Source of the DNA: a bacterium | GTDB lineage: Bacteria > Patescibacteriota > Minisyncoccia > UBA6257 > JAGOQP01 | Assembly: GCA_021812345.1 (NCBI GenBank) | Contig: JAKANP010000003.1 | Coordinates: 82-64,081 of the forward strand | Direction: 5' to 3' | DNA length: 64,000 bases | Translations under genes and position numbers: made by a program | Shown here: one piece after another, positions 1 through 64,000 of the stretch | How the letters are laid out: each line of letters opens with the position of its first letter | Position numbering within the stretch: the stretch's first letter is position 1 | Notes under the pieces: generated by a model | The model's input: the letters and a program-made list of their open reading frames with translations, nothing else | Told to the model about the DNA's origin: nothing | Database searches by the model: none

Positions 1-1
1 G

Positions 2-1027
2 GATATCGGGACAACATCCATAAAAATTGCGGAACTGTCAAAAGGGAAACCCAATCCTAATTTGGTAAATTATGCGGTTTTGGAAAGCTACAGTCATTTT
101 GAAAGAGCCAATAATGTTATTCAGGCGAACTCTTTGAAAATTTCAGAGCCTGAGGCAACCGCTTTGTTAAGAACTCTTTTAAAACAAGCAAAATTTTCCA
201 GCAAGTCGGTAGTTGCTTCAATACCGTCTTATGCCTCTTTTATAACTTTTATGGAAATGCCCGCAATGAGCCAGGCCGATACCGAAAAGGCGATGGGATT
301 TCAAATCAAGCAAAATATTCCGCTACCTCTTTCGGAAATTGCCGTTGATTGGATAAGAGTCGGGGAACGCACCGATGAAAACGGATTTTCAAAACAACAA
401 ATAATGCTCATTGCCATTCCTAATGAAACAATAAATAAATACAAAACAATTTTTAAAAATGTCGGATTGTCTTTGAGAGCATTGGAAGTTGAAAACCTGG
501 CTTTCTCCAGGGCGGTAATCGGCGCCGACAAAACCGCAACGTTAATTGTTGATATCGGCGCTCATTCAACAAACATCAGTGTCGTGGACCAGTCGTTTTT
601 GAAACACAATACCCAGATTGATTACGCCGGAGACACTTTAACGGAGGCGGTAGTTAAGGGATTGGGGATAAGTTATAAAAGAGCCGAGGAATTGAAAAAA
701 CAAAGGGGCATTACCGGCGGGGTTGGCGAGTATGAGTTATCCACATTGGAAACTCCGTTCATTGATGTTATAATAAGTGAGGTTATAAAAGTTAAAGATA
801 ATTTTGAAAATAATTTCGGAGTAAAAATTCAGCGATGTCTTTTGATAGGTGGGACGGCTAATCTTTTGGGAATAGATAAATATTTTGAAAACCAACTGGG
901 ATTGCCGACAGCGTTAGGAAACGGATTACTTTTCGTTTCAACCCCGTCCGAACTTAATGTCGTCGAAAGAGAACTTCAAACGAGATTCGCTATTGCCATC
1001 GGACTGGCAATTAAAAATTTTATTTAG
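2..1027 (+). CDS. pilM: Type IV pilus assembly protein PilM (5' partial, starts before window)
   Basis: Frame 2 reads DIGTTSIKIAELSKG from nt 2 (PilM/actin-like N-terminus) before the first ATG at 62; PilM-like length and position ahead of pilN/pilO. Confidence 0.8.
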   Translation, partial: DIGTTSIKIAELSKGKPNPNLVNYAVLESYSHFERANNVIQANSLKISEPEATALLRTLLKQAKFSSKSVVASIPSYASFITFMEMPAMSQADTEKAMGFQIKQNIPLPLSEIAVDWIRVGERTDENGFSKQQIMLIAIPNETINKYKTIFKNVGLSLRALEVENLAFSRAVIGADKTATLIVDIGAHSTNISVVDQSFLKHNTQIDYAGDTLTEAVVKGLGISYKRAEELKKQRGITGGVGEYELSTLETPFIDVIISEVIKVKDNFENNFGVKIQRCLLIGGTANLLGIDKYFENQLGLPTALGNGLLFVSTPSELNVVERELQTRFAIAIGLAIKNFI

Positions 1028-1040
1028 TAAAATATAAACA

Positions 1041-1610
1041 ATGCCGGATATTAATTCAACTATTGGTAGAGCGAGATCAGCCGGAATACCGTCAACAGGT
1101 TTTCCTTGGCGACTTCTGATTATTTCCATTGTCGTTTTCGGATTGACCGTTTTGATTTGGGCCGGAATTTCTTTCGGATATATTCCTTATTTGAATTCTC
1201 AAATAAGTTCGGTTGACTCGGCATTTAAAAGTTTATCGTCACAAATAAATACAAGCCAGCAACAAGACCTTGCTCAGTTTTACTCTCAACTTTATAACAT
1301 TCAAACATTATCAAAAAATCACAGTTATTCTTCAAAATTATTCGATGTTTTGGAAAAAGATGTTTATCCGATGGTTAAAGTTAATAATGCGCAATTGGAC
1401 ATAAGTTCGGGCAATCTTTCCATCGATGGGACCGCATTTGACTACGCCACTTTAATAAATCAATTGGCGATATTAAAAGCCGATCCGAATATCGCCTCGG
1501 TCTCTTTGGATTCTTCAAAACAAAATTCATCCAAAGACGGCAATGGAGTTTTATTCTCAATAAAATTAATTTTCAGCAACGGATTTTTTAATCAACCGTC
1601 ACAACAATAA
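1041..1610 (+). CDS. pilN: Type IV pilus inner-membrane component PilN-like
   Basis: 189 aa, one N-terminal TM helix (LLIISIVVFGLTVLIWAGI), immediately after pilM. Confidence 0.6.
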   Translation: MPDINSTIGRARSAGIPSTGFPWRLLIISIVVFGLTVLIWAGISFGYIPYLNSQISSVDSAFKSLSSQINTSQQQDLAQFYSQLYNIQTLSKNHSYSSKLFDVLEKDVYPMVKVNNAQLDISSGNLSIDGTAFDYATLINQLAILKADPNIASVSLDSSKQNSSKDGNGVLFSIKLIFSNGFFNQPSQQ

Positions 1611-1620
1611 TTTAAATTTT

Positions 1621-2193
1621 ATGAAACCGACTTCAAAAAGAATTTTATTTATATTGTTAACGATGTTCTTCCTGATTGCCTCAGTGGTGGTTTACTCATC
1701 TTTTATTCAAAGCGCTTACAGCCAAGTAGTTTCGCTAAGAGGGCAACTGGCTTCAGAACAAAGCAATTATCAGCAATTAAGCCAAACGATTGCTCAGATA
1801 AAAACATTGATTGATAAGTTTCAAAGCCAATCATCAGATCGCAGTAAAATTTCTTTAATCCTGCCGACATCAAAAGATCCAAGCTATTTACTGAGTCAAA
1901 TCGTAGGATTGGCTCAAGCTGATGGTGTTGTAATATCTTCAGTTGGAACTCAAATTCTTCCGATTCAGCCGTCCGGGTCAAATATTGTTAAAGGAATCGG
2001 ACAAATAAAAGCCGATGTCGCTTTATCAGGAAGTTATGCTTCTTTTAAAACCTTCTTAAAGCAAATGGAAACGAATATTTTGATTTTGGATGTTAATAAT
2101 TTGAAATTATCTTCCTCTCAACAATCGGGAGCAGGAAGCGTTCCCACTTTAAGTTACAACATTTCTTTAACCAGTTATTATCAATCTAATTAA
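1621..2193 (+). CDS. pilO: PilO-like pilus assembly protein
   Basis: 190 aa, N-terminal TM helix, coiled segment, position after pilN. Confidence 0.55.
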   Translation: MKPTSKRILFILLTMFFLIASVVVYSSFIQSAYSQVVSLRGQLASEQSNYQQLSQTIAQIKTLIDKFQSQSSDRSKISLILPTSKDPSYLLSQIVGLAQADGVVISSVGTQILPIQPSGSNIVKGIGQIKADVALSGSYASFKTFLKQMETNILILDVNNLKLSSSQQSGAGSVPTLSYNISLTSYYQSN

Positions 2194-2215
2194 GTTAAAT
2201 AAATTAAAATAAATT

Positions 2216-2512
2216 ATGGCAATTTTTATAGAAGAAGAAAAAGGTAATGGAGGGGGATGGTTTGGATTCGGGATTGTCGCGATTGTTTTGATTATTTTGG
2301 CTTTTGCTATTTATTATTTGTTTTTTATTTCTCCTCAATTAATAAACACGGTTGTCCCACCAAGTCTTCAAGTCGTAAGCGACATAAAACAACTTTCCAA
2401 TTTCGATCCGAATACGGTTTTAAACGGAACTTTTTACAACAGTCTAAAATCAACAGTAAGTCCTCCTAATCCGCCACCGGCGGGGAACGCCACTCCTTTT
2501 GGAGTTTACTGA
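2216..2512 (+). CDS. Small membrane protein in pilus cluster (PilP-like position)
   Basis: 98 aa, single TM helix, Pro-rich C-terminus, sits between pilO and pilB. Confidence 0.4.
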   Translation: MAIFIEEEKGNGGGWFGFGIVAIVLIILAFAIYYLFFISPQLINTVVPPSLQVVSDIKQLSNFDPNTVLNGTFYNSLKSTVSPPNPPPAGNATPFGVY

Positions 2513-2573
2513 TTTAATTAATTTATAAACAAGTCGCATTTTGATGAAAATTAAAGTTTAAAAATATCGGCAA

Positions 2574-4313
2574 ATGGAAAATAAAGTTTTAATAGATAAA
2601 TTAATCGCAGCCGGATTTTTAACTCAAGACAACGGACAGAAGCTTCTTCAGGAAGCTTCTTTTGCCAAACGTCCGGTTGAAGATCTGATTTATGAAAGAC
2701 GAATTGTTCCGGAACAATCTTTGACTGAGACCAAGAGTCAGATTTTAAATATTCCTTACAAAAATGCGGATGTTTCTTCCATTGGCGACAATTTGATGAA
2801 AATTGTTCCCGAGACGACAGTCAGAAATTTCAGAGTAGTTCCGATGGAATTAAAAGACGATTTGCTGATTGTCGGAATGGTTAATCCGGACGATCCAAGA
2901 GCGCAAGAGGCGCTTAAATTTCTCGCCCGTCAAATTAAAGCCAATTTGGGAATTTATTTGATACCAATGTCGTTATGGGAAGCGGTTTTGAGAAAATATT
3001 CTCCTTATCGCAGTGAAGTTGAAGAGGCGGTCAAATCCATATCTTCTACCAGTATTAAAAAAATGTCTTCAGGACAACAGATTGTTCAGTTGGAAGCGGG
3101 GCAATCGGCGGGAGAAGATGCGCCGATTATTCGCATTGTCGCTTCAACGTTAAAAGAAGCGGTTTATCAACGATCTTCGGATATTCACATTGAACCGCAA
3201 AGAAATCGATTGAGAATCAGATTTCGTTTGGATGGAGAACTTCAGGAAGTAGCATCAATGCCAATAGAACTTTATCAGCCGATAGTTTCCCGTATAAAAG
3301 TTTTGTCAAATTTAAAAATTGACGAGACTAGAATTCCTCAGGATGGAAGATTCAGAACGATGCTTTTGGGGCGCGATATAGATTTTCGTGTGGCGACATT
3401 TCCGACGCCTGTCGGTGAAAAAGTGGCTATTCGTGTTTTGGATCCGACCGTCGGATTGAAAGGATTGGAAGAGCTGGGACTTTTGGGAAGAAATCTAACT
3501 ATCATAAAAGATGGCATTCAAAAACCTTTTGGAATGATTTTAATTACCGGACCGACCGGATCCGGAAAATCAACAACTTTGTATGCTTTGATGCAGGTTT
3601 TAAATAAAGAAGATGTTAACATTGTAAGCTTGGAAGATCCGGTTGAATATTATATGGACGGACTCAATCAATCCCAGGTTCATCCGGAAATCGGATATGA
3701 TTTCGCTTCCGGATTAAGGCAAATTTTGCGTCAGGACCCGGACATTATTATGGTTGGTGAAATCAGAGACAACGAAACGGCAGCGCTGGCGGTTCACGCC
3801 GCTTTAACCGGTCACATAGTTTTGTCCACCTTGCACACCAATAATGCGGCCGGAGTGGTTCCCAGATTAATAGACATGAAGGTTGATGAATTTTTACTGC
3901 CGGCTTCTTTAAATTTGATGGTTGGACAAAGATTAGTTCCGCGTCTTTGTCAGCAGTGCAAGAAAGAAAAAGAATTGACTCCCGAATTGAGAAAAATAGT
4001 TGAAGGTGTTGTTGCTGAAATGAATCCCTCCGATTTGAAAGATTTTGGAGTTTCTTCTCCTTATAAAATTTACGAGTCACCGGGATGTTCGGCATGTAAC
4101 GGAAAAGGAGTTTCGGGCAGAGTGGCGATGTTTGAAATATTAAGAATGACTTCGGAATTGGCGGAAGTTATAGATCAAAAAGGAACCGAAGGCGATATCG
4201 TTAAAGAAGCGGTAAGACAAAAGATGATAACTTTAAGACAGGACGGAGTGGTCAAAGCGCTTAAAGGGCTGGTATCGCTTGAGGTTGTATTAAGAGAAAC
4301 CGAAGAATTATGA
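2574..4313 (+). CDS. pilB: Type IV pilus assembly ATPase PilB (GspE family)
   Basis: Walker A GPTGSGKSTT, Asp/His boxes, C-terminal tetracysteine CQQC...CSAC, 579 aa. Confidence 0.9.
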   Translation: MENKVLIDKLIAAGFLTQDNGQKLLQEASFAKRPVEDLIYERRIVPEQSLTETKSQILNIPYKNADVSSIGDNLMKIVPETTVRNFRVVPMELKDDLLIVGMVNPDDPRAQEALKFLARQIKANLGIYLIPMSLWEAVLRKYSPYRSEVEEAVKSISSTSIKKMSSGQQIVQLEAGQSAGEDAPIIRIVASTLKEAVYQRSSDIHIEPQRNRLRIRFRLDGELQEVASMPIELYQPIVSRIKVLSNLKIDETRIPQDGRFRTMLLGRDIDFRVATFPTPVGEKVAIRVLDPTVGLKGLEELGLLGRNLTIIKDGIQKPFGMILITGPTGSGKSTTLYALMQVLNKEDVNIVSLEDPVEYYMDGLNQSQVHPEIGYDFASGLRQILRQDPDIIMVGEIRDNETAALAVHAALTGHIVLSTLHTNNAAGVVPRLIDMKVDEFLLPASLNLMVGQRLVPRLCQQCKKEKELTPELRKIVEGVVAEMNPSDLKDFGVSSPYKIYESPGCSACNGKGVSGRVAMFEILRMTSELAEVIDQKGTEGDIVKEAVRQKMITLRQDGVVKALKGLVSLEVVLRETEEL

Positions 4314-4382
4314 GCCACATTTTTATAAAATAAATATTTTTTAAAATTTTGAAATAAAAATATAATAAGATATAATATCAAT

Positions 4383-5453
4383 ATGACTGACTACAAACAA
4401 AAATTAAATGATTTGCTTTTAATGTGCGCCAAGCAAGACGCTTCCGATTTGCACATTGCCGTCGGAAGACATCCGACTTTGAGAATTGACGGCGCTTTAG
4501 TTCCTTTGACCAAGGAATCAATTTTAACTCCTCAAGATACCGAAGGATTGGTTACTGCAATTTTAACCGAAACTCAAAAGGGAGAAATGTCTTTAAAAAA
4601 ACAAGTTGACTTCTCATATACTTTTGAAGATAAGGCGCGTTTCAGGGTTAATACTTATTATCAAAGAGGATTTATGGCGATGGCCATGAGATTGATTCCG
4701 GCAAAAGTAAAAACCGTTGAAGAATTAAGATTGCCCCCGATAGTTCATGATTTTTCATCTATATCTCAAGGATTTGTTTTGGTTGTCGGTCCCGCCGGTC
4801 ATGGAAAGTCCACCACTTTGGCGGCAATCATTGATGAAATAAATCACAATAGAACGGAACACATCATAACCATTGAAGACCCGATAGAGTATCTTTTTTT
4901 ACAAGACAAAAGCATTGTCTCTCAGAGAGAGGTTAAAATAGATACCGTTGATTTTTCCGATGCCTTAAGATCGCTCTTAAGACAAGACCCGGATGTGGTG
5001 ATGATAGGAGAAATGCGCGATACCGAATCAATTTCCACGGCGCTAACCGCCGCCGAAACGGGACACTTGGTTCTTGCCACTTTGCACACAAATTCCGCAT
5101 CGCAAACTATTGATCGTATTATCGACAGTTTTCCGGCAGAACAGCAAAGCCAAGTAGCTTCACAGCTTTCTGCGGTATTAGTTGGAATAGTTTCAGAACG
5201 TCTTATTCCAAGAATTGATGGCGGAAGAGTTCCGGCTTGCGAAATCATGATCGCCAATCCGGCCATAAGAAATTTGATTCGTGAAAGAAAAACTTATCAG
5301 ATAGATTTGGTTATTGAGACTAATTCTCAAGAAGGAATGATAACCTTAAATCGTTCGCTTACCGATTTGGTCAAAAGAAGGGAAATCAGCTTGGAAAATG
5401 CGGAAACTTATTCGTTGAATCCTTCGGAATTAAGAATTTTGTTGGAGAAATAA
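4383..5453 (+). CDS. pilT: Twitching motility / pilus retraction ATPase PilT
   Basis: Walker A GPAGHGKSTT, 356 aa, PilT-like motifs (LRQDPDVVMIGEMRD, TGHLVLATLHTNSA). Confidence 0.9.
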   Translation: MTDYKQKLNDLLLMCAKQDASDLHIAVGRHPTLRIDGALVPLTKESILTPQDTEGLVTAILTETQKGEMSLKKQVDFSYTFEDKARFRVNTYYQRGFMAMAMRLIPAKVKTVEELRLPPIVHDFSSISQGFVLVVGPAGHGKSTTLAAIIDEINHNRTEHIITIEDPIEYLFLQDKSIVSQREVKIDTVDFSDALRSLLRQDPDVVMIGEMRDTESISTALTAAETGHLVLATLHTNSASQTIDRIIDSFPAEQQSQVASQLSAVLVGIVSERLIPRIDGGRVPACEIMIANPAIRNLIRERKTYQIDLVIETNSQEGMITLNRSLTDLVKRREISLENAETYSLNPSELRILLEK

Positions 5454-5498
5454 TTTTTAATTTTAATTTCTTAAGAAACATTAAACGGCGAAAGAATT

Positions 5499-6713
5499 AT
5501 GAAATTCAAATATCAAGCAAGAAATAAAACAGGAGAGCTTCAGGTGGGATTTGTTGAAGGCCCGAGCAAGGATGCCGCCATAAGCACGCTCACTACTCAC
5601 GAGCTTTTTGTCTTGAGTTTGGAGTCCGCCGAAAGAAAAAGCCCCTTTGATAGCATTTTGGGTTTTTTTAACAGAGTCAAAACAAAGGATTTGATGGTTT
5701 TTACCAGGCAACTGGCGACAATGCTTGAATCCGAAATGCCGTTAAACAGCGCCTTGCAATCTCTTTATCAGCAAACTCCTAAAGTCGCTTTAAAGGAAGC
5801 CGTCTTTGAAATTTTACAGGATGTTGAAGCGGGACTTTCTTTATCGCAAGCGCTTGAAAGACAACAACCAATTTTTTCCGACTTTTATGTGAGTATGGTT
5901 CGCTCGGCTGAAGTAACCGGACGTCTTGAAGAGTCGATGATGTTTTTGGCAAGCTACATAGAAAAAGAAGCCGGTTGGAAAGGAAAAATTTCAACTGCCA
6001 TGATTTATCCCGGAGTTTTAATCACGATGTTTGTTATTGTTGCCGGAGTTATGGTGGCTTTCGTTTTTCCTAAAATTGGTCCGGTCTTTCAGGATTCGGG
6101 AGTACAACTTCCATGGATGACGCAGGCGCTTTTGACTGTCGGTTCATTTTTGACCAACTGGTGGTGGCTGGCGATATTACTTGTTGCCGGTATTGCATTC
6201 ATAATTGTCGATTATTTTAAAAGTCCCGAAGGAAAAGCGGTTGGAAATCAGTTGATTATAATTGTGCCGGTTTTTGGGGAGCTTTTCAGAAAAATTTATA
6301 TCGCCAGATTTTCTCAATCGCTCAGCGTTTTGATTAAAGGAGGAATTCCCATAACTCAGGCGATTGAAATCGCTTCTTCTACTATCGGTAATGTGGTATA
6401 CGAGGAAATTTTAAAAGATATTGCCGAAGGAGTGAGAGAGGGGGCCTTGCTTTCAAATTTGCTGTCTTCTTATCCAAAATATTTTCCTTTGATGGTTGGC
6501 CAAATGGCGGCAGTCGGAGAAAGCACCGGAAGAGTTGATGAGATGATGAGCAAAATATCCGATTTTTATGATAATGAAGTAAATGATATGATGGCAAACC
6601 TGTCCGAGCTTATTCAGCCGATATTGATTTTGATTATCGGAGTTTTAATCGGACTTCTTTTTGCCGCAATATTGCTTCCAATCTACAATTTGGCGCAATC
6701 GTTTAAGATTTAA
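5499..6713 (+). CDS. pilC: Type IV pilus platform protein PilC (GspF family)
   Basis: 404 aa, two T2SF-like halves, polytopic membrane protein. Confidence 0.85.
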   Translation: MKFKYQARNKTGELQVGFVEGPSKDAAISTLTTHELFVLSLESAERKSPFDSILGFFNRVKTKDLMVFTRQLATMLESEMPLNSALQSLYQQTPKVALKEAVFEILQDVEAGLSLSQALERQQPIFSDFYVSMVRSAEVTGRLEESMMFLASYIEKEAGWKGKISTAMIYPGVLITMFVIVAGVMVAFVFPKIGPVFQDSGVQLPWMTQALLTVGSFLTNWWWLAILLVAGIAFIIVDYFKSPEGKAVGNQLIIIVPVFGELFRKIYIARFSQSLSVLIKGGIPITQAIEIASSTIGNVVYEEILKDIAEGVREGALLSNLLSSYPKYFPLMVGQMAAVGESTGRVDEMMSKISDFYDNEVNDMMANLSELIQPILILIIGVLIGLLFAAILLPIYNLAQSFKI

Positions 6714-6817
6714 AAAATGAAAAAATTTGATATAATGAATATATATTGTTTGAGGTCGATTAGTGTATTGAAATTTAAATAAATGTTTTTTAAAAAAATA
6801 ATTAAAATAATTAAAAT

Positions 6818-7324
6818 ATGAATAAAAATATTATTAAAAAAAGTTCGGGTTTTACTTTAATCGAAATGCTTATTGTGGTTGCCATTATTGCCGTTTTGGC
6901 CTCAATCTTTTTAGTGGGATTAAGCGGTTTTAGAGGAGCGGCAAACGATTCAAGAAGATTGTCGGATTTGCAAAAAGTCCAAAGCTATTTGGAATTATAC
7001 TATAATAAAAATGGCAGTTATCCTGCGGCGGCGGATTGGTCTGCTTTAGCAACTGCTTTGAGTGGAGCCAGTATTGGAGTTAATGTCATTCCAAATGATC
7101 CTGTTGCCGGCCAAGTTTATTATTATGAATATAGTCCGTTAACTTCTCCTCAAAAATACGTTATGGCAGCTATTCTTTCCGACCCTAATTCTAAATCTGT
7201 TTTGGATGAAGCCAGCTCTTCTTTGGGTGGATTTAAAAGTGGTGCTACTGGTTGGTCAGGAAGCTTTACTACCATTGGCAGTTGTGGAAGTAATGGAGTC
7301 TATTGCGTTTCATCCGGATTTTAA
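6818..7324 (+). CDS. pilA: Type IV major pilin (PilA-like)
   Basis: Class III signal peptide then G|FTLIEMLIVVAIIAVLA N-methylation motif; 168 aa. Confidence 0.85.
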   Translation: MNKNIIKKSSGFTLIEMLIVVAIIAVLASIFLVGLSGFRGAANDSRRLSDLQKVQSYLELYYNKNGSYPAAADWSALATALSGASIGVNVIPNDPVAGQVYYYEYSPLTSPQKYVMAAILSDPNSKSVLDEASSSLGGFKSGATGWSGSFTTIGSCGSNGVYCVSSGF

Positions 7325-7333
7325 TTTAAAAAT

Positions 7334-8221
7334 ATGAGCGCATATTTAGAAATCGGATTATTTTTAATAGGCCTTGCTTTTGGAAGCTTTCTTAACGTTA
7401 TTACTCTGCGTTATTCTCCGCAGGAAGGTTTTTATCACAAAAAACATTATTTGGGCCGTTCGCATTGTCCTCACTGTCAGAGAAATCTTATGTGGTATGA
7501 ATTGGTTCCTTTATTCAGTTATGTTTTTTTGAAAGGGAAATGCCGTTCCTGTCAAACCAAACTTACCATTCAGTATCCTTTGGTAGAACTTGCTTCGGGA
7601 TTAATTTTTGTTTTTGTTCCGATTGTTTTGCGCGGTCTGTTTTTATCTTTATCGCCAAATATTTTGGTTTTAATCGCGACTTCGTCGGTCATCTGGATAA
7701 CGGCTTTTATGTTTATGCTGGCGATGCTGGTTATAGATTGGAGGCATTATATAATTCCCAATTCCGTAAGTTTAACTTTATTTATAGTGGCTTTGATTTG
7801 GATTATCGTCGGCCAGTATAACGGAGCTTTTAGCAGTATTTACGGAGCTTCTTTTTTGAAACAGTTTGCGGCAATTTTCCCTCAATTTTCTTCTCAAATT
7901 TTAAATCATTTAGCCGGAGCTTTCTTGGGACTTTTGTTTTTTTTGGGAATATTTGTATTTTCCAAAGGCAGGGCAATGGGCATGGGGGATGTTAAACTGA
8001 TGGGAGTTTTGGGACTTTTGTTCGGATGGCCCGATACTTTAATAGTGATGCTTCTGTCTTTTATAATCGGAGCTTTAACGTCGGTTTTTCTGATGGCGCG
8101 GGGAAAAAAGAAAATCACCGACAAAATTCCATTCGGGCCGTTTATTGTTATTTCCGCGGCAATCGTTTTTTTCTTCGGGGCTGGATTAATGAGCGCCTAT
8201 TTTGGTATAATTGGAATGTGA
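7334..8221 (+). CDS. pilD: Prepilin peptidase PilD (A24 family)
   Basis: CPHC...C..C zinc motif at N-terminus, polytopic membrane protein, GDVKL motif. Confidence 0.85.
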   Translation: MSAYLEIGLFLIGLAFGSFLNVITLRYSPQEGFYHKKHYLGRSHCPHCQRNLMWYELVPLFSYVFLKGKCRSCQTKLTIQYPLVELASGLIFVFVPIVLRGLFLSLSPNILVLIATSSVIWITAFMFMLAMLVIDWRHYIIPNSVSLTLFIVALIWIIVGQYNGAFSSIYGASFLKQFAAIFPQFSSQILNHLAGAFLGLLFFLGIFVFSKGRAMGMGDVKLMGVLGLLFGWPDTLIVMLLSFIIGALTSVFLMARGKKKITDKIPFGPFIVISAAIVFFFGAGLMSAYFGIIGM

Positions 8222-8811
8222 AATTCCCAATAAAAAAAATAAAACCATTTTTCGACTCGAATGGTTTTACTCTGGTTGAATTACTGGTGACTATTTCATT
8301 AATGGCGGTTTTTGTCACCTTTGCTTTGGGATATAACAGAACTGCCGACCAACAGCTGGCTTTGTTCAGGGAAGAGGGAAAATTTGTCAATGAAATTTAT
8401 AAAGCGCGTTCTCTGGCTATTACCACGTTTAATAGAACCGGAACTTCAACCGATGTTCCTTGCGGTTATGGAATTCATATAGCATCTTCAACCGCGGTGA
8501 CTCTTTTTAAGGACCTTCCCGATGTTCCCGGAAACTGCAAAGATTATACTCAATTAAGTTTAGGAAGTATTTATTCATCACAAAACGGCAATGAAGACGT
8601 TGAAACAATTTCATTAAATGGAATTTACATTTCTTATTCCGGCAGCAGTGATTTTTCATTAAATCCGATAGATATTCTTTTTGTTCCTCCCGATCCATCG
8701 GTTTATTCAAATAAAAACTTTCCTATTAATCTTCAGCTTACTTCTCCGGCACTTTCAACTTCTCCAATCGCGGTTACCATAAATCAATTTGGTCAAATCT
8801 CAACTCAATAA
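8218..8811 (+). CDS. Minor pilin / pseudopilin (probable GTG start overlapping the pilD stop)
   Basis: In-frame GTG at 8218 gives VKFPIKKIKPFFDSNGFTLVELLVTISLMAV prepilin signal; the longer annotated ORF from 8026 overlaps pilD. Confidence 0.65.
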   Translation: MKFPIKKIKPFFDSNGFTLVELLVTISLMAVFVTFALGYNRTADQQLALFREEGKFVNEIYKARSLAITTFNRTGTSTDVPCGYGIHIASSTAVTLFKDLPDVPGNCKDYTQLSLGSIYSSQNGNEDVETISLNGIYISYSGSSDFSLNPIDILFVPPDPSVYSNKNFPINLQLTSPALSTSPIAVTINQFGQISTQ

Positions 8812-8816
8812 TTTTT

Positions 8817-9350
8817 ATGAATATATTTAAAGAAAATTCAGGACAGGTATTGGTGGAAACGATGGTTGCTTTAACTATGGTTACCATCGGCCTTTTGGGA
8901 ATTTTAAGCTTGCTCTCTTATTCTATAGGACTCAATAAAGTTGTTTCCGACCAGTATGTTGCTTCTTATATTGCCGCCGAAGGAATAGAAATTGTTAAAA
9001 ATATAATAGATAACAATGTGGTTTCTGGGAATCCTTATAATACGGGATTGGATTCTCCCGGAAACTATATTGCTGATTATAAAAGCACCAGTCTTACTCC
9101 TGTCGATTCTACAAACAATGTTCCGTTGAGATTTGATAACTGTTCTTCTTTGGGGGCGACAATGAAATACGCATATATTCAAGATTGTATTTGTGTCAAT
9201 ACTGCCGCGCAGACGTCTTTTAAAAGAACTATAAATATTTCCTATTATGATATTAATGAGATGATAGTGAAATCAACGGTTGATTGGACAAGCAGAGGCG
9301 GAATTACAGGTGAAATTGTTGTTGAAGATCATTTTTATAATTGGCGTTAA
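8817..9350 (+). CDS. Minor pilin / pseudopilin
   Basis: N-terminal GQVLVETMVALTMVTIGLLG prepilin-like hydrophobic segment with conserved Glu. Confidence 0.6.
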   Translation: MNIFKENSGQVLVETMVALTMVTIGLLGILSLLSYSIGLNKVVSDQYVASYIAAEGIEIVKNIIDNNVVSGNPYNTGLDSPGNYIADYKSTSLTPVDSTNNVPLRFDNCSSLGATMKYAYIQDCICVNTAAQTSFKRTINISYYDINEMIVKSTVDWTSRGGITGEIVVEDHFYNWR

Positions 9351-9360
9351 AAATATTAAA

Positions 9361-9912
9361 ATGAGATTTAATAATTTTAAATTTAATAAGCAAGAAGGGC
9401 AATCATTGGTTGAAATGCTGATTGCGATGAGCATTTTTGTGATATTCATCGTTATTGCTGTTGGGGGGTTTATTCAAACTATGACCAACCAAAGAATTGT
9501 TTTAAAACTTAGCGCCGCAACCGATAATATGAGTTTTTCTTTGGAGCAGATGATGAGAGAAATCAGAGTAGGTAATAATTTTAATGTTTATGACAATGGC
9601 CAATCCATAAGCTTTAATGGTTATGACGAAAATGGCAATCAGGAAAATATTATTTATTCTCTTAATTCTTCTACCGGAGCTATTGATAGAACTTTTTCTA
9701 TTCCCGCTTCTATTCCCGCAATAAACGTTTCTCCAAGCACGGCTCCGCTTACTGCCAACAATGTTACCGTGAGTTATTTTAATGTAAGCAAGTATCAGCC
9801 GCATAATCCTGGACCGGCGTTGATAACTATCGTGATAGGCGTCACCGCTTCCGATAGAGGAGTTTCTATCACTAATTATATTCAAACAAGCGTAAGTTCA
9901 AGGGCTTTTTAA
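9361..9912 (+). CDS. Minor pilin / pseudopilin (start at second ATG)
   Basis: MRFNNFKFNKQEGQSLVEMLIAMSIFVIFIVIAVGG prepilin-type N-terminus. Confidence 0.6.
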   Translation: MRFNNFKFNKQEGQSLVEMLIAMSIFVIFIVIAVGGFIQTMTNQRIVLKLSAATDNMSFSLEQMMREIRVGNNFNVYDNGQSISFNGYDENGNQENIIYSLNSSTGAIDRTFSIPASIPAINVSPSTAPLTANNVTVSYFNVSKYQPHNPGPALITIVIGVTASDRGVSITNYIQTSVSSRAF

Positions 9913-9920
9913 ATAATCAA

Positions 9921-10319
9921 ATGAAAACAAAAAATCCAAAAATAAATAACAATTTTCAATCGGGACAGGCGATGTTAATAGTGGTTTTGATTTTGGGGGC
10001 GACAATGCTCGGAGTAACGACGATTGTCGGATATGTCTCTCTCCAAAAAATAAAAAATGTTGCCAATATCACGGATTCAACCAAAGCAATTTATGCCGCC
10101 GATTCGGGAGTGGAGTGGTGTTTTTATAATAAAATCGGTTCTAATGGAACGTCAACCTTTGATTGTTCGGGGAGTTCTCCAACTACCGGGACAAGCAGTT
10201 TGTCGCTAAGCAACGGTTCTTCGGTTTCCGTTTCCGAATCCGGTCAGGAAGTTAAATCAATCGGAACCGATAACAGTTCTTATAGGGCTTTTGGCATATT
10301 TCTTGACCAATTTAAATAA
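9921..10319 (+). CDS. PilX-like minor pilin
   Basis: N-terminal SGQAMLIVVLILGATMLGVTT resembles the PilX N-terminal domain. Confidence 0.5.
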   Translation: MKTKNPKINNNFQSGQAMLIVVLILGATMLGVTTIVGYVSLQKIKNVANITDSTKAIYAADSGVEWCFYNKIGSNGTSTFDCSGSSPTTGTSSLSLSNGSSVSVSESGQEVKSIGTDNSSYRAFGIFLDQFK

Positions 10320-10358
10320 CGGATTCTTTTTAGGTAAAAACGCATTTGATTTTTTATT

Positions 10359-12416
10359 ATGACTGAAGAACAGGCAAAAGAAAGAATTGCCAAATTAAGA
10401 AAATTTATAAATTATCACAGGACTTTATATCACACCTTTGATGAGCCTATTTTGTCGGATGAAGCATTCGATACTTTAAAAAATGAGCTGGAAGAACTGG
10501 AATATGAATATCCTCAATTTTTATCTTCCGCTTCTCCGACTCAAATTGTCGGCGGAAAACCGCTTGATAAATTTACAAAAGTGAGGCATGAGTTTCCGAT
10601 GCTTTCTTTTGATGATGCATTTTCCGATTTGGAAATGGAGGAATGGCTCGAAAGAATGAATAACTATCTTGGATACGATGCTCTTAAAAAAAATGAAAAT
10701 AAAAAAGAATCATTTTTTTATTGCGAATTGAAATTAGACGGACTTGCCATTGAGCTGATATATGAAAATGGAAATTTGGTCCTAGGAGCGACTCGAGGAG
10801 ATGGAGTTATCGGAGAAGACGTGACTCAAAACGTAAAAACAATATCGTCCATTCCGCAAAAACTTACTCAATTGGGTTTGTGGAAAATTCCAAAACATCT
10901 TATTGTAAGGGGAGAGATTTTAGTGTCCAAAAAAGAATTGGAAAGAATAAACAAAGAACAGGGAAAAAAAGGATTAAAAACATTTGCCAATGTCAGAAAT
11001 CTTGCCGCCGGATCTATCCGACAACTTGATCCGAAAATCGCCGCTTCAAGGAAGTTGGAATCTTTTCAATACGACATTGTTAATGATTGCGGGCAAAAAA
11101 ATCACGAAGAAGAACACAAAATGTTGGTTTCTTGGGGATTTAATATTAATCCATACAATCGTCCGGAAAAAAATTTAAAAGGCGTGATTGATTTTAGAAA
11201 TTATTGGGAAAAAAACAGGGAAACGTTGGATTACGACATAGATGGCATCGTTGCTATTGTTAATGACAATAAAATTTTTGATTCAGCCGGAGTTATCGGC
11301 AAAGCTCCCAGAGCGGCAATTGCTTACAAATTTTCTCCGCGTCAGGCGTCTACCGTTGTTGAAGATGTCGTTATCCAAGTGGGACGAACCGGGATCTTAA
11401 CCCCGGTAGCTGTTTTGCGTCCGACGGAAGTTGGAGGAATCACCATCACTCATGCAACTTTGCATAATTTTGATGAGATAAAACGACTTGGACTTAAAAT
11501 CGGCGATACGGCAATAGTCACTCGCGCCGGAGATGTTATTCCTAAAATCATCGGAGTTTATAAAGAATTAAGAACGGGAAAAGAAAAAGAAATAAAAATT
11601 CCGTCAAAATGTCCGATTGACGGCGCTCCGGTTAAAAAAGACGGAGTATTTTTAAAATGTTCCAATCCAAAATGCGGAGCGATAAACAGGAATTTAATCA
11701 TTCATTTTGCATCCAGAGACGCGTTTGATATCAGAGGACTTGGAGATAAAATCGTTGACAGATTTTTGGATGAAGGATTAATTTCGGGGCCAGCCGACAT
11801 CTTTCTTATAAAAGAAGGGGATATTTCTTCCTTAAAAAAATTCGGAGAAAAATCGGCTCAAAATATTATTGATCAAATAAAAAAATCAAAAAAAATTTTA
11901 TTGAATAAATTCATTTATGCCTTGGGAATTCTTCAAGTAGGTCAAGAAACGGCAAAAACTTTAGCAAAGAAATTTATGTCTTCAGGGGAAAAAATTTCAA
12001 TTTCAGAATTTCAAAAATATTTTAATAAATTATCTCTGGAAGAATTTGAAGAAATGTCCGATATCGGGCCAAAAGTGGCTTTAAGCATAAAAAATTGGTT
12101 TAAAGATTCTCACAATAAAAAACTTCTTGACGCGCTTGAAAAATCGGGAGTTGAAATATTAGGATATCATGAAAAAAACAAGGGCATATTTTCAGGGTTT
12201 AATATCTGTTTAACCGGAGGATTAAAATCGATGTCTCGGCCAAGAGCCAAAGAGATGATTGAGAATAATGGGGGACATTTTAATTCGGAAATTACGACCA
12301 AAACAAACATTGTAATTGCCGGCGACAATCCGGGATCAAAACTGAAAAAAGCCGAAAGCTTGAAAATAGAAATCTGGAATGAAAAAAAATTTTTAGACAA
12401 GTTGAGTAAGATATAG
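10359..12416 (+). CDS. ligA: NAD-dependent DNA ligase LigA
   Basis: Adenylation motif CELKLDG, OB fold, Zn finger CPIDGAPVKKDGVFLKCSNPKC, HhH and BRCT regions, 685 aa. Confidence 0.9.
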   Translation: MTEEQAKERIAKLRKFINYHRTLYHTFDEPILSDEAFDTLKNELEELEYEYPQFLSSASPTQIVGGKPLDKFTKVRHEFPMLSFDDAFSDLEMEEWLERMNNYLGYDALKKNENKKESFFYCELKLDGLAIELIYENGNLVLGATRGDGVIGEDVTQNVKTISSIPQKLTQLGLWKIPKHLIVRGEILVSKKELERINKEQGKKGLKTFANVRNLAAGSIRQLDPKIAASRKLESFQYDIVNDCGQKNHEEEHKMLVSWGFNINPYNRPEKNLKGVIDFRNYWEKNRETLDYDIDGIVAIVNDNKIFDSAGVIGKAPRAAIAYKFSPRQASTVVEDVVIQVGRTGILTPVAVLRPTEVGGITITHATLHNFDEIKRLGLKIGDTAIVTRAGDVIPKIIGVYKELRTGKEKEIKIPSKCPIDGAPVKKDGVFLKCSNPKCGAINRNLIIHFASRDAFDIRGLGDKIVDRFLDEGLISGPADIFLIKEGDISSLKKFGEKSAQNIIDQIKKSKKILLNKFIYALGILQVGQETAKTLAKKFMSSGEKISISEFQKYFNKLSLEEFEEMSDIGPKVALSIKNWFKDSHNKKLLDALEKSGVEILGYHEKNKGIFSGFNICLTGGLKSMSRPRAKEMIENNGGHFNSEITTKTNIVIAGDNPGSKLKKAESLKIEIWNEKKFLDKLSKI

Positions 12417-12478
12417 CGTTTATATTTGATTAACGATTCCCCCTGATAAATAATTAGCGGCTCGATTACAAAATTATT

Positions 12479-13984
12479 ATGGAAAATGACTCAAAAATAT
12501 TTTACAGATTAATGGAAGCTTTGCCGGCATTTTTAACGTGGCTGACTGTCTTGTTAATGTTTCTTTTGTCGTGGAAAATTCCAAGCGCAGTTGCCATTTT
12601 TATAATACTTTTTGATATCTATTGGTTGCTTAAAACTATTTATTTATCTTTTCATTTAAAAAGCAGTTTTAACAGGCTCAAAAAAAATTTAAAAATCGAT
12701 TGGTTGAAATCTTTGGAAAACAATCAAAAAACCAATTTAAAATGGAAAGAGATTTATCATTTGATTATTTTGCCGATGTATCAGGAACCGTATTCGGTTG
12801 TCAAAGAAACTTTTGAAAGATTAATCGAGTCAAATTATCCGCTTGATAAATTCATAGTTGTTTTAGCGATTGAGGAAAGGGCCGGCCAGCAGGCTCAGGA
12901 TGTCGCTTTAGATATCGAAAAAAATTACGGAAATAAGTTTTTTAAGTTTTTAATTTCGGTCCATCCTTATGGACTGGCTAAAGAAATTTCAGGCAAAGGA
13001 TCAAACGAATCGTGGGCCGCTAAAAAAGTTCAATCGGAGATTATCGATCCGGTCGTTATTCCATATGAAAATATTTTGGTTTCTGTTTTTGATGTTGATA
13101 CTCAAGTTTTTAAGGATTATTTCGGAATTTTGACCGAAACTTTTTTAATGGAAGGTGATGACGGACAGTTTTCAAGCTATCAGCCGGTGCCGCTATTTTT
13201 AAATAATATTTATCAAGCTCCGGCTCTGGCAAGAATTATAGGCTTTTCTTCAACTTTCTGGCATCTGATGCAACAATCGCGAGCGGAAAAATTGACAACT
13301 TTTTCTTCCCACTCGGTTCCGTTCAAAGCGCTTTGTGAAATCGGTTTTTGGCAAAAAGATATAGTTTCCGAAGATTCAAGAATTTTTTGGCAATTTTTTT
13401 TACATTTTAACGGCCATTGGAAAACCGTTCCGCTTTTTTATCCGGTTTCTATGGATGCCAACGCGGCTCCCACATTTTGGGGGACAATGATCAATCTTTA
13501 CAAGCAACAAAGACGATGGGCTTGGGGAAGTGAAAATGCCGCTTTTCTTTTTTCCGGATTTAAAAAAAATAAAAAAATATCCACCGGTAAAAAAATTTAT
13601 TGGACATTTCATTTGCTTGAAGGTTATCATTCGTGGGCTACCAGTTCTTTGATTATTTTTGCTTTAGGCTGGCTTCCAATTATGCTCGGAGGAGTCTCTT
13701 TTGGGGCAACTTTAATCGCTTATAATTTACCCAGTGTTACCAGATGGATTATGACTTTGGCTTCTTTGGGTATTATCAGCTCCGCTTTTTTGTCTATGGC
13801 TTTATTACCGCCAAAGCCGTTTGGGTTTAAAAAAATAAACAGTTTATGGTATTTTTTATCGTGGATTTTAATGCCGGCAACGCTCATATTTTTCGGGGCG
13901 CTTCCGGCTATTGAAGCTCAAACCAGGTTGGCTTTATCCGGAAAATTCAGGTTGGATTTTTGGGTAACGCCAAAGCACAGATAA
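12479..13984 (+). CDS. Polytopic membrane glycosyltransferase family 2-like protein
   Basis: N- and C-terminal TM helices, DxD-like acidic motifs, QQRRWAWG (QxxRW) motif typical of processive GT2 enzymes. Confidence 0.4.
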   Translation: MENDSKIFYRLMEALPAFLTWLTVLLMFLLSWKIPSAVAIFIILFDIYWLLKTIYLSFHLKSSFNRLKKNLKIDWLKSLENNQKTNLKWKEIYHLIILPMYQEPYSVVKETFERLIESNYPLDKFIVVLAIEERAGQQAQDVALDIEKNYGNKFFKFLISVHPYGLAKEISGKGSNESWAAKKVQSEIIDPVVIPYENILVSVFDVDTQVFKDYFGILTETFLMEGDDGQFSSYQPVPLFLNNIYQAPALARIIGFSSTFWHLMQQSRAEKLTTFSSHSVPFKALCEIGFWQKDIVSEDSRIFWQFFLHFNGHWKTVPLFYPVSMDANAAPTFWGTMINLYKQQRRWAWGSENAAFLFSGFKKNKKISTGKKIYWTFHLLEGYHSWATSSLIIFALGWLPIMLGGVSFGATLIAYNLPSVTRWIMTLASLGIISSAFLSMALLPPKPFGFKKINSLWYFLSWILMPATLIFFGALPAIEAQTRLALSGKFRLDFWVTPKHR

Positions 13985-14004
13985 TTTTTAAATCTATTTA
14001 AATT

Positions 14005-15159
14005 ATGAAAATTTTAGCCATAGAAACCAGTTGTGATGAAACCGCTATTGCTCTCGTGGAAGCAAAGGGCGGCATAAATAATTTTGAATTTGAGATTATA
14101 AAAAGTTCGGTTGCTTCGCAAATAAAACTTCATTCCAAATTTGGAGGCGTAGTTCCAAATTTGGCAAAACGCGAACATATTAAAAATTTGCCGATACTTC
14201 TAAACAAAACATTCCCCGAAATAAAAAAAAATAAACAAATACCGAAAATAGATTTAATTGCCGTTACCGTCGGTCCGGGACTGGAGCCGGCATTGTGGAC
14301 CGGAGTTCAGTTCGCCAAAGAACTTTCTGATAAATGGAGAAAACCGGTTGTCGGCGTTAATCATCTGGACGGTCATTTATACAGTTTTTTGTTGTCGGAA
14401 AAATTTGAAGATAAAAAATATTTGAATAAAAATTCCAAAAAAATAAAAAATAAAAAATACAAAATAAAGGATAAATCAAATCTGTTTCCGGCAATTTCTC
14501 TTATTGTGAGCGGAGGGCACACTATTTTAGCTGAATTAAAAAGTTTTAAGGAATACAAGAAACTTGGAGAAACCTTAGACGATGCAATTGGGGAATCTTT
14601 TGATAAAGTCGCCCGACTATTAAACCTCCCTTATCCCGGAGGTCCGGAGTTGGAAAGAATGGCAAAAAGAGGTGATAAAAAATCTATTCCTTTTCCTTCG
14701 CCCATGATAAATCAAAAAAATTACAATTTTAGTTATTCCGGACTTAAAACTTCCGTTTTGTATTATTTAAAAAATATCGGTTCGACAGTTAATGATTTTT
14801 CTCTTTCAAATAAGGAAAAAAATGATTTAAAGAAAATAGAATCAAAAGAAAATTTAAGAGCCAATATAGCGGCCTCGTTTCAATACTCCGCTTTTAATTC
14901 CGTTGTTAAGAAAACATTACGCGCCGTTCAAGAAAAAAAAGCCAAACTTATTGTTGTCGGCGGGGGAGTGGCGGCAAATAAAAATCTACACGATTTTTTT
15001 GTTTCCGAAATAGAAAAAAATAAATTGAAAACGGATTTAATTTTTCCTCCTTTGGAATATTGCATGGACAATGGAGTAATGATTGCTTTAGCGGCTTACA
15101 TTAATAAATTAAAAAACAAAGAATATCCGCTTGAAGCCAACGGGAATTTAAATATATGA
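14005..15159 (+). CDS. tsaD: tRNA N6-adenosine threonylcarbamoyltransferase TsaD with Lys-rich insertion
   Basis: MKILAIETSCDETAIALVE, VNHLDGHL, VSGGHT, VVGGGVAANKNL motifs; about 30-aa K-rich insertion between the His pair and SGGHT. Confidence 0.85.
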   Translation: MKILAIETSCDETAIALVEAKGGINNFEFEIIKSSVASQIKLHSKFGGVVPNLAKREHIKNLPILLNKTFPEIKKNKQIPKIDLIAVTVGPGLEPALWTGVQFAKELSDKWRKPVVGVNHLDGHLYSFLLSEKFEDKKYLNKNSKKIKNKKYKIKDKSNLFPAISLIVSGGHTILAELKSFKEYKKLGETLDDAIGESFDKVARLLNLPYPGGPELERMAKRGDKKSIPFPSPMINQKNYNFSYSGLKTSVLYYLKNIGSTVNDFSLSNKEKNDLKKIESKENLRANIAASFQYSAFNSVVKKTLRAVQEKKAKLIVVGGGVAANKNLHDFFVSEIEKNKLKTDLIFPPLEYCMDNGVMIALAAYINKLKNKEYPLEANGNLNI

Positions 15160-15179
15160 AAAAAGCGCTAAAAAGCGCT

Positions 15180-15425
15180 TTAAAATGTTGTGTTGTCTAC
15201 AAGAAGTTTGTCGGTGATTCTTTTGCGTTCGATTTCAATCAGCTTTTTTTCTCTCCAATTGGGACGCGTCATTAAAGCGGCCACAATCGGATTTTGAGAA
15301 GCGACTTCAATCGCTTCGGTAAGCCTAATCTTCGCAGTTTCGTCAATAAAGACCATCGCGATGATTGATTTTTGAGGACCTTTATACAAAAAATTTTGAC
15401 TGGCTCTGAAAATGTAAGCGGTCAT
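15180..15425 (-). CDS. Small conserved hypothetical protein (weak DUF370/RemA-like resemblance)
   Basis: 81 aa; MVFIDETAKIRL loosely resembles the RemA SPESAPIKR segment; 4-bp overlap with upstream ORF. Confidence 0.3.
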   Translation of the reverse strand: MTAYIFRASQNFLYKGPQKSIIAMVFIDETAKIRLTEAIEVASQNPIVAALMTRPNWREKKLIEIERKRITDKLLVDNTTF

Positions 15426-15763
15426 CTTTCTTCCTTGTCGTTGTCGTTCTTGTTCTTTGTGAGAATGATATTTTGACCGATGGCAAGTTGGGAAATGCCG
15501 AGCCGGTTTTCTCCCATTTTGTGGAAAATAAATGTTTCGGTATTGATGATGATGTTCTTGATTGATTCCCTTATCTGCTTTCCCTTGATAATTTTTTTGA
15601 AATTATCCAAATCGATCGTGATTTCTCCGGAAACGATTTTGATATCCTTAACAACTCCGTGATAAATCTGAAAATCAATAATTTCTATGGAGCCCCCCTT
15701 AAATTGCTTGAGCTGTGAGTCGGTTATGTTCACTCTCTTTCCTCCTCTTGTTTTTATTTCCAA
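15422..15763 (-). CDS. Hypothetical protein
   Basis: 113 aa ORF co-oriented and overlapping the 15180 ORF; shares a divergent intergenic region with ftsW. Confidence 0.35.
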   Translation of the reverse strand: MEIKTRGGKRVNITDSQLKQFKGGSIEIIDFQIYHGVVKDIKIVSGEITIDLDNFKKIIKGKQIRESIKNIIINTETFIFHKMGENRLGISQLAIGQNIILTKNKNDNDKEER

Positions 15764-15846
15764 AGGACTTTTTTTAATATACTGATTATGCGCTTTATGT
15801 CAAGTTTTGTTTTTTGTTTTTTTAGATGATAGAGTTAATTTAAACT

Positions 15847-16920
15847 ATGAATTCAATTCTTAAAAAAATAGATTGGCAAATGATAATCGCCATCTCCGTT
15901 CTAATTTTTGCCGGTTTATTGAGCCTGCTCAGTTCCAGTTCGGAATTTTTTCATAAACAAATTTATTGGATAATTTTAGCTTTAGCGCTGTTTGTTTTTC
16001 TTATTTTTGTAGATTTAAGATCTTTTTTCAGCCATCGCTCGGTAATCAGGGGTCTTTATATCTTAATGTTTTTTGTTTTACTTTTTGCATTTTTTTTCGC
16101 GCCAAGGATAAAAGGAAATCGCTCATGGATAGTTTTGGGGCCTTTTCAATTCCAACCATCCGAGTTTGCCAAAGTTGTTTTGATTATTTCATTGGCTTAT
16201 TTTTTCTCAAAAGCTCACATAGGGATTGGAAGGTGGAAAATAGTTTTAAATTCTTTTTTTTACTTTTTATTTCTAGGCGCAATGGTGGCGGCGCTTCCCG
16301 ATATGGGCTCGGCTTTTGTTTTGTTTGCTTTATGGTTCGGATTTGTTCTGGTATCGGGAATGCCGTTTAAAAAAATCATTATCTCTTCTTTAATTTTTGT
16401 TATTGCTTTTGCTTTAATGTGGGTTTTTATCTTTAAGCCATACCAGAAAGAAAGAATAATCGGCGTTCTTTTGCCTCAAAGCGATCCGTTGGGGGCAAAC
16501 TATCACGCTATTCAATCAAAAATAGCTATAGGTTCAGGGGGTTTATTTGGCCAAGGGTTCAGACAGGGGACTCAAGTCCAGCTTGGATTTTTACCCGAAG
16601 CTCAAACCGATTTTATATTTGCCGCTATTGCGGAAGAAGGGGGGCTATTGGCTATGCTGATATTACTTATCGCTTTCGGGTGGCTTATTTTAAGGATTGT
16701 AAAAATGGCCGGAATGATTGACGGCAATTTTAATAAGTTTTTGTGTTTGGGGACGGCTATTTTGTTTTTGTCGCAATTTATTTTGAATGTCGGATCCAAT
16801 TTGGGAGTTTTGCCGATTGTCGGAGTAACTTTTCCATTTGTTAGTTACGGAGGATCAAGCTTGCTTGCCAATACTATTTTAGTCGGAATGATACAATCCG
16901 CCTGGGTTAAAAGGGGATAG
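15847..16920 (+). CDS. ftsW: SEDS-family peptidoglycan glycosyltransferase FtsW/RodA
   Basis: 357 aa, about 10 TM helices, FtsW/RodA signature segments (PSEFAKV, DFIFAAIAEEGG). Confidence 0.8.
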   Translation: MNSILKKIDWQMIIAISVLIFAGLLSLLSSSSEFFHKQIYWIILALALFVFLIFVDLRSFFSHRSVIRGLYILMFFVLLFAFFFAPRIKGNRSWIVLGPFQFQPSEFAKVVLIISLAYFFSKAHIGIGRWKIVLNSFFYFLFLGAMVAALPDMGSAFVLFALWFGFVLVSGMPFKKIIISSLIFVIAFALMWVFIFKPYQKERIIGVLLPQSDPLGANYHAIQSKIAIGSGGLFGQGFRQGTQVQLGFLPEAQTDFIFAAIAEEGGLLAMLILLIAFGWLILRIVKMAGMIDGNFNKFLCLGTAILFLSQFILNVGSNLGVLPIVGVTFPFVSYGGSSLLANTILVGMIQSAWVKRG

Positions 16921-16923
16921 TTT

Positions 16924-17493
16924 ATGATTAAAAAGCGAAAAATATTAAAAAATATTTTTTTTGAAAACGATCCGAGGTTCGTGGCCCGGAATCTTTTGGG
17001 AAAAATTATCGTAAGAAAAATAGGAAATAAAGAAATAAAAGTGGTGATTTCGGAAACCGAAGCATATTTGGGAGAAAAAGATTTGGCATCCCACGCTCGT
17101 TTCGGAAAGACCGAAAGAAACAAAGCGATGTTTGAGGGCGGAGGTGTTTGGTATGTTTATTTTGTTTATGGGATTCATTGGCTTTTAAATATTGTTACCG
17201 AGACAAAAGAAAAGCCGTCGGCTGTGTTGATAAGAAGAGGAATTCTGTTGGATAAGAATAAAAAAATATTAAATGGTCCGGCAATTCTTTCCAAGGTTTT
17301 AGAAATTGACGGAGAATTTTCCGGTAAAATGAGTTCCAAAAAAACAAAATTATGGATTGAAGATTGGGGGCTTGATTTAAAAAAAAATAAGATCAGACAA
17401 TTTTCCAGAATCGGAATTGGTTATGCCGGAAAATGGGCTAACAAAAAATTAAGATTTGGATTGGATAAACCAGATAAATTGGGATTTTTTTAA
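16924..17493 (+). CDS. mpg: DNA-3-methyladenine glycosylase (Mpg/AAG family)
   Basis: ARNLLGKII..., ETEAYLGEKDLASHA, GGVWYVYFVYG motifs. Confidence 0.8.
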   Translation: MIKKRKILKNIFFENDPRFVARNLLGKIIVRKIGNKEIKVVISETEAYLGEKDLASHARFGKTERNKAMFEGGGVWYVYFVYGIHWLLNIVTETKEKPSAVLIRRGILLDKNKKILNGPAILSKVLEIDGEFSGKMSSKKTKLWIEDWGLDLKKNKIRQFSRIGIGYAGKWANKKLRFGLDKPDKLGFF

Positions 17494-17765
17494 TAAAACG
17501 GTCATCTTTTGCCTTAATATCCACGGGGACTTGATTTTTATTTTTTAATGTGGCAATATTATCTTAACTTCTGGATACCGATTTTTTAGAATAATTTTTA
17601 AATTAAGGCGACTTTTGTCAATTTCGAAAAATATGAATTTGACAAGTCCCAAATTTATAGTGTTTAATACCAATTAATTTTATAAAATTGACAAAAATAA
17701 TCCTCTTATAAACAAGGAAGGGAGGATTGATTTTTTTGCGTAAAGAAAATAATTAAAATTTTTTT

Positions 17766-20700
17766 ATGTCGACAAAAAATATTGAAGTCAAAAAATTTTC
17801 TACTCACCCAGGCGATTTTATAAGGATTCCTTTTATGGGTGAAATCCAATTCAATTCTTGGAATTGGTTTTTAAAAAAAGGAATTAAAGAACTTTTTAAG
17901 GAAATATCTCCGATCAGAGATTATACAACAAAAGAATACGAACTTTATTTTGAAGATTATTCGTTTGATGAACCGAAATTTTCGGAAGAAGAATCTTGGC
18001 AAAGAAGTTCAACTTTTGAAGCATCTTTGAGGGCCAAGGTGCGTTTGGTAAATTTAAATACAAAAAGAGAAGTTGTTCAGGAAGTTTATTTGGGCGATTA
18101 TCCGATGATGACTCAAAGAGGAACATTTATTATCAATGGCGTAGAAAGAGTGGTTGTTTCTCAGTTTATCAGGTCTTCCGGGGTATACTTTAATGCCAGA
18201 GCCATCAGAGGAAAAAAGTATTTCGGAGCAAAAATTATTCCAGATAGAGGAAGTTGGATGGAATTTGAAACAGAAGCCGATGGATTTATAGGAGTTAAAA
18301 TAGACAAACACAGAAAGGTGGCGATTACCGACCTCTTGAGGGTTTTTGGATTGGAAAATAACGAAGATATAATAAAAACATTTTCTGATATAGACAACGG
18401 ACCGGTTAAATATATTCAAGCTACCTTAAAAAAAGACGCCGCTTCCGACGTCTCAAACTCTTACATTGAAATTTATAAACGATTAAGACCGGGAGATTTG
18501 GCCAGCCCGGAAAATGCAAAAGGATTAATAGACGGAATGTTCAAGCGTTCGGACAGATTTTCTCTCTCGGAAGTCGGACGCTATAAAATGAATCAAAGAT
18601 TGGCCGTCTCGCCAAAAGAAAAAGTTGATACTCAATTAATTCGTCTTGATGATTTGATTTTAATTGTAAGGGAAATAATCAGATTAAATAATGATGATCA
18701 TGCCGAACCGGATGATATTGATTCTCTTTCCAATAGGCGCGTAAGGTCTGTCGGAGAATTGCTTCAATCGAGAATGAGAGTTGGGTTTGCCAGAATGAGG
18801 AGAATTATCCAAGACAGAATGTCTACTTTGGAAGTGGAACAAGTTACGCCGTTGCAATTGGTCAATCCCAAACCGCTTTCATCGGTTGCCAGAGAATTTT
18901 TAATTTCCTCTCAACTTTCTCAATTTATGGATCAAGTAAATCCATTGGCGGAACTTTCTCACAAAAGAAGATTATCGGCTTTAGGTCCCGGAGGATTAAC
19001 TCGTGAACGCGCCGGTTTTGAAGTGCGCGATGTTCACGAATCTCATTACGGAAGAATTTGTCCGGTGGAAACTCCGGAAGGACAGAATATCGGTCTTATA
19101 AATCACTTATCAAATTTTGCCAGAGTTAATGATTACGGTTTTTTGGAGACCCCTTATGCCAAAGTTAAAAATGGAAAAGTAACCGACGAAATAGTTTGGA
19201 TGACAGCTGCCGAAGAAAAAAAATATAAAATTGCCGAAGGAGGAGTGGCGCTTGATGATTCCAAAAAAATAGTCAATGAATCGGTTGAGGCCAGAATCAA
19301 CGGAGAACCGGAGGTTTGTTCAAAAGAAGATGTTGATTTTATAGATGTTTCGCCGACTCAAGTAATCAGCGGAGCAACTAATTTGATTCCATTTTTGGAA
19401 CATGATGATGGCAATAGAGCATTGATGGGAGCAAACATGCAAAGACAGGCTGTGCCGTCTATTAAAGCGGATGCTCCTTTGGTTGGAACCGGAATTGAAG
19501 AACAAATCGCCAAAGATTCGGGAAGAGTTATTATGGCAACAGAAGACGGCGAAGTGGTTGAATCGGATGCCCGTCATATTGTCGTTAAAAATAAAAAAGG
19601 TTCCAAAGATTTTTATGATGTTTTGAAATTCAGACGCTCCAATCAATACACTTCTATTAATAATAAAACTATTGCCAAAGTGGGGCAGAGGGTTAAAAAA
19701 GGAGATGTTTTAGCCGACGGTCCGGCAACGGAAAACGGCGTATTGGCTTTGGGACAGAATTTGCTGGTCGCTTTCATTCCTTATTTTGGAGGAAATTACG
19801 ACGATTCTATAGCTATTTCGGAAGCTGTTGCCAGACAAGACAGATTTACCTCTATTTATATAGAAGATTTTTCTTGCGATGTAAGAGACACAAAATTGGG
19901 ACCGGAAGTTACCACTTCCGACATTCCCAATGTTTCTGAAGATAAATTAAGAAATCTTGACGAAGAAGGAGTTATCAGAATTGGGGCGGAAATCAGAGCG
20001 GGAGATATCTTGGTTGGAAAAATATCGCCCAAAGGAGAAACGGAACTTACCGCCGAAGAAAAACTTTTACGTTCAATATTCGGAGAAAAAGCAAGAGATG
20101 TAAAAGATTCGTCATTGTATCTTCCACATGGAAAATCCGGAAGAGTTGTCGGTATTAAAGTTTTTTCAAGAGAAAGGGGCGACAAGCTTGAACCTGGAAT
20201 AATAAAAAGAATTCAAGTGGAAGTAGCTCAATTGAGAAAAATAAGAGCCGGGGACAAACTTGCCGGACGACACGGAAACAAAGGAGTTATTTCAAGAATT
20301 TTTCCGGTTGAAGATATGCCTTATTTGGCGGACGGCACTCCTGTTGATATCGTTTTAAATCCTTTAGGAGTTGCTTCCCGTATGAACTTGGGACAAATTT
20401 TGGAAACTCATTTGGGAATGGCCGCAAAAAAATTGGGTTATAGAGCGGTGAGTGAAGTTTTTGTCGGAGCCACCGAAGAAGAAATAAGCGCCGAACTCAA
20501 AAAAGCCGGTTATCCCGAAAATGGAAAATTTGTCATTTATGACGGAAAAACAGGAAAAAGATTCGATCAAGAAGCAACTGTCGGATATATTTATATGCTT
20601 AAACTCAACCATTTGGTTGAAGATAAAATTCACATGCGTTCAATCGGTCCGTATTCTTTAGTCACTCAACAGCCGCTTGGAGGAAAGGCTCAATTTGGAG

Positions 20701-20954
20701 GTCAGAGATTTGGAGAGATGGAGGTCTGGGCTCTTGAAGGTTACGGTTCCGCCTATACCTTGCAGGAAATGTTGACGATAAAATCAGACGATGTTTTGGG
20801 AAGAGCCGCCGCTTTTGAATCGATTGTTAAAGGAGAGGAATTAAAAATGTCCACAAGTCCCTCGGCGTTTAATGTTTTGACCAACGAAATAAACGCGCTT
20901 GGATTAAAGGTTGAGCCAATTAAGAAAGAAGATTTGCCTGACGAATCTTTATAA
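17766..20954 (+). CDS. rpoB: DNA-directed RNA polymerase subunit beta
   Basis: 1062 aa with canonical beta-subunit blocks (GPGGLTRERAGFEVRDVH, NMQRQAVP, GGQRFGEMEVWALE). Confidence 0.97.
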   Translation: MSTKNIEVKKFSTHPGDFIRIPFMGEIQFNSWNWFLKKGIKELFKEISPIRDYTTKEYELYFEDYSFDEPKFSEEESWQRSSTFEASLRAKVRLVNLNTKREVVQEVYLGDYPMMTQRGTFIINGVERVVVSQFIRSSGVYFNARAIRGKKYFGAKIIPDRGSWMEFETEADGFIGVKIDKHRKVAITDLLRVFGLENNEDIIKTFSDIDNGPVKYIQATLKKDAASDVSNSYIEIYKRLRPGDLASPENAKGLIDGMFKRSDRFSLSEVGRYKMNQRLAVSPKEKVDTQLIRLDDLILIVREIIRLNNDDHAEPDDIDSLSNRRVRSVGELLQSRMRVGFARMRRIIQDRMSTLEVEQVTPLQLVNPKPLSSVAREFLISSQLSQFMDQVNPLAELSHKRRLSALGPGGLTRERAGFEVRDVHESHYGRICPVETPEGQNIGLINHLSNFARVNDYGFLETPYAKVKNGKVTDEIVWMTAAEEKKYKIAEGGVALDDSKKIVNESVEARINGEPEVCSKEDVDFIDVSPTQVISGATNLIPFLEHDDGNRALMGANMQRQAVPSIKADAPLVGTGIEEQIAKDSGRVIMATEDGEVVESDARHIVVKNKKGSKDFYDVLKFRRSNQYTSINNKTIAKVGQRVKKGDVLADGPATENGVLALGQNLLVAFIPYFGGNYDDSIAISEAVARQDRFTSIYIEDFSCDVRDTKLGPEVTTSDIPNVSEDKLRNLDEEGVIRIGAEIRAGDILVGKISPKGETELTAEEKLLRSIFGEKARDVKDSSLYLPHGKSGRVVGIKVFSRERGDKLEPGIIKRIQVEVAQLRKIRAGDKLAGRHGNKGVISRIFPVEDMPYLADGTPVDIVLNPLGVASRMNLGQILETHLGMAAKKLGYRAVSEVFVGATEEEISAELKKAGYPENGKFVIYDGKTGKRFDQEATVGYIYMLKLNHLVEDKIHMRSIGPYSLVTQQPLGGKAQFGGQRFGEMEVWALEGYGSAYTLQEMLTIKSDDVLGRAAAFESIVKGEELKMSTSPSAFNVLTNEINALGLKVEPIKKEDLPDESL

Positions 20955-20974
20955 AATTAAATTAAAAAAATAAT

Positions 20975-23900
20975 ATGAGTTCAACAGATTTTGATTATTT
21001 AAAACTTAAGGTTCCTTCCCCCGAGGAAATTTTAGCTCAATCTTACGGAGAGGTCACAAAGCCGGAAACTATAAATTACAGAACACAACGTCCTGAAAAA
21101 GACGGTCTTTTTTCCGAAAGAATTTTCGGTCCGACAAAAGATTACAGGTGTTATTGCGGAAAATTTAAGGGCATAAGATATAAAGGGACGATCTGTGATA
21201 AATGCGGAGTGGAAGTCACCCGCGCTATCGTGAGGAGAGAAAGAATGGGGCATATTAAATTGGCCGCTCCGGTTACTCATGTTTGGTTTTTAAAAACCGG
21301 AAATTCAAAATTGGGAATATTCTTTGATGTTCCGTCGCATAAACTCGAGAAAGTTGTTTATTATGCCGCTTACATAATCACTTCAATCAATGAGGAAAAA
21401 AGAAAAGAAATTTTGGAAAATCTCTCCGAAGAATTCAAAGAAAAGAAAAGAGGATTAAAAGACAAAGCTTCCGATCTAAAAGTGATTGAAGACTCGTTCA
21501 ATCACTCGAAAGATTTTTTGTCGTCAATAAAATTAGGATATGTTTTGGGAGAGTCCGATTATTTTGAGTTTGCCAGAAAATTTGGAGATGTTTTTGAAGC
21601 CGGAAGCGGAGCGGAGGCTTTGAGAAAGATTTTGGAAAAAGTCAATTTGAAAAAAGAAATTTCGGAAACAGAAAAACAACTTGACGCGATTTCTAAAAAG
21701 AAAAACAGTATTCATGAAAAAAAGATTTTGCAGAAATTAAAAATTTTGCATTCTTTTTATAAAAACGATATCAGGCCGGAATGGATGATAATGACGGTTC
21801 TTCCTGTTTTGCCTCCGGATTTAAGACCAATGGTTGCTTTGGACGGAGGACGTTATGCGAGCTCCGATTTAAACGATCTTTACAGGAGAGTTATAAATCG
21901 CAATAACCGTCTTCAAAAGTTGATGGAATTAAGAGCGCCGGAAATTATTATAACGAACGAAAAAAGAATGCTCCAAGAAGCGGTTGACGCTTTAATAGAT
22001 AACACTGCCCGATTGGGAAGACAACAGCTTTCCAGCCAAAACAGGCCGCTTAAATCTTTGGCGGATATATTAAAAGGAAAACAGGGAAGATTCAGACAAA
22101 ATCTTTTGGGAAAAAGAGTTGATTATTCGGCGCGTTCGGTAATTGTTGTCGGCCCCGACTTAAAACTTAATGAATGCGGTATCCCCAAGAAAATGGCATT
22201 GGAACTTTTTAAACCGTTTGTTATCAAAGAAATTTTGGAAAGAGGAATGGCTCATAACATAAAAAATGCCAACCGCTTGATAGAGCAGGGAATCCCGGAA
22301 GTTTGGGAAATATTGGAAGAAGTCATCACCAACAAATCTGTTTTGTTAAATCGCGCTCCTACATTGCACAGATTAAGTGTTCAAGCATTCAAACCGGTTT
22401 TAATTGAAGATTTAGCAATAAGAGTTCCTCCAATGGCTTGCGCCGCTTTCAATGCCGACTTTGACGGAGACCAAATGGCCGTTCATTTGCCGCTTTCAAA
22501 AGAAGCTCAAAATGAATCTTGGGATAGAATGCTTTCTTCAAAAAATATCATCAAGCCGTCCAACGGAGAGCCTAGCGCTACTCCCGCTCAAGACGTAGTT
22601 TTAGGAGTTTATTATCTGACTAAAATCTTGGGAGAAGTTCAAGACGAATCCAAAATGAAAATTTACAACGATAAAAATGAAGCGCTGAAAGCGTTGGAAT
22701 TTGGATATATAAAAATCAACGAACCAATCAAAGTAGGTTTTCTAAAATCGGAAATAACTTCCGCCGGAAGATTGATTTTTAATGAAATTCTTCCGAAAGA
22801 ATTTGGATTTATTAATTCCGTGGCAGATAAAAAATTTCTATCTAATTTGGTTTCAAAACATATCAGCTTGTTCGGCTCTGAAAATACTTGGGAATTTTTG
22901 GATAGAATAAAAAAATTAGGTCTTGAATACGCCGCTTTATCGGGAATAACGTGGAGTATGTATGATTTGAAAATTCCAAAAGAGAAAAACGAAATTGTTC
23001 AAAAAGCTTATAAAGACGTTGAAGAAATAAGAAAACAATACGAAAACGGATTTTTGGATTCTTTGGAGAAAAAAGTGAGAACCGTAAGAGTTTGGGAAAA
23101 AGTAAAAGATGAAATTGCCAAACTTGTTCCAGGAGCCCTTTCTGAAACCAACCCGATATTTTACATTATTGATTCTAAAGCCAAGGGATCATGGGAGCAG
23201 GCAGTTCAGACCACGGGAATGAAGGGATTAGTCGCTAATCCTCAAGGACAGACGATAGAGCTTCCGGTTGTTTCTTCTTATAAAGAAGGGCTTTCGGTTT
23301 TGGAATTTTTTATAAACACTCACGGATTAAGAAAGGGATTAACCGATACCGCTTTAAAAACCGCTCAAGCGGGATATTTAACCAGAAGAATGGTTGACGT
23401 TTCTCAAGACATAATTATAGACAGCAAGGATTGTAAGACCAAAGAAGGTAGAACGATAGACAGAGAAAGCGGAGATAAATACGGATATAATTTTGCTCAA
23501 AGAATTTTTGGCAGAGTTTTGGCTCAAGATGTAAAAGAAGGAAATAAAATTATTGCTTCATCCGGAGAGGATATAACCAAAGAACTCGCCGAAAAAATAT
23601 TCAATTCTTCCGCCGATAAAGTTGTTGTCCGTTCTCCTATAACCTGCAAATCTCTTCATGGTGTTTGCGCCAAATGTTACGGACTTGATTTAGGACGCCT
23701 TGAAGAAGTTAAAGAAGGAGAAGCGGTGGGAATTATTGCCGCTCAATCAATAGGAGAGCCGGGAACTCAGCTTACTTTAAGAACTTTCCATACCGGAGGA
23801 GTTGCCGGCCAGGATATAACTTTGGGACTGCCCAGAATCGAGGAAGTTTTCGAGGCGCGTCCTCCCAAAGGAAGAGCGGCTCTCGCCGAAGAAGATGGAA

Positions 23901-24577
23901 TTGTTCAAGATATAGAAGAAACCATGTTTTTAAGATCTATTAAAGTAAAAGTCCATGGAAAAACATCTTCAAAATCAAAATCCAAATCAAAAATAAAAGA
24001 ATATTCCGCTCCAAGGAATGTTAGTTTATTTGTTAATATTGGAGATAAAGTTAAAAAAGGACAACAATTATTCGAAGGAAACTTGGATATAAAAGAACTT
24101 TTTAAATTGAGAGGAATGGAAGAGGCTCAGAAATATATCATCAATGAAGTTCAAAAAATATATATTTCCAACGGAAATGTCATTAATGACAAACACATCG
24201 AATTGATTGTAAGACAAATGTTTGCCAGAGTAACAATTAAAGAATCGGGAGATACGGATCTTGTCCCGGGACAAGTAATTGAAAAAGGAAGATTCTTGGA
24301 GATTAACAGACGAATGAAGGGTGAGGGGAAGAGTCCCGCTAAGGCAAAGCAGCTTTTAATGGGAATAACCCGATCCGCTTTATCAACCGATAGTTTTCTT
24401 TCAGCCGCTTCTTTCCAGGAAACCGCCAGAGTGTTGGTTAATGCCGCTACCGAAGCCAAAGTTGATAGAATAAGAGGACTAAAAGAAAATGTTATTATCG
24501 GAAAACTAATCCCTGCCGGAACCGGATATGTCAATAATCAAAAAATGAAAGATTCGGAAAAAAACGATGAAGAATGA
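20975..24577 (+). CDS. rpoC: DNA-directed RNA polymerase subunit beta'
   Basis: 1200 aa; N-terminal Zn motif CYCGKF...CDKCGVEV; catalytic NADFDGDQMAVH. Confidence 0.97.
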   Translation: MSSTDFDYLKLKVPSPEEILAQSYGEVTKPETINYRTQRPEKDGLFSERIFGPTKDYRCYCGKFKGIRYKGTICDKCGVEVTRAIVRRERMGHIKLAAPVTHVWFLKTGNSKLGIFFDVPSHKLEKVVYYAAYIITSINEEKRKEILENLSEEFKEKKRGLKDKASDLKVIEDSFNHSKDFLSSIKLGYVLGESDYFEFARKFGDVFEAGSGAEALRKILEKVNLKKEISETEKQLDAISKKKNSIHEKKILQKLKILHSFYKNDIRPEWMIMTVLPVLPPDLRPMVALDGGRYASSDLNDLYRRVINRNNRLQKLMELRAPEIIITNEKRMLQEAVDALIDNTARLGRQQLSSQNRPLKSLADILKGKQGRFRQNLLGKRVDYSARSVIVVGPDLKLNECGIPKKMALELFKPFVIKEILERGMAHNIKNANRLIEQGIPEVWEILEEVITNKSVLLNRAPTLHRLSVQAFKPVLIEDLAIRVPPMACAAFNADFDGDQMAVHLPLSKEAQNESWDRMLSSKNIIKPSNGEPSATPAQDVVLGVYYLTKILGEVQDESKMKIYNDKNEALKALEFGYIKINEPIKVGFLKSEITSAGRLIFNEILPKEFGFINSVADKKFLSNLVSKHISLFGSENTWEFLDRIKKLGLEYAALSGITWSMYDLKIPKEKNEIVQKAYKDVEEIRKQYENGFLDSLEKKVRTVRVWEKVKDEIAKLVPGALSETNPIFYIIDSKAKGSWEQAVQTTGMKGLVANPQGQTIELPVVSSYKEGLSVLEFFINTHGLRKGLTDTALKTAQAGYLTRRMVDVSQDIIIDSKDCKTKEGRTIDRESGDKYGYNFAQRIFGRVLAQDVKEGNKIIASSGEDITKELAEKIFNSSADKVVVRSPITCKSLHGVCAKCYGLDLGRLEEVKEGEAVGIIAAQSIGEPGTQLTLRTFHTGGVAGQDITLGLPRIEEVFEARPPKGRAALAEEDGIVQDIEETMFLRSIKVKVHGKTSSKSKSKSKIKEYSAPRNVSLFVNIGDKVKKGQQLFEGNLDIKELFKLRGMEEAQKYIINEVQKIYISNGNVINDKHIELIVRQMFARVTIKESGDTDLVPGQVIEKGRFLEINRRMKGEGKSPAKAKQLLMGITRSALSTDSFLSAASFQETARVLVNAATEAKVDRIRGLKENVIIGKLIPAGTGYVNNQKMKDSEKNDEE

Positions 24578-24643
24578 TAAATCCATTATTTAACTTGCAA
24601 ATCCGATAAAATCCGTGCTATTGTATAAAAAATTTAAAACACA

Positions 24644-25057
24644 ATGAAAGAAGAAAAAAACAAAAAAGAATACGAATTGTCTTTTTGGCTCAAAGAAGGG
24701 GCTCCTTTAAACAAGGTTGAATCAATGTTAAATACAACCGGAGTCAAAATAACCTACAATTCCGAGGCAAAAAGAAGCCGTCTTTCTTATCCAATCAAAA
24801 AAGAGACCGAGGGCTATTTCGGATTTATTCATTTTAATGGAGATGAACAAGATACCAAATTAATCGCCCATGAATTGAAAGTTGATCCGGAGGTTTTAAG
24901 GTTTTTAATCTCTAAAAATCCCATAAAAAAATCGGAGCCAAGAGATATAAGAAGACAAATTCCCGAAGCAAAATTCATTCAAAAAATTGAAGAGAAGCCG
25001 TCGGATCTTGTAACCAATGAAGAATTGGAAAGAAAATTGGAAGAAATATTAAAATAA
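24644..25057 (+). CDS. rpsF: 30S ribosomal protein S6
   Basis: YELSFWL...RLSYPI...GYFGFIHF parallels bS6; upstream of ssb-rpsR in the conserved operon. Confidence 0.75.
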   Translation: MKEEKNKKEYELSFWLKEGAPLNKVESMLNTTGVKITYNSEAKRSRLSYPIKKETEGYFGFIHFNGDEQDTKLIAHELKVDPEVLRFLISKNPIKKSEPRDIRRQIPEAKFIQKIEEKPSDLVTNEELERKLEEILK

Positions 25058-25101
25058 AAAGTCGGCACAATATTTAATTCTTCGTTTTTTAAATTTAATT
25101 T

Positions 25102-25581
25102 ATGAATTTAAACAAAGTATTCATTATCGGAAGAATAACAAACGATATCGTTTTGAAAGCAACCAGCACTAATCAAGCGGTAACCAGTTTTAATGTGGCG
25201 ACTAACAGAGTTTGGACTGATAAATCCGGACAGAAACAGGAAGAAGCCGAATTTCACTCCGTGGTTGTTTGGGGAAGACAAGCGGAATTGGCGAGCCAAT
25301 TCCTTTCAAAAGGAAGCTTAGTGCTTATTGAAGGAAGATTAAAGACAAGAAGTTGGAAGGATACCAATAATCAGAACCATAAGGTAACAGAAATAATTTG
25401 CGAAAGAATGCAATTTGGTCCCAAATCACAAAATTCCGGATCAAATTCTTTCCGTCAGCAATCCGCTTCTTATGGCAAATCCAGCGTTAAAGAGGTTGAA
25501 ACTCAGGATGAAGAGATCCCTCAAATTTCAATGGATGAATCTCTTGAAGATGAAATAAAGCCCGAAGATCTTCCTTTTTAG
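25102..25581 (+). CDS. ssb: Single-stranded DNA-binding protein
   Basis: OB-fold N-terminus (VFIIGRITNDIVLK..., FHSVVVWGRQAE), acidic tail ending EDLPF. Confidence 0.9.
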   Translation: MNLNKVFIIGRITNDIVLKATSTNQAVTSFNVATNRVWTDKSGQKQEEAEFHSVVVWGRQAELASQFLSKGSLVLIEGRLKTRSWKDTNNQNHKVTEIICERMQFGPKSQNSGSNSFRQQSASYGKSSVKEVETQDEEIPQISMDESLEDEIKPEDLPF

Positions 25582-25602
25582 AATTAATTTTAAAAATATT
25601 TT

Positions 25603-25803
25603 ATGAAACAATGTTATTTTTGTTCGCAAAATTTAAAAGATGTTGATTTTAAAGATAGCGCTTTGTTGAGACGCTTTATTTCTTCTCAAGGGAAAATTAT
25701 TGATCCTCAGCATACCAACACCTGCGCTAAACATCAGAGAAAATTGGCTAAAGCCATAAAACGCGCCCGAAATATGGGGGTAGTTTCAGCGGTTAGAAAA
25801 TAA
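25603..25803 (+). CDS. rpsR: 30S ribosomal protein S18
   Basis: CYFC...DFKDSALLRRFIS..GKI, 66 aa. Confidence 0.9.
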   Translation: MKQCYFCSQNLKDVDFKDSALLRRFISSQGKIIDPQHTNTCAKHQRKLAKAIKRARNMGVVSAVRK

Positions 25804-25851
25804 ATTGATATTTTTTGAAGAGTTTTTTTGTTTTTTAATTAAATATTTTTT

Positions 25852-26436
25852 ATGTTTTCGCTTGATATTTCTCTTTTTTATTTTTTATTCAATCTTGGCC
25901 AAAGCTTAAAAATTAATTGGCTTTTTATTTTTTTTGCGTCTTATCTTCCGTATTTTATAGGATTTGCATTTTTGTATTTGATTTATAAAACAAAAGACGT
26001 TAAGAAAAAGCTTTATTATTTCAGTTTTGCCGTTTTGACTTCAATTTTAAGTCTTGCATTGATTACTCAAACCATAAGATTTTTTTTCCATCATCTCAGA
26101 CCGTTTATTGCTTTAAATCTAACTCCCATGATTGTTGATAATTCATGGTCGTTTCCTTCCGGACATTCGGCCTTCTTTTTTGCCGTCGCTTTTTCAACAT
26201 TTTTAATCAGTAAAAAATGGGGGTGGATTTTGACCGGCTCCACGATTATCGTTGTTATTTCAAGAATCATTGTCGGTGTTCATTGGCCTTCCGATATTTT
26301 GGGTGGGGCAATTGTTGCTTATATTTCATTTGCTGTCTTTTATTATTGGCTTCTGCCACCTCAGAAAATTATTTTTTCTTCCGAAAATAAAGAGAAAGAC
26401 AACTCAAAAGACCTGGCTTTAATCCAAGAAAAATAA
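25852..26436 (+). CDS. PAP2-family phosphatase (undecaprenyl-diphosphatase-like)
   Basis: PSGHS and SRIIVGVHWPSD acid-phosphatase motifs, about 6 TM helices. Confidence 0.75.
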   Translation: MFSLDISLFYFLFNLGQSLKINWLFIFFASYLPYFIGFAFLYLIYKTKDVKKKLYYFSFAVLTSILSLALITQTIRFFFHHLRPFIALNLTPMIVDNSWSFPSGHSAFFFAVAFSTFLISKKWGWILTGSTIIVVISRIIVGVHWPSDILGGAIVAYISFAVFYYWLLPPQKIIFSSENKEKDNSKDLALIQEK

Positions 26437-26465
26437 AACATCTTATGCAAGATGTTTTATTTTTG
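26435..26465. terminator. Bidirectional rho-independent terminator between PAP2 gene and RyR gene
   Basis: Stem aaaacatctt/aagatgtttt followed by a T-run. Confidence 0.6.
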
Positions 26466-26551
26466 AAATGTAAAAAAGAAACTAAAAAAAAGAAACTAAA
26501 AAATATAAAACTAATTCTTTTAAGACCAATTAATTAGCAAAAAATAAATTT

Positions 26552-27106
26552 TTATTCTTTTTTGTTACAAACCTCAATTGCTTTTCGGATAATAACCCTG
26601 TCTTTTTCTTTTTCCTCTTCAGAAAGTTCGGCATAAGGCTTGTTTTGTTCTGCTGGAGCCCAACTTCCATTTCTCTCCAACCATTTGTCATGAAGCGTAG
26701 AGCTGGCGGCTTCGATAAATAATTCGTCGAGTAGTGTGCCGGCCTCAATGGCTTTTTCAACTTCAGTTACTGCAATTTCAGCAGAAATTTTATTTTCTCC
26801 CTGCCATTCGCTTGGTAAACCCTCGTAAGGAGTGTTGGCAATGTCAACTTCTACCGCCCCACCATGAACTTGTGACCATGCTTTATCTTTTGTCTTTTTT
26901 ATTCTCGGTTCATAATCTTTTGACTCTTCTCTCCAGCGAGGTTTACGCCACTCTTCATGAAGTTGGCTACCGAGGATAGCAATTCTTTCAGCTGTTTTAT
27001 TAAATTTTTCCTCCCTTTGTTTGCTTGCCTCTCTTTGTTCATCGGTCATCATCTCTTCGGCTTTTGTCAATTCTTCCGATGACGGATTGTATTTTTCCAT
27101 GGACAT
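26552..27106 (-). CDS. Tandem RyR-domain protein
   Basis: Two repeats fitting bacterial RyR domain pattern (LHEEWRKPRW...NTPYEGLPSEW and LHDKWLERNGSWAPAEQNKPYAELSEEEKEKDR). Confidence 0.5.
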   Translation of the reverse strand: MSMEKYNPSSEELTKAEEMMTDEQREASKQREEKFNKTAERIAILGSQLHEEWRKPRWREESKDYEPRIKKTKDKAWSQVHGGAVEVDIANTPYEGLPSEWQGENKISAEIAVTEVEKAIEAGTLLDELFIEAASSTLHDKWLERNGSWAPAEQNKPYAELSEEEKEKDRVIIRKAIEVCNKKE

Positions 27107-27225
27107 ATTTTTCTTTCTTAATAATTAACTTGTCAATTTTTATAGAAAGTTGACTAGACTTTATATAAATTTATTTGCGCCGTTGATTTATTTTTTTCTC
27201 CAAAACTATTTAATTTTTCTTACAT

Positions 27226-27245
27226 GGTGCCCGGGGAGAGACTCG
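27226..27245 (-). other. 19-nt duplicate of the tRNA-Leu(CAA) 3' end (CGAGTCTCTCCCCGGGCAC)
   Basis: Exact 19-mer match to nt 27380-27398 in same orientation, 133 nt downstream of the intact tRNA; here followed by an encoded CCA. Confidence 0.8.
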
Positions 27246-27378
27246 CCTACAAATCCTCCCTCGTCAGTCACTCGGTCGGCTCGCAGGCCACCCCTCGTCC
27301 CGACTTATCGGGACTGCGGTCTTCAAGTCCTCCACGCAAGCAGAGCGGTCTGCTTGCTCCAGTCACTAACTTCGTTAG

Positions 27379-27462
27379 TGCCCGGGGAGAGACTCGAACT
27401 CTCAAGACCTTGCGATCACAGGATTTTGAGTCCTGCGTGTCTACCAGTTCCACCACCCGGGC
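27379..27462 (-). tRNA. tRNA-Leu(CAA)
   Basis: Reverse complement gives GCCCGGGTGGTGGAACTGGTAGACACGCAGGACTCAAAATCCTG...GAGAGTTCGAGTCTCTCCCCGGGCA; 7-bp acceptor, anticodon loop CTCAAAA, long variable arm, 84 nt. Confidence 0.85.
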
Positions 27463-27506
27463 ATATTTAAGCTATCTATTATTTTTTATTATTAACAATG
27501 AGCGAA

Positions 27507-27556
27507 GTCAAGGCGGGCGGGAGTCCTGCGCGTCTGCCAATTCCGCCACCCCGGCT
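27507..27556 (-). other. 5' fragment of a tRNA-Leu-like gene (truncated pseudo-tRNA)
   Basis: Reverse complement GCCGGGGTGGCGGAATTGGCAGACGCGCAGGACT matches acceptor/D-arm/anticodon-stem of tRNA-Leu, then diverges. Confidence 0.55.
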
Positions 27557-27625
27557 TTTTTCTTAATTTGTAAATTGATAATACCTCGTTTTTTGGCTAT
27601 AATCAACTTGTTAAATATAAAATTT

Positions 27626-28438
27626 ATGACTCGAGTTATCGCTGTTTGTAATCAAAAAGGTGGAGTCGGAAAAACAACAACCTCAATAAATCTTGGCGGT
27701 TATTTAGCGGCTTTGGGAAAAAAAGTTTTAATTATTGATTTTGATCCGCAAGGAAACGCATCTTCGGGATTGGGATTTTCTCCAAGATTTTTAAAAGAAA
27801 GTGTTTACCATGCCTTGTTCGGATATGCTCATCATGAATCGGTTATAAAACAATCTTCTTTAATAAATCTTCACGTGATGCCGGCAAGTCCGGATTTGGC
27901 AGGAGCGCTGGTGGAGCTGGTTGATGTTCCGGAAAGAGAATTTGTTTTAAAAAAATTAATCAATCGTTTGCGTCATGATTATCACTACATACTCATAGAT
28001 CTTCCGCCCAGCTTGAGTTTACTGACTGTTAACGGATTAGTTGCTTCCGATGAGGTTCTAGTGCCTATTCAAGCCGAATATTACAGCTTGGAGGGCTTGG
28101 GACAGCTTTTGGAAACGATAGAAATGATAAATAAGAATTTAATGACCGATATAAAAGTAACCGGAGCCATAATTACCATGTTTAATAAAAGAGAAACCTT
28201 AAGCCGAGAAGTTGCCCGTGATGTGAGGCGTCATTTTCCTTATCATGTTTTTCAAGTTGAAATTCCTCGTTCAATTTCTCTGGCTGAAAGTCCGAGTTTT
28301 TCAAAGCCGGTTATTCTTTATGATCCGTCTTCTCCCGGAGCCAGAGCTTATGAAACGTTGGCAAGAGAAGTTATCGCTCAAGAAAAAAATGAATACGGCG
28401 CGATGTTGAATAGCGGATTTGGAAGCGTTATTATGTGA
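27626..28438 (+). CDS. parA: Chromosome partitioning ATPase ParA/Soj
   Basis: MTRVIAVCNQKGGVGKTTTSINLG deviant Walker A; start at internal ATG 27626 (upstream part of the long ORF overlaps the tRNA region). Confidence 0.9.
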   Translation: MTRVIAVCNQKGGVGKTTTSINLGGYLAALGKKVLIIDFDPQGNASSGLGFSPRFLKESVYHALFGYAHHESVIKQSSLINLHVMPASPDLAGALVELVDVPEREFVLKKLINRLRHDYHYILIDLPPSLSLLTVNGLVASDEVLVPIQAEYYSLEGLGQLLETIEMINKNLMTDIKVTGAIITMFNKRETLSREVARDVRRHFPYHVFQVEIPRSISLAESPSFSKPVILYDPSSPGARAYETLAREVIAQEKNEYGAMLNSGFGSVIM

Positions 28439-28471
28439 GTGCTGGATATTTGTTAAATTTATTTTTAATTT

Positions 28472-29479
28472 ATGTTAGGAAAAGGACTAGAATCTTTAAT
28501 TCCAAAGAAAAATTCATCCTCCGGCCAGTTTTCCGGAGATGATTTTCAGAATGGAGGTTTTGCAGGTGATGATAAAAAATCTTCATCGGATTTAAATTTA
28601 AAAAAAGAAAACCAATTATCTCAAGAGCAGACAAATAATTCTATCAGTAATGAGCCAAAAATATCGGGTCCGATTTTTTATATTGAAGTCGATAAAATAA
28701 TTTTGAATCCATATCAACCGAGAAAAGAATTTGATCAGGAAGCATTAAAAGAACTTTCTATTTCAATCAGAGAATTTGGCATACTTCAACCCTTAGTGGT
28801 GTCAAAAATTGAAGAAGAAACTGAAACTGGAACGAAAGTTTCCTATCAATTAATTGCCGGTCAAAGAAGGCTTATGGCTTCAAAAATCGCCGGACTAAAA
28901 ACCGTTCCCGTTGTTATCAGAAATGCTCTTAAAAAAACCGAAGCCTTGGAAATGGCGATAGTGGAAAACATTCAACGCGCCGATTTAAACACCATAGAAA
29001 CCGCCCGCGCCTACTCGCGACTGTCGGATGAGTTTGGGTTGACTCAAAGAGAAATTGCCGCTCGTCTTGGAAAGAGTAGGGAAGTTATTGCTAATGCTTT
29101 GCGTCTTTTATCCTTACCGACGGAGATCCAAGAGGCGATTTCAAAAGGAAAAATAAACGAAAGCCATGCGCGTCTGCTTTTGCAAGTAGAAGAGCCGGAT
29201 AAACAAATGGATATTTTTAATAAAATTATCAATGATAATTTGGGAGTTCGCGACATTCGTTTGCATATTAAGCAAAATAAAGGAATTGATTCCAAAGAAA
29301 AATCAATAACAGCCGAAGATTTGGAATTAAAACGTCTCGAAAAAGACCTTTCCGAATTTTTAGGCGCTCCAGTTAATGTGGAATTTTCCCGGGCAGGAGG
29401 GAAAATAGTGATTCATTTCTATTCTCCTGAAGAAGCCAAAGGAATTGCCAATAAAATAAAACCTGAAGATTTAATTTAA
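28472..29479 (+). CDS. parB: Chromosome partitioning protein ParB/Spo0J
   Basis: ParB box GQRRLMASKIAGLKTVPVVIRN, HTH, N-terminal low-complexity extension. Confidence 0.85.
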   Translation: MLGKGLESLIPKKNSSSGQFSGDDFQNGGFAGDDKKSSSDLNLKKENQLSQEQTNNSISNEPKISGPIFYIEVDKIILNPYQPRKEFDQEALKELSISIREFGILQPLVVSKIEEETETGTKVSYQLIAGQRRLMASKIAGLKTVPVVIRNALKKTEALEMAIVENIQRADLNTIETARAYSRLSDEFGLTQREIAARLGKSREVIANALRLLSLPTEIQEAISKGKINESHARLLLQVEEPDKQMDIFNKIINDNLGVRDIRLHIKQNKGIDSKEKSITAEDLELKRLEKDLSEFLGAPVNVEFSRAGGKIVIHFYSPEEAKGIANKIKPEDLI

Positions 29480-29506
29480 AAAAACCGGCTTTATGATGCC
29501 GGTTTT

Positions 29507-31210
29507 TTAATCTATTAATTTATATCCTATTTCCTTAACACCTTCAACTTTTTTTATTTTGAGCATTAAATTTTCGGCTTTTTCTTTATTTTCGGCGCCG
29601 ATAACCAACCGAATAAAAGGATATTTATCATTTAAAAATGTTTCCATTTTTATGACCGGAAAGTGATTTCTTGAAATAATTGTCGTTATGTCTTTAATCA
29701 GTCCGATTCTGGATTTGCATGCTATTTTATATTCCGTCTTTTTTGTTGTTGAAGTGGATTTTTTTATGGAATATTTTATTTTTCTTTTGGCATAATGAGT
29801 TTTTACAAAATTAAGCCAGTTTTCGGAGGCGCGCTTGTTTTTCTGAGTTAAAATATCGACAATATCTCCGGATTGGAGCGGAGTATCAAGAGGAGCAATT
29901 TTGTTGTTTATCTTTGCTCCGGCGCAAGAATCTCCTATATTGCTGTGTATGTAGTAGGCAAAATCAACCGGAGTCGAGCCAACCGGAAGGTCAACAACTT
30001 TCCCTTCGGGAGTTAAAACAAATATTCTGTCCGAGAAAAAATCTATTTTTAACGCTTCTATGAATTCTTTTGATCCGGGGAATTGATTTTGCCATTCTTT
30101 GAGTTGTTTGGTCCAAATAGTTTCCTTGGAATCGACTGCCGATATTTTTCCCTGATTGTAATCATCTTTTCCTTTTTTAGATTCGTAAAACCAATGAGCG
30201 GCGCTTCCATTTTCCGCCTGTTCGTGCATTTCGTCTGTTCTTATCTGAAACTCGGTTGGTTTATCATCCACACAAAAAACAGTAGTGTGAAGACTTTGAT
30301 AGCCATTTGGTTTTGGAAGGGCGATGTAATCTTTTATTCTGCCCGGAAGCGGCGGCCATGTTTGATGAATAACTCCAAGCGCCAAATAACATTCTTCAAC
30401 GTTTTTTACGATTATTCTCAAAGCGATTAAGTCATAAATATTTTCCAAATTCAAATCATAACGCAAAAGTTTTTTGTATAAACTGTATAATCTTTTTGCT
30501 CTGTAATCCAAAGATACCGGGACTATTCCGGCTTTTTTTAAATTCGTTAAAACTATCGGCTCCACTTTCTTTAAGTATTTCATTCTTTCATCGTATGACT
30601 CTTTAACCGAACCGATAAGCCATCTATGTTTTTCCGGATAAATATAGGGGAAAGCCAAGTCTTCAAGTTCTCCGGCGATATTTTGCATTCCTAATCTGTA
30701 GGCAATCGGCGCATAAATTTCCGCCGTCTCCAAAGCGATTCTTTTTTGTTTTTGAATGGGAATATGATTAAGAGTTTTCATATTATGCAATCTGTCGGCA
30801 AGTTTTATAAAAATAACTCTTAAATCTTTGCTTATGGCCAGAATCATTTTTCTTAACGATTCTATGCTCTGTTCTTCTTCTTTATATTTTATATTTCCCA
30901 GTTTGGTAACTCCCTCAACCAAAAAAGAAATTTCCTCTCCGAATTTGTCTTTAACTTCCTGAACGGAAACTCCACAATCTTCGATGGTATCATGAAGAAG
31001 TCCTGCCGATATCGATTGATAATCCAGTTGCCATGATGCCAGCTTGAAGGCCGTTTCAAACAAATGAACAAAATAATTTTCTCCACTGGCGCGTTTTTGA
31101 TTTTTATGAGCATTTTTAGCGAAAACAAAAGCTTTGGCAATAACTTGAGCGCCAACCTCGTCGTCGGGAAAATGTTTTTTAAATTCTTTTGTTAGTTTAT
31201 CTAAAGTCAT
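29507..31210 (-). CDS. rel: Bifunctional (p)ppGpp synthetase/hydrolase (RelA/SpoT family)
   Basis: HD hydrolase (LLHDTIEDCG), synthetase motif (RIKDYIALPKPNGYQSLHTTV), TGS and ACT-like C-terminus. Confidence 0.9.
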   Translation of the reverse strand: MTLDKLTKEFKKHFPDDEVGAQVIAKAFVFAKNAHKNQKRASGENYFVHLFETAFKLASWQLDYQSISAGLLHDTIEDCGVSVQEVKDKFGEEISFLVEGVTKLGNIKYKEEEQSIESLRKMILAISKDLRVIFIKLADRLHNMKTLNHIPIQKQKRIALETAEIYAPIAYRLGMQNIAGELEDLAFPYIYPEKHRWLIGSVKESYDERMKYLKKVEPIVLTNLKKAGIVPVSLDYRAKRLYSLYKKLLRYDLNLENIYDLIALRIIVKNVEECYLALGVIHQTWPPLPGRIKDYIALPKPNGYQSLHTTVFCVDDKPTEFQIRTDEMHEQAENGSAAHWFYESKKGKDDYNQGKISAVDSKETIWTKQLKEWQNQFPGSKEFIEALKIDFFSDRIFVLTPEGKVVDLPVGSTPVDFAYYIHSNIGDSCAGAKINNKIAPLDTPLQSGDIVDILTQKNKRASENWLNFVKTHYAKRKIKYSIKKSTSTTKKTEYKIACKSRIGLIKDITTIISRNHFPVIKMETFLNDKYPFIRLVIGAENKEKAENLMLKIKKVEGVKEIGYKLID

Positions 31211-33447
31211 GTTTTTACCCGGTCTTTTTTGTGAAATTTTTTTGAAGTTTTATCCTTGGGTTTTTCTTTCCACTGATTATACAACTCGGTCAATTCTTTT
31301 TCGGTTTCGGGTTTTTTATTAATTATAAAATTGCAATCCGGCCAACGCGTGCAGGCATAAAAAGGTTTTCCGCGTCCGCGTCCTTTTTTTTCAACAATAT
31401 CTCCGGGATTGTTTTTTCTTTCCGGAGTATCCAAGCAAAGAGGGCAAACAAATCCCGTCTTGTTCCAAATTCTTGATATCCCTTTACATTTTGGATAGTC
31501 AACGCATCCTAAAAAATATCCAAACCTCCCTCTTTTTACTTTCATTGGTTTCCCGCAGAGAGGGCATTTTTCTCCTCTGGTTTTTTCTTCCAGTTCTTTT
31601 ATTTTTGCCGCTTCTTCGGGCATTGGTAAAGTAATCTTGCTTCCTTCTTGCGGACAGGCTAAAAATTTTCCCATTCTTCCGAATTTAATCAGCATCGGCT
31701 TTCCACAATGAGGACAAAGAGTGTCTGAAATCTGAATATTTTTTTGGACTTCCGACTCTTTTTCGTCAAGATGTTTTTCAAAAGGTATGTAAAATTCTTG
31801 GCAAACATTAACCCACGGAATTTGACCTTGAGCTATTTCATCAAGTTCTTCTTCGATGTGAGCGGTAAAATTAACATCTATTATTTCGGGAAAATGTTCT
31901 ACCAGCATATCGTTAACCATAAATCCGATTTCTGTCGGATGATATTTTTTTTCCGTCTTTTCCACATATCCACGCTCTTGAATCGTTGAAAGAGTCGGGG
32001 CATATGTTGAGGGTCTTCCCACTCCAAAATATTCAAGAGCTTTTATCAATGCGGCATCGGTATATCTTGCCGGCGGTTCGGTAAAATGCTGTATCGGCAA
32101 AATTTCTTTTGAAATAATTTTATCGTTTTCTTTAAGCGAGGGGAGATTATTTTCCTTGTCTTCTTGAGTGTCGCTTTCTCCCGATGAGTATACTTTTAAA
32201 AATCCGTCAAAAATAATCGTCTGCCCCGTCGCTCTAAAAACGTATCTATTGTCTTCATCTTTGATATCAACGGATGTTTGCTGAACTTTTGCGGATTGCA
32301 TTTGACAGGCTATAGTCCTTTTCCAAATTAATGTGTACAAACGGGATTGAGAACGGTCTTTTAAATTTGCCATCTCGGGACTTTTTGCAAGATTTGTCGG
32401 TCTGATAGCTTCGTGAGCTTCCTGAGCTCCTTTTGATTTATTGGTAAAATATCTTGGAGAATCGAGTTGGTAGTTTTTTCCAAACGCCTTTCCGATAATT
32501 TGTTGAGCTTGGCTAAGCGCCGAAAAAGACAAATTGAGACTGTCGGTTCTCATATAAGTTATCAGTCCGTTTTCATAAAGTTTTTGAGCAATAACCATCG
32601 TCTGCTTTGCGGAAAATCCAAATCGTCGCGATGCTTCTTGCTGAAGAGTTGAAGTGGTAAAAGGGGGATAGGGATTTCTGTAAACTTCCTTTTTATTAAT
32701 AGAGGCAACGCTATATTTCAATCCGTTTAAATTGGCGGTTATTTTTTCCGTTTCATTTTTATCGGAAATTTCCATTTTATCCATTTTTTTTCCGTCTATC
32801 GAATAAAGCTTGGCGCTAAATATTTTTTTATCTCCGGCTTTTAAAAAATTTCCTTCTATTGTCCAATATTCCTCTTTGTTAAAGTTTTGTATTTCTCTCT
32901 CTCTTTCAACTATCAAGCGCAAAGCAACGCTTTGAACTCTTCCGGCAGAAAGCCCATATCTTATTTTGTGCCACAAAAACGGAGACAATTTATATCCCAC
33001 CAATCTATCCAAGACTCTTCTCGCTTGCTGAGCGTCGACTAAGTTCTGGTCTATGTTCCTAGGATTTTTTAAGGCGTTTTTTATGGCGTCCTCGGTTATT
33101 TCGTGAAAAACTATTCTTTCGAAATTATTGTTTTTCTTCTTTTTGTCTTTTGATTCGCTTAATATTTGAGCAATGTGCCAGGCAATAGCTTCTCCTTCTC
33201 TGTCTTCGTCGCTTGCCAGAATAACCTCTTGAGCTTTTGATGCTTCTTTTTTTAAAGTCTCCACATTTTCTTTGGCTTTTGTCGGTATGACATAAGTGGG
33301 AAGAAAATTATTTTTTACGTCAATTCCAAGCTTGCTTTTCGGCAAATCTCTAACGTGGCCATAAGATGAAAGCACTTTGAAATCCTTTCCTAAAAATCCG
33401 GAAATCGTCTTTGCTTTTGTGGGTGATTCGACAATTATTAATTTCAT
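31207..33447 (-). CDS. topA: DNA topoisomerase I
   Basis: TOPRIM N-terminus MKLIIVESPTKAKTI..., catalytic Tyr region, multiple C-terminal Zn ribbons (CPHCGKPM, CPLCGKPM). Confidence 0.93.
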   Translation of the reverse strand: MKLIIVESPTKAKTISGFLGKDFKVLSSYGHVRDLPKSKLGIDVKNNFLPTYVIPTKAKENVETLKKEASKAQEVILASDEDREGEAIAWHIAQILSESKDKKKKNNNFERIVFHEITEDAIKNALKNPRNIDQNLVDAQQARRVLDRLVGYKLSPFLWHKIRYGLSAGRVQSVALRLIVEREREIQNFNKEEYWTIEGNFLKAGDKKIFSAKLYSIDGKKMDKMEISDKNETEKITANLNGLKYSVASINKKEVYRNPYPPFTTSTLQQEASRRFGFSAKQTMVIAQKLYENGLITYMRTDSLNLSFSALSQAQQIIGKAFGKNYQLDSPRYFTNKSKGAQEAHEAIRPTNLAKSPEMANLKDRSQSRLYTLIWKRTIACQMQSAKVQQTSVDIKDEDNRYVFRATGQTIIFDGFLKVYSSGESDTQEDKENNLPSLKENDKIISKEILPIQHFTEPPARYTDAALIKALEYFGVGRPSTYAPTLSTIQERGYVEKTEKKYHPTEIGFMVNDMLVEHFPEIIDVNFTAHIEEELDEIAQGQIPWVNVCQEFYIPFEKHLDEKESEVQKNIQISDTLCPHCGKPMLIKFGRMGKFLACPQEGSKITLPMPEEAAKIKELEEKTRGEKCPLCGKPMKVKRGRFGYFLGCVDYPKCKGISRIWNKTGFVCPLCLDTPERKNNPGDIVEKKGRGRGKPFYACTRWPDCNFIINKKPETEKELTELYNQWKEKPKDKTSKKFHKKDRVKT

Positions 33448-34316
33448 AATTTAATTTGATAATTAGTTCCTTCTTGAAAAACAAGTTCCTCTAATAATAA
33501 ATTGGATAGAGCGCAGGAAACATCACGAGGATTTAGTTTAGTTATTTGACAGATCTTGTCAACAGAAAGGGGACGAGACGATTTTTTTAATTCATTAAAT
33601 ATCTTTTGCTCATCGGTTTTTAATTCTATTTTTTTATTTTCCTCTCTAATTAAATCATAAGACATATCCGAAAGGAAATCATTAACGCCCGTAATCAGTC
33701 GGGCGCCACTTCTTATCAATTTATGAGATCCGTTGAAATTAAAAGACCCTATTGTCCCGGGCACTACAAAAATAGGTTTTTTCTGCTCGGTGGCAAATTT
33801 TGCCGTTGTCATAGACCCTGATTTAAAAGGCGCTTCAATTACAATAACCGCCGAAGAGAGAGCGCTTATAATTCTGTTTCTCATTAAAAAATTTCCAGGG
33901 AAAGACGGCGTTTGGGGAGGATATTCCGATATTAAGCATCCATTATTTGAAATTATTTTATCGGCTAATTGATTATTTGAAGCCGGATAAATTTTATCCA
34001 GTCCGTTTGCTAAAACGGCAACAGTTTGTCCTCCGGCGTCAACCGCTCCCCGGTGAGCGGATGTATCGATTCCTATCGCCAGTCCGCTGATTATCAAAAA
34101 TCCGTTTTTTGCCAAAGTAAAAGAAAAATCGTAAGCCGTTTTTTCTCCGTAAGCGGAAGCTTTTCTGGTTCCAACGATGGCTACGCAGGTTTTGTTTTTG
34201 GGTATTTCTCCTTTTATATAAATTGATTCTACCGGAGGAATAATGCCGGATAGTTTTTCTAAAAAATCATATTTTTTAAAACTATCGCTTTCTATTTTTG
34301 TAAGATTGTTTTTCAT
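33444..34316 (-). CDS. dprA: DNA processing protein DprA (Smf)
   Basis: Rossmann-like DprA core (GLAIGIDTSAHRGAV..., VIVIEAPFKSGSMTTA), conserved dprA-topA synteny. Confidence 0.85.
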   Translation of the reverse strand: MKNNLTKIESDSFKKYDFLEKLSGIIPPVESIYIKGEIPKNKTCVAIVGTRKASAYGEKTAYDFSFTLAKNGFLIISGLAIGIDTSAHRGAVDAGGQTVAVLANGLDKIYPASNNQLADKIISNNGCLISEYPPQTPSFPGNFLMRNRIISALSSAVIVIEAPFKSGSMTTAKFATEQKKPIFVVPGTIGSFNFNGSHKLIRSGARLITGVNDFLSDMSYDLIREENKKIELKTDEQKIFNELKKSSRPLSVDKICQITKLNPRDVSCALSNLLLEELVFQEGTNYQIKL

Positions 34317-34377
34317 CCTTCTTTATTATACAATATAAATAATAACGGCCAATAATTTAAGTTTATATTTTTAATTT

Positions 34378-34920
34378 ATGTTCGATAAAGCGCTTGATTT
34401 CAAAAAAAGTTTTTACATAAATTTGGGAATTTTGGCGGCGATTATTCTGGTTTTTGTGCTGTTTTCTTATCTTTTGAGAATGAGCATCGATCATCAAATT
34501 TCCGTAATCCAAGACATAAATTCCAAAAAATCTTTTGTTTCGGATTCATCAAACAATCTTTCGGTTTTGATAAAACAATGGAATTTTGTAAGAAATTATG
34601 CTCAACAGGTTTCTTTAATGGTGCCGTCCAAAGACAACCTTGTTAATTTTCAAAAAGATTTAAATGATATTTCACAAAAAGACGGAGTTTCTTTGACTTT
34701 TAATTTTGGCTCCGAAACGCCGGCCTCCGGTTCGGGAAGTCTTGGGTCAATAGGATTTTCTTCTATTATTACCGGTTCTCAGTCGGGAATTTTGAACTTC
34801 ATTCAGGATGTTGAAAACAAATATTATTCTCTTAAAATAAGTTCTTTGGAATTGGTTCAGCAATCCGACACGAGTTCCAAATTGTCAATAACCGGACAAG
34901 TATTTTATTCCGGAAAATAA
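34378..34920 (+). CDS. Second PilO-like membrane protein
   Basis: 180 aa, N-terminal TM, architecture parallels the ORF at 1621-2193. Confidence 0.4.
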   Translation: MFDKALDFKKSFYINLGILAAIILVFVLFSYLLRMSIDHQISVIQDINSKKSFVSDSSNNLSVLIKQWNFVRNYAQQVSLMVPSKDNLVNFQKDLNDISQKDGVSLTFNFGSETPASGSGSLGSIGFSSIITGSQSGILNFIQDVENKYYSLKISSLELVQQSDTSSKLSITGQVFYSGK

Positions 34921-34921
34921 T

Positions 34922-35167
34922 ATGAAAATAAGCATCGAATCCATCAAAAAAAATAAAAGCGAAATAATTTTTTATTCAGTCGGATTAACTTTGTCCGTTA
35001 TTATTATTTTTGTATTTGTTAATTCTATAGGTTATCTTGTTTCCAGTTTGGAGTCGGCGCTTGAGGTGACTCATTCCAATTATTCTTCGGTAACTTTCAA
35101 TGTTGATTCGCTTAAAACATTGGGGGTGGTAAATTCCATACCGCCTTCCGTTGAGGTTTCTCAATAA
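34922..35167 (+). CDS. Small membrane protein
   Basis: 81 aa, single TM helix, translationally coupled to previous ORF. Confidence 0.35.
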   Translation: MKISIESIKKNKSEIIFYSVGLTLSVIIIFVFVNSIGYLVSSLESALEVTHSNYSSVTFNVDSLKTLGVVNSIPPSVEVSQ

Positions 35168-35306
35168 TTTCATCTTGATTTTTTTTGGTTTGCGTATAAA
35201 ATGATTTCATTGGTGTTTTCGCGCAAAATTTATATATAGTGATGCGATTTTTTGCCGGATATGCCATTTTAACAATAAAGTATTGATTCATATTTATTTT
35301 AAAAAA

Positions 35307-35378
35307 GCGCACATAGTTCAGTGGTAGAACGCTGTCCTGATAAGACAGAGGTCCCAGGTTCGATCCCTGGTGTGCGCA
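35307..35378 (+). tRNA. tRNA-Ile(GAT)
   Basis: GCGCACATAGTTCAGTGGTAGAACGCTGTCCTGATAAGACAGAGGTCCCAGGTTCGATCCCTGGTGTGCGCA; anticodon loop CTGATAA. Confidence 0.85.
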
Positions 35379-35394
35379 CACTGCGCTTATTTTA

Positions 35395-35447
35395 CGGGGC
35401 GCAGTAAGACAGAGGTCCGGAGGTCCGATCCCTCCCGCGTGCACAAA
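35395..35447 (+). other. Degenerate duplicate of the tRNA-Ile 3' half
   Basis: GTAAGACAGAGGTCCGGAGGTCCGATCCCTCCCGCGTGCACA parallels ATAAGACAGAGGTCCCAGGTTCGATCCCTGGTGTGCGCACA but cannot fold as a tRNA. Confidence 0.6.
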
Positions 35448-35492
35448 TAAAATGTTCAATCGGAATATTTTTTTGTAGGAAAGATAATATAT

Positions 35493-35569
35493 GGGCGTTT
35501 AGCTCAGTTGGTTAGAGCGTCACATTGACATTGTGAAGGTCAGAGGTTCGACTCCTCTAACGCCCACCA
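35493..35569 (+). tRNA. tRNA-Val(GAC), CCA encoded
   Basis: GGGCGTTTAGCTCAGTTGGTTAGAGCGTCACATTGACATTGTGAAGGTCAGAGGTTCGACTCCTCTAACGCCCACCA; anticodon loop TTGACAT. Confidence 0.85.
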
Positions 35570-35616
35570 TTTTTATAAACTATGAAAAATACCCAAGGTT
35601 GTGGTATTATTTTTTT

Positions 35617-35955
35617 ATGTCAACAAAAGAAATCCCACCGTCTTTCCCATCAATTCCGACCGGAAATTTGGAGGAGGAAAAAATATTGAATTTGGCGAAA
35701 CAATTAAGAGAGTATTCCACGCAATTAATTCTTCAAAGAAAATACAAAGAGCACAGCGCATATTCCGAAGAAATAAAACAAATGAAAGATAAACTTAAGG
35801 AAAAATACGGAGAAGATGTTTTTTTCAGCTGTAGACTTTATCATTTTTTAATTAAAAGCACGATGCCTCCGGGAACAAAAGAAATTTTTGATTTACCAAA
35901 CGGAGAATGGTCGGAATTTATCGAAAAAAAAGCAAAAGAATTCGGAATTAATTAA
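35617..35955 (+). CDS. Hypothetical protein (start at internal ATG downstream of tRNA-Val)
   Basis: The annotated ORF from 35533 overlaps tRNA-Val; MSTKEIPP start at 35617 is more plausible. Confidence 0.4.
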   Translation: MSTKEIPPSFPSIPTGNLEEEKILNLAKQLREYSTQLILQRKYKEHSAYSEEIKQMKDKLKEKYGEDVFFSCRLYHFLIKSTMPPGTKEIFDLPNGEWSEFIEKKAKEFGIN

Positions 35956-35966
35956 TTTTTATTATT

Positions 35967-36299
35967 ATGACTTTTAATGAGTATCAAAATGAATCAAAAA
36001 AGACGGCAAAATATCCCAAAATAGACGGCAAGGGATATTTGTATCCGGTTTTGGGACTTGCCGGAGAGGCCGGCGAAGTTGCCGAAAAAATAAAAAAAGT
36101 TTTTAGGGATAAAAATGGTAAAATTTCCGATGAAACAAGAATTGAAATTATTAAAGAGCTTGGAGATGTGCTTTGGTATTTATCACAGATTTCTTTGGAG
36201 CTTGAGGTTCCTTTTGATAAAGTGGCTGAAGAAAATTTAAAGAAACTCGCTTCTCGTTTTGAGAGAAACAAAATTTCAGGAAATGGAGATAACAGATAA
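35967..36299 (+). CDS. MazG-like nucleotide pyrophosphohydrolase
   Basis: GLAGEAGEVAEKIKK...ELGDVLWYL EExxE/D metal-binding pattern, 110 aa. Confidence 0.7.
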   Translation: MTFNEYQNESKKTAKYPKIDGKGYLYPVLGLAGEAGEVAEKIKKVFRDKNGKISDETRIEIIKELGDVLWYLSQISLELEVPFDKVAEENLKKLASRFERNKISGNGDNR

Positions 36300-36305
36300 A
36301 AAACA

Positions 36306-36995
36306 ATGGAAATTCCGATTATTTATCAAAATAAAAATTTCATTGCCATAAATAAGCCGGCCGGGCTTTTGGTCCATTCTTCGGATTATCAATCAAAAAA
36401 TGAGCCGACATTGGTTGATTGGATTTTAAAAAAATTTCCTCAAGTAAAAAATGTCGGAGATGACACAAAGAATCGCCCCGGAATTGTTCATCGCTTGGAT
36501 AAAGACACTTCGGGAATTATGCTTATTCCTCTAACGAGTGAATATTTTTTTTATCTTAAAAAATTATTTCAAGATAAAAAAATAAAAAAAACTTATCTTG
36601 CCGTGGTTAAGGGGGAGGTTAAAGAAAAAATCGGGAAAATAGATAAGCCCATAGGGATAAAATCGGGAACGACAAAACGAACGGTTTTTTCGGATAAAAT
36701 GTCAAAAGAGGCGATAACTGAATATAAATTGGTAAAAAATTTTGAAAAAGAAGGCCAAAAATTTTCACTTTTGGAAGTGAGTCCTCTTACCGGAAGAACC
36801 CATCAAATCAGAGTTCATCTTAATTTTATAAATCATCCTGTTGTGGGAGATAAAATATATGGAGGAAAACAAAACTCGTTATTGGCATCTCGACAGATGC
36901 TTCACTGCTATGCTCTTGAGTTTGAAATTGAACCGGGGAAAACAATGCGGCTCGAGGCTCAGTTGCCGAATGATTTTGAATATCTTATTAAATAA
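36306..36995 (+). CDS. RluA-family pseudouridine synthase
   Basis: HRLDKDTSGIMLI catalytic Asp motif, 229 aa. Confidence 0.85.
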   Translation: MEIPIIYQNKNFIAINKPAGLLVHSSDYQSKNEPTLVDWILKKFPQVKNVGDDTKNRPGIVHRLDKDTSGIMLIPLTSEYFFYLKKLFQDKKIKKTYLAVVKGEVKEKIGKIDKPIGIKSGTTKRTVFSDKMSKEAITEYKLVKNFEKEGQKFSLLEVSPLTGRTHQIRVHLNFINHPVVGDKIYGGKQNSLLASRQMLHCYALEFEIEPGKTMRLEAQLPNDFEYLIK

Positions 36996-37037
36996 TTGTA
37001 TTATATTTATAAATTAAAATTAAAGTAATAAAACGAT

Positions 37038-38942
37038 ATGGGAAATAAATTTGAAAGTTTTGATGGGCCGATTAAATCCTCCAAGAAAGAAGAAGAGGCG
37101 ATAAAGAGGGTTGTCGATAATTCCGAAGTGGAGAATGCGATAAAAGAATTAAAAACCGCCGGTGAAATTGCCGTAGAAAAAACCGGTGGCCCGATTCCCA
37201 AAAAAGAAGAAAGGATGGGCAGAGATATGACTGCCGCGGAATTGGCTATGAAAAAAGCCGACGAGATGATTGCTCAAATGGATAACAAACCCAAAGAGAA
37301 AAGCGAATTGCCGGAAAGCAAACCGCAAGATGAAATAGAAGATGTTTTTAAATCTTCGGATGGTATTGCCGAATCAGCCAGTCTTCCGGGTAGCGGCAGT
37401 CCCGGCGGTGGAAATAATGGCAATCCTAAATATGAAACACAGATGGGAGGAGGCCCGGGAGATTCCGGTGACTACCCCACATGTCCAAATTGTGGTAAAA
37501 AAATACTTCCCGGGAAAGAAGAATATCACAGAACAAAACAATGTTTATTGGAAAATCCTGATAGCAATGTTTTGAAAGTTAATTCTCACATTGAATTTGG
37601 ACCGGGAGTAACTATTGAAGATTTAGAAAATGAATTAGCCAGAAAAGAAAAAGAACTCCAGGATCTTGAGGGCACTACTCCGGATAATTTTATTTTCAAA
37701 GACACTTTCAGTAGAGAAGATATAGAAAAAACTATAGAAAATAATAAACGACAGCTTAAAAAAGAAATTGAAAGATTGAAAAAGGAGATAGAAAAAATGA
37801 AAGCTGACGCCGAAAGGGAAAAAATACTTTCCGAATTAAATGCCAAGCTTTTAGATGCTCAAGAAAATTTGGAAAAAGCCAAAATGAGCGCCAAACCGAT
37901 GGAAATCGCATATTGGGAAGATATTATTAAAAAAATTAAAGAAGAAATATCAAAATACGAAAAAGGCATAATCCCCGGAGCAATTGATGCGATTAAAAAA
38001 GCTTTCGAATCTTTTAAAGACAGCAATGCGTGGGGATTTATAAAAGAAAGAGCAAAAGGCTTTGGGACTTTCGGTTTTTGGGAATTTCATCAGGCGGAAA
38101 GATTAAGAAGCGGAACAGCTAAAACAGGAAAGACAATCGAGGAGCAGGCAAAACTGATTTCGGAAGAAAAGCATTTGGATTTAAATGCCGCTTTGGAGGA
38201 AGCTTCCCATATGGAAAAAGTTTTTGATGCCGCCGGAATTGATCCGACCGACAGGAGAAAAGAAGAATACGATCTTTTATCAGAAAAAATAACCGATAGA
38301 AAAAAACAGGAAAATGAAGTTGTTATTAAAAAAATAATTGATGGAATTCCGGCCGCTCTCGAAAGTCGAAACGTGCAAAAATATAGGGAAGCCAATACCG
38401 GTAAAATAGCTATGACTCCGGAAAAAATAAAAGATTTGCAGGAGAAAATCAGGATTGAGCTCGAAAAAATGAAAGACGGCACTGCTCGTCAGGATGTTGA
38501 AAAATATGCAACAGTTATGAGAAGAGGATTGGATCCAAAGTGGTGGTCAAGATATATTTATGGCGGATTGGAAACTGCACTGGATGCTATTGGAGTTAAG
38601 TTGATTCTTTCCAAAGTTTTAGCGGAAAAATCGGTTGCGGCGGTTTCGGAAAAAGCTCCCGGACTGGTTTCATCCCATAGTTCTGCCGAAAAAAGCGTTG
38701 AAATTGGAATGAGAGATAATGTTTGGAATGAATCGCGAAGATTCCTTGTTAAAGAGGGAATTTCCAATCCTTCAAACAAACAAGTTCTTGAAGCTGCCAG
38801 AACCGTGGCGCAAGAAAGCGGAGTGACAGTCCCGGAATGGGGAATAAACGGACATATTTTAAGCACCAAGATGCCAGCAGGTTATTTGCTTAAAATGGGG
38901 GGAGTTATAAAAAAATTATTAATGATAAAATCGTTGGGATAA
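37038..38942 (+). CDS. Hypothetical coiled-coil protein with CPNC Zn-ribbon-like motif
   Basis: 634 aa, K/E-rich heptad-like segments, Gly/Pro linker, YPTCPNCGKK; no recognisable family. Confidence 0.4.
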   Translation: MGNKFESFDGPIKSSKKEEEAIKRVVDNSEVENAIKELKTAGEIAVEKTGGPIPKKEERMGRDMTAAELAMKKADEMIAQMDNKPKEKSELPESKPQDEIEDVFKSSDGIAESASLPGSGSPGGGNNGNPKYETQMGGGPGDSGDYPTCPNCGKKILPGKEEYHRTKQCLLENPDSNVLKVNSHIEFGPGVTIEDLENELARKEKELQDLEGTTPDNFIFKDTFSREDIEKTIENNKRQLKKEIERLKKEIEKMKADAEREKILSELNAKLLDAQENLEKAKMSAKPMEIAYWEDIIKKIKEEISKYEKGIIPGAIDAIKKAFESFKDSNAWGFIKERAKGFGTFGFWEFHQAERLRSGTAKTGKTIEEQAKLISEEKHLDLNAALEEASHMEKVFDAAGIDPTDRRKEEYDLLSEKITDRKKQENEVVIKKIIDGIPAALESRNVQKYREANTGKIAMTPEKIKDLQEKIRIELEKMKDGTARQDVEKYATVMRRGLDPKWWSRYIYGGLETALDAIGVKLILSKVLAEKSVAAVSEKAPGLVSSHSSAEKSVEIGMRDNVWNESRRFLVKEGISNPSNKQVLEAARTVAQESGVTVPEWGINGHILSTKMPAGYLLKMGGVIKKLLMIKSLG

Positions 38943-38977
38943 TAAAATAAAATTATTATTAAGAAAATCTTAAAAAT

Positions 38978-39286
38978 ATGGAAAATAATTTTGAAAAAAT
39001 CGGAGAATTATTGGCAAAGTCGCCTTTAGATAAAGAAATCAAAGATGTTGTTTTGGAAAATTTGGATAAAATGCCGGAAAATGCATTAAATGATTTGGCT
39101 TATTCCTTAGAAAAAGAAGATGAACAACTTGAAAATATTTCCAAGATATTAAAAGATTTTGACGCCGATCAAGACGCAAGATGGAACAATTTGGAAGTCA
39201 AGCAAAAAGAAATTGCCGATAAAATGATAGATGAAGCAATAAACGAAATATCAAGCGATGGAAAAGCAGAAGAGAAAGTTAACTAA
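38978..39286 (+). CDS. Hypothetical acidic protein
   Basis: 102 aa highly acidic ORF. Confidence 0.3.
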   Translation: MENNFEKIGELLAKSPLDKEIKDVVLENLDKMPENALNDLAYSLEKEDEQLENISKILKDFDADQDARWNNLEVKQKEIADKMIDEAINEISSDGKAEEKVN

Positions 39287-39294
39287 ATTTATTT

Positions 39295-39323
39295 TTGACA
39301 ATTTGGTTTTTGTATAGTATTAT
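39295..39323 (+). promoter_or_regulatory. Sigma70-type promoter of rplS (TTGACA-17-TATTAT)
   Basis: -35 at 39295-39300, -10 at 39318-39323; ATG at 39334 implies a leaderless or near-leaderless mRNA. Confidence 0.45.
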
Positions 39324-39333
39324 CTTGACTACT

Positions 39334-39660
39334 ATGTTATCCAAAGAAATTTCCGAAAAAATAAAATCCGGCGCTCTTGTGTCGGTAGTTGAAAGAATCA
39401 AAGAGGGCGATAAAGAAAGACAGAGCCAATTTAAGGGCATTGTTTTATCAAGAAAGCATGGCGATCAGCCCGGGGCAACTTTCACTGTTAGAGCGGTCGT
39501 CGATGGAGTGGGTGTTGAAAAAATTTATCCTTTATTGTCGCCGAATATCGTTTCGGTAAAAATAATTTCTTCTCCCAAAAAAGTGGGACGTTCGAAACTT
39601 TATTATTTGAGAAAAGTTTCCAAAAAGAAATCAAGGCAGAAAATCGGAGTAACGGCATAA
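39334..39660 (+). CDS. rplS: 50S ribosomal protein L19
   Basis: ISEKIKSGALVSVVERIKEGDKERQSQFKGIVLSRKH...FTVR...GVEKIYPLLSPNIVSVKI...KLYYLR matches bL19. Confidence 0.8.
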   Translation: MLSKEISEKIKSGALVSVVERIKEGDKERQSQFKGIVLSRKHGDQPGATFTVRAVVDGVGVEKIYPLLSPNIVSVKIISSPKKVGRSKLYYLRKVSKKKSRQKIGVTA

Positions 39661-39694
39661 ATTCAAATCAAATATCAAATCTAAAATATAAAAA

Positions 39695-39724
39695 CAAAAA
39701 CAGGGGATCATACCCCTGTTTTTG
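39695..39724 (+). terminator. rho-independent terminator after rplS
   Basis: aaaacaggggatcatacccctgtttttgg. Confidence 0.65.
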
Positions 39725-39786
39725 GTAAAATACATTGTTATGCGCTAATACCTTGAGCGAAATATTATATTTGATAAAATATAAAT

Positions 39787-40452
39787 ATGAATCCTTTGGG
39801 TAAAGTTAAAATCAAATGGTCTCCGAATTTTGCTTACGCGATTGGGTTGATAGCGACAGACGGAAATTTATCATCAAATGGCAGATGTATTGTTTTTACG
39901 TCAAAAGACTTGGAAATGATAAATAATTTTTTAAAATGTCTATCTGTATCTTCAAAAATAAGCATGAAGGCTAGGAGCAATGAGAAAGAGAAGAAGTATT
40001 ATTATGTTCAGATCGGGGATATAAATTTCTATAAGTTTCTGAATTCTATTGGACTTACTCCGGCAAAATCAAAAACTATCGGAATTATTAACATACCTGA
40101 CAAATATTTCTTTGATTTTTTGCGGGGACATTTTGATGGGGATGGCACTTCCTATTCTTATTGGGATAAGCGTTGGAAATCAAGCTTCATGTTTTATACA
40201 GAGTTCATATCGGCCAGTAAAAAACATATTGATTGGCTTAGGGGCGAAATTTCTAAAAAAATTGGAATCAATGGGCATATAACAAAATCAAAAAATAATT
40301 CAGTTTATCAATTAAAATATGCGAAAAGAGAGTCTACAAAATTGATTTCAAGAATGTACTATGGTAAAAAGGTTGTATGTCTTTCTAGAAAAATAGAGAA
40401 AATCAAAAAGGCATTAGCAATAAATAAAGTTGAAGATGCCCAGGTGCTGTAA
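39787..40452 (+). CDS. Free-standing LAGLIDADG homing endonuclease (double motif)
   Basis: Two LAGLIDADG motifs: YAIGLIATDGNLS and FLRGHFDGDGTSY, 221 aa; not inside an obvious intron or intein host; 3' end overlaps tRNA-Leu(GAG) by 15 nt. Confidence 0.8.
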   Translation: MNPLGKVKIKWSPNFAYAIGLIATDGNLSSNGRCIVFTSKDLEMINNFLKCLSVSSKISMKARSNEKEKKYYYVQIGDINFYKFLNSIGLTPAKSKTIGIINIPDKYFFDFLRGHFDGDGTSYSYWDKRWKSSFMFYTEFISASKKHIDWLRGEISKKIGINGHITKSKNNSVYQLKYAKRESTKLISRMYYGKKVVCLSRKIEKIKKALAINKVEDAQVL

Positions 40453-40521
40453 CTGGTAGCCAGGCCAGCTTGAGGTGCTGGTGTCCGCAAGGACGTGGAG
40501 GTTCGAGTCCTCTCCTGGGCA
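40438..40521 (+). tRNA. tRNA-Leu(GAG)
   Basis: GCCCAGGTGCTGTAACTGGTAGCCAGGCCAGCTTGAGGTGCTGGTGTCCGCAAGGACGTGGAGGTTCGAGTCCTCTCCTGGGCA; anticodon loop TTGAGGT, long variable arm. Confidence 0.8.
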
Positions 40522-40558
40522 CAAAACAAAACAGCCAAATAGGCTGTTTTGTTTTGTG
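40522..40558 (+). terminator. Strong hairpin immediately 3' of tRNA-Leu(GAG)
   Basis: acaaaacaaaacagcc-aaat-ggctgttttgttttgt, 16-bp perfect stem. Confidence 0.6.
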
Positions 40559-40720
40559 CAGGAAGCAGGTAAATTTATTTGCTTGTGTGAGGATTCGAAC
40601 GACGGAGTATGTGCGAGCCAGCAGGCGAGCGCACGAGTCGGTGCCCAGCCCGAGCTGAGCGACTGGCGAAGCGAGAGGCGAGGGTAAATCCCTTACCTGC
40701 CGGTAGGCAGGTCTCCTGGG

Positions 40721-41050
40721 TACTACTTCGCTCCTACTTCGTAGAAACTTCGTAGGACGCGGTAAAGCTTCGTAGCACAAAGCACTACTTTGCTCCTACT
40801 TCGTAGAAACTTCGTAGGACGCGGTAAAGCTTCGTAGCACAAAGCACTACTTTGCTCCTACTTCGTAGAAACTTCGTAGGACGCGGTAAAGCTTCGTAGC
40901 ACAAAGCACTACTTTGCTCCTACTTCGTAGAAACTTCGTAGGACGCGGTAAAGCTTCGTAGCACAAAGCACTACTTCGCTCCTACTTCGTAGAAACTTCG
41001 TAGGACGCGGTAAAGCTTCGTAGCACAAAGCACTACTTTGCTAAAGCTTC
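40721..41050. repeat. Tandem array of 5.2 near-identical 62-bp units with phased TTCGTAG-type subsites (iteron-like)
   Basis: Unit CTCCTACTTCGTAGAAACTTCGTAGGACGCGGTAAAGCTTCGTAGCACAAAGCACTACTTTG repeats without spacers; each unit has three exact CTTCGTAG plus one degenerate copy with start-to-start spacings 11/11/20/20 bp. Confidence 0.9.
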
Positions 41051-41115
41051 TTTTTTTAATAGAGCAAAACATAAAATAGGCCCATCACGGTCTATTTTTG
41101 ATTTTATTTATCAAC

Positions 41116-41144
41116 TTGACACAAGTAATAATATGTGCTAGTAT
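41116..41144 (+). promoter_or_regulatory. Sigma70-type promoter (TTGACA-17-TAGTAT) upstream of the GC-rich ORF
   Basis: Core TTGACACAAgTAATAAT nearly identical to the promoter at 42154; followed by SD AGGGAGG 6 nt before ATG 41249. Confidence 0.5.
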
Positions 41145-41248
41145 TTGCTCATAATCGGGGGATGAGGGATTGTCCCAAAATTCTACCGATACAGCACTCA
41201 ATGTTTTAATGTTTTTGTCCCGATGGGAGTCGGGGCAGGGAGGTCACA

Positions 41249-42025
41249 ATGGAAGCGATGGAGAGAATCAAGGGTTTGATGGACGAGAAGGCCGTCGAGA
41301 AGTGGGCCGGTGAGTTCGGGACCTGGAAGGACAAGATGGTCCACGAGCTCGCCAACGAGCTGTCCAAACGAGGGTTCTCCTCCGAGAACCCGGCAGCGGC
41401 AAAGGACGTCAAGGCGGCCGAGCAGTTTCTGGCCGCCAAGAGGCAGCTCGTGGAGGCGAAGGTCGACGAGACCTTCACCCCCGAGAACATCGCCGCCGCA
41501 CATCTGGACTGCATCATCAAGGTCCAGGTGGATGAGACGCAGGAGTTTCGTGTCATCTGTCAGTCGCCTCGTCACGCCGGGGCGAACATGGCAGTTCTCC
41601 CGACCCAGAAGTTCATCGTCCGCAAGAACGCGGACGGCGAGCTGACTCGGATGTGCCACCAGGGCACATCCGAGGCGATCGTCACCGGCGACTTCCTGGT
41701 CACCGGGGAGGGGCGGATCATGCGCTTCTGTCCCTTCTGCAAGGACAAGGCGATCGCCGCCGCCCGCGAGCGTGGCGAGAAGTTGACGTTCTACCGCCTC
41801 GGCGAGGCGGTGAACAAAATCTCCCGCATCCGGGAGAACGAGGCGCGCGAGGCCGAAGAGAACGCCAAGCGCGAGGCTGAGGCCGAGCGGATGGAGCACT
41901 CGGCTTCCCGACAGATCGCCGGCAAGCGCGTGGACTCCCGACGCGCCGACTTCAACCGTCGGCACACCTCCGGACTCAAGCGTGCCAGCGGAAAGTTGGC
42001 CCGCGATCTCATGAGCGAAGACTGA
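41249..42025 (+). CDS. Orphan GC3-rich protein (foreign-looking), Cys motif FCPFC
   Basis: 258 aa; coding region about 62% GC with strongly G/C third positions in a 35% GC genome; good SD; terminator at 42088; no recognisable domain; the antisense ORF 41198-42046 is a high-GC artefact. Confidence 0.6.
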   Translation: MEAMERIKGLMDEKAVEKWAGEFGTWKDKMVHELANELSKRGFSSENPAAAKDVKAAEQFLAAKRQLVEAKVDETFTPENIAAAHLDCIIKVQVDETQEFRVICQSPRHAGANMAVLPTQKFIVRKNADGELTRMCHQGTSEAIVTGDFLVTGEGRIMRFCPFCKDKAIAAARERGEKLTFYRLGEAVNKISRIRENEAREAEENAKREAEAERMEHSASRQIAGKRVDSRRADFNRRHTSGLKRASGKLARDLMSED

Positions 42026-42087
42026 GTGAAAGCACTCTCTCTTCACTAAATTGACCCTGGAGGAGTCAATAGTGAAGGGAAAAAATC

Positions 42088-42117
42088 AAAACCCTGACAA
42101 TAACGTCAGGGTTTTTT
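42088..42117 (+). terminator. rho-independent terminator
   Basis: aaaaccctgacaataacgtcagggtttttt. Confidence 0.7.
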
Positions 42118-42153
42118 AATTTCCAAGCGAGCATATTTGATGGATCAATTAAT

Positions 42154-42182
42154 TTGACACAATAATAATTTCGGTATATTAT
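42154..42182 (+). promoter_or_regulatory. Sigma70-type promoter (TTGACA-17-TATTAT)
   Basis: aatTTGACAcaataataatttcggtaTATTAT; paralogous to the promoter at 41116. Confidence 0.5.
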
Positions 42183-42318
42183 ATTTTTAGTATTTTTATA
42201 TATAAATTAGTAATGAGCTGACTACCTTCATCTAAAGATGATCGCGGATTTAACGCTGACTCTCGCAGATGAAGAGAGTGAGCTCGTTACTAATGAAAGA
42301 GCAAGAAAGGGGAACAAG

Positions 42319-43068
42319 ATGAGCAATTTATTTTCTTCCGATTTTTTTTCGACTCGCGATATTTTTTTGAATTTGTTTGAGAGCAGTCGGGTTGATATCG
42401 GCAAAAAGGGTTTTCGCTTTAGCACTCAGATTCGAGATTTGGTGAAGAAAGGAATTGAGGTTCTCAAGAGTGGAAACAGAGATGAGATTGGCGGAATCAG
42501 ACAAAAAATTTCCGATGCTTGGACAGAATTAATTGATGCCCGTATTCCTTCGGATCTTGCTTGGCGTCACGAAGCCGAGGCGGCTCAAGAATTGTGGGAG
42601 TTTGAATTTGTTGTAGCTATGTACGATTATCTTTTTGACGGCGCGGCGTTGGATTTTAAGAAGTTTGATATTTATCCGCCGGATGAAGATGGCGATGAAG
42701 ATAGCGAAGAATATCGTGAAAAACAAGCGAGAAACGATTATATGTGTTCATTTACTCCTCAGCAATGGCTCGCCGGTCTTATCGATGCTCCTACCGAATT
42801 GGGTAAGGTTTTGGAGGATTATTGTATTGACAATGATCTTTCTCCCAGCGCGTACGTAGAACTGTGGGATAAATATGTTAAGATCGTGGAGCAAGTTGTG
42901 AACTTTCTCAGCCCGTTTGAAAATGTGTATGGGCAGGTAATCAACAACTCCCGGATGCGCGGATTTGCCAATACTTTTCGCGGTCGCTATGGTCGGCTGC
43001 GCGGATTTCTTGAGAGAAAAAAGCGCGACTTGATGATACTCAGACTTCAAATGAAGATTGGTTTGTAA
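42319..43068 (+). CDS. Hypothetical all-alpha protein (orphan); start at ATG 42319 after SD AAGGGG
   Basis: The annotated ORF begins at 42238, but SD plus ATG at 42319 (MSNLFSSDFF) fits better; intermediate GC (about 45%); terminator at 43083. Confidence 0.45.
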   Translation: MSNLFSSDFFSTRDIFLNLFESSRVDIGKKGFRFSTQIRDLVKKGIEVLKSGNRDEIGGIRQKISDAWTELIDARIPSDLAWRHEAEAAQELWEFEFVVAMYDYLFDGAALDFKKFDIYPPDEDGDEDSEEYREKQARNDYMCSFTPQQWLAGLIDAPTELGKVLEDYCIDNDLSPSAYVELWDKYVKIVEQVVNFLSPFENVYGQVINNSRMRGFANTFRGRYGRLRGFLERKKRDLMILRLQMKIGL

Positions 43069-43082
43069 TTTATTTTAAATAT

Positions 43083-43110
43083 GTCCCGGTAGTTTCCGGG
43101 ACTTTTTTTA
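43083..43110 (+). terminator. rho-independent terminator
   Basis: gtcccggtagtttccgggacttttttt. Confidence 0.7.
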
Positions 43111-43234
43111 TTTAAAATAATTTTATCAAGCATCTTACAACCGTAGGATGCCTGATAAATTAATATTAACGCATAATCATTTTTTGCCTTTTTGTAAAAT
43201 TTTATTTAAAATAAAATCATCTAAAATAAAAATT

Positions 43235-44380
43235 ATGAAACGAGAAAATATTGTCGCCAAAGATCAAACAAGCGAAAAATTGCTCAAGGAAATAGAAAAC
43301 AAAAACGATATTAAAAGTGAAAGAATTAAAAGGCTTTTGGCAATGCCGGATCTTTCACGAAAAATAAATTCTCCGCTTAAATTTATTATTGACGCCATTC
43401 TGGCTCTGCCGATTTTCAAAGATTTTGATATTTTGGAATTTCCGGAAATTGTAAGTGTTCGGGATAATTTTGATTTGTTAAATGCCCCCGCCGAACATCC
43501 CAGCCGAAAAGAAACCGATACTTATTATGTTGACGTAAATCATGTTTTGCGAACTCAAACTACGGTTATGTGGCCGTTTTATTTACAGCGTCCTGAAGCG
43601 ATAGAGCAACTTAAAAAAGAAGGAGAAATAGGATTGTTGAGTTACGGAAAAGTTTTTAGAAAAGATGAAATAGACAGAAGTCATTTTCCGGTTTTCCATC
43701 AGATAGACGGACTTTATATTTGCAAAAAAGAAAAGAAAATAATCGGCATCCCGGAACTTCAGGAGGTCTTAACTGCCATAACGAAAGCTATTTATGGAGA
43801 TATAGAATACAAATTTTTGGAAGACAGTTTTCCTTTTACAAATCCAAGCACTCAAATTGAAATAAAATCAAAAGATGTTTGGCTTGAAGTTGTCGGCGCC
43901 GGAGTGGTTCACACTCAGGTGCTAAAGAATCTTAATATTGATCCGGAAATTTATAACGGATGGGCATTCGGATTCGGCTTGGAGCGTCTGGCGATGATAA
44001 AGAACGGTATCAACGATATCAGAGTTTTTTGGTCCAACGACGAAAGGATTGCCGGACAATTTAAAGATATAAATAGTCAATACAAAGAAGTAAGTAAGTT
44101 TCCGATGACTTATCGCGACATTTCATTTATTATAAATAAGGATACGAGTTTGAATAATTATTACGAAATTGTCCGTGATTGCGCCGGTGATTTAGTGGAA
44201 GAAGTTAAAATGACCGACAAATATGAAAATAATCAAAAATTCGGTCCGGATAAAATAAGTTATACTTTCAGAATTACCTATCGCTCTCCGGAAAGGACGC
44301 TCACCAACGAAGAAGTAAATTTGATACAAGAAAAAATTATTGAAAAAACAAAACAAGAGATAAACGCTGCCGTGCGTTAG
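43235..44380 (+). CDS. pheS: Phenylalanine--tRNA ligase, monomeric type: PheS catalytic core fused to C-terminal FDX-ACB anticodon-binding domain
   Basis: Class II motifs (HPSRKETDTYYV...LRTQTT; FPFTNPSTQIEI...WLEVVGAGVVH; AFGFGLERLAMIKNGINDIRVF) followed by PMTYRDISFII...ISYTFRITYRSPERTLTNEEVN, which matches the FDX-ACB fold normally at the PheT C-terminus; no pheT in window. Confidence 0.8.
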   Translation: MKRENIVAKDQTSEKLLKEIENKNDIKSERIKRLLAMPDLSRKINSPLKFIIDAILALPIFKDFDILEFPEIVSVRDNFDLLNAPAEHPSRKETDTYYVDVNHVLRTQTTVMWPFYLQRPEAIEQLKKEGEIGLLSYGKVFRKDEIDRSHFPVFHQIDGLYICKKEKKIIGIPELQEVLTAITKAIYGDIEYKFLEDSFPFTNPSTQIEIKSKDVWLEVVGAGVVHTQVLKNLNIDPEIYNGWAFGFGLERLAMIKNGINDIRVFWSNDERIAGQFKDINSQYKEVSKFPMTYRDISFIINKDTSLNNYYEIVRDCAGDLVEEVKMTDKYENNQKFGPDKISYTFRITYRSPERTLTNEEVNLIQEKIIEKTKQEINAAVR

Positions 44381-44412
44381 TAAAAAGCATTAAAAAATAA
44401 ATATATAAAAAT

Positions 44413-44715
44413 ATGAAATACGATAAGTTGATTCGTGATAAAATTCCCGAGATAATATCGGCAAACGGGGAAAGGGCTATCACTCATGTGGCTGACAATG
44501 AAGAATATGAAAGAAAGCTTAAACAAAAATTGCTGGAAGAGGTCGAGGAATTTATGGAAAATAGTTCACCCGAAGAATTGGCTGATATTTTAGAGGTAAT
44601 AGATGCGATTTTCGATCAATTCGGATTTGATAGAGATGAAATCAATAAAATAAAAAAAGACAAATTAGAAAAAAGGGGCGGTTTTAAAAATAAATTAATT
44701 TTAGAAGAATCATAA
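44413..44715 (+). CDS. MazG/HisE-like NTP pyrophosphohydrolase
   Basis: KLIRDKIPEII...EELADILEVIDAI...KRGGF pattern, 100 aa. Confidence 0.65.
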   Translation: MKYDKLIRDKIPEIISANGERAITHVADNEEYERKLKQKLLEEVEEFMENSSPEELADILEVIDAIFDQFGFDRDEINKIKKDKLEKRGGFKNKLILEES

Positions 44716-44717
44716 AT

Positions 44718-45728
44718 ATGAAAATAGCAATTAATGGATTTGGAAGAATTGGTCGTTTATTTTTTAGGCAAGCGTGGGGGAACCCGGATTTGGATATCGT
44801 TGCCATAAATGATTTGGGAAATGTGGACGATTTGGCGTATCTATTGAGGCGGGATACCGTCTATCGAACTTGGGATATTGATGTTAAGAGTGATGTAACG
44901 AAAGGGGTCCTAATTGTCGGAGGAAAAGAAATAAAGTTTTTACAACAAAAAGACGCCACCCAACTTCCTTGGGGACAATTAGGTGTTGATGTTGTTGTGG
45001 AATCAACCGGAATTTTTGAATCTTACGAAAAATCAAAAGTCCATCTGGATGCCGGAGCCAAAAGGGTTGTGATTACGGCGCCCGCCAAAGATGCCGACGG
45101 AGATTTAGGACAGACGGTTTTAGTCGGAGTCAATGAAGATAAAATATCAATTTCAAAAATTTCATCAAACGGCTCTTGTACAACCAACTCGGCATCGCCG
45201 GTTATTTCAGTTTTATCCGAAAATCCAGGAATAGAAAAAGCGGTATTAAACACGGTCCATTCATATACCGCCACGCAATCCATAGTTGACGGTCCGGTTA
45301 AGGGAGATGATTTTAGGAGAGGAAGAGCGGCGGCGCAAAATATTGTTCCTTCGACGACCGGAGCGGCGATTGCCGTCACCAGAGCCATTAAAGAACTGGA
45401 AGGAAATTTTGACGGAATTGCCATAAGAGTTCCATCAATAACCGGTTCGGTTTCCGATATAACTTTTATTTCAAAAAGACCGACTACTGCCGAAGAGATA
45501 AATTCTATTTTAAGACAAGCGGCATCATTGCCAAAATGGCAGGGGATTTTGGCTGTAAGCGAAGAACCGTTGGTTTCGTCCGATATAATCGGCGTTCCTT
45601 ATGGAGCGACGGTGGATTTGAAATTTACCAAAGTTATCGGAGGAAATTTGGTTAAGATTCTTTCCTGGTATGATAACGAGTGGGGATATGTAAGTACGCT
45701 CATAAAACATATTTTGAAATTAAAATAA
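44718..45728 (+). CDS. gap: Glyceraldehyde-3-phosphate dehydrogenase
   Basis: MKIAINGFGRIGR NAD-binding N-terminus, active-site SCTTNS, 336 aa. Confidence 0.9.
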   Translation: MKIAINGFGRIGRLFFRQAWGNPDLDIVAINDLGNVDDLAYLLRRDTVYRTWDIDVKSDVTKGVLIVGGKEIKFLQQKDATQLPWGQLGVDVVVESTGIFESYEKSKVHLDAGAKRVVITAPAKDADGDLGQTVLVGVNEDKISISKISSNGSCTTNSASPVISVLSENPGIEKAVLNTVHSYTATQSIVDGPVKGDDFRRGRAAAQNIVPSTTGAAIAVTRAIKELEGNFDGIAIRVPSITGSVSDITFISKRPTTAEEINSILRQAASLPKWQGILAVSEEPLVSSDIIGVPYGATVDLKFTKVIGGNLVKILSWYDNEWGYVSTLIKHILKLK

Positions 45729-45755
45729 TTTTTCGCGTTTTAATCGGTTCACCCA

Positions 45756-47063
45756 ATGAAAAAATATTTTGCCGGCAATTTTGGAGTTATTTTGGTTTTT
45801 GTCGCTTCTTTATTGCCGGCGATTTTTTGGATTTTTCAGGAATCAATCGGAATCAGATTTTCCGGAACGTTCTCCACTTTCAGAAGTTTTGGCCAATTAT
45901 TCGGATTAGTTGGGATAAGTATGTTTGCTGTTTCTCTTTTTTTAAGCGCTCGACTTAAATTTTTTGACAAATATTTTGACGGATTAAGCAGGGCGTATGA
46001 TTTACACCATTTTTTGGGGGGATTGGCTTTCGTGTTTATTCTTTTTCATCCTTTATTTTTGGCGTTGGCTTATTTTTCTGTGACGCCGTCTCTGGCTTTG
46101 AGTTTTTTATTTTTTCCGTCGACGATGGCTGTCAATTATGGAAGAATAGGATTTTTAATAATGTTCATTTTGCTTATTTTGACTTTTTATTATAGAACTT
46201 CCATTAAATATCAAAATTGGAAATTATCCCATAAATTGCTGGGTGTCGCTTTTTTCTTCGGCGGACTCCATTCTTTTTTTATAACAAGCGATATTTCAAC
46301 CAATATGCCGTTGCGTTGGTATATTTTAATTTTATCAGCGGTAGGGATCGCGGCTTATTTTTACAGAACCTTATTGTATCCTTTTAGTGTAAGGCGTTAT
46401 CTTTATAAGGTGTCGGCAATAAAAAAAATAGGGGACGACGTTGTTGAAATCACCATGGTTCCGATCGGAGAAAAGATTAAATATCAAGCCGGACAATTTG
46501 CATTTTTGAGTTTTCAAAGCAATTCCGTGAGCAAAGAACCCCATCCATTTTCTTTGACTTCGCGCCCTGAGGATGATTTTATTCAAATCGGGGTGAAATC
46601 TTCAGGCGATTATACAAAGCATTTAATTAATTTATCCATAGGAGATACGGCTGAAGTCGAAGGAGCATTTGGAATTTTTTCTCCGGAAAAATCAAAAAAT
46701 AGAAATCAGATTTGGATTGCCGGTGGAATAGGGATAACTCCCTTTGTAAGCGTGGCGCGAAGTTTGAATTGGAAAAATTTCTCCGTCGATTTGTATTATT
46801 CTTTCAAAGAAGATGGAGATGGAGTTTATTTGAAGGAACTCGAGGAAATTTCGGAAAAGACCGATAATTTAAGAATTGCCCCGTGGATTTCTCAAAAAAT
46901 GGGAAGAATAGACGCTTCCAAAATAAAAAGAGTAAGCGATAAAATCGAAGAGAAAGTTATTTTTATTTGCGGTCCGTCGGAAATGATAATTGCTTTAAAA
47001 AAAGATTTTATCAATAATGGAGTTTTGAAAGAGAATATTTTTAGTGAGGAATTTAATATGTAA
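45756..47063 (+). CDS. Ferric-reductase/NOX-like transmembrane flavoprotein (FRD domain + FAD/NAD(P)-binding)
   Basis: 6 TM helices with conserved His pairs, HPFSLTS FAD-binding motif, GGIGITPF NAD(P)H-binding motif. Confidence 0.7.
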   Translation: MKKYFAGNFGVILVFVASLLPAIFWIFQESIGIRFSGTFSTFRSFGQLFGLVGISMFAVSLFLSARLKFFDKYFDGLSRAYDLHHFLGGLAFVFILFHPLFLALAYFSVTPSLALSFLFFPSTMAVNYGRIGFLIMFILLILTFYYRTSIKYQNWKLSHKLLGVAFFFGGLHSFFITSDISTNMPLRWYILILSAVGIAAYFYRTLLYPFSVRRYLYKVSAIKKIGDDVVEITMVPIGEKIKYQAGQFAFLSFQSNSVSKEPHPFSLTSRPEDDFIQIGVKSSGDYTKHLINLSIGDTAEVEGAFGIFSPEKSKNRNQIWIAGGIGITPFVSVARSLNWKNFSVDLYYSFKEDGDGVYLKELEEISEKTDNLRIAPWISQKMGRIDASKIKRVSDKIEEKVIFICGPSEMIIALKKDFINNGVLKENIFSEEFNM

Positions 47064-47071
47064 GGAATAAT

Positions 47072-47479
47072 ATGACAAAAAAAATTGTATCAATTTCGCT
47101 TTTTATATCGTGGACCATTTTGGTGATTTTTATAACCGCAGGACTTTTTTCTTTTGGAAATAAACCCAATCAATCCTCTTCCGGTGTTCAACCAAATAAG
47201 ACAACTCCTGTTTCTTCATCGACTGCAACAGCCGGCAATACTTCTATTAAAAGTTATTCATTAAACGAAATTGCCAAACATAATAATCAAAATGATTGCT
47301 GGATGGCAATTGGTGGAAAGGTTTATGATGTTACTTCTTTTATCGGATCTCATCCCGGAGGAGAAAGAGCAATTTTGAGTGGTTGCGGAAAAGATGCCAC
47401 AAACGCTTTTGATAGCCGTCATTCTCAGGCGGCATTTGATTTACTACCTCAATTTTTTATCGGAAATCTAAATTCATAG
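47072..47479 (+). CDS. Membrane-anchored cytochrome b5-like heme-binding protein
   Basis: N-terminal TM helix; cyt-b5 heme-binding block WMAIGGKVYDVTSFIGSHPGGERAIL...GKDATNAFD. Confidence 0.7.
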   Translation: MTKKIVSISLFISWTILVIFITAGLFSFGNKPNQSSSGVQPNKTTPVSSSTATAGNTSIKSYSLNEIAKHNNQNDCWMAIGGKVYDVTSFIGSHPGGERAILSGCGKDATNAFDSRHSQAAFDLLPQFFIGNLNS

Positions 47480-47566
47480 ATAGATAGAAAGTTATTTACA
47501 ACAGAAAGGGTATCTATTTTATTGATTATTATGTATAATAAATTTAATTATTAATTAATATAAAAT

Positions 47567-50500
47567 ATGTTCAAAAAAATATTTTTATCTGTTTTTGTCA
47601 TTTTGGTCGGGTTCGCTTCGGTTTCTTTGGTTAGGGCCCAAAGTGTAAGTGATTTACAGGCTCAACTTCAGGCGCTTTTACAGCAAGTTGCCAATCTTCA
47701 AGCTCAGATTAAAGCTCAAAACGGAGGGACTTCAAATAGATGGTGCTATACTTTCAATAATAATCTTTCTGTCGGCAGTACCGGAAATGATGTTGCCGCC
47801 CTTCAAACCGCTTTAGCTAAAGAAGGATTTACTATGAACTCAACCGAAACAAATAGCGATACCTTTAGCGAATCAACCGCTTCCGCTGTTTCGGGTTTTC
47901 AGGAAAAATATTCAAGTGATGTGTTAAAACCTTTTGGCCTCAATTATGGTACCGGTTTTGCCGGAAAAGGAACCAGGGCTAAACTCAATGCGTTGTACGG
48001 ATGTAATGCTACAAATCCTCCGGTAGTCGTGCCTCCTAGCCCGACATCAACTCCTCCGGTGATTGGCGGTATTACTGTAACGTCTCCGGCTTCCGGCTCC
48101 ACCTGGTATGTTGGTAGTACATATAATATCCAATGGAATAGTGGAATGAGCAGTGACGTTAAGGTTAATATCTCTTTATATGTTCCTCAACAGCTTTGTC
48201 TTGGAGGAACAGTCGTAAATTGTCAGGCTACAGCTCCTTACTCAATAGCTACAAACGTGGATAATGATGGCTCATATGAGTGGAGTATTCCAACTGCATT
48301 GCCTAAACAATATTCGGGTGGCTATATATTGGTTCAAACAGTTAACGGTTCAACTAGCGGTCAAAGCGCAAGTTTTTCCATCTCATTTAATACCGTTATC
48401 GCTCCAATAAGCGTTACTTCTCCTGCGGCGGGCGATACCTGGAAAACTGGCAGTACCTACAATATCAATTGGTCTTCACGGCAGGGAGCTTTGTCTTCGG
48501 CCTATAAAGTAAAAATATCCATGATTCCGGTTTCGCCGACGCCAGTTTGTCCGCTCGGTTCAATGTGCCCGCAATATCTGATAAAGCCCTATGTAATTAC
48601 GGACTCTACCGATAATGACGGCCAATTTTCATGGACTGTGCCGAGTGATTTTTCCGGATATTATGTTGGACAGGAACAGATAATAGTTGAACAAATCACA
48701 ACTAGCGGTTCTTATGTGGCCAATTCTGTATTTGGAAAGAGCGGAGTATTTACAATTACTTCTGGTTCTTCAAGTCAATACCCGGTAATTTCCGGAGTTT
48801 CCGGACCGACTACTCTTAACGTCGGCCAGCAGGGAACTTGGACGGTAAAAGCATCCGACCCTAATAACGGAACATTGAGTTACTCTGTTGTTTGGGGAGA
48901 CGAAACTGTTTGTTCGGGAAATGTTTGTGCTACAAGCATTAACGGATCTCCTACCCCTCCCGTTCAACAGTCAACATTTACTCATGTCTATAACACTGCC
49001 GGAACATTTACTCCTAAATTTACGGTAACTAATAGTGCCGGACTTAATACCCAGACGAGTTTGAGCGTGAGTGTCGGTAAGACGACAACAACATGCGCGC
49101 TTACCGCTAAAGTTGTTGGGACTAATCTGGCTGAAAATAATACGGCATGGGGATTTGATGTAGCGGTTAGTGCCGTAAATCCCCCCACTTCATCTAATGG
49201 TTGGACTACAAATTTCCAAGGATACACTCCCGAAGTGACCGCTTACGGGACAACAAAACATTACGGGGACTTCTTCATTTCTTCCGGACCGTTGTCATTT
49301 ACCGCTCAAGATCAGATCAATAGTAGTTGCGCAACTTCCATAACAGTTTCTCCTCCGGCTACTAATATTTCGAAAACAATAACAGTGACATCACCGGTTG
49401 CGGGTCAAACTTATGCTGCTGGAAGCGCGCTTAATATAGTATGGACGAGCACTGGCGGAGTAGGGCCGGTTGATATTATTGCTTGGCCGTCGGTATCCTG
49501 TGTTTCAAGTGAAGTGCCATGTATGCTGTCTGCGCCAATAACTATTGCCAGCAAAATTTACAATTCCGGTTCTTACTCTTGGACCATACCCCAATCTTGG
49601 TCGGGGGTGTATTCGATTAGTGTTTATGAAGATGGGTCTACCAATACAAGTGGTTCAAGCGGTAAATTCAATATTATTTCCAGTACTTCCGGACAGGTGT
49701 CAATCAATACTGCCAGCAACATAATGTATGGCGGATCGTTTACAAATTATCTTGTGGGGGCTTACACCATCAGTTCTTCGGCATCAAATCCTCTGGCCAA
49801 CCTGAATTCGATTGATGTGGGTCTTGATATAAACAATGCAAACTCGTCGGCAAGTTCCAACCCGACTATTTCGGTTTATGACATTACAACCGGGTCAATT
49901 GTTGGAAGTAATGTGGCCGATGGCATAAATGGAACGAAAGTTTCAATCCCTCTGCAAAACGAAGCTGTTTCCCCAGGAACATATAAGACCTTATACATAT
50001 ATGTGAACGTGAGTAGTTTAAGAACTCCCGTTGATGCAACTCAAAATGTCACGGCTCAGATATCTGCCTCAAATTTAAAATACACATCCGGCGGTGTTAC
50101 TGGATCGACGGGGAGTAACACTGTTTTGGGTTCGGCTAATCCTGTAGTTATAACTCAGATAACGGCAACGTCGACTCCTTTCAGCATCACATTTCCCACA
50201 GCCGGAACGACCGTGGTTCAGGGACAAACGTATAATATAACCTGGTCAGGCGCCGATACCGGAGTGACCGGCTACAACATTTATCTTGGGGGCGGAGCTC
50301 TGGCAAATACGGTTCCTTCTACCGTTAAACTTCTTGGTACTACATCCGCGTCATCTATGGCAGCTAAATCATTTTCCTGGACAGTGGGAAGTGACGTCGG
50401 AACCGGATCAAATTATTACATCCAGTTCGGCGCCCTTGGAGGGCCCGGGGGTGGAGGTGGAATTAGCCCCGCATTCAACATTACCGCCATATCCAATCCG

Positions 50501-50614
50501 TTTCCTGTCAGCACAACTACTACTTCTCAGTTATCCAACAACTCTAATATGGCTAACATATTGTATGCGGCGTCCCAAACGCTTCAGAACATACTGAATT
50601 TATTGTCTCATTAA
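47567..50614 (+). CDS. Large secreted cell-surface protein: signal peptide, coiled coil, peptidoglycan-binding-like domain, repeated Kre9/KNH-like Ser/Thr-rich modules, PKD-like domain
   Basis: Signal peptide MFKKIFLSVFVILVGFASVSLVRA; PG_binding-like LSVGSTGNDVAALQTALAKEGF; recurring I(T/S)VTSP..G.T...GS.YNI.W modules; PKD-like SGPTTLNVGQQGTWTVKASDPNNGTLSYSVVWGDET. Confidence 0.6.
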   Translation: MFKKIFLSVFVILVGFASVSLVRAQSVSDLQAQLQALLQQVANLQAQIKAQNGGTSNRWCYTFNNNLSVGSTGNDVAALQTALAKEGFTMNSTETNSDTFSESTASAVSGFQEKYSSDVLKPFGLNYGTGFAGKGTRAKLNALYGCNATNPPVVVPPSPTSTPPVIGGITVTSPASGSTWYVGSTYNIQWNSGMSSDVKVNISLYVPQQLCLGGTVVNCQATAPYSIATNVDNDGSYEWSIPTALPKQYSGGYILVQTVNGSTSGQSASFSISFNTVIAPISVTSPAAGDTWKTGSTYNINWSSRQGALSSAYKVKISMIPVSPTPVCPLGSMCPQYLIKPYVITDSTDNDGQFSWTVPSDFSGYYVGQEQIIVEQITTSGSYVANSVFGKSGVFTITSGSSSQYPVISGVSGPTTLNVGQQGTWTVKASDPNNGTLSYSVVWGDETVCSGNVCATSINGSPTPPVQQSTFTHVYNTAGTFTPKFTVTNSAGLNTQTSLSVSVGKTTTTCALTAKVVGTNLAENNTAWGFDVAVSAVNPPTSSNGWTTNFQGYTPEVTAYGTTKHYGDFFISSGPLSFTAQDQINSSCATSITVSPPATNISKTITVTSPVAGQTYAAGSALNIVWTSTGGVGPVDIIAWPSVSCVSSEVPCMLSAPITIASKIYNSGSYSWTIPQSWSGVYSISVYEDGSTNTSGSSGKFNIISSTSGQVSINTASNIMYGGSFTNYLVGAYTISSSASNPLANLNSIDVGLDINNANSSASSNPTISVYDITTGSIVGSNVADGINGTKVSIPLQNEAVSPGTYKTLYIYVNVSSLRTPVDATQNVTAQISASNLKYTSGGVTGSTGSNTVLGSANPVVITQITATSTPFSITFPTAGTTVVQGQTYNITWSGADTGVTGYNIYLGGGALANTVPSTVKLLGTTSASSMAAKSFSWTVGSDVGTGSNYYIQFGALGGPGGGGGISPAFNITAISNPFPVSTTTTSQLSNNSNMANILYAASQTLQNILNLLSH

Positions 50615-50776
50615 TTATTAAATAATAATGATAAAAACATAGGTGTGATGCCTCTGTTTTTATTTGGCTACATATTGGTTAAAAAATGAGATATACTTAG
50701 ATAAACAGGTCTTAGATTTTCATCTTTTCTATTAGCTGATTATTAATTACTATTTACTAATCATTATTTACTAAAC

Positions 50777-51244
50777 ATGCTTATTTACATCGGCGCCGAC
50801 CACAGAGGTTTTGCCATTAAAGAATCAATAAAAAAATATCTTACCGATTCCGGATATGAAGTCGTTGATTTTGGAAATGACAAGCTTGACGCAAATGATG
50901 ATTACAATGATTTTGCCGCGAATGTAGCTAAAGAAATAAGCAAAGATCCTTCTTTAGGGAGGGGGATTTTGGTTTGCGGTTCCGGAGTTGGAATGGATAT
51001 TGTTGCCAATAAATTCAGGAATGTAAGATGCTCGCTTTGTTTTTCGGCAGACCACGCCATGTCGGTAAGAACGGATGATGACCCAAATGTTTTGGCTTTA
51101 GCCGCCGATTTCTTGGATGAAAATAGCGCTAAAAAAATTGTTTCCGTATGGCTTCAAACTCAATTTGATAAAAAAGAAAATCATGTTCGCAGAATAAAAA
51201 AAATAGAAGAGCTGGAAACGAGAATTACCAAATATTTTGATTAA
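50777..51244 (+). CDS. rpiB: Ribose-5-phosphate isomerase B
   Basis: MLIYIGADHRGF...ILVCGSGVGMDIVANK RpiB/LacAB signature. Confidence 0.85.
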   Translation: MLIYIGADHRGFAIKESIKKYLTDSGYEVVDFGNDKLDANDDYNDFAANVAKEISKDPSLGRGILVCGSGVGMDIVANKFRNVRCSLCFSADHAMSVRTDDDPNVLALAADFLDENSAKKIVSVWLQTQFDKKENHVRRIKKIEELETRITKYFD

Positions 51245-51878
51245 AATGAAAGTTGCTGTTGGGATTAACGCTAAAAATAAAAATGATTTTTTAAATCAAC
51301 TTGAAAAAGCCAAAATTTTTTTACCTCAAAATGCGGCACTTCATATTGATATTTCACAAAAAAGATTTTCCTCAATAAATTCTTTTTTTGATTTTAAAAT
51401 TTTAAAAAAATATTCCCGTTATTTTAAACTTGAGGGGCATTTAATGGTTCCAAAAAATAAAATCTTAGATAAAAAATGGTTTTCATCGCCTTTAGATGTT
51501 TTATTTATTCATTCGTCAGTTTGTCCCGACTGGGAAAAAATTTTGAAATCGGCAAAACAACACAAAAAAGAAATAGGCGTTGTTTTTGATTTTGACCAGA
51601 AGGAAGGCGATATAATTGTCCCAAAAGGGATTAAAAAAATATTGTTGCTTTCTGTAATTCCCGGAAAATCCGGACAAAAATTCAATTCGTCGGCATTTCA
51701 CGCGATCGATTTTTTGAGAAAAAAATATCCTCATGCTATAATATCGGTTGACGGAGGAATTAATTTAAAAATAGCAAAGAAATTAAAAAATAAAAAAATA
51801 AACAATGTTGTCTCCACTTCTTATATTTGGGAGAACAAAAATCCGACTAAGGCGTATAAAAAATTAATTTCCGTATAG
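51237..51878 (+). CDS. rpe: Divergent ribulose-phosphate 3-epimerase (possible start at 51246)
   Basis: ALHIDI, EGHLMV, LLLSVIPGKSGQKF, ISVDGGIN blocks parallel Rpe HFDVMD, DVHLMV, MSVNPGFGGQ, VDGGVN. Confidence 0.6.
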   Translation: MIKMKVAVGINAKNKNDFLNQLEKAKIFLPQNAALHIDISQKRFSSINSFFDFKILKKYSRYFKLEGHLMVPKNKILDKKWFSSPLDVLFIHSSVCPDWEKILKSAKQHKKEIGVVFDFDQKEGDIIVPKGIKKILLLSVIPGKSGQKFNSSAFHAIDFLRKKYPHAIISVDGGINLKIAKKLKNKKINNVVSTSYIWENKNPTKAYKKLISV

Positions 51879-51891
51879 AAAAAATCTTTGT

Positions 51892-52746
51892 ATGGACTAT
51901 ATTTCTCACAACAGAATAAAATCGTTATACGGCGTTGCCAATCGCTTGAGAGAAGACGTGATTGAGATGCTGGTTGAAGCAGGTTCCGGACATTCTGCCG
52001 GTCCGTTAGATATGGCTGATATTTTTGCGGCGATGTATTTTGGTATTTTGAATCACAAACCGAAAAATCCCAATTGGGAACAGCGTGACAGATTGATTCT
52101 GTCCAACGGCCATATTTGCCCGATTCAATATGCCGCTTTGGCAAGAGCTGGATATTTTCCATTAAAAGAATTAAAAACTTTAAGAAAAATAAACTCCCGT
52201 CTTCAGGGGCATCCTCACAGAGGAAGCCTTCCCGGAATTGAAACCACCTCAGGACCTCTTGGGTCGGGGCTGGCTCAAGGAATTGGGATGGCTTTGGCGG
52301 CAAAACTTAACGGAGAAAAGCATCGAATTTATGTGATGGGTTCGGATGGAGAAATGGAGGAAGGAAATTATTGGGAAGCGGTGATGTTTGCCGGAAAAAA
52401 TCGTTTAAGCAATTTAACTTTGGTTGTTGATAGAAACAATATTCAAATAGACGGCTATACGGAAGATATTATGCCTCTTGAATCAATCAGAGATAAATTT
52501 GAAGCCTTCAGATGGAATGTAATTGATGTCAACGGTCATGACATAGAAGAATTCATTGCCGCAGTTTACGAAGCCAAGTCGATTTATGAAAAGCCGACGG
52601 CAGTTATTGCTCACACCATCGCCGGCAAAGGAGTTGGTTTTATGGAAGGGAATTACTCTTGGCACGGAATTCCTCCAAACAAAGAGCAGGCCAAAGAAGC
52701 GTTAAAACAATTAAGAACATTGGGAGGTAAAATAAAGCACGAATAA
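51892..52746 (+). CDS. Transketolase, N-terminal (ThDP-binding) subunit
   Basis: GHSAGPLDMADIFAAMYF, GHPH, GSDGEMEEGNYWEA motifs of split transketolase. Confidence 0.85.
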   Translation: MDYISHNRIKSLYGVANRLREDVIEMLVEAGSGHSAGPLDMADIFAAMYFGILNHKPKNPNWEQRDRLILSNGHICPIQYAALARAGYFPLKELKTLRKINSRLQGHPHRGSLPGIETTSGPLGSGLAQGIGMALAAKLNGEKHRIYVMGSDGEMEEGNYWEAVMFAGKNRLSNLTLVVDRNNIQIDGYTEDIMPLESIRDKFEAFRWNVIDVNGHDIEEFIAAVYEAKSIYEKPTAVIAHTIAGKGVGFMEGNYSWHGIPPNKEQAKEALKQLRTLGGKIKHE

Positions 52747-52783
52747 GACAATGTAAAAATAAACATATTTAAATATCAAAATT

Positions 52784-53128
52784 ATGTCCGCAATAGAATG
52801 GGTTAAAAAAATTTATATTTATTTATTTTCGGCAATTGGACTGATTATCGCCGTAACCGGTTTGATTCAGCTGATTAATCTGGGATTAAAATCGTGGATA
52901 TTTACCAAAGCCGACAATTATTACAGCTATCCTCAACCGATTTCAACACCAACCGCAGACAGCAAGAGTCAATCAATTATTCAACCTGACCAAAAAGCTG
53001 TTGACGAATATCAACAAAACAATCTAGTCAGTCAGAGACAAAGCTCCGCTTCCAATGCTATTGCGATGATAATAGTCGGAGCGCCGTTGTTTTTATACCA
53101 CTGGAGATTGGCGCGTAAACAGTCGTAA
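52784..53128 (+). CDS. Small membrane protein between transketolase halves
   Basis: 114 aa, two hydrophobic helices. Confidence 0.35.
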   Translation: MSAIEWVKKIYIYLFSAIGLIIAVTGLIQLINLGLKSWIFTKADNYYSYPQPISTPTADSKSQSIIQPDQKAVDEYQQNNLVSQRQSSASNAIAMIIVGAPLFLYHWRLARKQS

Positions 53129-53159
53129 GTCGTTAGTTGTAGTTTGTAAATTAATTTTT

Positions 53160-54152
53160 ATGTTAAATTCAGACGCAAAATTAAATCACAATATTTTTTC
53201 AAGACACATAGATGAAGCACCGACCCGTGACGGATTTGGCAAAGGACTGCTTGAGGCGGGAAGTGAAAAAAATGTTATTGCTTTATCGGCTGATTTGGAG
53301 GAATCCACCCGTTGTCATTGGTTTGCTAAAGTTTATCCGGAAAGATTTATTGAGTGTGGCGTGGCCGAGCAGGGGATGGTAACCATCGCCGCAGGATTGG
53401 CAATTTCCGGAAAAATTCCTTTTGTAAATTCTTATGCCAATTTTTGTCCGGGAAGAACCTGGGAACAGGTTAGAACTACCGCTTGTTATAATAATGCCAA
53501 TGTTAAAATTGCCGGCCATCATGCCGGAATTTCGGTCGGTCCCGATGGAGCTACTCATCAGGCAACCGAAGATATCGCCATAATGCGTGCTTTGCCGAAT
53601 ATGAAAGTAATTGTTCCTTGCGATGCTATTGAAGCTCAAAAGGCGGTTGTCTCTTCAACTCAAATTTACGGTCCCATGTATTTGCGTTTTCAAAGAGAAA
53701 AAACTCCGATAATGACAACCAAGGAAACGCCGTTTGTTTTTGGTAAGGCATATCCTATGTGGATTTCTTCCGGTAAAAATATAGATGTTTTAATAATTTC
53801 AGCCGGACCGATTATTTATAATGCGTTGTTGGCGGCAAAAGAACTGGAAAGAGAAAAAATAAAAACTGTTGTATTAAACAGCCACACCATAAAACCGCTG
53901 GACGAAAAAGAAATTTTAAAGTGGGCGAAAAAAACCGGTGCTGTTGTGACTGTGGAGGAGCATAATATTATTGGCGGATTAGGAGGTGTCGTTTCGGAAT
54001 TGCTTTCTGAAAAAATGCCAACGCCTTTGGAACGAGTCGGCATCAAAGATGTTTTTGGAGAATCGGGTCAGCCCGAAGAGCTTATAAAAAAATACCATTT
54101 GGATGTTAAAGATGTTATTAGCGCGGTAAAGAAGGTTATCAAAAGAAAATAA
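53160..54152 (+). CDS. Transketolase, C-terminal (pyrimidine-binding) subunit
   Basis: FIECGVAEQGMVTIAAGLA and C-terminal domain; 330 aa. Confidence 0.85.
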   Translation: MLNSDAKLNHNIFSRHIDEAPTRDGFGKGLLEAGSEKNVIALSADLEESTRCHWFAKVYPERFIECGVAEQGMVTIAAGLAISGKIPFVNSYANFCPGRTWEQVRTTACYNNANVKIAGHHAGISVGPDGATHQATEDIAIMRALPNMKVIVPCDAIEAQKAVVSSTQIYGPMYLRFQREKTPIMTTKETPFVFGKAYPMWISSGKNIDVLIISAGPIIYNALLAAKELEREKIKTVVLNSHTIKPLDEKEILKWAKKTGAVVTVEEHNIIGGLGGVVSELLSEKMPTPLERVGIKDVFGESGQPEELIKKYHLDVKDVISAVKKVIKRK

Positions 54153-54190
54153 TCAATTCATTTTTATTCTATAAAAATATAACTATAAAT

Positions 54191-54233
54191 TTATTTATCC
54201 TTATTTAATACGATCGTAGAATTTAAGGTGAAA
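54191..54233 (+). repeat. Copy 1 of 42-bp direct repeat ATTTATCCTTATTTAATACGATCGTAGAATTTAAGGTGAAAT
   Basis: 41/42 identical to copy at 54919-54961; about 60 nt upstream of ORF 54293. Confidence 0.85.
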
Positions 54234-54292
54234 TAGATATTTATGTTAATTGTCATTATTTATTAATTTAATTTTTAATTTTAATATTTTTA

Positions 54293-54868
54293 ATGCCAAA
54301 ATTGAGTCCGAGAGTTAAAATAAAAACAGATACAAGAGAGTACAAATTACTCTCTTTTCTCAATGAAGTTGAGAGTGTGATTTTAGATGCGTTTTTCCCC
54401 AAAAAATATCCAGAAGCTGCGTTGTGGAGAGATTTTTTTGGTATAGATTATAAGAATGATATGGATAATAATAAAATAAATTATTTTATATCAAAAACTT
54501 TGGTTCGTTTAAAAAATAAGGGGTTAATTTCAAAAAACGGCTCTACTAAAAAATCAATTTGGAAGATAAATAATGAAGGGAAGAAGATCTTATATTCATT
54601 AAATCGTTTATCTTTACCAAAAAAAGATGGTAAAACTCGCCTAGTTATTTTTGATATTCCGGAAATAAAAAAATATTGCAGGCAATGGATCAGAGATGAA
54701 TTGATCAGACATAATTTTAAAATGCTTCAAAAGAGTGTCTGGATAGGGCAAAGACCATTATCTGAAGAAGTTTTAAGGCACGATAATATGAAAAAAATTA
54801 TTGACAATGTTCACATCCTTGAAATAAAAGATTTAGGCACTTTAGAAAATATTGATTTTGAAGATTAA
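54293..54868 (+). CDS. Winged-helix plus Cas2/PaaX-C-like domain protein (putative regulator)
   Basis: N-terminal wHTH-like (LVRLKNKGLISKNG...SIWKIN); C-terminal RLVIFDIPEIKKYCRQWIRDELIRHNFKMLQKSVW resembles the Cas2-like LVxYDV...R..L...G.R.Q.SV pattern. Confidence 0.45.
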   Translation: MPKLSPRVKIKTDTREYKLLSFLNEVESVILDAFFPKKYPEAALWRDFFGIDYKNDMDNNKINYFISKTLVRLKNKGLISKNGSTKKSIWKINNEGKKILYSLNRLSLPKKDGKTRLVIFDIPEIKKYCRQWIRDELIRHNFKMLQKSVWIGQRPLSEEVLRHDNMKKIIDNVHILEIKDLGTLENIDFED

Positions 54869-54918
54869 AAAAATGTTTTTGTGATAAAATTTAAGTAGTT
54901 CATTTATGTATATATTTT

Positions 54919-54961
54919 TATTTATCCTTATTTAATACGATCGTAGGATTTAAGGTGAAAT
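54919..54961 (+). repeat. Copy 2 of 42-bp direct repeat
   Basis: ATTTATCCTTATTTAATACGATCGTAGGATTTAAGGTGAAAT, upstream of the pfkB-family kinase gene. Confidence 0.85.
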
Positions 54962-55084
54962 GAAATATGAATATAAAATTGAGTTGTTATCTTTTTGATT
55001 TTGTTTTAATGGAATTATTGTTGTGACGTTGGTGTAATAATATTGATGGTGTTTTTTTATAACTAAAAATATTGTATACTATAT

Positions 55085-56149
55085 GTGATACACAAATTAT
55101 TAAATATTCTGATTATGTTGGATGTTATAACTATTGGGACGGTTACCGTTGATACCTTTATTAAGGCGGATTTTTTGAAAACCGTTACCGATAAAAAACA
55201 TTTGGAAAAAATCGGATTTCCTACGGGTCAAGCTCAGTGTTTTTCTTTTGGTTCTAAAATTGAAATCAAAGAACCGATTATTGAAATGGGCGGAGGGGCT
55301 CATAATTCGGCCGTCACTTTTTCGCGGGCAAATTTAAAAACAGCTTCGTTATTTAATGTCGGTTCGGACAAAAATGGAGATTTGATAGTTGAAGAATTTA
55401 TTAAAAAAGGAATTGATCCTTTAACTATTGTCGATAATGGAGAAAAAACCGGCGTCTCTTATATTTTATTGGATAAAAGCGGAGAGAGGACGATTTTGGT
55501 TTTTCGCGGATCATCCGGAGACATTGAAATCAAAGAAATTCCATTTAACAAATTGAATGCCAAATGGGCTTACATTGCCCCCGGAAGCATTCCTGATTCC
55601 GTATTGCTTAAAATTTTCAATTATTTAAAAAAAAATAAAATAAAAATTGCCGTCAATCCGTCAAAGGACATGATTGCGGGGGGAATTAAAAAATGCCGTC
55701 CATTTTTAGATAAAGCGTCGGTAGTTATTATGAATAGAGAAGAGGCATCTTATCTCACAAAAACCTCTTTTGAAAATAAGGAAAGGCTTTTTAAAAAATT
55801 AGACGAATATGTCCCCGGGATTGTTGTAATGACCGACGGCAAAAATGGAGCAATTGTATCTGATGGTAGATTTGTTTATACTTGCGGAATTTTTAAAGAA
55901 AAAAAAGTTATTGACAGAACCGGAGCAGGGGACGCTTTTGGCAGTTCTTTTGTCGCCGGACTCATAGAAACAGACGAGCAGTGTATAAGAGGTATTTGTA
56001 ATCCCAAAAAAATAGAATTTGCTTTAAGAAGGGGAGCGGCAAACGCTACAGCGGTAATAGAAAAAATAGGAGCCACTCCGGGAATTATAACCACTGAAGA
56101 ATTTATGTCTCAAAAAAGATGGAAAAATTTTATCGTTAAAAAAAATTAA
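55085..56149 (+). CDS. PfkB-family carbohydrate kinase (ribokinase-like)
   Basis: C-terminal DRTGAGDAFGSSFVAG PfkB signature; 354 aa (true start may be ATG 55115). Confidence 0.8.
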   Translation: MIHKLLNILIMLDVITIGTVTVDTFIKADFLKTVTDKKHLEKIGFPTGQAQCFSFGSKIEIKEPIIEMGGGAHNSAVTFSRANLKTASLFNVGSDKNGDLIVEEFIKKGIDPLTIVDNGEKTGVSYILLDKSGERTILVFRGSSGDIEIKEIPFNKLNAKWAYIAPGSIPDSVLLKIFNYLKKNKIKIAVNPSKDMIAGGIKKCRPFLDKASVVIMNREEASYLTKTSFENKERLFKKLDEYVPGIVVMTDGKNGAIVSDGRFVYTCGIFKEKKVIDRTGAGDAFGSSFVAGLIETDEQCIRGICNPKKIEFALRRGAANATAVIEKIGATPGIITTEEFMSQKRWKNFIVKKN

Positions 56150-56163
56150 AAAATTATTAAAAT

Positions 56164-57432
56164 ATGATAGCACAAGAAAAGATAGCGCAAATATTGAGAG
56201 CGGATAAAGATGTTGTTTTGGAAACGGAAAAACGCCTTGAAAAAATAACAGGCAAGACGGGAGTTTTTGAATCAATCGTGAGACAAAATGACGAAGCGAT
56301 GGATCAACGATTGGCGATTCTTAATTTGAGCAGAAAATCTTCGGCTAAATCGATTTTTAACGGATTGATAAATAAAATAGAATTGGATAATAAAAAACTT
56401 ATGGAGATAATGAATGAGCCAAATTTTACCTGCAAACAAGGTTGTGAAATTGTGGCAAATTTTGTGTCGTCCGTTGCCGGAAACAGAAACGGATTTTTTT
56501 TAAAGAAAGAAAAATTTATTGAACTGATTAAAGAAATTCCCCCTCAAAAAATTCTTCAAATGCTCGGATATTCTTCCGTTGAAGAATTGATTCAAAAAGA
56601 AGACTGGAAAGAAGTGGCGGCGGCTTTGAGATTTATTCAGGGAGGCGAGTGGATTAACGAAGTATTTTTACCAAAATACAATAAATTGACGGCTGATGAT
56701 TTTGAAAAAAGAGATTTTGAAATTATAGCGCTTGGTCCAAAATGGGAAAAACTTGGAAGAAAATTTGTGGAGAAAAAGTATCACAATATCAGTCATTTAA
56801 AAGAACTTGGAATAATTTTTATAATTCCCGTTTCTTTAAATTTGCCGGGAGAATTAGTGAGAACGGTAGGACTTTTGTTCCACTACATAAACGAGATAAA
56901 ATTTTATTCGGAAATTTTTATAAAAATATCGGAAAATAAAAACGATTTTATAAAAAACATTCAGTCATTATTAAGAGGCGATGTTCCCGATGATAAAAAA
57001 ATTTTATTGTCCGATAATTGGCTTATTGTTCAAAGATATCTTGCCAAAGACGATGAAAATGATTGGCGACTATTTGCGCCTCATTTAAATCCGGAAGCGG
57101 CTCATTGGGAAAAAGCGGAAAAAATGTTCGTTGATTTGGGAACAAAGTATGATTCGTTGGAAAAAGATTTTTCTTTTTGGAAAAACTTGAATTGGGTTGG
57201 AGATTATTTTCCGACCGATACCGGAGTTGATGTTTTGGTGAGTTTTAATCTTATCGACACTTCGATGGCATTGGTTAAAGAAAAAGAAATGATAAAATAT
57301 CTTTATCACCACCAGGAGGCGCTTTGGAATAAAATATTTTATTCTTATTTTGGAGAAGAAAAAACGGAAAATATCGTTAAGAATAATGTTTTAAAGGGTT
57401 ATGTTGAAATTTCTGAAAATTTAATTAAATAA
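56164..57432 (+). CDS. Hypothetical protein (422 aa) embedded in sugar-metabolism gene block
   Basis: Long uninterrupted ORF with tight spacing to pfkB and fba; no recognisable motif. Confidence 0.4.
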   Translation: MIAQEKIAQILRADKDVVLETEKRLEKITGKTGVFESIVRQNDEAMDQRLAILNLSRKSSAKSIFNGLINKIELDNKKLMEIMNEPNFTCKQGCEIVANFVSSVAGNRNGFFLKKEKFIELIKEIPPQKILQMLGYSSVEELIQKEDWKEVAAALRFIQGGEWINEVFLPKYNKLTADDFEKRDFEIIALGPKWEKLGRKFVEKKYHNISHLKELGIIFIIPVSLNLPGELVRTVGLLFHYINEIKFYSEIFIKISENKNDFIKNIQSLLRGDVPDDKKILLSDNWLIVQRYLAKDDENDWRLFAPHLNPEAAHWEKAEKMFVDLGTKYDSLEKDFSFWKNLNWVGDYFPTDTGVDVLVSFNLIDTSMALVKEKEMIKYLYHHQEALWNKIFYSYFGEEKTENIVKNNVLKGYVEISENLIK

Positions 57433-57440
57433 TTTTTAAT

Positions 57441-58322
57441 ATGGCGTCACAATTAAGAGAAATAGTTCAACAGTCAAAATTTCAAAAAACAGCGGTCGGT
57501 CATTTTAATATTTCCGACTTGGTGGGTTTGAATGCTATTTTTACGGCGGCGTTTTCGCTAAAATTACCGGTCATTATCGGGGTATCGGAAGGAGAGCGTG
57601 AATTTATCGGCACCAAACAGGCGGCGGCTTTGGTTAAGAGCATAAGAGATGAATACAATTATCCGATTTTTATCAATGCCGATCACACTCATTCTTTGGA
57701 AAAAATAAAAGAAGCGGTTGAGGCGGGATTTGATGAAGTGCTTTTTGATGCCGGGCAAAAACCGCTTGATGAAAATATCGCTTTAACTAAAGAAGTTGTC
57801 GGATACGTTAAAAATTATAACGAAACATATGGCAAAGACATTATGGTTGAGGGAGAGATTGGGTATATCGGCGGAGGTTCGGTTATTTTGGATAGGATTC
57901 CAGAAGGAGTTTCAATAAAAAAAGAGGATTTAACAAAACCGGAAGATGCCAAAAGATTTGTTCAAGAGACAGGCGTTGATTTACTGGCTCCGGCAGTGGG
58001 CAATATTCATGGAATGTTTGCCGATGTTCCGGACCCGAATCTGGACATTCAAAGAATTGTGGAAATTTATGAAGCATCTCAAACTCCTTTGGTTTTGCAC
58101 GGCGCTTCCGGAAATACGGCAGAAGACATAAAGCAAGCGATTGCTTCCGGAATTTCCATAGTTCATATCAATACCGAACTTAGAGCGGCGTGGAAAAGGG
58201 GACTCGATTTGGCGCTTTTATCTCACCCTAAAGAGATAGCTCCTTACAAAATTTTTCCGGAGATGGTTCATGAAGTTCAAAAAGTTGTATTGGAAAAGTT
58301 AAAAATTTTCAATAATATGTAG
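57441..58322 (+). CDS. fba: Class II fructose-bisphosphate aldolase
   Basis: VGHFNISDL, NADHTHS, VLHGASGNT class II aldolase blocks. Confidence 0.85.
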   Translation: MASQLREIVQQSKFQKTAVGHFNISDLVGLNAIFTAAFSLKLPVIIGVSEGEREFIGTKQAAALVKSIRDEYNYPIFINADHTHSLEKIKEAVEAGFDEVLFDAGQKPLDENIALTKEVVGYVKNYNETYGKDIMVEGEIGYIGGGSVILDRIPEGVSIKKEDLTKPEDAKRFVQETGVDLLAPAVGNIHGMFADVPDPNLDIQRIVEIYEASQTPLVLHGASGNTAEDIKQAIASGISIVHINTELRAAWKRGLDLALLSHPKEIAPYKIFPEMVHEVQKVVLEKLKIFNNM

Positions 58323-58389
58323 CATTTTGTATTTATGTTTATTACAAATTAAAATTTTTTCCAGATTAATTATTCCAGATTAATTATCA

Positions 58390-59643
58390 ATGAATTTCCA
58401 TATAAAATACCTTGCCTACCGGCAGGCAGGCAAAATACAAAATACGCTATACCATCAAGACTCTTTTACTCTTGTTGAAATGATTGTTGTCATTGCTATT
58501 TTAACAATATTGACCGCTGCCGCGGTAGTTGTGATTAATCCCGTTGAGTGGCTCAAGCAATCACGCGATGTTCAAAGAATAACCGACTTAAAAAATATCC
58601 AATCGATAATCGGAAAATATAAATATAGCGGGAACAGAATCGGTTCGCTTGGAAATTCAAACACGGTATATGTTTCTTTGGTGGATGCGAGTTCTTCTTC
58701 TTGCGCCGATTTGGGATTGCCCGCGCTGGCATCGGGGTGGGTTTATAGTTGTGTCACCTCAACAAGCACTTTACAAGATGTTGACGGCACAGGATGGATT
58801 CCAATAAATATATCTTCTTTGGGGATCTTACCGTCTTTGCCGATTGATCCAAGCAATAATGCGACATCAAATCTCTATTATTCTTACATTGTAAATTCTT
58901 CGGGGCAGTTTGAGTTGACGGCAACGTTGGAATCGCAAAAAAAACTTAAAGATACTGCATTGGTTGACAGCGGGACTGATCCGGCAAAATATGAAGTGGG
59001 AGAAACGCTTACTTTATGGACTCAAGCATCAGGACTTGTGGGGTATTGGCCGTTTGAAAATAGTTTGTCTGATAATTCCGGTCTTGGATTCAACGGAACC
59101 TGGTATGGAACTTCAACTTCTAGATATGTTCCTGGTAAGGTTGGTTTCTCGGCTGGATTTTTCAACGGAAGTAGTGATTATGTGGACATTCCATATAATC
59201 AATCTTTGTCAATAACAAACAGTGCGACTTTATCGGGCTGGATATTTTCGACATCAACCTCCGCTTATCAAAGCATTGTGGGTATTCAAAATGCTCACAG
59301 ATTTCTTGCTGTCGGTGGTGGCAATGCTATGAACGGGTGGTGGAATACAAGCTTATTGGATGCCGCATATACCGGCTATGCATGTAATTACTTAAATGGT
59401 TGGCACTATGCTGCGCTTACTTATACATCATCTGATGGGTATTTGAGATTATATTGTGATGGCTTACCTGTTGGTAGTAAATATTATGGAGGAACTCTGG
59501 CAGTTTCTACAAATGATACGACCATAGGTGTTCGTTCCCAATCTCTTAATCTTTATGTTGCCGGATCAATTGATGATGTTCGTGTATATAGTCGAGCTCT
59601 TTCGACATCCGAAATTCAAAATATATACAACGCAACCAAGTAG
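58390..59643 (+). CDS. Prepilin-like protein with C-terminal LamG/concanavalin-like domain (candidate pilus adhesin)
   Basis: SFTLVEMIVVIAILTILTAAAVVV pilin N-terminus (Ser instead of Gly at -1, 25-aa leader); C-terminal LamG pattern (GYWPFENSLSDNSG...DDVRVYSRALSTSEIQNIY). Confidence 0.6.
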   Translation: MNFHIKYLAYRQAGKIQNTLYHQDSFTLVEMIVVIAILTILTAAAVVVINPVEWLKQSRDVQRITDLKNIQSIIGKYKYSGNRIGSLGNSNTVYVSLVDASSSSCADLGLPALASGWVYSCVTSTSTLQDVDGTGWIPINISSLGILPSLPIDPSNNATSNLYYSYIVNSSGQFELTATLESQKKLKDTALVDSGTDPAKYEVGETLTLWTQASGLVGYWPFENSLSDNSGLGFNGTWYGTSTSRYVPGKVGFSAGFFNGSSDYVDIPYNQSLSITNSATLSGWIFSTSTSAYQSIVGIQNAHRFLAVGGGNAMNGWWNTSLLDAAYTGYACNYLNGWHYAALTYTSSDGYLRLYCDGLPVGSKYYGGTLAVSTNDTTIGVRSQSLNLYVAGSIDDVRVYSRALSTSEIQNIYNATK

Positions 59644-60068
59644 TACCTGTCTGCCGGCAGACAGGGAAATTTTATCCGCTTTTGCGGAATAAATAATAAA
59701 AGTTCAATACTTGGCGGGCTAAATAGTAATTGGAAATAAGCAGATGAAAATCAATTGAGATAAATAGAGACGGATAGAGATGCGATAGTATAATTTGACT
59801 AATAAATATATCGGTAGTATAAAATAATCAGCTCGCTTCTAAACGGAGCTTTGCCGCGGACCCGCCAAGGAAGTTTTCAATCAAGTCCCGCCAAACTCAT
59901 CCGCTAAAAATCCACGCCGTTTTTTCCACTCAAGCCGCCTCCGCGGCCTTTTTTTATTTTGTATGTTGTAGTTGGTATTTAGTATAAAAATAATCAAAAA
60001 GCTTGATTTTTTTCAGTTACTGTTGTAAATTGAACAGCGTACAAAATACAAAATACTAATTACCGATT

Positions 60069-60710
60069 ATGTTAAAGCTTGAAGTTAAAAAAAGAGAAAT
60101 TTTTGGAAGTAAAAACAAAAGCCTTTTTGAAGAAGGTCTGATTCCTGCCGAAATCTACGGACATGGATTTGAAAATGTTCATGCCAGTGTTGTATTGAAA
60201 GATTTCAAAAATGTTTTAAAAGAAGCGGGGGAAAGTTCGCTTATCACTGTTTCTGTTGGTAAGGATTCTTTTCCTGCTATTATTTATGATGTTCAAAAAG
60301 ATGTTTTGGGAGATAAAATAATTCATATAGATTTTTACCGGGTGAGAATGGACGAAAAGATAAAAGCTACAGTTCCTTTAATTTTTATCGGAGAAGCGCC
60401 GGCGGTTAAAGAAAAGGGAGGAGTCTTGGTCAAATCCGTTGAAGAAGTTGAAATAGAATCTCTTCCCGGAGATTTACCTCACCAACTTGAAGCTGATTTA
60501 TCCGTTTTGGCCGAACTGCATCAGAGTTTGCATATTAAAGATATTAAAGTTCCCAAGGGAGTTAAAATTTTAGTAGAACCGGAAATGGGTATAGCGACTG
60601 TTACTGAACAGCAAAAAGAAGAAGTAGTTGAAGCTCCCACAACTGAAGCTGCCGAAGGGGCTGTTACCGCCGAAGCTGAAGCTCAGCCGACTGCCGAAAC
60701 AGAAAAATAG
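60069..60710 (+). CDS. rplY: 50S ribosomal protein L25 / general stress protein Ctc
   Basis: Two-domain bL25/Ctc with acidic C-terminal tail, 213 aa. Confidence 0.8.
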   Translation: MLKLEVKKREIFGSKNKSLFEEGLIPAEIYGHGFENVHASVVLKDFKNVLKEAGESSLITVSVGKDSFPAIIYDVQKDVLGDKIIHIDFYRVRMDEKIKATVPLIFIGEAPAVKEKGGVLVKSVEEVEIESLPGDLPHQLEADLSVLAELHQSLHIKDIKVPKGVKILVEPEMGIATVTEQQKEEVVEAPTTEAAEGAVTAEAEAQPTAETEK

Positions 60711-60877
60711 AATACTGCTTCATCCAAGTCCTCATCCAATAAATCCGAAAAATAAAAATAAAAAATTTAAAACAAAAATCCCCTTTTTGTATTTACAAAA
60801 TCAGGGGATTTTTGTTATAATTTTTATATATCGCCAAAAGCACAAAATGACGAATTTTTTTAGTTATTAATCTTTTA

Positions 60878-62332
60878 ATGGACAGACGTTTAATATCGGA
60901 CATAGTTTATAAAGAACCTCAAAAAAGAATCAGACATTCCAAAGAACGTCTTGATTTAAGTTATAAAAAAATATTAAGAATACCTCTAAAAAAAATAATG
61001 GTTTATGGGGCTATTTCGTTTTCTATTTTTTATCTTTTACTGGGAGCGGCAAATGCTCCGATAAGCGAAGGATATCTTTTGGCGGCATCTAATGTTGATA
61101 CACAAAGAGCGGCTTATGAGGCGCAACTGCAGGATTTAGAAAATCAGATAGCTCAAGATGAACAGACGATTGAACAATACAGCAAACAAGGCGCAAGCTT
61201 GTCCGCGGAAATAAAAAAACTTAACGCCAGAATTTCTCAACTCAATTTGCAAATCAAAGCCATTACTTTGACTTTGGCAAAAATAAGCGGAGATATCAAT
61301 GTGACTAAACTTAAAATCACTCAAACCGAAAGCGATATTGAAACGCAAAAAGGTTATTTGTCGGCAGTCTTGCAAAGTGTTTATGAAAGCGATACCACTA
61401 ATGCCGTTCAAATAATGTTGGCAAATCCAAAATTATCCGACTTCTTTTTGGACTTAAATAATTTACTTGCCACACAAGATGATATTCGCTCAACTTTAGA
61501 TAACATAGTTCAACTTAAAAGTAATTTAATTGATCAGAAAGGAGTTTTGGCTTCTCAATACAACGACACCCAACAACTTCAGGAATATCAGTTAGCTCAG
61601 CAGCAGGCCGCTCAACAAACAGAAGCTCAAAAAAATGATTTGCTTAAAGTGACCAAAGGGCAGCAATCAAAGTACGAACAAATTGTTGCCGACAAAAAAA
61701 AGACAGCTGCTCAAATCAGGAGCCAACTTTATCAATTGCTTGGCGGAGGCCAACTTCAATTTGGAGATGCTTATCAACTGGCAAAAACAGCGCAAGATGC
61801 GACTGGGGTTAGGGCGGCTTTGATTTTGGCGGTGCTTGATAGAGAATCGGCTTTAGGAAGAAATGTCGGAAATTGTAAATACAATGTTAATCCTTATTAT
61901 CCAAACAAAGCATCAAATCCAACGACGATGAATCCAAAAAGAGATATTCCGATTTTTCTGCAAATTATGCAATCGCTTAGTATGAATCCTGACAGCGTTT
62001 CGGTTTCTTGTCCTATTCCAAGAGACGGAGCTTATGGTGGAGGAATGGGGCCAGCGCAATTTATTCCTTCAACTTGGTCTTTGTATCAAAGTCAGATTGC
62101 TTCTATTACCGGACATAGCGTTCCTTCTCCGTGGAATAATTTGGATGCGTTTGTGGCGACGGCTCTTTATTTGAAAGACGCAGGCGCTACCGGTTCGTTA
62201 TATAATGAAAAAGTTGCGGCAGCAAAATATTATGCCGGAGGAAGTTGGCAATATTACATTAATACTTACGGAGCGGCAGTTATTGCCAAAGCCGACGAGT
62301 TTCAAGGAGATATAGATGTTTTAACGGGATAA
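60878..62332 (+). CDS. Coiled-coil protein with C-terminal MltB-like lytic transglycosylase domain
   Basis: N-terminal TM then long Q/A-rich coiled coil; C-terminal GGGMGPAQFIPSTW matches the MltB motif G.MG..QF.P.TW. Confidence 0.6.
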   Translation: MDRRLISDIVYKEPQKRIRHSKERLDLSYKKILRIPLKKIMVYGAISFSIFYLLLGAANAPISEGYLLAASNVDTQRAAYEAQLQDLENQIAQDEQTIEQYSKQGASLSAEIKKLNARISQLNLQIKAITLTLAKISGDINVTKLKITQTESDIETQKGYLSAVLQSVYESDTTNAVQIMLANPKLSDFFLDLNNLLATQDDIRSTLDNIVQLKSNLIDQKGVLASQYNDTQQLQEYQLAQQQAAQQTEAQKNDLLKVTKGQQSKYEQIVADKKKTAAQIRSQLYQLLGGGQLQFGDAYQLAKTAQDATGVRAALILAVLDRESALGRNVGNCKYNVNPYYPNKASNPTTMNPKRDIPIFLQIMQSLSMNPDSVSVSCPIPRDGAYGGGMGPAQFIPSTWSLYQSQIASITGHSVPSPWNNLDAFVATALYLKDAGATGSLYNEKVAAAKYYAGGSWQYYINTYGAAVIAKADEFQGDIDVLTG

Positions 62333-62345
62333 ATATTAAATAAAA

Positions 62346-62376
62346 AACCGTCCCAATTTATCGGGACGGTTTTTTA
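62346..62376. terminator. Bidirectional terminator between mltB-like gene and prfA
   Basis: aaaaaccgtcccaatttatcgggacggtttttt. Confidence 0.6.
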
Positions 62377-63105
62377 TTGCTGTTTAGAAAATTCTTTGAT
62401 TATAGGATCCAGGTCGCCGGCTATTATTTTTTCTATGTTGTGAAATTTTTTACCTATGCGATGGTCGGTTACGCGATCATCGGGGAAATTGTATGTTCTT
62501 ATTTTTTCAGAACGTTCCATTGAACCGATTTGTTCTCTTCTTAGTGCTCCCAAGGAGCTGGCTTGCTGGCGCTGCATTTCTTCGTAAAGCTTTGAACGCA
62601 AAATAGTCAGCGCGCTTTCTTTGTTGGCGTTTTGAGAACGTTCGGTCTGGGAAGCGACAACAACTCCGGTAGGTTTGTGTAAAACTCTCACTGCCGTTTC
62701 AACTTTATTGACGTTTTGTCCTCCGGGTCCCGACGAGCGGAAAAATGAAATTTCCAAATCGTTTGGATTTATTTCAAAAACTTTTTGTTCCACTACCGGA
62801 AGTATTGCCACTGAAGCGGTTGAAGTATGGACTCGTCCGGATTTTTCTGTTGCCGGAACTCTTTGAATTCTGTGGACTCCGGATTCATGTTTCAAAGCTT
62901 CGTAAACTCCGGCTCCCTCCATTTTTCCGATAAAAGTTTTATATCCGCCAAGAGTTGTTTGGTTTGAATCAATAACAGAAAATTTCCAGTTTCTTTTCTG
63001 GGCATATTTTTGGTACATATTAACCAATTCACCGGCAAAAATTGAGGCCTCGTCACCACCAGCTCCGGCTCGTACTTCTATGATTATTTTGTTTATATTA
63101 TCCAT
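62374..63105 (-). CDS. prfA: Peptide chain release factor 1-like, lacking N-terminal domain 1
   Basis: PxT-type motif RVPATEKSGRVHTS (RF1 specificity), GGQ motif SGPGGQNVNK; begins at the equivalent of E. coli RF1 residue ~105 (IIEVRAGAGGDEA); only 97 nt separate it from rpmE. Confidence 0.75.
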   Translation of the reverse strand: MDNINKIIIEVRAGAGGDEASIFAGELVNMYQKYAQKRNWKFSVIDSNQTTLGGYKTFIGKMEGAGVYEALKHESGVHRIQRVPATEKSGRVHTSTASVAILPVVEQKVFEINPNDLEISFFRSSGPGGQNVNKVETAVRVLHKPTGVVVASQTERSQNANKESALTILRSKLYEEMQRQQASSLGALRREQIGSMERSEKIRTYNFPDDRVTDHRIGKKFHNIEKIIAGDLDPIIKEFSKQQ

Positions 63106-63202
63106 ATGCTATGAAATACGAAAAAAGTACGAAACTACGAAATTACGAAAAAATTATCTGCTTTCGTACATTCGTAAAAATTTCGTACTTTCGTAGAGAA
63201 AA
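63106..63202. repeat. Inverted array of 4x TACGAA and 4x TTCGTA half-sites between prfA start and rpmE stop
   Basis: TACGAA at 63117, 63128, 63136, 63144; TTCGTA at 63163, 63171, 63182, 63190 (spacings 11/8/8 and 8/11/8); followed by ACTACTTTGCT, which also occurs in the 62-bp repeat unit. Confidence 0.8.
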
Positions 63203-63478
63203 CTACTTTGCTTTCTTAGTTTTTTTAGCAGCTTTAGCGGTTCTCTTTTCGGTTTTGCTTCGGGTTGTCGTTTTTGACGCTTTTTCTCTCTTGGCTTTAA
63301 ATTTCTCAACGCGTCCCGCTGTATCTATCAATTTTTCTTTACCGGTATAAAACGGGTGGCAAGCATAGCAAATTTCGACGGCAATTTCTTTTTTAGTTGA
63401 GCCGACATAAAAAACGTTTCCGCAAGCGCAAGTAACCTTGGCGTTTGGATAATATTCCGGGTGAATTTCTTTTTTCAT
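63203..63478 (-). CDS. rpmE: 50S ribosomal protein L31 with Lys-rich C-terminal extension
   Basis: [10 protein letters not shown]...CACGN...[10 protein letters not shown] bL31 zinc-ribbon motifs. Confidence 0.9.
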
Positions 63479-63629
63479 ATAAATATAAATAATTGAATAA
63501 CTGTAGTTAATTATTAATACACAAATAATATCGGAAAATCAAAAAAAGTCAACAAAATCCAAACTAAAGCGCTTTGACTAGCGTGTTCTCGAAAATTTTT
63601 ATGCGATATGTTTTTAAATGAATAATTTC

Positions 63630-63657
63630 TTGACAATGAACGATTGTTTTGTATACT
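63630..63657 (+). promoter_or_regulatory. Candidate rRNA operon promoter (TTGACA-16-TATACT)
   Basis: cTTGACAatgaacgattgttttgTATACTtat about 300 nt upstream of the 16S 5' end. Confidence 0.45.
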
Positions 63658-63962
63658 TATATCACTTCGTTTTTTAACGGAGAGAACATTAAAATTCAAT
63701 AACCTTAATAATGAGAATTTGTGCGAGCTAGAGATTTAAAATTAATTTTAAAATCTAAAACTGAATTTGAAAACTTTTTTGGTTAACCAAGTCTAAAAAT
63801 TGTCAAAAATTTTTAAACCATTGTCCGTGTAAAAGCGGACCTAAGGCGTCGAAATTTTTGCTACAATTTAACCATTTTTGTTTTTTGATTTTCAAAAGAT
63901 AAAAATAAATATCTGTGGCAGAATTTTCCACGTCTTTGACGGTTTGGAGATTTTGACATTTA

Positions 63963-64000
63963 TATTGAGAGTTTGATCCTAGCTCAGGATGAACGCTGGC
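63963..64000 (+). rRNA. rrs: 16S ribosomal RNA, 5' end only (continues past window)
   Basis: TTGAGAGTTTGATCCTAGCTCAGGATGAACGCTGGC matches the universal 16S 5' terminus. Confidence 0.9.

Follow-up and report, generated by a model that had tools for sequence, protein, structure and literature searches.

Bacterial phenylalanyl-tRNA synthetase (PheRS) is normally an alpha2beta2 enzyme in which the FDX-ACB domain forms the C-terminus of PheT. The enzyme is the textbook exception among aminoacyl-tRNA synthetases: outside organelles, it is regarded as obligately (alpha-beta)2, with the editing site located in the beta subunit. The gene at 43235-44380 (+) of the window (the whole 64-kb stretch of DNA analysed here) encodes 381 amino acids plus stop, a single chain in which a PheS-type core is fused to an FDX-ACB domain. 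The locus raises the question of whether such a chain serves a bacterium as its PheRS. We consider it probable that this gene is the housekeeping PheRS of an ultra-small Parcubacteria/Paceibacteria-type Patescibacterium (CPR), and that the enzyme is built like mitochondrial PheRS.

Gene boundaries, domains and active site

The open reading frame around the gene runs from 43148 to 44380 (+, 410 aa) and contains an internal ATG at 43235 that yields the 381-aa product. We favour 43235 as the start because homologues of the protein are 382-384 aa long and begin with M-x-K-R. In addition, a putative intrinsic terminator and a promoter-like site both lie before 43235; the ATG at 43148, which was the choice of gene callers, therefore sits between them and is disfavoured, and on these grounds it was dropped. 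As predicted from the sequence, the terminator separates the upstream gene from the PheRS transcription unit. An Rfam search found no T-box or other leader 5' of the gene. The features of the locus are listed below.

43083..43109 (+), putative intrinsic terminator belonging to the upstream gene (43083-43102, with a 7-bp GC stem, then T7)
43184..43212 (+), promoter-like site TTGCCT-17-TAAAAT, a consensus match only, 23 nt 5' of the 43235 ATG
43235..44380 (+), PheRS gene, whole (Pfam, NCBIfam and PDB matches; AlphaFold model; Foldseek)
43235..43372 (+), short N-terminal region, aa 1-46 (alignment and model; PF02912 not detected)
43373..44062 (+), class II catalytic core PF01409, aa 47-276 (Pfam)
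43646..43714 (+), motif 2 region GKVFRKDEIDRSHFPVFHQIDGL, aa 138-160 (alignment with E. coli PheS and the family)
43829..43849 (+), Phe-binding strand FPFTNPS, aa 199-205 (counterpart of E. coli F248-P-F250-T251-E-P-S)
43958..43996 (+), motif 3 GWAFGFGLERLAM, aa 242-254 (alignment)
44093..44377 (+), FDX-ACB anticodon-binding domain PF03147, aa 287-381 (Pfam, NCBIfam, PDB, tblastn)

The translation carries the class II PheS core and the FDX-ACB domain that the original prediction had placed in one polypeptide, together with the two peptides quoted in it, PMTYRDISFII and ISYTFRITYRSPERTLTNEEVN. Both Pfam matches lie above threshold: PF01409 (tRNA-synt_2d) covers aa 47-276 with 188 bits against a GA of 19.8 (2.1e-55), and PF03147 (FDX-ACB) covers aa 287-381 with 86.2 bits against a GA of 31.1 (2.1e-24). 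Against aa 108-327 of E. coli PheS, the catalytic core shows 37% identity; motifs 2 and 3 of class II, with their arginines, line up with those of the E. coli protein, as does the Phe pocket (FPFTxPS, GWAFG). Among 201 family members, the Phe-pocket and ATP-motif residues are at least 98% conserved, including R142, H150 and F154-H155-Q156 of motif 2; in motif 3, R251 is invariant and A244 lies opposite A294, the specificity residue of the E. coli enzyme. In the FDX-ACB domain, which matches B8, the C-terminus of bacterial PheT, in PDB, NCBIfam and tblastn comparisons, the signatures R294-D-I-S-F298 and R354-T-L-T are at least 96% conserved across the family. Ahead of the catalytic core there are only 46 residues. 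The N-terminal coiled coil of PheS, which had been described as reduced, is in fact missing: Pfam did not detect PF02912, the PheS N-terminal domain, in the protein, and the place of the ~100-aa coiled coil is taken by aa 1-46, with two short helices and a family-specific motif, R-x-K-R-L-L-A-L-P-D-L-x-R-K.

Relationship to mitochondrial, canonical and viral PheRS

The AlphaFold (AF2) model of the protein (pLDDT 89.9, pTM 0.85) superposes over its full length on human mitochondrial PheRS (3CMQ) in the closed state, with a TM of 0.79. Foldseek places 3cmq, 5mgv and 8p8x at the top (TMq 0.78-0.79, rmsd ~3.1 Å, ~388 columns), whereas with canonical PheS chains only the core is covered (TMq ~0.54). 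The best PDB match by sequence is human mitochondrial PheRS as well (5e-57, both domains covered); in the structural alignment with the mitochondrial enzyme, 31-32% of residues are identical. The solved relative that is closest in both sequence and fold is thus an organellar enzyme, as expected from the monomeric organellar-type architecture proposed at the outset. With mitochondrial PheRS (human FARS2, PDB 3CMQ/3TUP; yeast Msf1), the window protein shares a single chain consisting of a class II core and a C-terminal B8-like FDX-ACB domain, with neither a coiled-coil N-terminus nor an editing domain. Unlike mitochondrial PheRS, it is the product of a bacterial chromosome and lacks a presequence, its N-terminus of 46 aa is conserved and peculiar to it, a short insertion follows RTQTT, and it branches outside the eukaryote/virus group in a neighbour-joining (NJ) tree. 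The human enzyme in turn has a ~30-residue insertion, absent from the window protein, that splits the alignment into two stretches.

All three NCBIfam PheRS cut-offs are missed, by 8 bits in the case of pheS_mito (TIGR00469, 250.4 against 258.35) and by more for pheS (TIGR00468, 181 against 237.45) and SrmL (NF051887, 261 against 300); a 52%-identical relative, P0121, scores 264.3 and lies above the pheS_mito cut-off. An assignment to canonical bacterial PheS was rejected on the basis of the 181-bit score, the absence of PF02912 and the lack of pheT in the window and in 80 related loci. The Phe-pocket residues are nevertheless identical to those of canonical PheS, and the C-terminal domain is homologous to B8 of canonical PheT (TIGR00472). 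In contrast to canonical PheRS, the window enzyme is without the PheS N-terminal domain and without PheT B1-B7, including the B3/B4 editing site, and its alpha-like chain carries the anticodon domain in cis. P0258 and P0266, the nearest canonical PheS proteins to the query, come from non-CPR Gram-negative contigs and have no adjacent pheT.

In the NJ tree, which is crude, includes only four canonical PheS outgroups and does not resolve the deep order, all fused forms make up one clade apart from canonical PheS (bootstrap 91). The phylogenetic comparison with mitochondrial and bacterial forms suggested in the original prediction therefore bears out a separation from canonical PheS but not a position among the mitochondrial sequences, in which the protein is not nested; it belongs to a Patescibacteria clade (bootstrap 70-74) separate from the eukaryote and virus group. 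Two sequences first taken as canonical PheS, P0197 and P0224, were placed by the tree among the eukaryotic forms. Genes of the pheS_mito type, ~350 aa long, are also present in IMG/VR, where the 42 contigs that carry them include giant-virus MAGs and phage contigs of 200-536 kb. These viral single-chain enzymes (P0534, P0147), from huge phages and giant viruses, have the same fused architecture outside organelles, and they differ from the window protein in length (~345-355 aa), in lying above the pheS_mito cut-off (264-310 bits) and in grouping with eukaryotic sequences.

Genomic context, copy number and alternative readings

With E. coli PheS and PheT as tblastn queries, the 64-kb window yielded no other PheS and no PheT B3-B7 region, the sole PheT match being that of its C-terminal B8 region on the PheRS gene itself. 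Pfam scans and gene tables of the window ORFs and a further 9 kb of the 86.6-kb contig contained no B3_4, B5 or tRNA_bind domain and no second pheS, and neither a PheT B3-B7 region nor a second PheS was present in the 80 related GTDB loci, which total 1.2 Mb. That pheT is not adjacent, as originally claimed, is thus true here and in 80 related genomes. On the 3' side lie GAPDH and pentose-phosphate genes, and the synteny with GAPDH is kept in related genomes; together with the gene's own promoter-like site, this neighbourhood fits a housekeeping gene. Identities to the nearest GTDB genomes are 72/72/68.5% for PheRS; GAPDH, next to it, reaches 69/62/60%, and a pseudouridine synthase nearby 57/43%. 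The PheRS gene thus changes at the pace of its housekeeping neighbours or more slowly.

The single-chain family comprises more than 5,700 protein clusters, the best 120 of which are all ~383 aa long, contain both domains and share 70-99% identity; named members among these 120 are from Patescibacteria, Paceibacterota, Wolfebacteria and Portnoybacteria. Its distribution in GTDB covers at least 567 species genomes, virtually all from Parcubacteria/Paceibacteria-type Patescibacteria. With the gene retained in hundreds of related species, the single-chain PheRS is probably a lineage-wide simplification in these bacteria. Named family members are annotated by NCBI as 'hypothetical protein', and the JGI name for the fused gene is PheRS alpha.

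Some sister lineages keep a free-standing PheT B1-B2 module beside the gene, so the degree of minimisation varies within the group. In 12 of the 80 related loci, an ORF of ~140 aa with a tRNA_bind domain only (mini-beta) lies directly upstream of the fused gene and is 35-45% identical to E. coli PheT aa 1-160, the N-terminal B1-B2 part. This family has at least 471 clusters, and since tyrS is also adjacent in only four of the 12 loci, PheRS is the constant neighbour of mini-beta. Both the size of the family and its fixed position speak for the possibility that the window protein is a real PheRS but not a self-sufficient one, assisted by a small trans partner such as a mini-beta encoded elsewhere in the genome. 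We regard such a dependence as rather unlikely: neither the window nor the other 68 related loci contain a tRNA_bind domain, mini-beta also exceeds the cut-off of the generic YtpR tRNA-binding family and may thus be a general tRNA chaperone, and human mitochondrial PheRS, by established biochemistry, is active without a partner of this kind.

A self-sufficient PheRS must also be weighed against a paralogue of other function, similar to SrmL ('PheS-related mystery ligase'), that would accompany a normal pheS-pheT pair elsewhere in the genome. SrmL is the best NCBIfam match of the window protein and has the same bacterial fusion of PheS core and FDX-ACB (~350-420 aa); it occurs in Actinobacteria with 3-6 Mb contigs (Kocuria, Microbacterium, Kibdelosporangium), whose genomes presumably carry canonical PheST too, and patchily in some Patescibacteria, one Giovannonibacteria genome included. 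However, true SrmL proteins score 402-415 bits, far above the 261 bits obtained here, and form a clade with a bootstrap of 100 that excludes the window family, to which it is a weakly supported sister (bootstrap 68). One SrmL example is located beside a reverse transcriptase and large unknown genes rather than housekeeping genes, and the window family has a far wider distribution and stronger conservation, its Phe pocket being complete. The paralogue reading is further opposed by published gene inventories: in seven of eight near-complete relatives carrying the fused gene, a single 'Phenylalanyl tRNA synthetase alpha' gene is recorded (Anantharaman et al. 2016, PMC5079060, Suppl. Data 4), in a table that does not include PheRS beta among its listed genes. 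The seven are Wolfebacteria 38_11 and 48_22, Liptonbacteria 53_13, Yanofskybacteria 41_21 and 45_19b, Nomurabacteria 42_17 and Giovannonibacteria RIFOXYD1_FULL_48_21 (5 scaffolds, 99.9% complete), and the exception, with two PheS-type genes, is Zambryskibacteria 43_14 (PMC5079060). In each of the seven, we find the fused single-chain gene, and the one-copy count presumes that it was this gene that the published annotation took as 'alpha', which is plausible given the JGI naming. In view of these data, a function other than that of PheRS appears improbable, and we infer that the window gene is the only PheRS of its host genome.

A foreign gene, whether a recent arrival (the donor being a eukaryote, a huge phage or a giant virus) or a product of assembly or binning contamination, would account for the mitochondrial enzymes being the nearest characterised relatives and for the pheS_mito-type genes on phage and giant-virus contigs, but it is highly improbable, as it is already contradicted by the gene context, with a G+C content matching the local 37-38%, bacterial housekeeping flanks, conserved GAPDH synteny and rpoB, rpoC, parAB and type IV pilus genes on the same contig, and by the placement in the Patescibacteria clade.

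We believe the CPR members with a pheT to be Microgenomates. Many CPR PheRS-beta proteins were reported to be without B2 (Mukai et al., PMC5370408); therefore, some CPR do have pheT. The argument that PheRS-beta was dropped from a 43-gene CPR marker set because CPR lack it was set aside as void. The 51-gene parent list of that set reportedly never contained PheRS beta.

Proposed enzyme, origin and implications

On the reading that we prefer, a housekeeping PheRS of mitochondrial type, the PheS-type active site would activate Phe with ATP and then transfer it to A76 of tRNA-Phe, while the C-terminal ferredoxin-fold domain, homologous to PheT B8 and located on the same chain, would read the GAA anticodon. 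By analogy with human mitochondrial PheRS, the enzyme is expected to be a monomer that binds tRNA by swinging its anticodon domain out of the closed and into the open position. Specificity for Phe is likely. Because the PheT B3/B4 editing domain is absent, Tyr-tRNA-Phe could not be cleared in cis, and this presumed loss of editing may be made good by trans factors.

We tentatively put forward a broader scenario, which we consider possible but doubtful. The whole Parcubacteria/Paceibacteria radiation, with thousands of species, may have swapped the (alpha-beta)2 PheRS, otherwise universal in bacteria, for an editing-less single chain. PheT would have been dismantled stepwise, with B8 joined to alpha, B3-B7 discarded and, in some orders, B1-B2 surviving as the separate mini-beta gene. 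The bacterial enzyme, SrmL, the PheRS of huge phages and giant viruses and mitochondrial PheRS would also descend from one ancient fusion, and mitochondrial PheRS would not be a eukaryotic invention but a finished enzyme taken over from a bacterium or a virus.

The kind of enzyme, a mitochondrial-type single chain, is already known, and it is the bacterial member that is new. We found no description of a single-chain PheRS in CPR in the literature, and PheRS is not mentioned in the Minisyncoccus, Parcubacteria-streamlining and Kantor 2013 papers; the single-chain PheRS of Patescibacteria thus appears to be undescribed in print. Both pheS and pheT are among the bac120 phylogenetic markers. If a major bacterial radiation does rely on an editing-less single chain, completeness and marker schemes that expect pheT would be biased against Patescibacteria with such a PheRS, the cost of Tyr-for-Phe mistranslation would become open to study in a free-standing natural system, and bacteria and viruses would supply a large sister group for approaching the origin of mitochondrial PheRS. 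Being compact and, by its looks, naturally orthogonal, the protein may also serve engineering.

Gene model, domains and fold of the single-chain PheRS

The ORF called by the ORF finder occupies 43148-44380 on the + strand and encodes 410 aa, and an internal ATG at 43235 yields a 381-aa product. We take 43235 as the true start, as originally placed, because of the lengths and N-termini of homologues (M-x-K-R-x-Y/I in the 120 closest), a terminator ending the upstream gene and a promoter-like site downstream of the 43148 ATG. Rfam detected no leader or T-box ahead of the gene.

Features of the PheRS gene and its product
43083-43109, strong intrinsic terminator (GTCCCGG-loop-CCGGGAC + T7), ends the upstream gene
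43184-43212, promoter-like TTGCCT-17-TAAAAT, 3' of the 43148 ATG
43235-44380 (+), single-chain PheRS, 381 aa
aa 47-276, PF01409 tRNA-synt_2d, 188 bits, 2.1e-55 (GA 19.8)
aa 287-381, PF03147 FDX-ACB, 86.2 bits (GA 31.1)
Window protein, NF051887 SrmL, 261 bits, below the cut-off of 300
Window protein, TIGR00469 pheS_mito, 250.4 bits, below the cut-off of 258.35
Window protein, TIGR00468 bacterial pheS, 181 bits, below the cut-off of 237.45
C-terminal 110 residues only, TIGR00472 pheT, 80.4 bits, below the cut-off of 402.65

Both Pfam domains score above GA, FDX-ACB included, bearing out the original prediction of a PheS core and an FDX-ACB domain in one chain; the N-terminal coiled-coil domain PF02912, predicted to be reduced, was not detected by Pfam. 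By cut-off, the protein falls between the curated NCBIfam families and is a member of none, which explains why the family's named members are called 'hypothetical protein' at NCBI and 'PheRS alpha chain' at JGI.

Motif 2 (fRKDEIDRSHFPVFHQ), motif 3 (GWAFGFGLERL) and the Phe-pocket strand FPFTxPS, which corresponds to E. coli F248, F250 and T251, are all retained in the core, which aligns with E. coli PheS at 37% identity; Ala occupies the position of the E. coli specificity residue A294. Among 201 family members, conservation reaches at least 98% at R142, H150, F154-H155-Q156, F199, P200, T202, S205, G242-W-A-F-G246 and R251 of the core and at the FDX-ACB signatures R294-D-I-S-F298 and R354-T-L, except R354 at 96%. 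An AlphaFold2 model built from a 13-sequence alignment (mean pLDDT 89.9, pTM 0.85) retrieved human mitochondrial PheRS as its top Foldseek matches in the PDB (3cmq, 5mgv, 8p8x; TM 0.78-0.79, rmsd ~3.1 Å), and the match over ~388 columns places both domains of the predicted model in the 'closed' arrangement. With canonical PheS chains the match is confined to the core (TM ~0.54). The human mitochondrial enzyme is also the best solved relative by sequence (5e-57), and sequence and fold agree with the organellar architecture proposed for this protein.

Distribution of the family and the search for a second PheRS

A word-indexed protein search returned 5,749 protein clusters at E ≤1e-10. The best 120 of these all carry PF01409 and PF03147, are 70-99% identical and measure 376-422 aa (nearly all 376-400, most 382-388, about 383); the taxon names on close homologues are Patescibacteria, Paceibacterota or Wolfebacteria. 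Confirmed relatives place the fused gene in at least 567 GTDB species genomes, with odd taxonomic labels on a few MAGs. The lineages represented among the best 80 loci are Paceibacter, Moran-, Harrison-, Lipton-, Zambryski-, Taylor-, Yanofsky-, Staskawicz-, Giovannoni-, Jorgensen- and Nomurabacteria and Minisyncoccia.

As predicted, no pheT adjoins the gene: E. coli PheS and PheT used as tblastn queries matched nothing in the window beyond the fused gene, and window ORFs of at least 150 aa contain no B3_4, B5 or tRNA_bind domain. Neither a PheT B3-B7 region nor a second PheS occurs in 80 related loci (1.2 Mb), which is weak evidence since only ~2 chance sightings would be expected there. For eight genomes shown here to carry the fused gene, Supplementary Data 4 of Anantharaman et al. 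2016 (PMC5079060) gives the number of 'Phenylalanyl tRNA synthetase alpha' genes; PheRS beta does not figure in that table.

PheS-type gene counts (PMC5079060) in genomes carrying the fused gene
Wolfebacteria RIFCSPLOWO2_01_FULL_38_11 (P0029), 1
Wolfebacteria RIFCSPHIGHO2_01_FULL_48_22 (P0069), 1
Giovannonibacteria RIFOXYD1_FULL_48_21 (L058; 5 scaffolds, 99.9% complete), 1
Liptonbacteria 53_13 (L033), 1
Yanofskybacteria 41_21 (L046), 1
Yanofskybacteria 45_19b (L084), 1
Nomurabacteria 42_17 (L076), 1
Zambryskibacteria RIFCSPHIGHO2_02_FULL_43_14 (L034), 2

Provided that the count in that annotation took in the fused gene, as JGI's annotation does, seven of the eight genomes would lack a canonical pheS to pair with PheT. 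We consider it likely that the protein is a self-sufficient, single-chain and non-editing PheRS, and the sole PheRS of the cell. It would act in the manner of the mitochondrial enzyme, the catalytic core activating Phe and a swinging FDX-ACB domain reading the GAA anticodon. What the analysis shows is the architecture, the fold, the conserved residues and the distribution of the family, from which oligomeric state, specificity, the lack of another PheRS in this genome and the loss of editing are inferred.

Mini-beta genes, SrmL and the origin of the fusion

Twelve of the 80 related loci carry a 130-155-aa ORF immediately 5' of the fused gene; tyrS also adjoins in only four of them.

Mini-beta loci
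L031 9545-9970 (Moranbacteria GW2011_GWE2_35_2-)
L012, L013, L018, L028, L042, L055, L071, L073, L074, L080, L085

These free-standing 'mini-beta' genes share 35-45% identity with residues 1-160 (B1-B2) of E. coli PheT, begin in PheT-like fashion (MKFxxxWLK) and contain tRNA_bind (PF01588) only; in NCBIfam their best raw match is the pheT N-terminus, with the YtpR cut-off passed. The family comprises at least 471 protein clusters. Mini-beta looks like a leftover free-standing PheT module, which would fit stepwise dismantling of the beta subunit, and it may be a PheT remnant acting in trans. That the fused PheRS relies on such a partner in trans seems unlikely to us; mini-beta is not present in the window.

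Single-chain PheRS has long been known from mitochondria, and a bacterial fused paralogue, SrmL ('PheS-related mystery ligase'), has recently been modelled by curators. HMMER, run exhaustively against 1.84 billion cluster representatives (E ≤1e-30), matched 319 clusters, and by names, NCBIfam scores and gene contexts the fused enzymes fall into four groups: the Patescibacteria family, plus a few outliers (one 'Oligoflexia' MAG, for example); SrmL (NF051887, 402-415 bits), from large-genome Actinobacteria and some Patescibacteria, a Giovannonibacteria genome among them; mitochondrial enzymes of eukaryotes (Schizosaccharomyces Msf1, Salpingoeca, Vitrella); and viral forms of ~350 aa, above the pheS_mito cut-off, on two phage-like contigs (160 and 341 kb). 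In IMG/VR, 42 contigs of up to 536 kb, including giant-virus MAGs, also carry a ~350-aa pheS_mito-type PheRS.

Viral single-chain PheRS genes
L086 8001-9047
L087 8001-9065
L089-L130

Bootstrap support in the neighbour-joining tree (348 columns, 100 bootstraps)
All fused forms versus four canonical PheS included for comparison, 91
SrmL clade, 100
Patescibacteria family clade, 70-74
Patescibacteria + SrmL, 68
Eukaryote + virus group, 23 (unresolved)

The viral enzymes are placed with the eukaryotic mitochondrial ones, outside the Patescibacteria clade. A single origin of the fusion is compatible with this tree, which is silent on the direction of transfer.

That the window protein is an SrmL-like extra paralogue alongside a normal pheST pair also appears unlikely. 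Zambryskibacteria 43_14 and 39_82 are listed with two PheS-type genes and most Parcubacteria with one (PMC5079060, Supplementary Data 4); the second gene may be either a canonical pheS or a paralogue of SrmL type, as found in a Giovannonibacteria genome (P0449). Against an accessory role, PheRS identities to the three nearest GTDB genomes (72%, 72% and 68.5%) exceed those of the adjacent GAPDH (69%, 62%, 60%) and of a pseudouridine synthase (57%, 43%), a pattern that points to an essential gene under strong constraint rather than an accessory paralogue. A true SrmL gene (402 bits) at L003 605-1741 is followed on the same strand, to 11741, by two ~740-aa unknowns, a reverse transcriptase (RVT_1), a 564-aa unknown and a PLD-like protein; these surroundings look like an accessory or defence-type island, not a translation operon.

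Foreign origin or contamination is highly improbable: G+C is 34-40% in nearly all 2-kb bins, a 33-nt gap and a 100-aa ORF separate PheRS from GAPDH, the PheRS-GAPDH order is conserved in the nearest GTDB genomes, and the window's bacterial housekeeping genes include those for type IV pili, NAD-ligase, TsaD, FtsW, rpoB, rpoC, SSB, parAB, RelA/SpoT, topA, dprA, L19, L25, RF1, GAPDH, rpiB, rpe, transketolase and FBA. In ENA the source contig is ERZ27237563 k141_253405 (86,643 bp). Our literature search turned up no description of a single-chain PheRS spread across a bacterial lineage.

Other features of the window

Upstream of the PheRS gene, a LAGLIDADG_3 homing-endonuclease-like free-standing ORF (221 aa, 39787-40522 region) ends 15 nt within tRNA-Leu(gag) (40438-40522). 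A G+C-rich stretch at 40580-40720 with a tRNA-T-arm-like GGATTCGAAC, in which neither ARAGORN nor Rfam called a gene, lies just upstream of a 62-bp tandem repeat (40722-41042; 5.2 copies, 98% identity, internal CTTCGTAG sub-repeat). ENA contig L001, 99.98-100% identical over aligned blocks, has ~1.2 copies (a 248-bp difference), so the repeat count differs from one assembly or population to another. A G+C-rich island follows at 41198-42046 (bin 40,001-42,000, 50% G+C versus a 37% background), with long ORFs on both strands, of 258 aa (+) and 282 aa (-); the former has no Pfam or NCBIfam match and lacks relatives among the 80 related loci, and the island may be foreign DNA beside tRNA-Leu(gag).

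The mechanically called ParA ORF at 27224-28438 (+; 404 aa) shares sequence with tRNA-Leu(caa), which is encoded on the other strand (27378-27462, -); the ATPase domain of ParA begins at residue 136, and the real parA start is therefore probably downstream of the tRNA. A 191-aa protein with a PaaX_M/Cas2-like domain is encoded at 54293-54868; the window has neither a CRISPR array nor further cas genes. The release factor at 62374-63105 (-) has only 243 aa, with an RF1-type PAT motif and GGQ; it starts at PCRF profile position 100, hence without domain 1, and L31 (rpmE) directly upstream leaves no space for a missing N-terminal exon. At 45756-47479, a 435-aa NOX/ferric-reductase-type membrane flavoprotein (Ferric_reduct, FAD_binding_8, NAD_binding_1) precedes a small cytochrome b5 gene, a eukaryote-like pairing that is unusual in a fermentative CPR genome.

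Follow-up and report, generated by a model that had tools for sequence, protein, structure and literature searches.

RAYT genes are single small genes bracketed by their own REP palindromes; their paralogues have different palindrome families, and extra copies occur in intergenic regions. Auxiliary operators that flank or lie inside the regulated unit are used by lambda CI (OL/OR), LacI (O1/O2), and GalR (OE/OI). To our knowledge, gene regulation in CPR/Patescibacteria is very poorly understood. PaaX represses itself by occluding its promoter, and it binds inverted hexamers 27 bp apart, TGATTC-N27-GAATCA (PMC9493321). PaaX (8A39, Escherichia coli W; also 3L09 and Rv0674/3KFW) represses the paa genes and responds to phenylacetyl-CoA. 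No relevant literature was found on PaaX together with Cas2, Cas2-like proteins, or Patescibacteria, or on ACGATCGT in CPR. We analyzed a 64-kb stretch of patescibacterial DNA (the whole stretch is called the window) in which two near-identical repeats are most likely, as judged from sequence comparisons, the twin binding sites of a PaaX/Cas2-like protein encoded between them.

The repeat pair and the enclosed gene

The window contains exactly two copies of a 42-mer that are identical at 41 of 42 positions, and none of 100 shuffles gave a 42-mer match. Similarity between the copies reaches 51 nt (48/51, 94%), with 727 nt from start to start, and the pair is the sole high-identity dispersed repeat in the window. 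The initial annotation had reported near-perfect 42-bp direct repeats around an open reading frame (ORF), which was borne out, with start positions (54191 and 54919) that were off by 1–2 nt. It overlooked the dyad symmetry of the 42-mer, an imperfect palindrome (15 of 21 arm positions complementary) with the layout CCTTA-N5-TACGATCGTA-N5-TAAGG. Spacers of ~7 nt separate the core, ACGATCGT, from inverted outer boxes of 7 bp that are 22 bp apart (~30 bp center to center). The sole mismatch between the copies, an A/G difference at 54220/54947, falls in the spacer. From the end of copy 1 to the ATG of the ORF there are 58 nt, close to the ~60 nt first estimated. Copy 2 starts 51 nt past the stop codon, with its center 72 nt past the stop, and ends 153 nt before the ATG of a pfkB-family kinase gene, upstream of which it had been correctly placed. 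Coordinates are collected in Table 1.

Table 1. Positions of the repeat copies, their parts, and the neighboring genes in the window
Feature	Position	Strand	Remarks
Upstream repeat copy, 51 nt	54184..54234	.	Putative operator copy 1 is the 42-nt palindrome at 54193-54234
Left outer box TATCCTT, copy 1	54196..54202	.	Positions 12-18 from the dyad
Core ACGATCGT, copy 1	54210..54217	.	
Right outer box AAGGTGA, copy 1	54225..54231	.	Reverse complement TCACCTT matches TATCCTT at 5/7
191-aa mini-PaaX-like protein	54293..54868	+	Winged helix and Cas2-like PaaX_M, no PaaX_C
Winged helix, about residues 15-105	54335-54607	+	
Cas2-like PaaX_M domain, residues 110-183	54620-54841	+	
Downstream repeat copy, 51 nt	54911..54961	.	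Putative operator copy 2 is at 54920-54961
Left outer box, copy 2	54923-54929		
Core, copy 2	54937-54944		
Right outer box, copy 2	54952-54958		
pfkB-family sugar kinase	55115..56149	+	Pfam PfkB 8e-38; possible target

The 191-aa protein matched Pfam PaaX_M (PF20803) with 49.3 bits (E = 5.2e-13, cut-off 24) and stops ~8 residues after this Cas2-like domain, with no match to PaaX_C. The Pfam model for the PaaX N terminus gave no match at E ≤ 1, and the N-terminal profile weakly resembles MarR/MecI-type winged helix-turn-helix (wHTH) domains. The match to the PaaX model TIGR02277 (25.1 bits, cut-off 264.55) aligned residues 65–179 with model positions 36–149. Scores for Cas2 were below the cut-offs with Pfam CRISPR_Cas2 (21.1 vs 23.8 bits) and TIGR01573 (22.9 vs 24.5 bits), and the PADLOC Cas2 score (2e-5) was just under cut-off strength. 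Hallmarks of Cas2 are kept, including (V/I)-F-D-I-P-E, whose Asp is invariant and closes strand 1, and Q-K-S-V-W. An AF2 model (mean pLDDT 82.5) contains a wHTH, and its best Foldseek match was E. coli PaaX 8A39 (E = 8e-5), aligned over the full length, followed by Rv0674, 3L09, Cas2, and MarR/PadR structures. The Cas2-like similarity suspected from the letters alone was found with both Pfam and Foldseek, and the suspected wHTH in the AF2 model and its Foldseek matches. The C-terminal half had been described as a Cas2/PaaX-C fold; the Cas2-like part of that description stands, and the PaaX-C label does not, as Pfam assigns the central domain, PaaX_M. The reported lack of a CRISPR array and of cas1 also held, with no CRISPR-like array found in the 64 kb and no Cas match at E ≤ 1e-5 (PADLOC) in a scan of 40 other ORFs of at least 150 aa.

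Sites, boxes, and gene neighborhoods across the family

The protein belongs to a family of about 3,000 clusters (50% identity, E ≤ 1e-10) with members 170–215 aa long and up to at least five paralogues in one genome. All 103 homologues carry PF20803. We surveyed 80 related Patescibacteria loci (683 kb), 78 of which could be evaluated for flanking sites. A palindromic site was found on both sides of the regulator gene in 57 loci, on one side in 12, and on neither side in nine. Across the 80 loci, 137 of 163 palindromic core sites lie next to the regulator gene, in flanks that make up 7.3% of the sequence. The scan required the core CGATCG or one of the variants CGACCG, CGGTCG, and CGGCCG, so constancy of the core is not independent evidence. 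When palindromes were collected from the 683 kb with no core requirement, 96 of 176 strong ones were centered on CGATCG, and an A at position 4, which was free in the scan, is present in 72% of arms.

Symmetry and upstream-to-downstream identity peak in the core (positions 1–4) and the boxes (positions 12–18, 0.8–1.0), are lower in the spacer (0.5–0.8), and reach background by position 24. Box positions are 81%–100% symmetric and 81%–96% identical between flanking copies, and the 7-bp boxes are inverted and 22 bp apart across the family, as in the window. The distance from site center to ATG has a mode of ~47 nt in the family, compared with 79–80 nt in the window. The downstream copy is oriented at random (19 direct, 18 inverted, 21 ties), and the two sites lie 556–958 bp apart with no periodicity between 9.5 and 12 bp.

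Boxes are locus-specific yet matched between the two flanks of a locus, and paralogues of one genome bear different boxes. Ranked by match to the upstream box, the downstream box of the same locus comes first in 28 of 58 loci and among the top three in 48. Partial Mantel tests suggest a link between protein residues and boxes: box similarity tracks the predicted recognition helix, with the highest r for residues 64–72 (0.217, P about 0.003). Several pairs of helix signature and box recur in separate clades (ST/TCAACA, SA/TTAACA, SM/TATACA, and SS and SK/TCC). Box similarity correlates nearly as well with two stretches of the Cas2-like domain as with the recognition helix, which counts against the repressor reading given below. 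Mutual information between protein columns and box positions was uninformative, with signal over the whole protein because of phylogenetic confounding.

In the window, the neighbors of the regulator are pentose-phosphate and glycolysis genes, and pfkB opens a gene group that continues with a 422-aa unknown protein and a class II aldolase. The initial annotation had proposed that the regulator controls the kinase or, alternatively, that the repeats mark a small inserted cassette, the presence or absence of which could be checked in related genomes. Three relatives (pfkB 89%, 75%, and 70% identical) have the arrangement tktC-terminator-promoter-pfkB, with no cassette and no CGATCG palindrome, and keep the gene order of the window, in agreement with the inserted cassette. 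Across the family, the regulator sits among unrelated housekeeping genes with no common function, and the downstream site persists when the next gene is convergent, even 49–106 nt away. At one locus (L042) it lies in a 49-nt gap between convergent stop codons. Because the downstream site is present regardless of the next gene and the neighbors are unrelated, the site pair belongs to the regulator. The same observations argue against specific control of pfkB, although some control by the regulator is possible. For the window, this makes the cassette an accessory insertion into a conserved pentose-phosphate/glycolysis cluster and not an ancestral controller of pfkB. A 191-aa ORF in one relative (L091), considered as a paralogue by its length, encodes an unrelated membrane-like protein and has no palindromes.

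Additional sites occur at some loci. At three (L070, L075, and L080) the same palindrome precedes successive genes, which include a cyclodipeptide-synthase fusion, a racemase, a Mur-ligase-like gene, and an MFS transporter. In one groundwater sample, one operator type flanks a regulator (three sites) and occurs at four other intergenic places, giving at least seven sites on four contigs of equal coverage. The regulator in the window has no sites in the 64 kb beyond its own two, which counts against reading them as operators.

Candidate explanations for the bracketed cassette

The site-gene-site architecture, flank-matched boxes, and PaaX-like half-site geometry support the initial proposal of a duplicated operator-type site, cognate to the wHTH and Cas2-like protein encoded between the copies. 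Our preferred reading, with a probability of about 0.68, is that 54184–54961 is a self-contained, autoregulated PaaX-type repressor cassette bracketed by its own predicted operators. The suggested link between boxes and recognition helix, the additional sites at other loci and in the groundwater sample, and the scarcity of separate intrinsic terminators at regulator genes also favor it. From site anatomy, the family-wide position on two flanks, matched boxes, cassette presence and absence, and protein fold, we infer how it may work. The predicted repressor would consist of a winged helix and a Cas2-like dimerization domain without a ligand-sensing C-terminal domain, and its putative operator would be a bipartite palindrome of about 36–42 bp. 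As in PaaX, a dimer would use its two winged helices to recognize the 7-bp boxes. The ACGATCGT core, common to the whole family, may be touched near the dyad by some conserved segment of the protein, perhaps the Cas2-like dimer. Protein bound at the upstream site would repress the regulator's own promoter. The site past the stop codon may serve as an auxiliary operator that takes part in cooperative looping or that, as a roadblock or insulator, stops read-through from either side, and where a gene in the same direction follows, as pfkB does here, it could also gate that gene. A site between convergent stop codons has no classical promoter, so its role is conjectural, which counts against this reading, as does the lack of phasing between the two sites. 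In a sigma-70 consensus scan, promoter-like sites were no more common than in shuffles, and a promoter could not be placed in the AT-rich spacer, a further point against it.

The cassette could instead be mobile or selfish, with palindromes that are element ends, recombination sites, or a REP-like dispersed family and a protein that is an end-binding nuclease or mobilizer. Its presence or absence at the same tktC-pfkB junction in close relatives fits this explanation, as do the placement of cassettes among unrelated housekeeping genes, the several divergent copies possible per genome (each with its own flanking palindrome), and the orphan site copies in at least one population. The GC content of the ORF (28.3% vs 37.5 ± 3.2% in other ORFs) and the near-identity of the window copies (41/42, spacer included) point the same way, and the conserved FDIPE (with the invariant Asp) and QKSVW motifs make nuclease activity possible. 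We nevertheless consider a mobile cassette unlikely. The closest homologue is 46% identical and no near-identical copies were found anywhere; the exact 191-aa protein occurs in this one gene context only, and no relatives were found in plasmid, phage, or IMG/VR viral sets. No HUH, DDE, or recombinase domain is present in the protein. Homology to the closest relative does not extend beyond the coding sequences of tktC and pfkB, the whole intergenic region being unrelated, and no insertion boundary or target duplication could be defined in that comparison. Within the site, symmetry is lowest in the spacer, whereas a hairpin-selected REP would show the opposite. It is conceivable, if quite unlikely, that the wHTH and Cas2-like protein might recognize, and perhaps cut or copy, the palindromes around its own gene and a few other sites. 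If true, these would be CPR-wide self-bracketing Cas2-fold elements, REP/RAYT-like or proto-CRISPR-repeat-like, that spread through streamlined genomes, and self-bracketing units would stand in for terminators or insulators between housekeeping genes.

The palindromes could also act in RNA, as transcribed hairpins flanking the regulator mRNA that serve as bidirectional terminators, 5′-UTR structure, or a binding site for an RRM-like Cas2 fold. In many loci 0–30 nt separate the stop codon from the downstream site, which can be the lone element between convergent genes, and separate intrinsic terminators (palindrome excluded) are depleted at regulator genes, occurring at about 7 of 78 compared with 121 of 415 other genes. 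About a quarter of the sites are perfect palindromes of 34–58 nt, a symmetry beyond the needs of protein contact that counts against operators, and some inner stems are followed by a TTTGTT box resembling a U-tract. However, pairing is weakest where a stem needs it (positions 5–11, 50%–80%), and mismatches on the sense strand have no clear excess of G:T over A:C (60 vs 65 upstream, 82 vs 59 downstream). Unlike an intrinsic terminator, the window copies have arms that are only 15/21 complementary, an unpaired spacer, and no T-run after either copy, and the spacer is the least paired part across the family. No terminator was detected on the + strand in 54050–55250, and Rfam gave nothing relevant for the region at a permissive E-value or for the whole window. 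The 153-nt stretch between copy 2 and pfkB folds no more stably than shuffles (z = −1.0). By these sequence measures the family sites are without an RNA-hairpin signature, and action as RNA is decidedly improbable. One version of the initial annotation's proposal is a duplicated promoter or leader coupling the regulator and pfkB, with AAGGTG as the ribosome-binding site for short leader peptides. The AAGGTG and the micro-ORFs, 7 and 12 codons long, do exist at the two copies, but their proposed function is hardly credible, given that AAGG(TG) pairs symmetrically with the CCTT of the left outer box and that the sequence 3′ of the two copies diverges at once. The two micro-ORFs share no sequence, and none was apparent in the related upstream regions displayed, which were viewed and not systematically scanned. 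The box differs among family members, most of which lack any Shine-Dalgarno-like string, and relatives express pfkB from a terminator and promoter region without such an element.

Comparison with known systems

A very large and so far undescribed family of short PaaX-like proteins in ultra-small CPR/Patescibacteria shares the site-gene-site layout, each member with a readable putative operator, made of a ACGATCGT core and locus-specific boxes, on both sides of the gene. Because a putative operator is printed beside each regulator, the family offers a direct route to regulon prediction in uncultivated genomes. It also provides a natural set of protein-operator pairs for work on recognition codes and a test case for the role of Cas2-like domains outside CRISPR. 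That regulators bracket their own genes even where the neighbors are convergent poses the question of whether this serves looping, roadblock insulation, or mobility.

The 191-aa protein resembles PaaX in having a predicted winged helix followed by a Cas2-like central dimerization domain (PaaX_M) and a putative operator whose two inverted boxes are spaced by about three helical turns (here 22 bp between boxes). It is shorter (191 vs about 305 aa), lacks the whole phenylacetyl-CoA-binding PaaX_C domain, has an N-terminal domain without a Pfam PaaX match, and has no paa genes nearby. The putative operator has an additional invariant core, ACGATCGT, centered on the dyad. Members of this family habitually have a site to either side of their own gene, which is not described for PaaX, and the family is confined to CPR/Patescibacteria, with many paralogues per genome. 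The ferredoxin-like fold, hallmark motifs, and scores just below Cas2 cut-offs are shared with Cas2 and VapD-type Cas2-fold proteins. Unlike Cas2, the protein has a fused winged helix and is accompanied by neither a CRISPR-like array nor cas1, and unlike CRISPR repeats, these repeats bracket the gene itself and not short spacers.

Site-gene-site loci (57/78), palindromes that differ between paralogues of one genome, and extra intergenic copies in one population resemble, in part, RAYT/REP systems. The protein differs in being wHTH and Cas2-like with no HUH/Y1 transposase fold, and the sites differ in their apparently low copy number (two in the 64-kb window), bipartite symmetry, and loose spacer that does not preserve a hairpin. 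Insertion sequences and transposons are distinguished by near-identical copies, target-site duplications, or transposase domains, and none of these was found here. Two putative operator copies a few hundred bp apart around a controlled gene are shared with lambda CI, LacI, and GalR and are compatible with cooperative looping. Unlike those systems, this very large family keeps one site to either side of the predicted repressor's gene, with no phasing between the two.

The repeat pair in the window

The 42-mer ATTTATCCTTATTTAATACGATCGTAG(A/G)ATTTAAGGTGAAAT occurs on both sides of a single ORF, which codes for the regulator, a protein with a winged helix and a Cas2-like domain. These repeats exist as the initial annotation described them, with coordinates shifted by 1–2 nt. 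A search of the whole 64-kb window with up to 3 mismatches returned no third copy, shuffled sequence gave no match (0/100 shuffles), and the pair is the sole high-identity dispersed repeat in the window. The two copies start 727 nt apart, are identical at 41 of 42 positions, and remain similar over 51 nt (48/51). Copy 1 ends 58 nt before the regulator ATG; copy 2 begins 51 nt after the regulator stop codon, and its end is 153 nt upstream of the pfkB ATG. The 42-mer is an imperfect palindrome, CCTTA-N5-TACGATCGTA-N5-TAAGG, which was overlooked at first. Because of this, the AAGGTG once taken for a Shine-Dalgarno-like sequence ahead of a micro-ORF is instead the mirror half of the left arm, which contains CCTT. 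The sole difference between the copies lies in the spacer (positions 5–11 from the dyad), where their likeness is above the family average. The window's lowest-GC kilobase is also found here (26.3%), and the intergenic stretches on either side of the regulator have 13% and 20% GC.

Coordinates of features in the window and in related loci (Patescibacteria contigs, L numbers)
Sequence	Feature	Position	Detail
Window	42-mer, copy 1	54193-54234	dyad between 54213 and 54214
Window	Left box, copy 1	54196-54202	TATCCTT
Window	Right box, copy 1	54225-54231	AAGGTGA
Window	Regulator ORF	54293-54868	191 aa
Window	42-mer, copy 2	54920-54961	dyad between 54940 and 54941
Window	pfkB ATG	55115	
Window	ORF between pfkB and aldolase genes	56164-57432	422 aa
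Window	Lowest-GC kilobase	54001-55000	
Window	LAGLIDADG-like ORF	39787-40449	
Window	tRNA-Leu(gag)	40438-40522	
Window	62-nt repeat array	40722-41042	
Window	GC-rich island	41001-42046	
L006	tRNA-Glu(ctc)	5624-5696	
L013	tRNA-Glu(ctc)	4191-4265	
L016	tRNA-Glu(ctc)	5690-5764	
L070	Palindrome series	4843-8025	
L029	Tandem palindromes	3652-3962	
L094	Tandem palindromes	137/323	

Site-gene-site layout across the family

Homologues of the regulator have 170–215 aa, every one with PF20803, and those with a name belong to CPR lineages such as Parcubacteria, Sungbacteria, Giovannonibacteria, and Nealsonbacteria. When 1.84 billion cluster representatives were searched with a profile, 3,010 family clusters were identified (E ≤ 1e-10), and a genome collection yielded more than 511 confirmed loci, with copy numbers in a single MAG reaching at least five. 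Searches of PLSDB plasmids, INPHARED phages, and IMG/VR contigs gave no relatives. Across 80 related loci, repeats with their seed upstream of the regulator reappear directly downstream of its gene, in most cases as a palindrome with a CGATCG centre. Sites flank the regulator on both sides in 57 of 78 evaluable loci, on one side in 12, and on neither in nine. The upstream centre is most commonly 42–53 nt before the ATG and the downstream centre 17–70 nt past the stop codon. Most core sites with palindromic arms (137 out of 163) fall in the 7.3% of sequence that flanks a regulator gene. Because the site scan admitted only CGATCG-type centres, C and G are constant at positions 3 and 2 by design; independent support for the core comes from the 72% of arms that have A at position 4 and from the CGATCG centre of 96 of the 176 strong palindromes in 683 kb. 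Cognate palindromes also occur beside the regulator as tandem doublets or triplets, 58–186 nt apart (L029, L052, L072, L050, L048, and L094).

Arm symmetry pooled over 58 loci is 0.9–1.0 at positions 1–4 from the dyad (ACGA/TCGT), 0.5–0.8 at positions 5–11, and 0.8–1.0 at positions 12–18, and decays beyond. Identity of a locus's upstream copy to its downstream copy follows this profile too, falling to background by position 24. The geometry is that of two inverted 7-bp boxes, 22 bp apart. These outer boxes vary among loci (0.2–0.8 bit per position) and agree between both flanks of one locus, the locus's own downstream box being the best match of 58 in 28 cases and among the top three in 48. 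The box of the closest homologue (L001, 44% identical), GTCCCTA, is related to that of the window. G:T and A:C mismatches are about equally frequent, and the downstream copy has direct orientation in 19 loci and inverted orientation in 18, with 21 in which the two cannot be told apart. Together, the symmetry profile, flank-matched boxes, mismatch balance, and copy orientation bear the marks of a symmetric binding site for protein on double-stranded DNA and not those of an RNA hairpin.

By our ORF calls, 30 of 79 loci have a next gene that runs on the other strand, and the downstream site is present all the same. Some of these loci conceal a tRNA gene, and others have no space for one: in L042 the convergent stop codons are only 49 nt apart and the palindrome takes up the whole gap, and the gaps are 85–106 nt in L014, L028, L033, L035, and L040. 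Neighbours on both sides are unrelated housekeeping genes, including those for aminoacyl-tRNA synthetases, SecA, RpoC, GroEL, UvrA, a type II/IV secretion ATPase, FtsW, and ParAB. Sites before convergent genes and beside unrelated neighbours show that the pair goes with the regulator gene and not with the neighbour. What makes the family both interesting and puzzling is this conserved self-bracketing of a regulator gene by an operator of core and boxes. Separate intrinsic terminators, the palindrome itself excluded, were identified for about 7 of 78 regulator genes versus 121 of 415 other genes, a scarcity consistent with, but no proof of, a bound downstream site acting as the 3' boundary of the regulator gene.

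In L070, L075, and L080, several genes in a row each have the same palindrome upstream; these genes code for a cyclodipeptide-synthase/solute-binding fusion, an Asp/Glu racemase, a Mur-ligase-like protein, and an MFS transporter. A tRNA-Glu(ctc) gene lies 70–90 nt past the regulator's downstream palindrome in three Sungbacteria-type loci (L006, L013, and L016), and in the latter two a second palindrome with other boxes follows it. A metagenome scan with the window's half-site pattern identified one groundwater sample in which a family member is flanked at three sites by one operator type, TCTCCTTAATTC-TACGATCGTA-GAATTAAGGAGA. This operator recurs at four more intergenic places, on equally covered contigs, and one of these copies is 68 nt upstream of a gene for an aminoacyl-tRNA synthetase. 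These additional palindromes suggest that family members can have regulons. For the window's own protein, no third site occurs within the 64 kb searched.

In L070, L075, L080, and L068, one palindrome (GTGTGACAG...GCGACCGC...CTGTCACAC) lies between successive genes that vary among related genomes (cyclodipeptide-synthase fusion, racemase, or Mur-ligase-like), and the last member is always the same 399-aa MFS transporter. The series is either a local regulon or a row of variable cassettes. Matching palindromes also occur on two metagenome contigs, L093 (Ga0268261_10065009) and L099 (Ga0209738_10038682), which have no ORF of ≥90 aa over 1.8–3.2 kb under genetic code 11 and may stem from a lineage in which UGA is a sense codon, or the stretch may be non-coding.

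Origin of the cassette and possible control of pfkB

The gene order rpiB-rpe-tktN-DUF5671-tktC-pfkB-(422/423 aa)-fba is preserved in three relatives, whose pfkB is 89%, 75%, and 70% identical. Their tktC-pfkB gap contains no CGATCG palindrome, just a hairpin terminator with a short promoter region and, in the closest relative, an unrelated 102-aa ORF as well. The regulator ORF has a GC content of 28.3%, versus 37.5 ± 3.2% in other ORFs. Homology to the closest relative ends at the coding ends, so neither an insertion boundary nor a target duplication can be drawn. A small inserted cassette, one of two proposals in the initial annotation, is partly right, and its gain in the window's lineage is the more parsimonious reading. 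However, the nearest regulator homologue anywhere is 46% identical, and the exact protein occurs only in this gene context. There is no sign of recent mobility.

The other proposal, a duplicated operator for autoregulation and control of pfkB, is also partly right. Autoregulation agrees with the family-wide flanking sites and PaaX-like geometry. The relatives without the cassette show that the pfkB group needs no such regulator and has a promoter of its own. The last ~60 nt before pfkB in the window resemble the relatives' promoter region and contain TATACT about 40 nt ahead of the ATG, and copy 2 is >100 nt upstream of this promoter-like region. Since no + strand terminator was detectable between tktC, the regulator, and pfkB, protein bound at both sites could gate read-through into pfkB. 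Meaningful control of pfkB by the regulator is possible but doubtful.

The 422-aa ORF between pfkB and the class II fructose-bisphosphate aldolase gene matches nothing in Pfam or NCBIfam, and no PDB sequence resembles it meaningfully. Its position is kept exactly (422–423 aa) in all three relatives examined, and it is a conserved unknown within the sugar-phosphate gene cluster. Elsewhere in the window, tRNA-Leu(gag) and a LAGLIDADG-like ORF are directly followed by an array of 5.2 copies of a 62-nt unit (98% identity). The array is followed by a 1-kb island of 57.8% GC (37% in the window), with long overlapping ORFs on both strands that gave no Pfam hit; the island is not rRNA. Array and island could be a foreign insert beside a tRNA gene or an assembly join.

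The regulator compared with PaaX and Cas2

The AlphaFold2 model of the regulator (26 homologues as input, mean pLDDT 82.5) has a winged helix (helices 15–26, 40–48, and 59–75; wing 79–92), a linker helix, and a beta-alpha-beta-beta-alpha-beta domain. The top Foldseek hit in the PDB, E. coli PaaX (8A39, E 8e-5), spans all 191 residues; below it rank the PaaX-like Rv0674 and 3L09, a number of Cas2 structures, and winged helices of the MarR/PadR type. Residues 110–183 were assigned to Pfam PaaX_M ("PaaX protein central Cas2-like domain," E 5.2e-13), not to PaaX-C as initially labelled. The protein stops directly past this domain and thus lacks the phenylacetyl-CoA-binding C-terminal domain of PaaX. 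The Cas2 hallmark strings R-L-V-I-F-D-I-P-E and L-Q-K-S-V-W are kept in the family alignment, in which D121, E124, R130, R134, Q146, K147, S148, and W150 are invariant.

Residues 64–72, the predicted recognition helix, have the top correlation with box similarity (partial Mantel r 0.217, P about 0.003, controlled for the remainder of the protein), with two helices in the Cas2-like domain close behind. On visual inspection, the pair of residues past the conserved Ser of the recognition helix recurs with the same box across separate clades (ST with TCAACA, SA with TTAACA, SM with TATACA, and SS or SK with TCC-type boxes). It is suggestive only that box sequence follows the recognition helix. An invariant core alongside an invariant Cas2-like domain, and variable boxes alongside a variable helix, would place a dimerised Cas2-like domain over the dyad.

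The regulator is not a Cas2. It scores slightly below the Pfam CRISPR_Cas2 cut-off and at 22.9 bits against NCBIfam cas2 (cut-off 24.5), and PADLOC Cas2 models give 2e-5. Residues 65–179 align to positions 36–149 of the NCBIfam PaaX model, far under the equivalog level. No paper was found that ties PaaX to Cas2 or Patescibacteria or names the operator motif. The PaaX operator is TGATTC-N27-GAATCA, and PaaX shuts its own promoter by occluding RNA polymerase (PMC9493321). The family's inverted boxes match this operator geometry. The regulator is not a PaaX orthologue, since the sensor domain, equivalog score, and paa context are all missing, but as a mini-PaaX it would work in the PaaX manner, with predicted autoregulation through its operator.

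Follow-up and report, generated by a model that had tools for sequence, protein, structure and literature searches.

An inverted array of TACGAA boxes between rpmE and prfA belongs to a family of palindromic repeats, apparently new, that is dispersed in Patescibacteria

Introduction

The repetitive extragenic palindromes of proteobacteria, known as REP, BIME, or REPIN, are mobilised by RAYT transposases. Scattered over extragenic gaps, some of them within operons, these short imperfect palindromes occur as singlets or as inverted doublets giving long hairpins, with homogeneous copies within a genome. They are transcribed together with their neighbours and can stabilise the upstream mRNA or attenuate transcription. 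MITEs and foldback elements are non-autonomous transposons with terminal inverted repeats, and the arms of foldback elements consist of short tandem repeats. Another type of array is that of the ribbon-helix-helix proteins, such as the 8-bp metboxes of MetJ, the 7-bp heptads of the omega protein, and the 8-bp boxes of ParG; the known ones lie either at the promoter of the regulator itself or at the centromere of a plasmid. The Patescibacteria (CPR) form a large branch of mostly uncultured and largely host-dependent bacteria, whose cis-regulatory and repetitive DNA is, to our knowledge, almost entirely uncharacterised.

Here, we analysed a 64,000-nt stretch of DNA (the window) from a Paceibacteria-type organism, in which the gap between the genes rpmE (ribosomal protein L31) and prfA (release factor 1, RF1) contains four TACGAA boxes followed by four inverted TTCGTA boxes. 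This array is a member of a family of palindromes, built from such boxes and dispersed in Patescibacteria, and is not specific to prfA. We found neither the motif nor such elements described in the searchable literature, and the family is apparently previously undescribed. In kind, its members are interspersed palindromic repeats, whose closest functional analogues would be REP/BIME/REPIN elements and MITEs and, at the rpmE-prfA locus, an intrinsic attenuator.

With REP, BIME, and REPIN the box arrays have in common the dispersal in extragenic gaps and operons, the occurrence of inverted doublets next to singlets, the homogeneity of copies within a genome and, as we infer, transcription together with the neighbouring genes. 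The architecture is different, as an arm of a box array consists of four 7-nt boxes and not of one palindrome. A REP sequence combines a 5' GTAG or GGAG with an imperfect palindrome, whereas the array described here ends 5'-(C)TACGAA...TTCGTA(G)-3', carries GTAG at its 3' outer end (TTCGTAG), and has arms of tandem boxes. Moreover, box arrays are few per genome (one to about ten detected), their box is common to very distant lineages, and no RAYT (Y1 transposase) gene was seen in the partly annotated 64-kb window or linked to box arrays. MITEs and foldback elements resemble the box arrays in their inverted arms of fixed polarity, an interior of 3 to about 400 nt, solo ends, subfamilies with distinct termini, and a patchy distribution across genomes, but the loci examined revealed no target-site duplication, no cognate transposase, and no autonomous element, and one orthologous box array is better conserved than the neighbouring gene. 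As in ribbon-helix-helix arrays, tandem subsites of 7-8 bp occur in direct and inverted orientation, with a conserved core and free spacer bases; unlike those arrays, the boxes are scattered between housekeeping genes and have variable loops between the arms.

Two further systems were rejected as counterparts. Integron attC sites did not fit, as the array contains no RYYYAAC or GTTRRRY (R''/R') cores and its neighbours are syntenic housekeeping genes and not cassettes. In TIGR (Tas-associated) arrays, which are located next to a Nop-domain gene, each unit measures about 36 nt and combines UG/CCA box motifs with two variable spacers (PMC12045711); these motifs and this architecture are absent from the array, which has no variable spacers.

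The box array in the rpmE-prfA gap

Both genes are encoded on the minus strand, in the order rpmE, gap, prfA. The rpmE gene (63203..63478) encodes a protein of 91 amino acids and ends with a UAG stop codon at 63205-63203, and prfA (62374..63105) encodes a predicted RF1 of 243 amino acids without domain 1. No Shine-Dalgarno sequence precedes prfA, which is uninformative because such sequences are almost absent from the genome (one of 48 long ORFs). The gap comprises 97 nt, of which the array takes up 79 nt, with 7 nt between the rpmE stop codon and the array and 11 nt between the array and the prfA AUG. The initial annotation had placed the array upstream of prfA, which is correct, but the array is equally located downstream of rpmE.

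The complete array (63117..63195, minus strand) consists of four TACGAA boxes, a 13-nt loop, and four TTCGTA boxes and reads the same on both strands. The TACGAA boxes are located at 63117, 63128, 63136, and 63144 with spacings of 11/8/8 nt and the TTCGTA boxes at 63163, 63171, 63182, and 63190 with spacings of 8/11/8 nt, all of which had been correctly annotated initially. In plus-strand terms, the left arm of TACGAA(A) boxes spans 63117..63150, the loop, AAAATTATCTG, spans 63151..63161 and is not conserved within the family, and the right arm of (T)TTCGTA boxes, with TTCGTAG as outer box, spans 63162..63196. On the minus strand the loop contains GATAAT, with no acceptable -35 element. The array sequence is the same in three independent assemblies (L001-L003) and is therefore not an assembly artefact.

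The hexamer TACGAA/TTCGTA occurs 34 times in the whole window, compared with 34.8 in shuffled sequences; 15 occurrences belong to the 62-bp repeats described below, 8 to the 79-nt array, and 11 to the other approximately 63.6 kb. The possibility that the motif frequency merely matches the base composition thus applies to the window as a whole but not to the gap, where eight hexamers are clustered in a stretch for which we calculate from the window count about 0.01 by chance. This clustering far exceeds chance. A function as a DNA uptake sequence (DUS/USS-like) was discarded, since the 11 hexamers outside the two clusters, in about 63.6 kb, fall short of the approximately 35 that shuffling predicts for the whole window. 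A scan of the window for degenerate boxes revealed no second copy of the array; the scan was too permissive, with about four clusters in each shuffled window.

Transcription and folding of the locus

According to the initial annotation, the gap had to hold the prfA promoter. This view is not supported by the promoter scan, which detected no promoter-like site in the gap and a good one (TTGACT-16-TATTAT; 63525..63552, minus strand) 5' of rpmE. A canonical intrinsic terminator with an 18-bp stem followed by a T-run is located after prfA (62339..62378, minus strand). The site at 63525..63552 is likely the promoter of a predicted rpmE-prfA transcript, which most likely includes the array together with both genes.

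The sense strand is predicted to fold into a long imperfect hairpin with -35.8 kcal/mol over 121 nt (z = -6.25), which bears out the earlier proposal that the array could form a large imperfect hairpin after rpmE; the opposite strand folds as well (-27.5 kcal/mol). An inner stem of three helix pairs (-22.1 kcal/mol) is directly followed on its 3' side by UUUUUU, which in mRNA sense corresponds to 63121..63126 on the minus strand and thus lies inside the array. The array hence combines a stable stem with an immediate U-tract, as intrinsic terminators do. The U6 run was created by a shift of the long spacer within the left arm: the right arm (8/11/8) conforms to the family spacing of 7-8/9-11/8, whereas the left arm reads 11/8/8.

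By their position immediately behind a gene with high expression, the stem and U6 also resemble an intrinsic terminator or attenuator. The stem itself, however, is long and rich in AU, with internal loops that interrupt it; U-tracts are lacking in most of the family, and elsewhere the same genome uses ordinary GC-rich terminators such as the one after prfA. The consensus terminator scanner missed the inner stem because of its length, its AU-richness, and its interruptions. A search of Rfam gave no family at the gathering score, and under permissive settings only chance-level matches far under each cut-off. The predicted fold would suit an attenuator or an element for RNA stability or processing.

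The orthologous locus in relatives

The adjacency of rpmE and prfA is widely conserved among Paceibacteria. Comparative conservation of the intergenic region, which the initial annotation had named as a check, was not observed, as none of 79 other Paceibacteria loci (RF1 identity 50-78%) has a TACGAA array upstream of prfA. The sole related case is L232, in which a degenerate TACGAA/TCCGAA array is located in the rpmE leader, downstream of a promoter-like site.

Every relative with 78-94% RF1 identity has a long imperfect hairpin in the gap, with unrelated sequences from one relative to another. Several of these hairpins are made of short tandem units and several have T-runs: L004 and L309 carry degenerate ACGCGAA/TTCGAA/TTCGTA boxes, L006 and L307 units of AGTGGTTAG/CTAATCACT followed by a T-run, L308 units of ACAACTN, and L226 units of TAAGAGR. 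Since a hairpin is kept while the sequences differ, it is the hairpin that persists at this junction and not the TACGAA sequence. Between the window and its nearest relative, L309, coding DNA is 80-82% identical and the gap 52%, a value close to that of the remaining non-coding DNA, so that this comparison gives no sign of local selection on the gap.

A dispersed family of box arrays in Patescibacteria

A scan for TTTCGTA-N1-4-TTTCGTA-N1-4-TTTCGTA in the genomes of 185,579 species, each represented by one genome, yielded at least 120 loci, compared with an estimated 5-20 by chance; part of the matches were plain microsatellites from unrelated phyla. Among the 120 loci listed, at least 41 are inverted arrays with three or more exact boxes in each arm, and among the matches listed at least 20 are exact 4+4 arrays with spacings of 7-8, 9-11, and 8 nt per arm. 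The typical layout comprises four TACGAA(A) boxes in two pairs, followed by a loop that varies in length and by four (T)TTCGTA boxes in inverted orientation, with the boxes spaced about 8/10/8. Hosts are found in at least ten named CPR lineages (Saccharibacteria, Doudna-, Uhr-, Harrison-, Magasanik-, Moran-, Falkow-, and Nealsonbacteria, Sungiibacteriota, and Parcubacteria) and among unclassified Patescibacteria. Several array-bearing MAGs are labelled 'Gammaproteobacteria'; the RecA protein of one of them is 80-84% identical to that of Magasanikbacteria, and this MAG is therefore a mislabelled CPR genome. Viral contigs were dropped as a source of the arrays, as none of the 99 pattern matches in a viral collection has the 4+4 layout with 8/10/8 spacing; L156 represents an irregular inverted cluster.

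The array between rpmE and prfA agrees with this family in the number and orientation of its boxes (4+4, with TACGAA 5' on both strands) and in its position in a short gap between co-directional genes of a Patescibacteria genome. A prfA-specific element was rejected because the 79 prfA loci mentioned above have no array and the same array occurs beside about 25 unrelated housekeeping genes elsewhere. Arrays of this kind could be mistaken for operators of a single gene, which was the case in the earlier reading of the rpmE-prfA gap. They may serve as natural insulator or attenuator parts in the CPR genetic tools under development.

The orientation of the arms is fixed. Among the matches listed, 72 of 116 non-microsatellite arms are partnered as 5'-TACGAA...TTCGTA-3', and boxes of the opposite kind are on the wrong side of only two of the 116. 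About 44 canonically spaced quartets (roughly 40%) are solitary, without even a degenerate partner arm, and such lone quartets occur in either orientation relative to the adjacent genes (8 versus 5). The loops measure 3-64 nt, with the exception of a 'loop' of about 400 nt in L039, whose interior is a degraded gene of the GxxExxY type and not a transposase gene.

Of the classifiable arrays among the matches listed, 26 of 30 are located between co-directional genes, typically a few tens of nt from the gene (median about 20-30 nt; a few more than 100 nt). Most neighbours have housekeeping functions, such as L11|L1, L22|S3, L5|S8, IF2|RbfA, L9|MnmA, DnaK, NusA, NusG, RecA, DnaG, LigA, MraY, pyruvate kinase, and others. 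As these genes are functionally diverse, a common regulon was rejected. Some arrays lie within ribosomal-protein operons, where strong terminators would not be tolerated, and one precedes a tRNA gene.

The box itself is constrained. In orthologous copies of two Uhrbacteria, 0 of 54 box positions differ, compared with 13 of 102 non-box positions (p = 0.0045). In this one orthologous pair the element is 92% identical and the DNA of the adjacent gene 74%, which points to constraint or to concerted evolution among copies. With the box taken as TACGAAA, the spacer bases after the first A are complementary in 14 of 47 cases, which corresponds to chance level. In an alignment of 13 arrays with MAFFT, some boxes were split by the program.

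Copies within one genome have common spacers, loops, and flanks, as in L049 and L083 and in Uhrbacteria MGEP01 with at least ten modules. Subfamilies distinguished by their termini (GGA...TCC, C...G, CA...AG) cross lineage boundaries, and the flank GAGCAAAGCGA is limited to one subfamily (L008, L076). In one subfamily (L048, L071, L121) the promoter sequence TTGAAG-17-TATAAT ends 1-3 nt before the first box. Across the family no association with promoters was apparent, as 19 promoter-like sites face inward and 20 outward. Folds of the sense strand were not significantly more stable than those of the antisense strand (18 versus 8, Wilcoxon p = 0.34). By inspection, no consistent direct repeat indicative of target-site duplication flanks the 41 inverted arrays, and none of the 120 8-kb loci listed contains an autonomous copy with a transposase. 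The arrays break assemblies, and contigs end at them in L028 and L030. A hairpin of related boxes, CACGAA/TTCGTG, is located within a variable region of the 16S rRNA (L232).

The 62-bp repeats and the islet

The box core recurs in a tandem repeat of 62 bp (40722..41042, plus strand; 5.2 copies), in which each unit contains CTTCGTAG three times, spaced 11/20/31 nt. These repeats have a second sequence in common with the rpmE-prfA locus, the 11-mer ACTACTTTGCT (63202..63212, plus strand), which is the reverse complement of the rpmE end. The 11-mer had been assigned to every repeat unit; it is present at four of the six unit starts, and the units at 40722 and 40970 have ACTACTTCGCT instead. The alternative that it lies entirely within rpmE is correct for ten of its 11 bases, which represent the last codons (A-K) and the TAG stop codon, but not for the one further base outside. 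Its 7-mer core, AGCAAAG/CTTTGCT, shows no enrichment near arrays (present in 6 of 107 regions, about 3.7 expected).

For the TTCGTA(G) core the situation is different. We estimate a probability of about 0.001-0.005 for one hexamer to be used by two independent repeats of a single window, so that chance is an unlikely explanation, and on this point the initial annotation is supported. Parallels exist in other Patescibacteria, where L062, L065, and L079 show the box in long-period tandem or giant inverted repeats near ordinary arrays. The 62-bp unit was absent from the viral contigs searched.

The islet that contains the repeats is not foreign, judged from gene order and composition: the order L19, tRNA-Leu(GAG), a GC-rich ORF of about 255 amino acids, an ORF of about 260 amino acids, and PheS is kept in relatives, in which the GC anomaly of the first islet ORF is conserved as well. 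These syntenic relatives have no TTCGTA repeats, and neither islet ORF matched Pfam or PHROG.

Possible functions of the array

The reading that we favour, with a probability of about 0.5, regards the array as a family copy that is co-transcribed in the rpmE-prfA message, whose hairpin acts as a partial terminator or as a stability or processing element, and whose boxes are held by a sequence-specific factor. The message would contain the array as an imperfect hairpin of about 80 nt with the three-helix stem and U6. This hairpin may partially terminate transcription or act in RNA stability or processing, and its effect would decouple the expression of the abundant L31 from that of the low-abundance RF1. 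The identity of the boxes would be upheld by a sequence-specific factor, most likely the protein by which the element spreads or a protein that binds it, and not by regulation specific to prfA. The hairpins of various sequence at the same junction in relatives fit the role proposed for the hairpin. A hairpin alone is insufficient to account for box identity across distant lineages, lone quartets, and free spacers, all of which require a sequence-specific partner; likewise, the identity of the box from Saccharibacteria to Parcubacteria, the 4+4 palindrome, and the one case in which the element outconserves its neighbour gene imply that a trans-acting partner is conserved.

Several observations count against the favoured reading. 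As about 44 quartets are solitary, a hairpin cannot be all that matters. Spacer bases pair at chance level, sense folds are not significantly more stable than antisense folds, the U-tract is missing in most of the family, and arrays occur inside ribosomal-protein operons. In addition, no target-site duplication, transposase, or autonomous copy was found, and the gap is only 52% identical to that of the nearest relative.

A more far-reaching suggestion, which we regard as rather doubtful, is that much of the Patescibacteria have in common a sequence-specific protein that recognises the box quartet; this protein could be a small DNA-binding regulator, a protein of the partition type, or a novel kind of transposase. 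If so, the arrays would represent a superphylum-wide system of cis-elements that punctuates housekeeping operons and may coordinate the expression of growth-related genes in symbionts with reduced genomes, and the 62-bp TTCGTAG repeats would be another binding platform of the same factor.

One unlikely alternative to the favoured reading places the function in double-stranded DNA: each TACGAAA box would be the subsite of a small protein, e.g. a ribbon-helix-helix dimer, the quartet the binding unit, and two inverted quartets the full site, at which binding represses or blocks adjacent growth-related genes, here prfA. Such an operator agrees with the conservation of boxes and not of spacers and loops, the solitary quartets in both orientations relative to genes, the spacing of 7-8 bp within box pairs as in ribbon-helix-helix operators, the low copy number per genome, the prevalence of translation, replication, and central metabolism genes among the neighbours, and the subfamily with a perfect TATAAT just before the first box. 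On the other hand, promoter-like sites across the family face inward and outward equally often, a single oligomer bound to both arms would not tolerate loops of 3-64 nt and once about 400 nt, arrays are present in tight operons and even before a tRNA gene, no candidate protein was found, and most Paceibacteria loci examined have no array, unlike what is expected of a conserved global regulator. It appears just as improbable that the array is a purely selfish or neutral mobile palindrome of the MITE or REPIN type, tolerated in the rpmE-prfA spacer with no function for the host. Mobility is suggested by the patchy occurrence (many copies in some genomes, none in the 79 related loci), the near-identity of within-genome copies including loops and flanks, the subfamilies common to several lineages, the contig breaks at arrays, the gene remnant inserted in the loop of L039, and the related hairpin in the 16S rRNA variable region; solo arms could be leftovers of full elements. 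Against a merely tolerated element stand the solo arms without decayed partner arms, the Uhrbacteria copy that is better conserved than the adjacent coding DNA (92% versus 74%), and the outcome of the search for target-site duplications, transposase or RAYT genes, and autonomous copies, none of which was found in the loci examined.

Two other readings tie the array to prfA itself. The original one, in which the gap is the prfA promoter region and is bound by a regulator, perhaps an islet product, that recognises the 62-bp repeats as well, has become hardly credible. It was based on the TTCGTA(G) core in both places, a hexamer otherwise rare in the window, and on the common 11-mer. However, the gap has no promoter-like site, 79 relatives have no array upstream of prfA, and the 11-mer belongs to the coding end of rpmE. 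As the islet ORFs are syntenic in relatives without TTCGTA repeats and show no known domain, they are not implicated as box-binding regulators and were rejected as candidates. The idea of a common DNA-binding factor is thus in keeping with conserved boxes and free spacers but not with a source in the islet, and a dedicated prfA regulator tied to the islet can be removed for this window. Very unlikely, if somewhat less so, is an attenuator that senses RF1: when RF1 is scarce, ribosomes would stall at the rpmE UAG, a stop codon that can be read by RF1 only, the 5' arm would be melted, formation of the stem with U6 prevented, and prfA expression increased. This mechanism does not explain the sequence of the boxes or the many family members next to genes unrelated to translation termination, two close relatives have TAA, and the TAG signal is weak and phylogenetically non-independent. 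It would nevertheless account for the position of UAG 7 nt from the first box and for the stem and U6 within the array. The rpmE stop codon is TAG in 17 of 48 rpmE-prfA loci, against a background of 22% (p = 0.026, uncorrected for phylogeny), and in six of the eight closest loci, two of which (L004, L309) have the same sequence, and the gap of every close relative contains some hairpin.

Release factor 1 and the rpmE-prfA junction

The prfA gene (62374-63105, minus strand) encodes a release factor 1 (RF1) of 243 aa, which covers positions 100-194 alone of the 194-position PCRF profile and which, because the match is confined to this part, lacks the N-terminal domain 1. All of the best 120 RF1 homologues, which are of the Paceibacteria or Wolfebacteria types, have a length of 233-263 aa, so that the truncation is a trait of the clade and no local artefact. 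Directly upstream of the RF1 gene, rpmE ends with UAG (63203-63205, minus strand), which is an RF1-only stop codon. Among the 48 rpmE-prfA loci found in the set L226-L309, TAG terminates 35 % of the rpmE genes preceding prfA compared to a background of 22 %, an excess with a p value of 0.026 that is not corrected for phylogeny.

In L006, a relative with 93 % identity, a copy of a prfA 5'-end fragment encoding MDNGVSKIIMEVRAGAGG is located upstream of prfA (1385-1505) and is followed by unrelated sequence; this arrangement suggests that DNA was once inserted or rearranged where the gene begins. In the close relative L004, a reverse transcriptase gene (RVT_1) and a bAvd gene are located a few kilobases from prfA (4024-5590), a pair which is the hallmark of a diversity-generating retroelement; the window has neither gene in its equivalent region.

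At the level of gene starts in general, a Shine-Dalgarno-like motif at positions -20 to -4 is present in only one of the 48 long ORFs of the window, and translation initiation in this organism is essentially Shine-Dalgarno-independent.

The tRNA-Leu neighbourhood

Between the L19 gene and the gene for tRNA-Leu(GAG) (40438-40522), an ORF for a LAGLIDADG homing endonuclease is located on the plus strand (39787-40452), the end of which overlaps the start of the tRNA gene; the endonuclease gene is missing from the same position in the relatives L310 and L314. The final bases of the tRNA are covered by a perfect 18-bp hairpin (40519-40559) formed by GCACAAAACAAAACAGCC and GGCTGTTTTGTTTTGTGC, which reaches just beyond the tRNA 3' end. 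Further downstream follows a 62-bp tandem repeat (40722-41042) with 5.2 copies of 98 % identity, which is not present in the syntenic relatives. Each unit contains three CTTCGTAG boxes with spacings of 11, 20, and 31 nt, a total close to six turns of the helix.

The ORF at 41249-42025 (plus strand) is about 255 aa long and has no known domain; its GC content is strikingly high, with 58 % compared to about 36 % for the genome. Its syntenic homologues in relatives (L310, 2777-3538; L313, 4124-4885), which share 37 % identity, are likewise GC-rich (62 % versus 45 %), and by this shared property the ORF is a conserved gene of anomalous composition rather than a recent import.

Box arrays and box variants in other genomes

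Arrays of TACGAA/TTCGTA boxes were found in various contexts in other genomes. The loci L048 (1771-1810) and L071 (4900-4938) share a homologous array flank, which contains TTGAAG-17-TATAAT and ends 3 nt ahead of the first box. The two arrays belong to different lineages and adjoin different genes, so this subfamily seems to carry a promoter along with it. In the saccharibacterial locus L039, about 400 nt separate the two arms of an array (1709-2182) and carry a frameshifted gene of the GxxExxY type (PD-(D/E)XK-like); the locus is a type IV pilus operon, in which pilT has arrays on both sides. In the relative L232 (positions 545-669 of the locus, which lie within the 16S rRNA gene, minus strand), the 5' part of the 16S rRNA is longer by about 240 nt. 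The extra sequence includes a hairpin in which three CACGAA boxes are combined with three TTCGTG boxes, variant forms of the TACGAA/TTCGTA box, and it has the appearance of an expanded or inserted stretch in V1.

One array-bearing genome, CAYGHM01 (L068, L119), was deposited as 'uncultured Gammaproteobacteria' (TPA_asm MAG). Its RecA is 80-84 % identical to RecA of Magasanikbacteria, and CAYGHM01 appears to be a mislabelled Patescibacterium, as are probably the other array-carrying TPA_asm MAGs under the same label.
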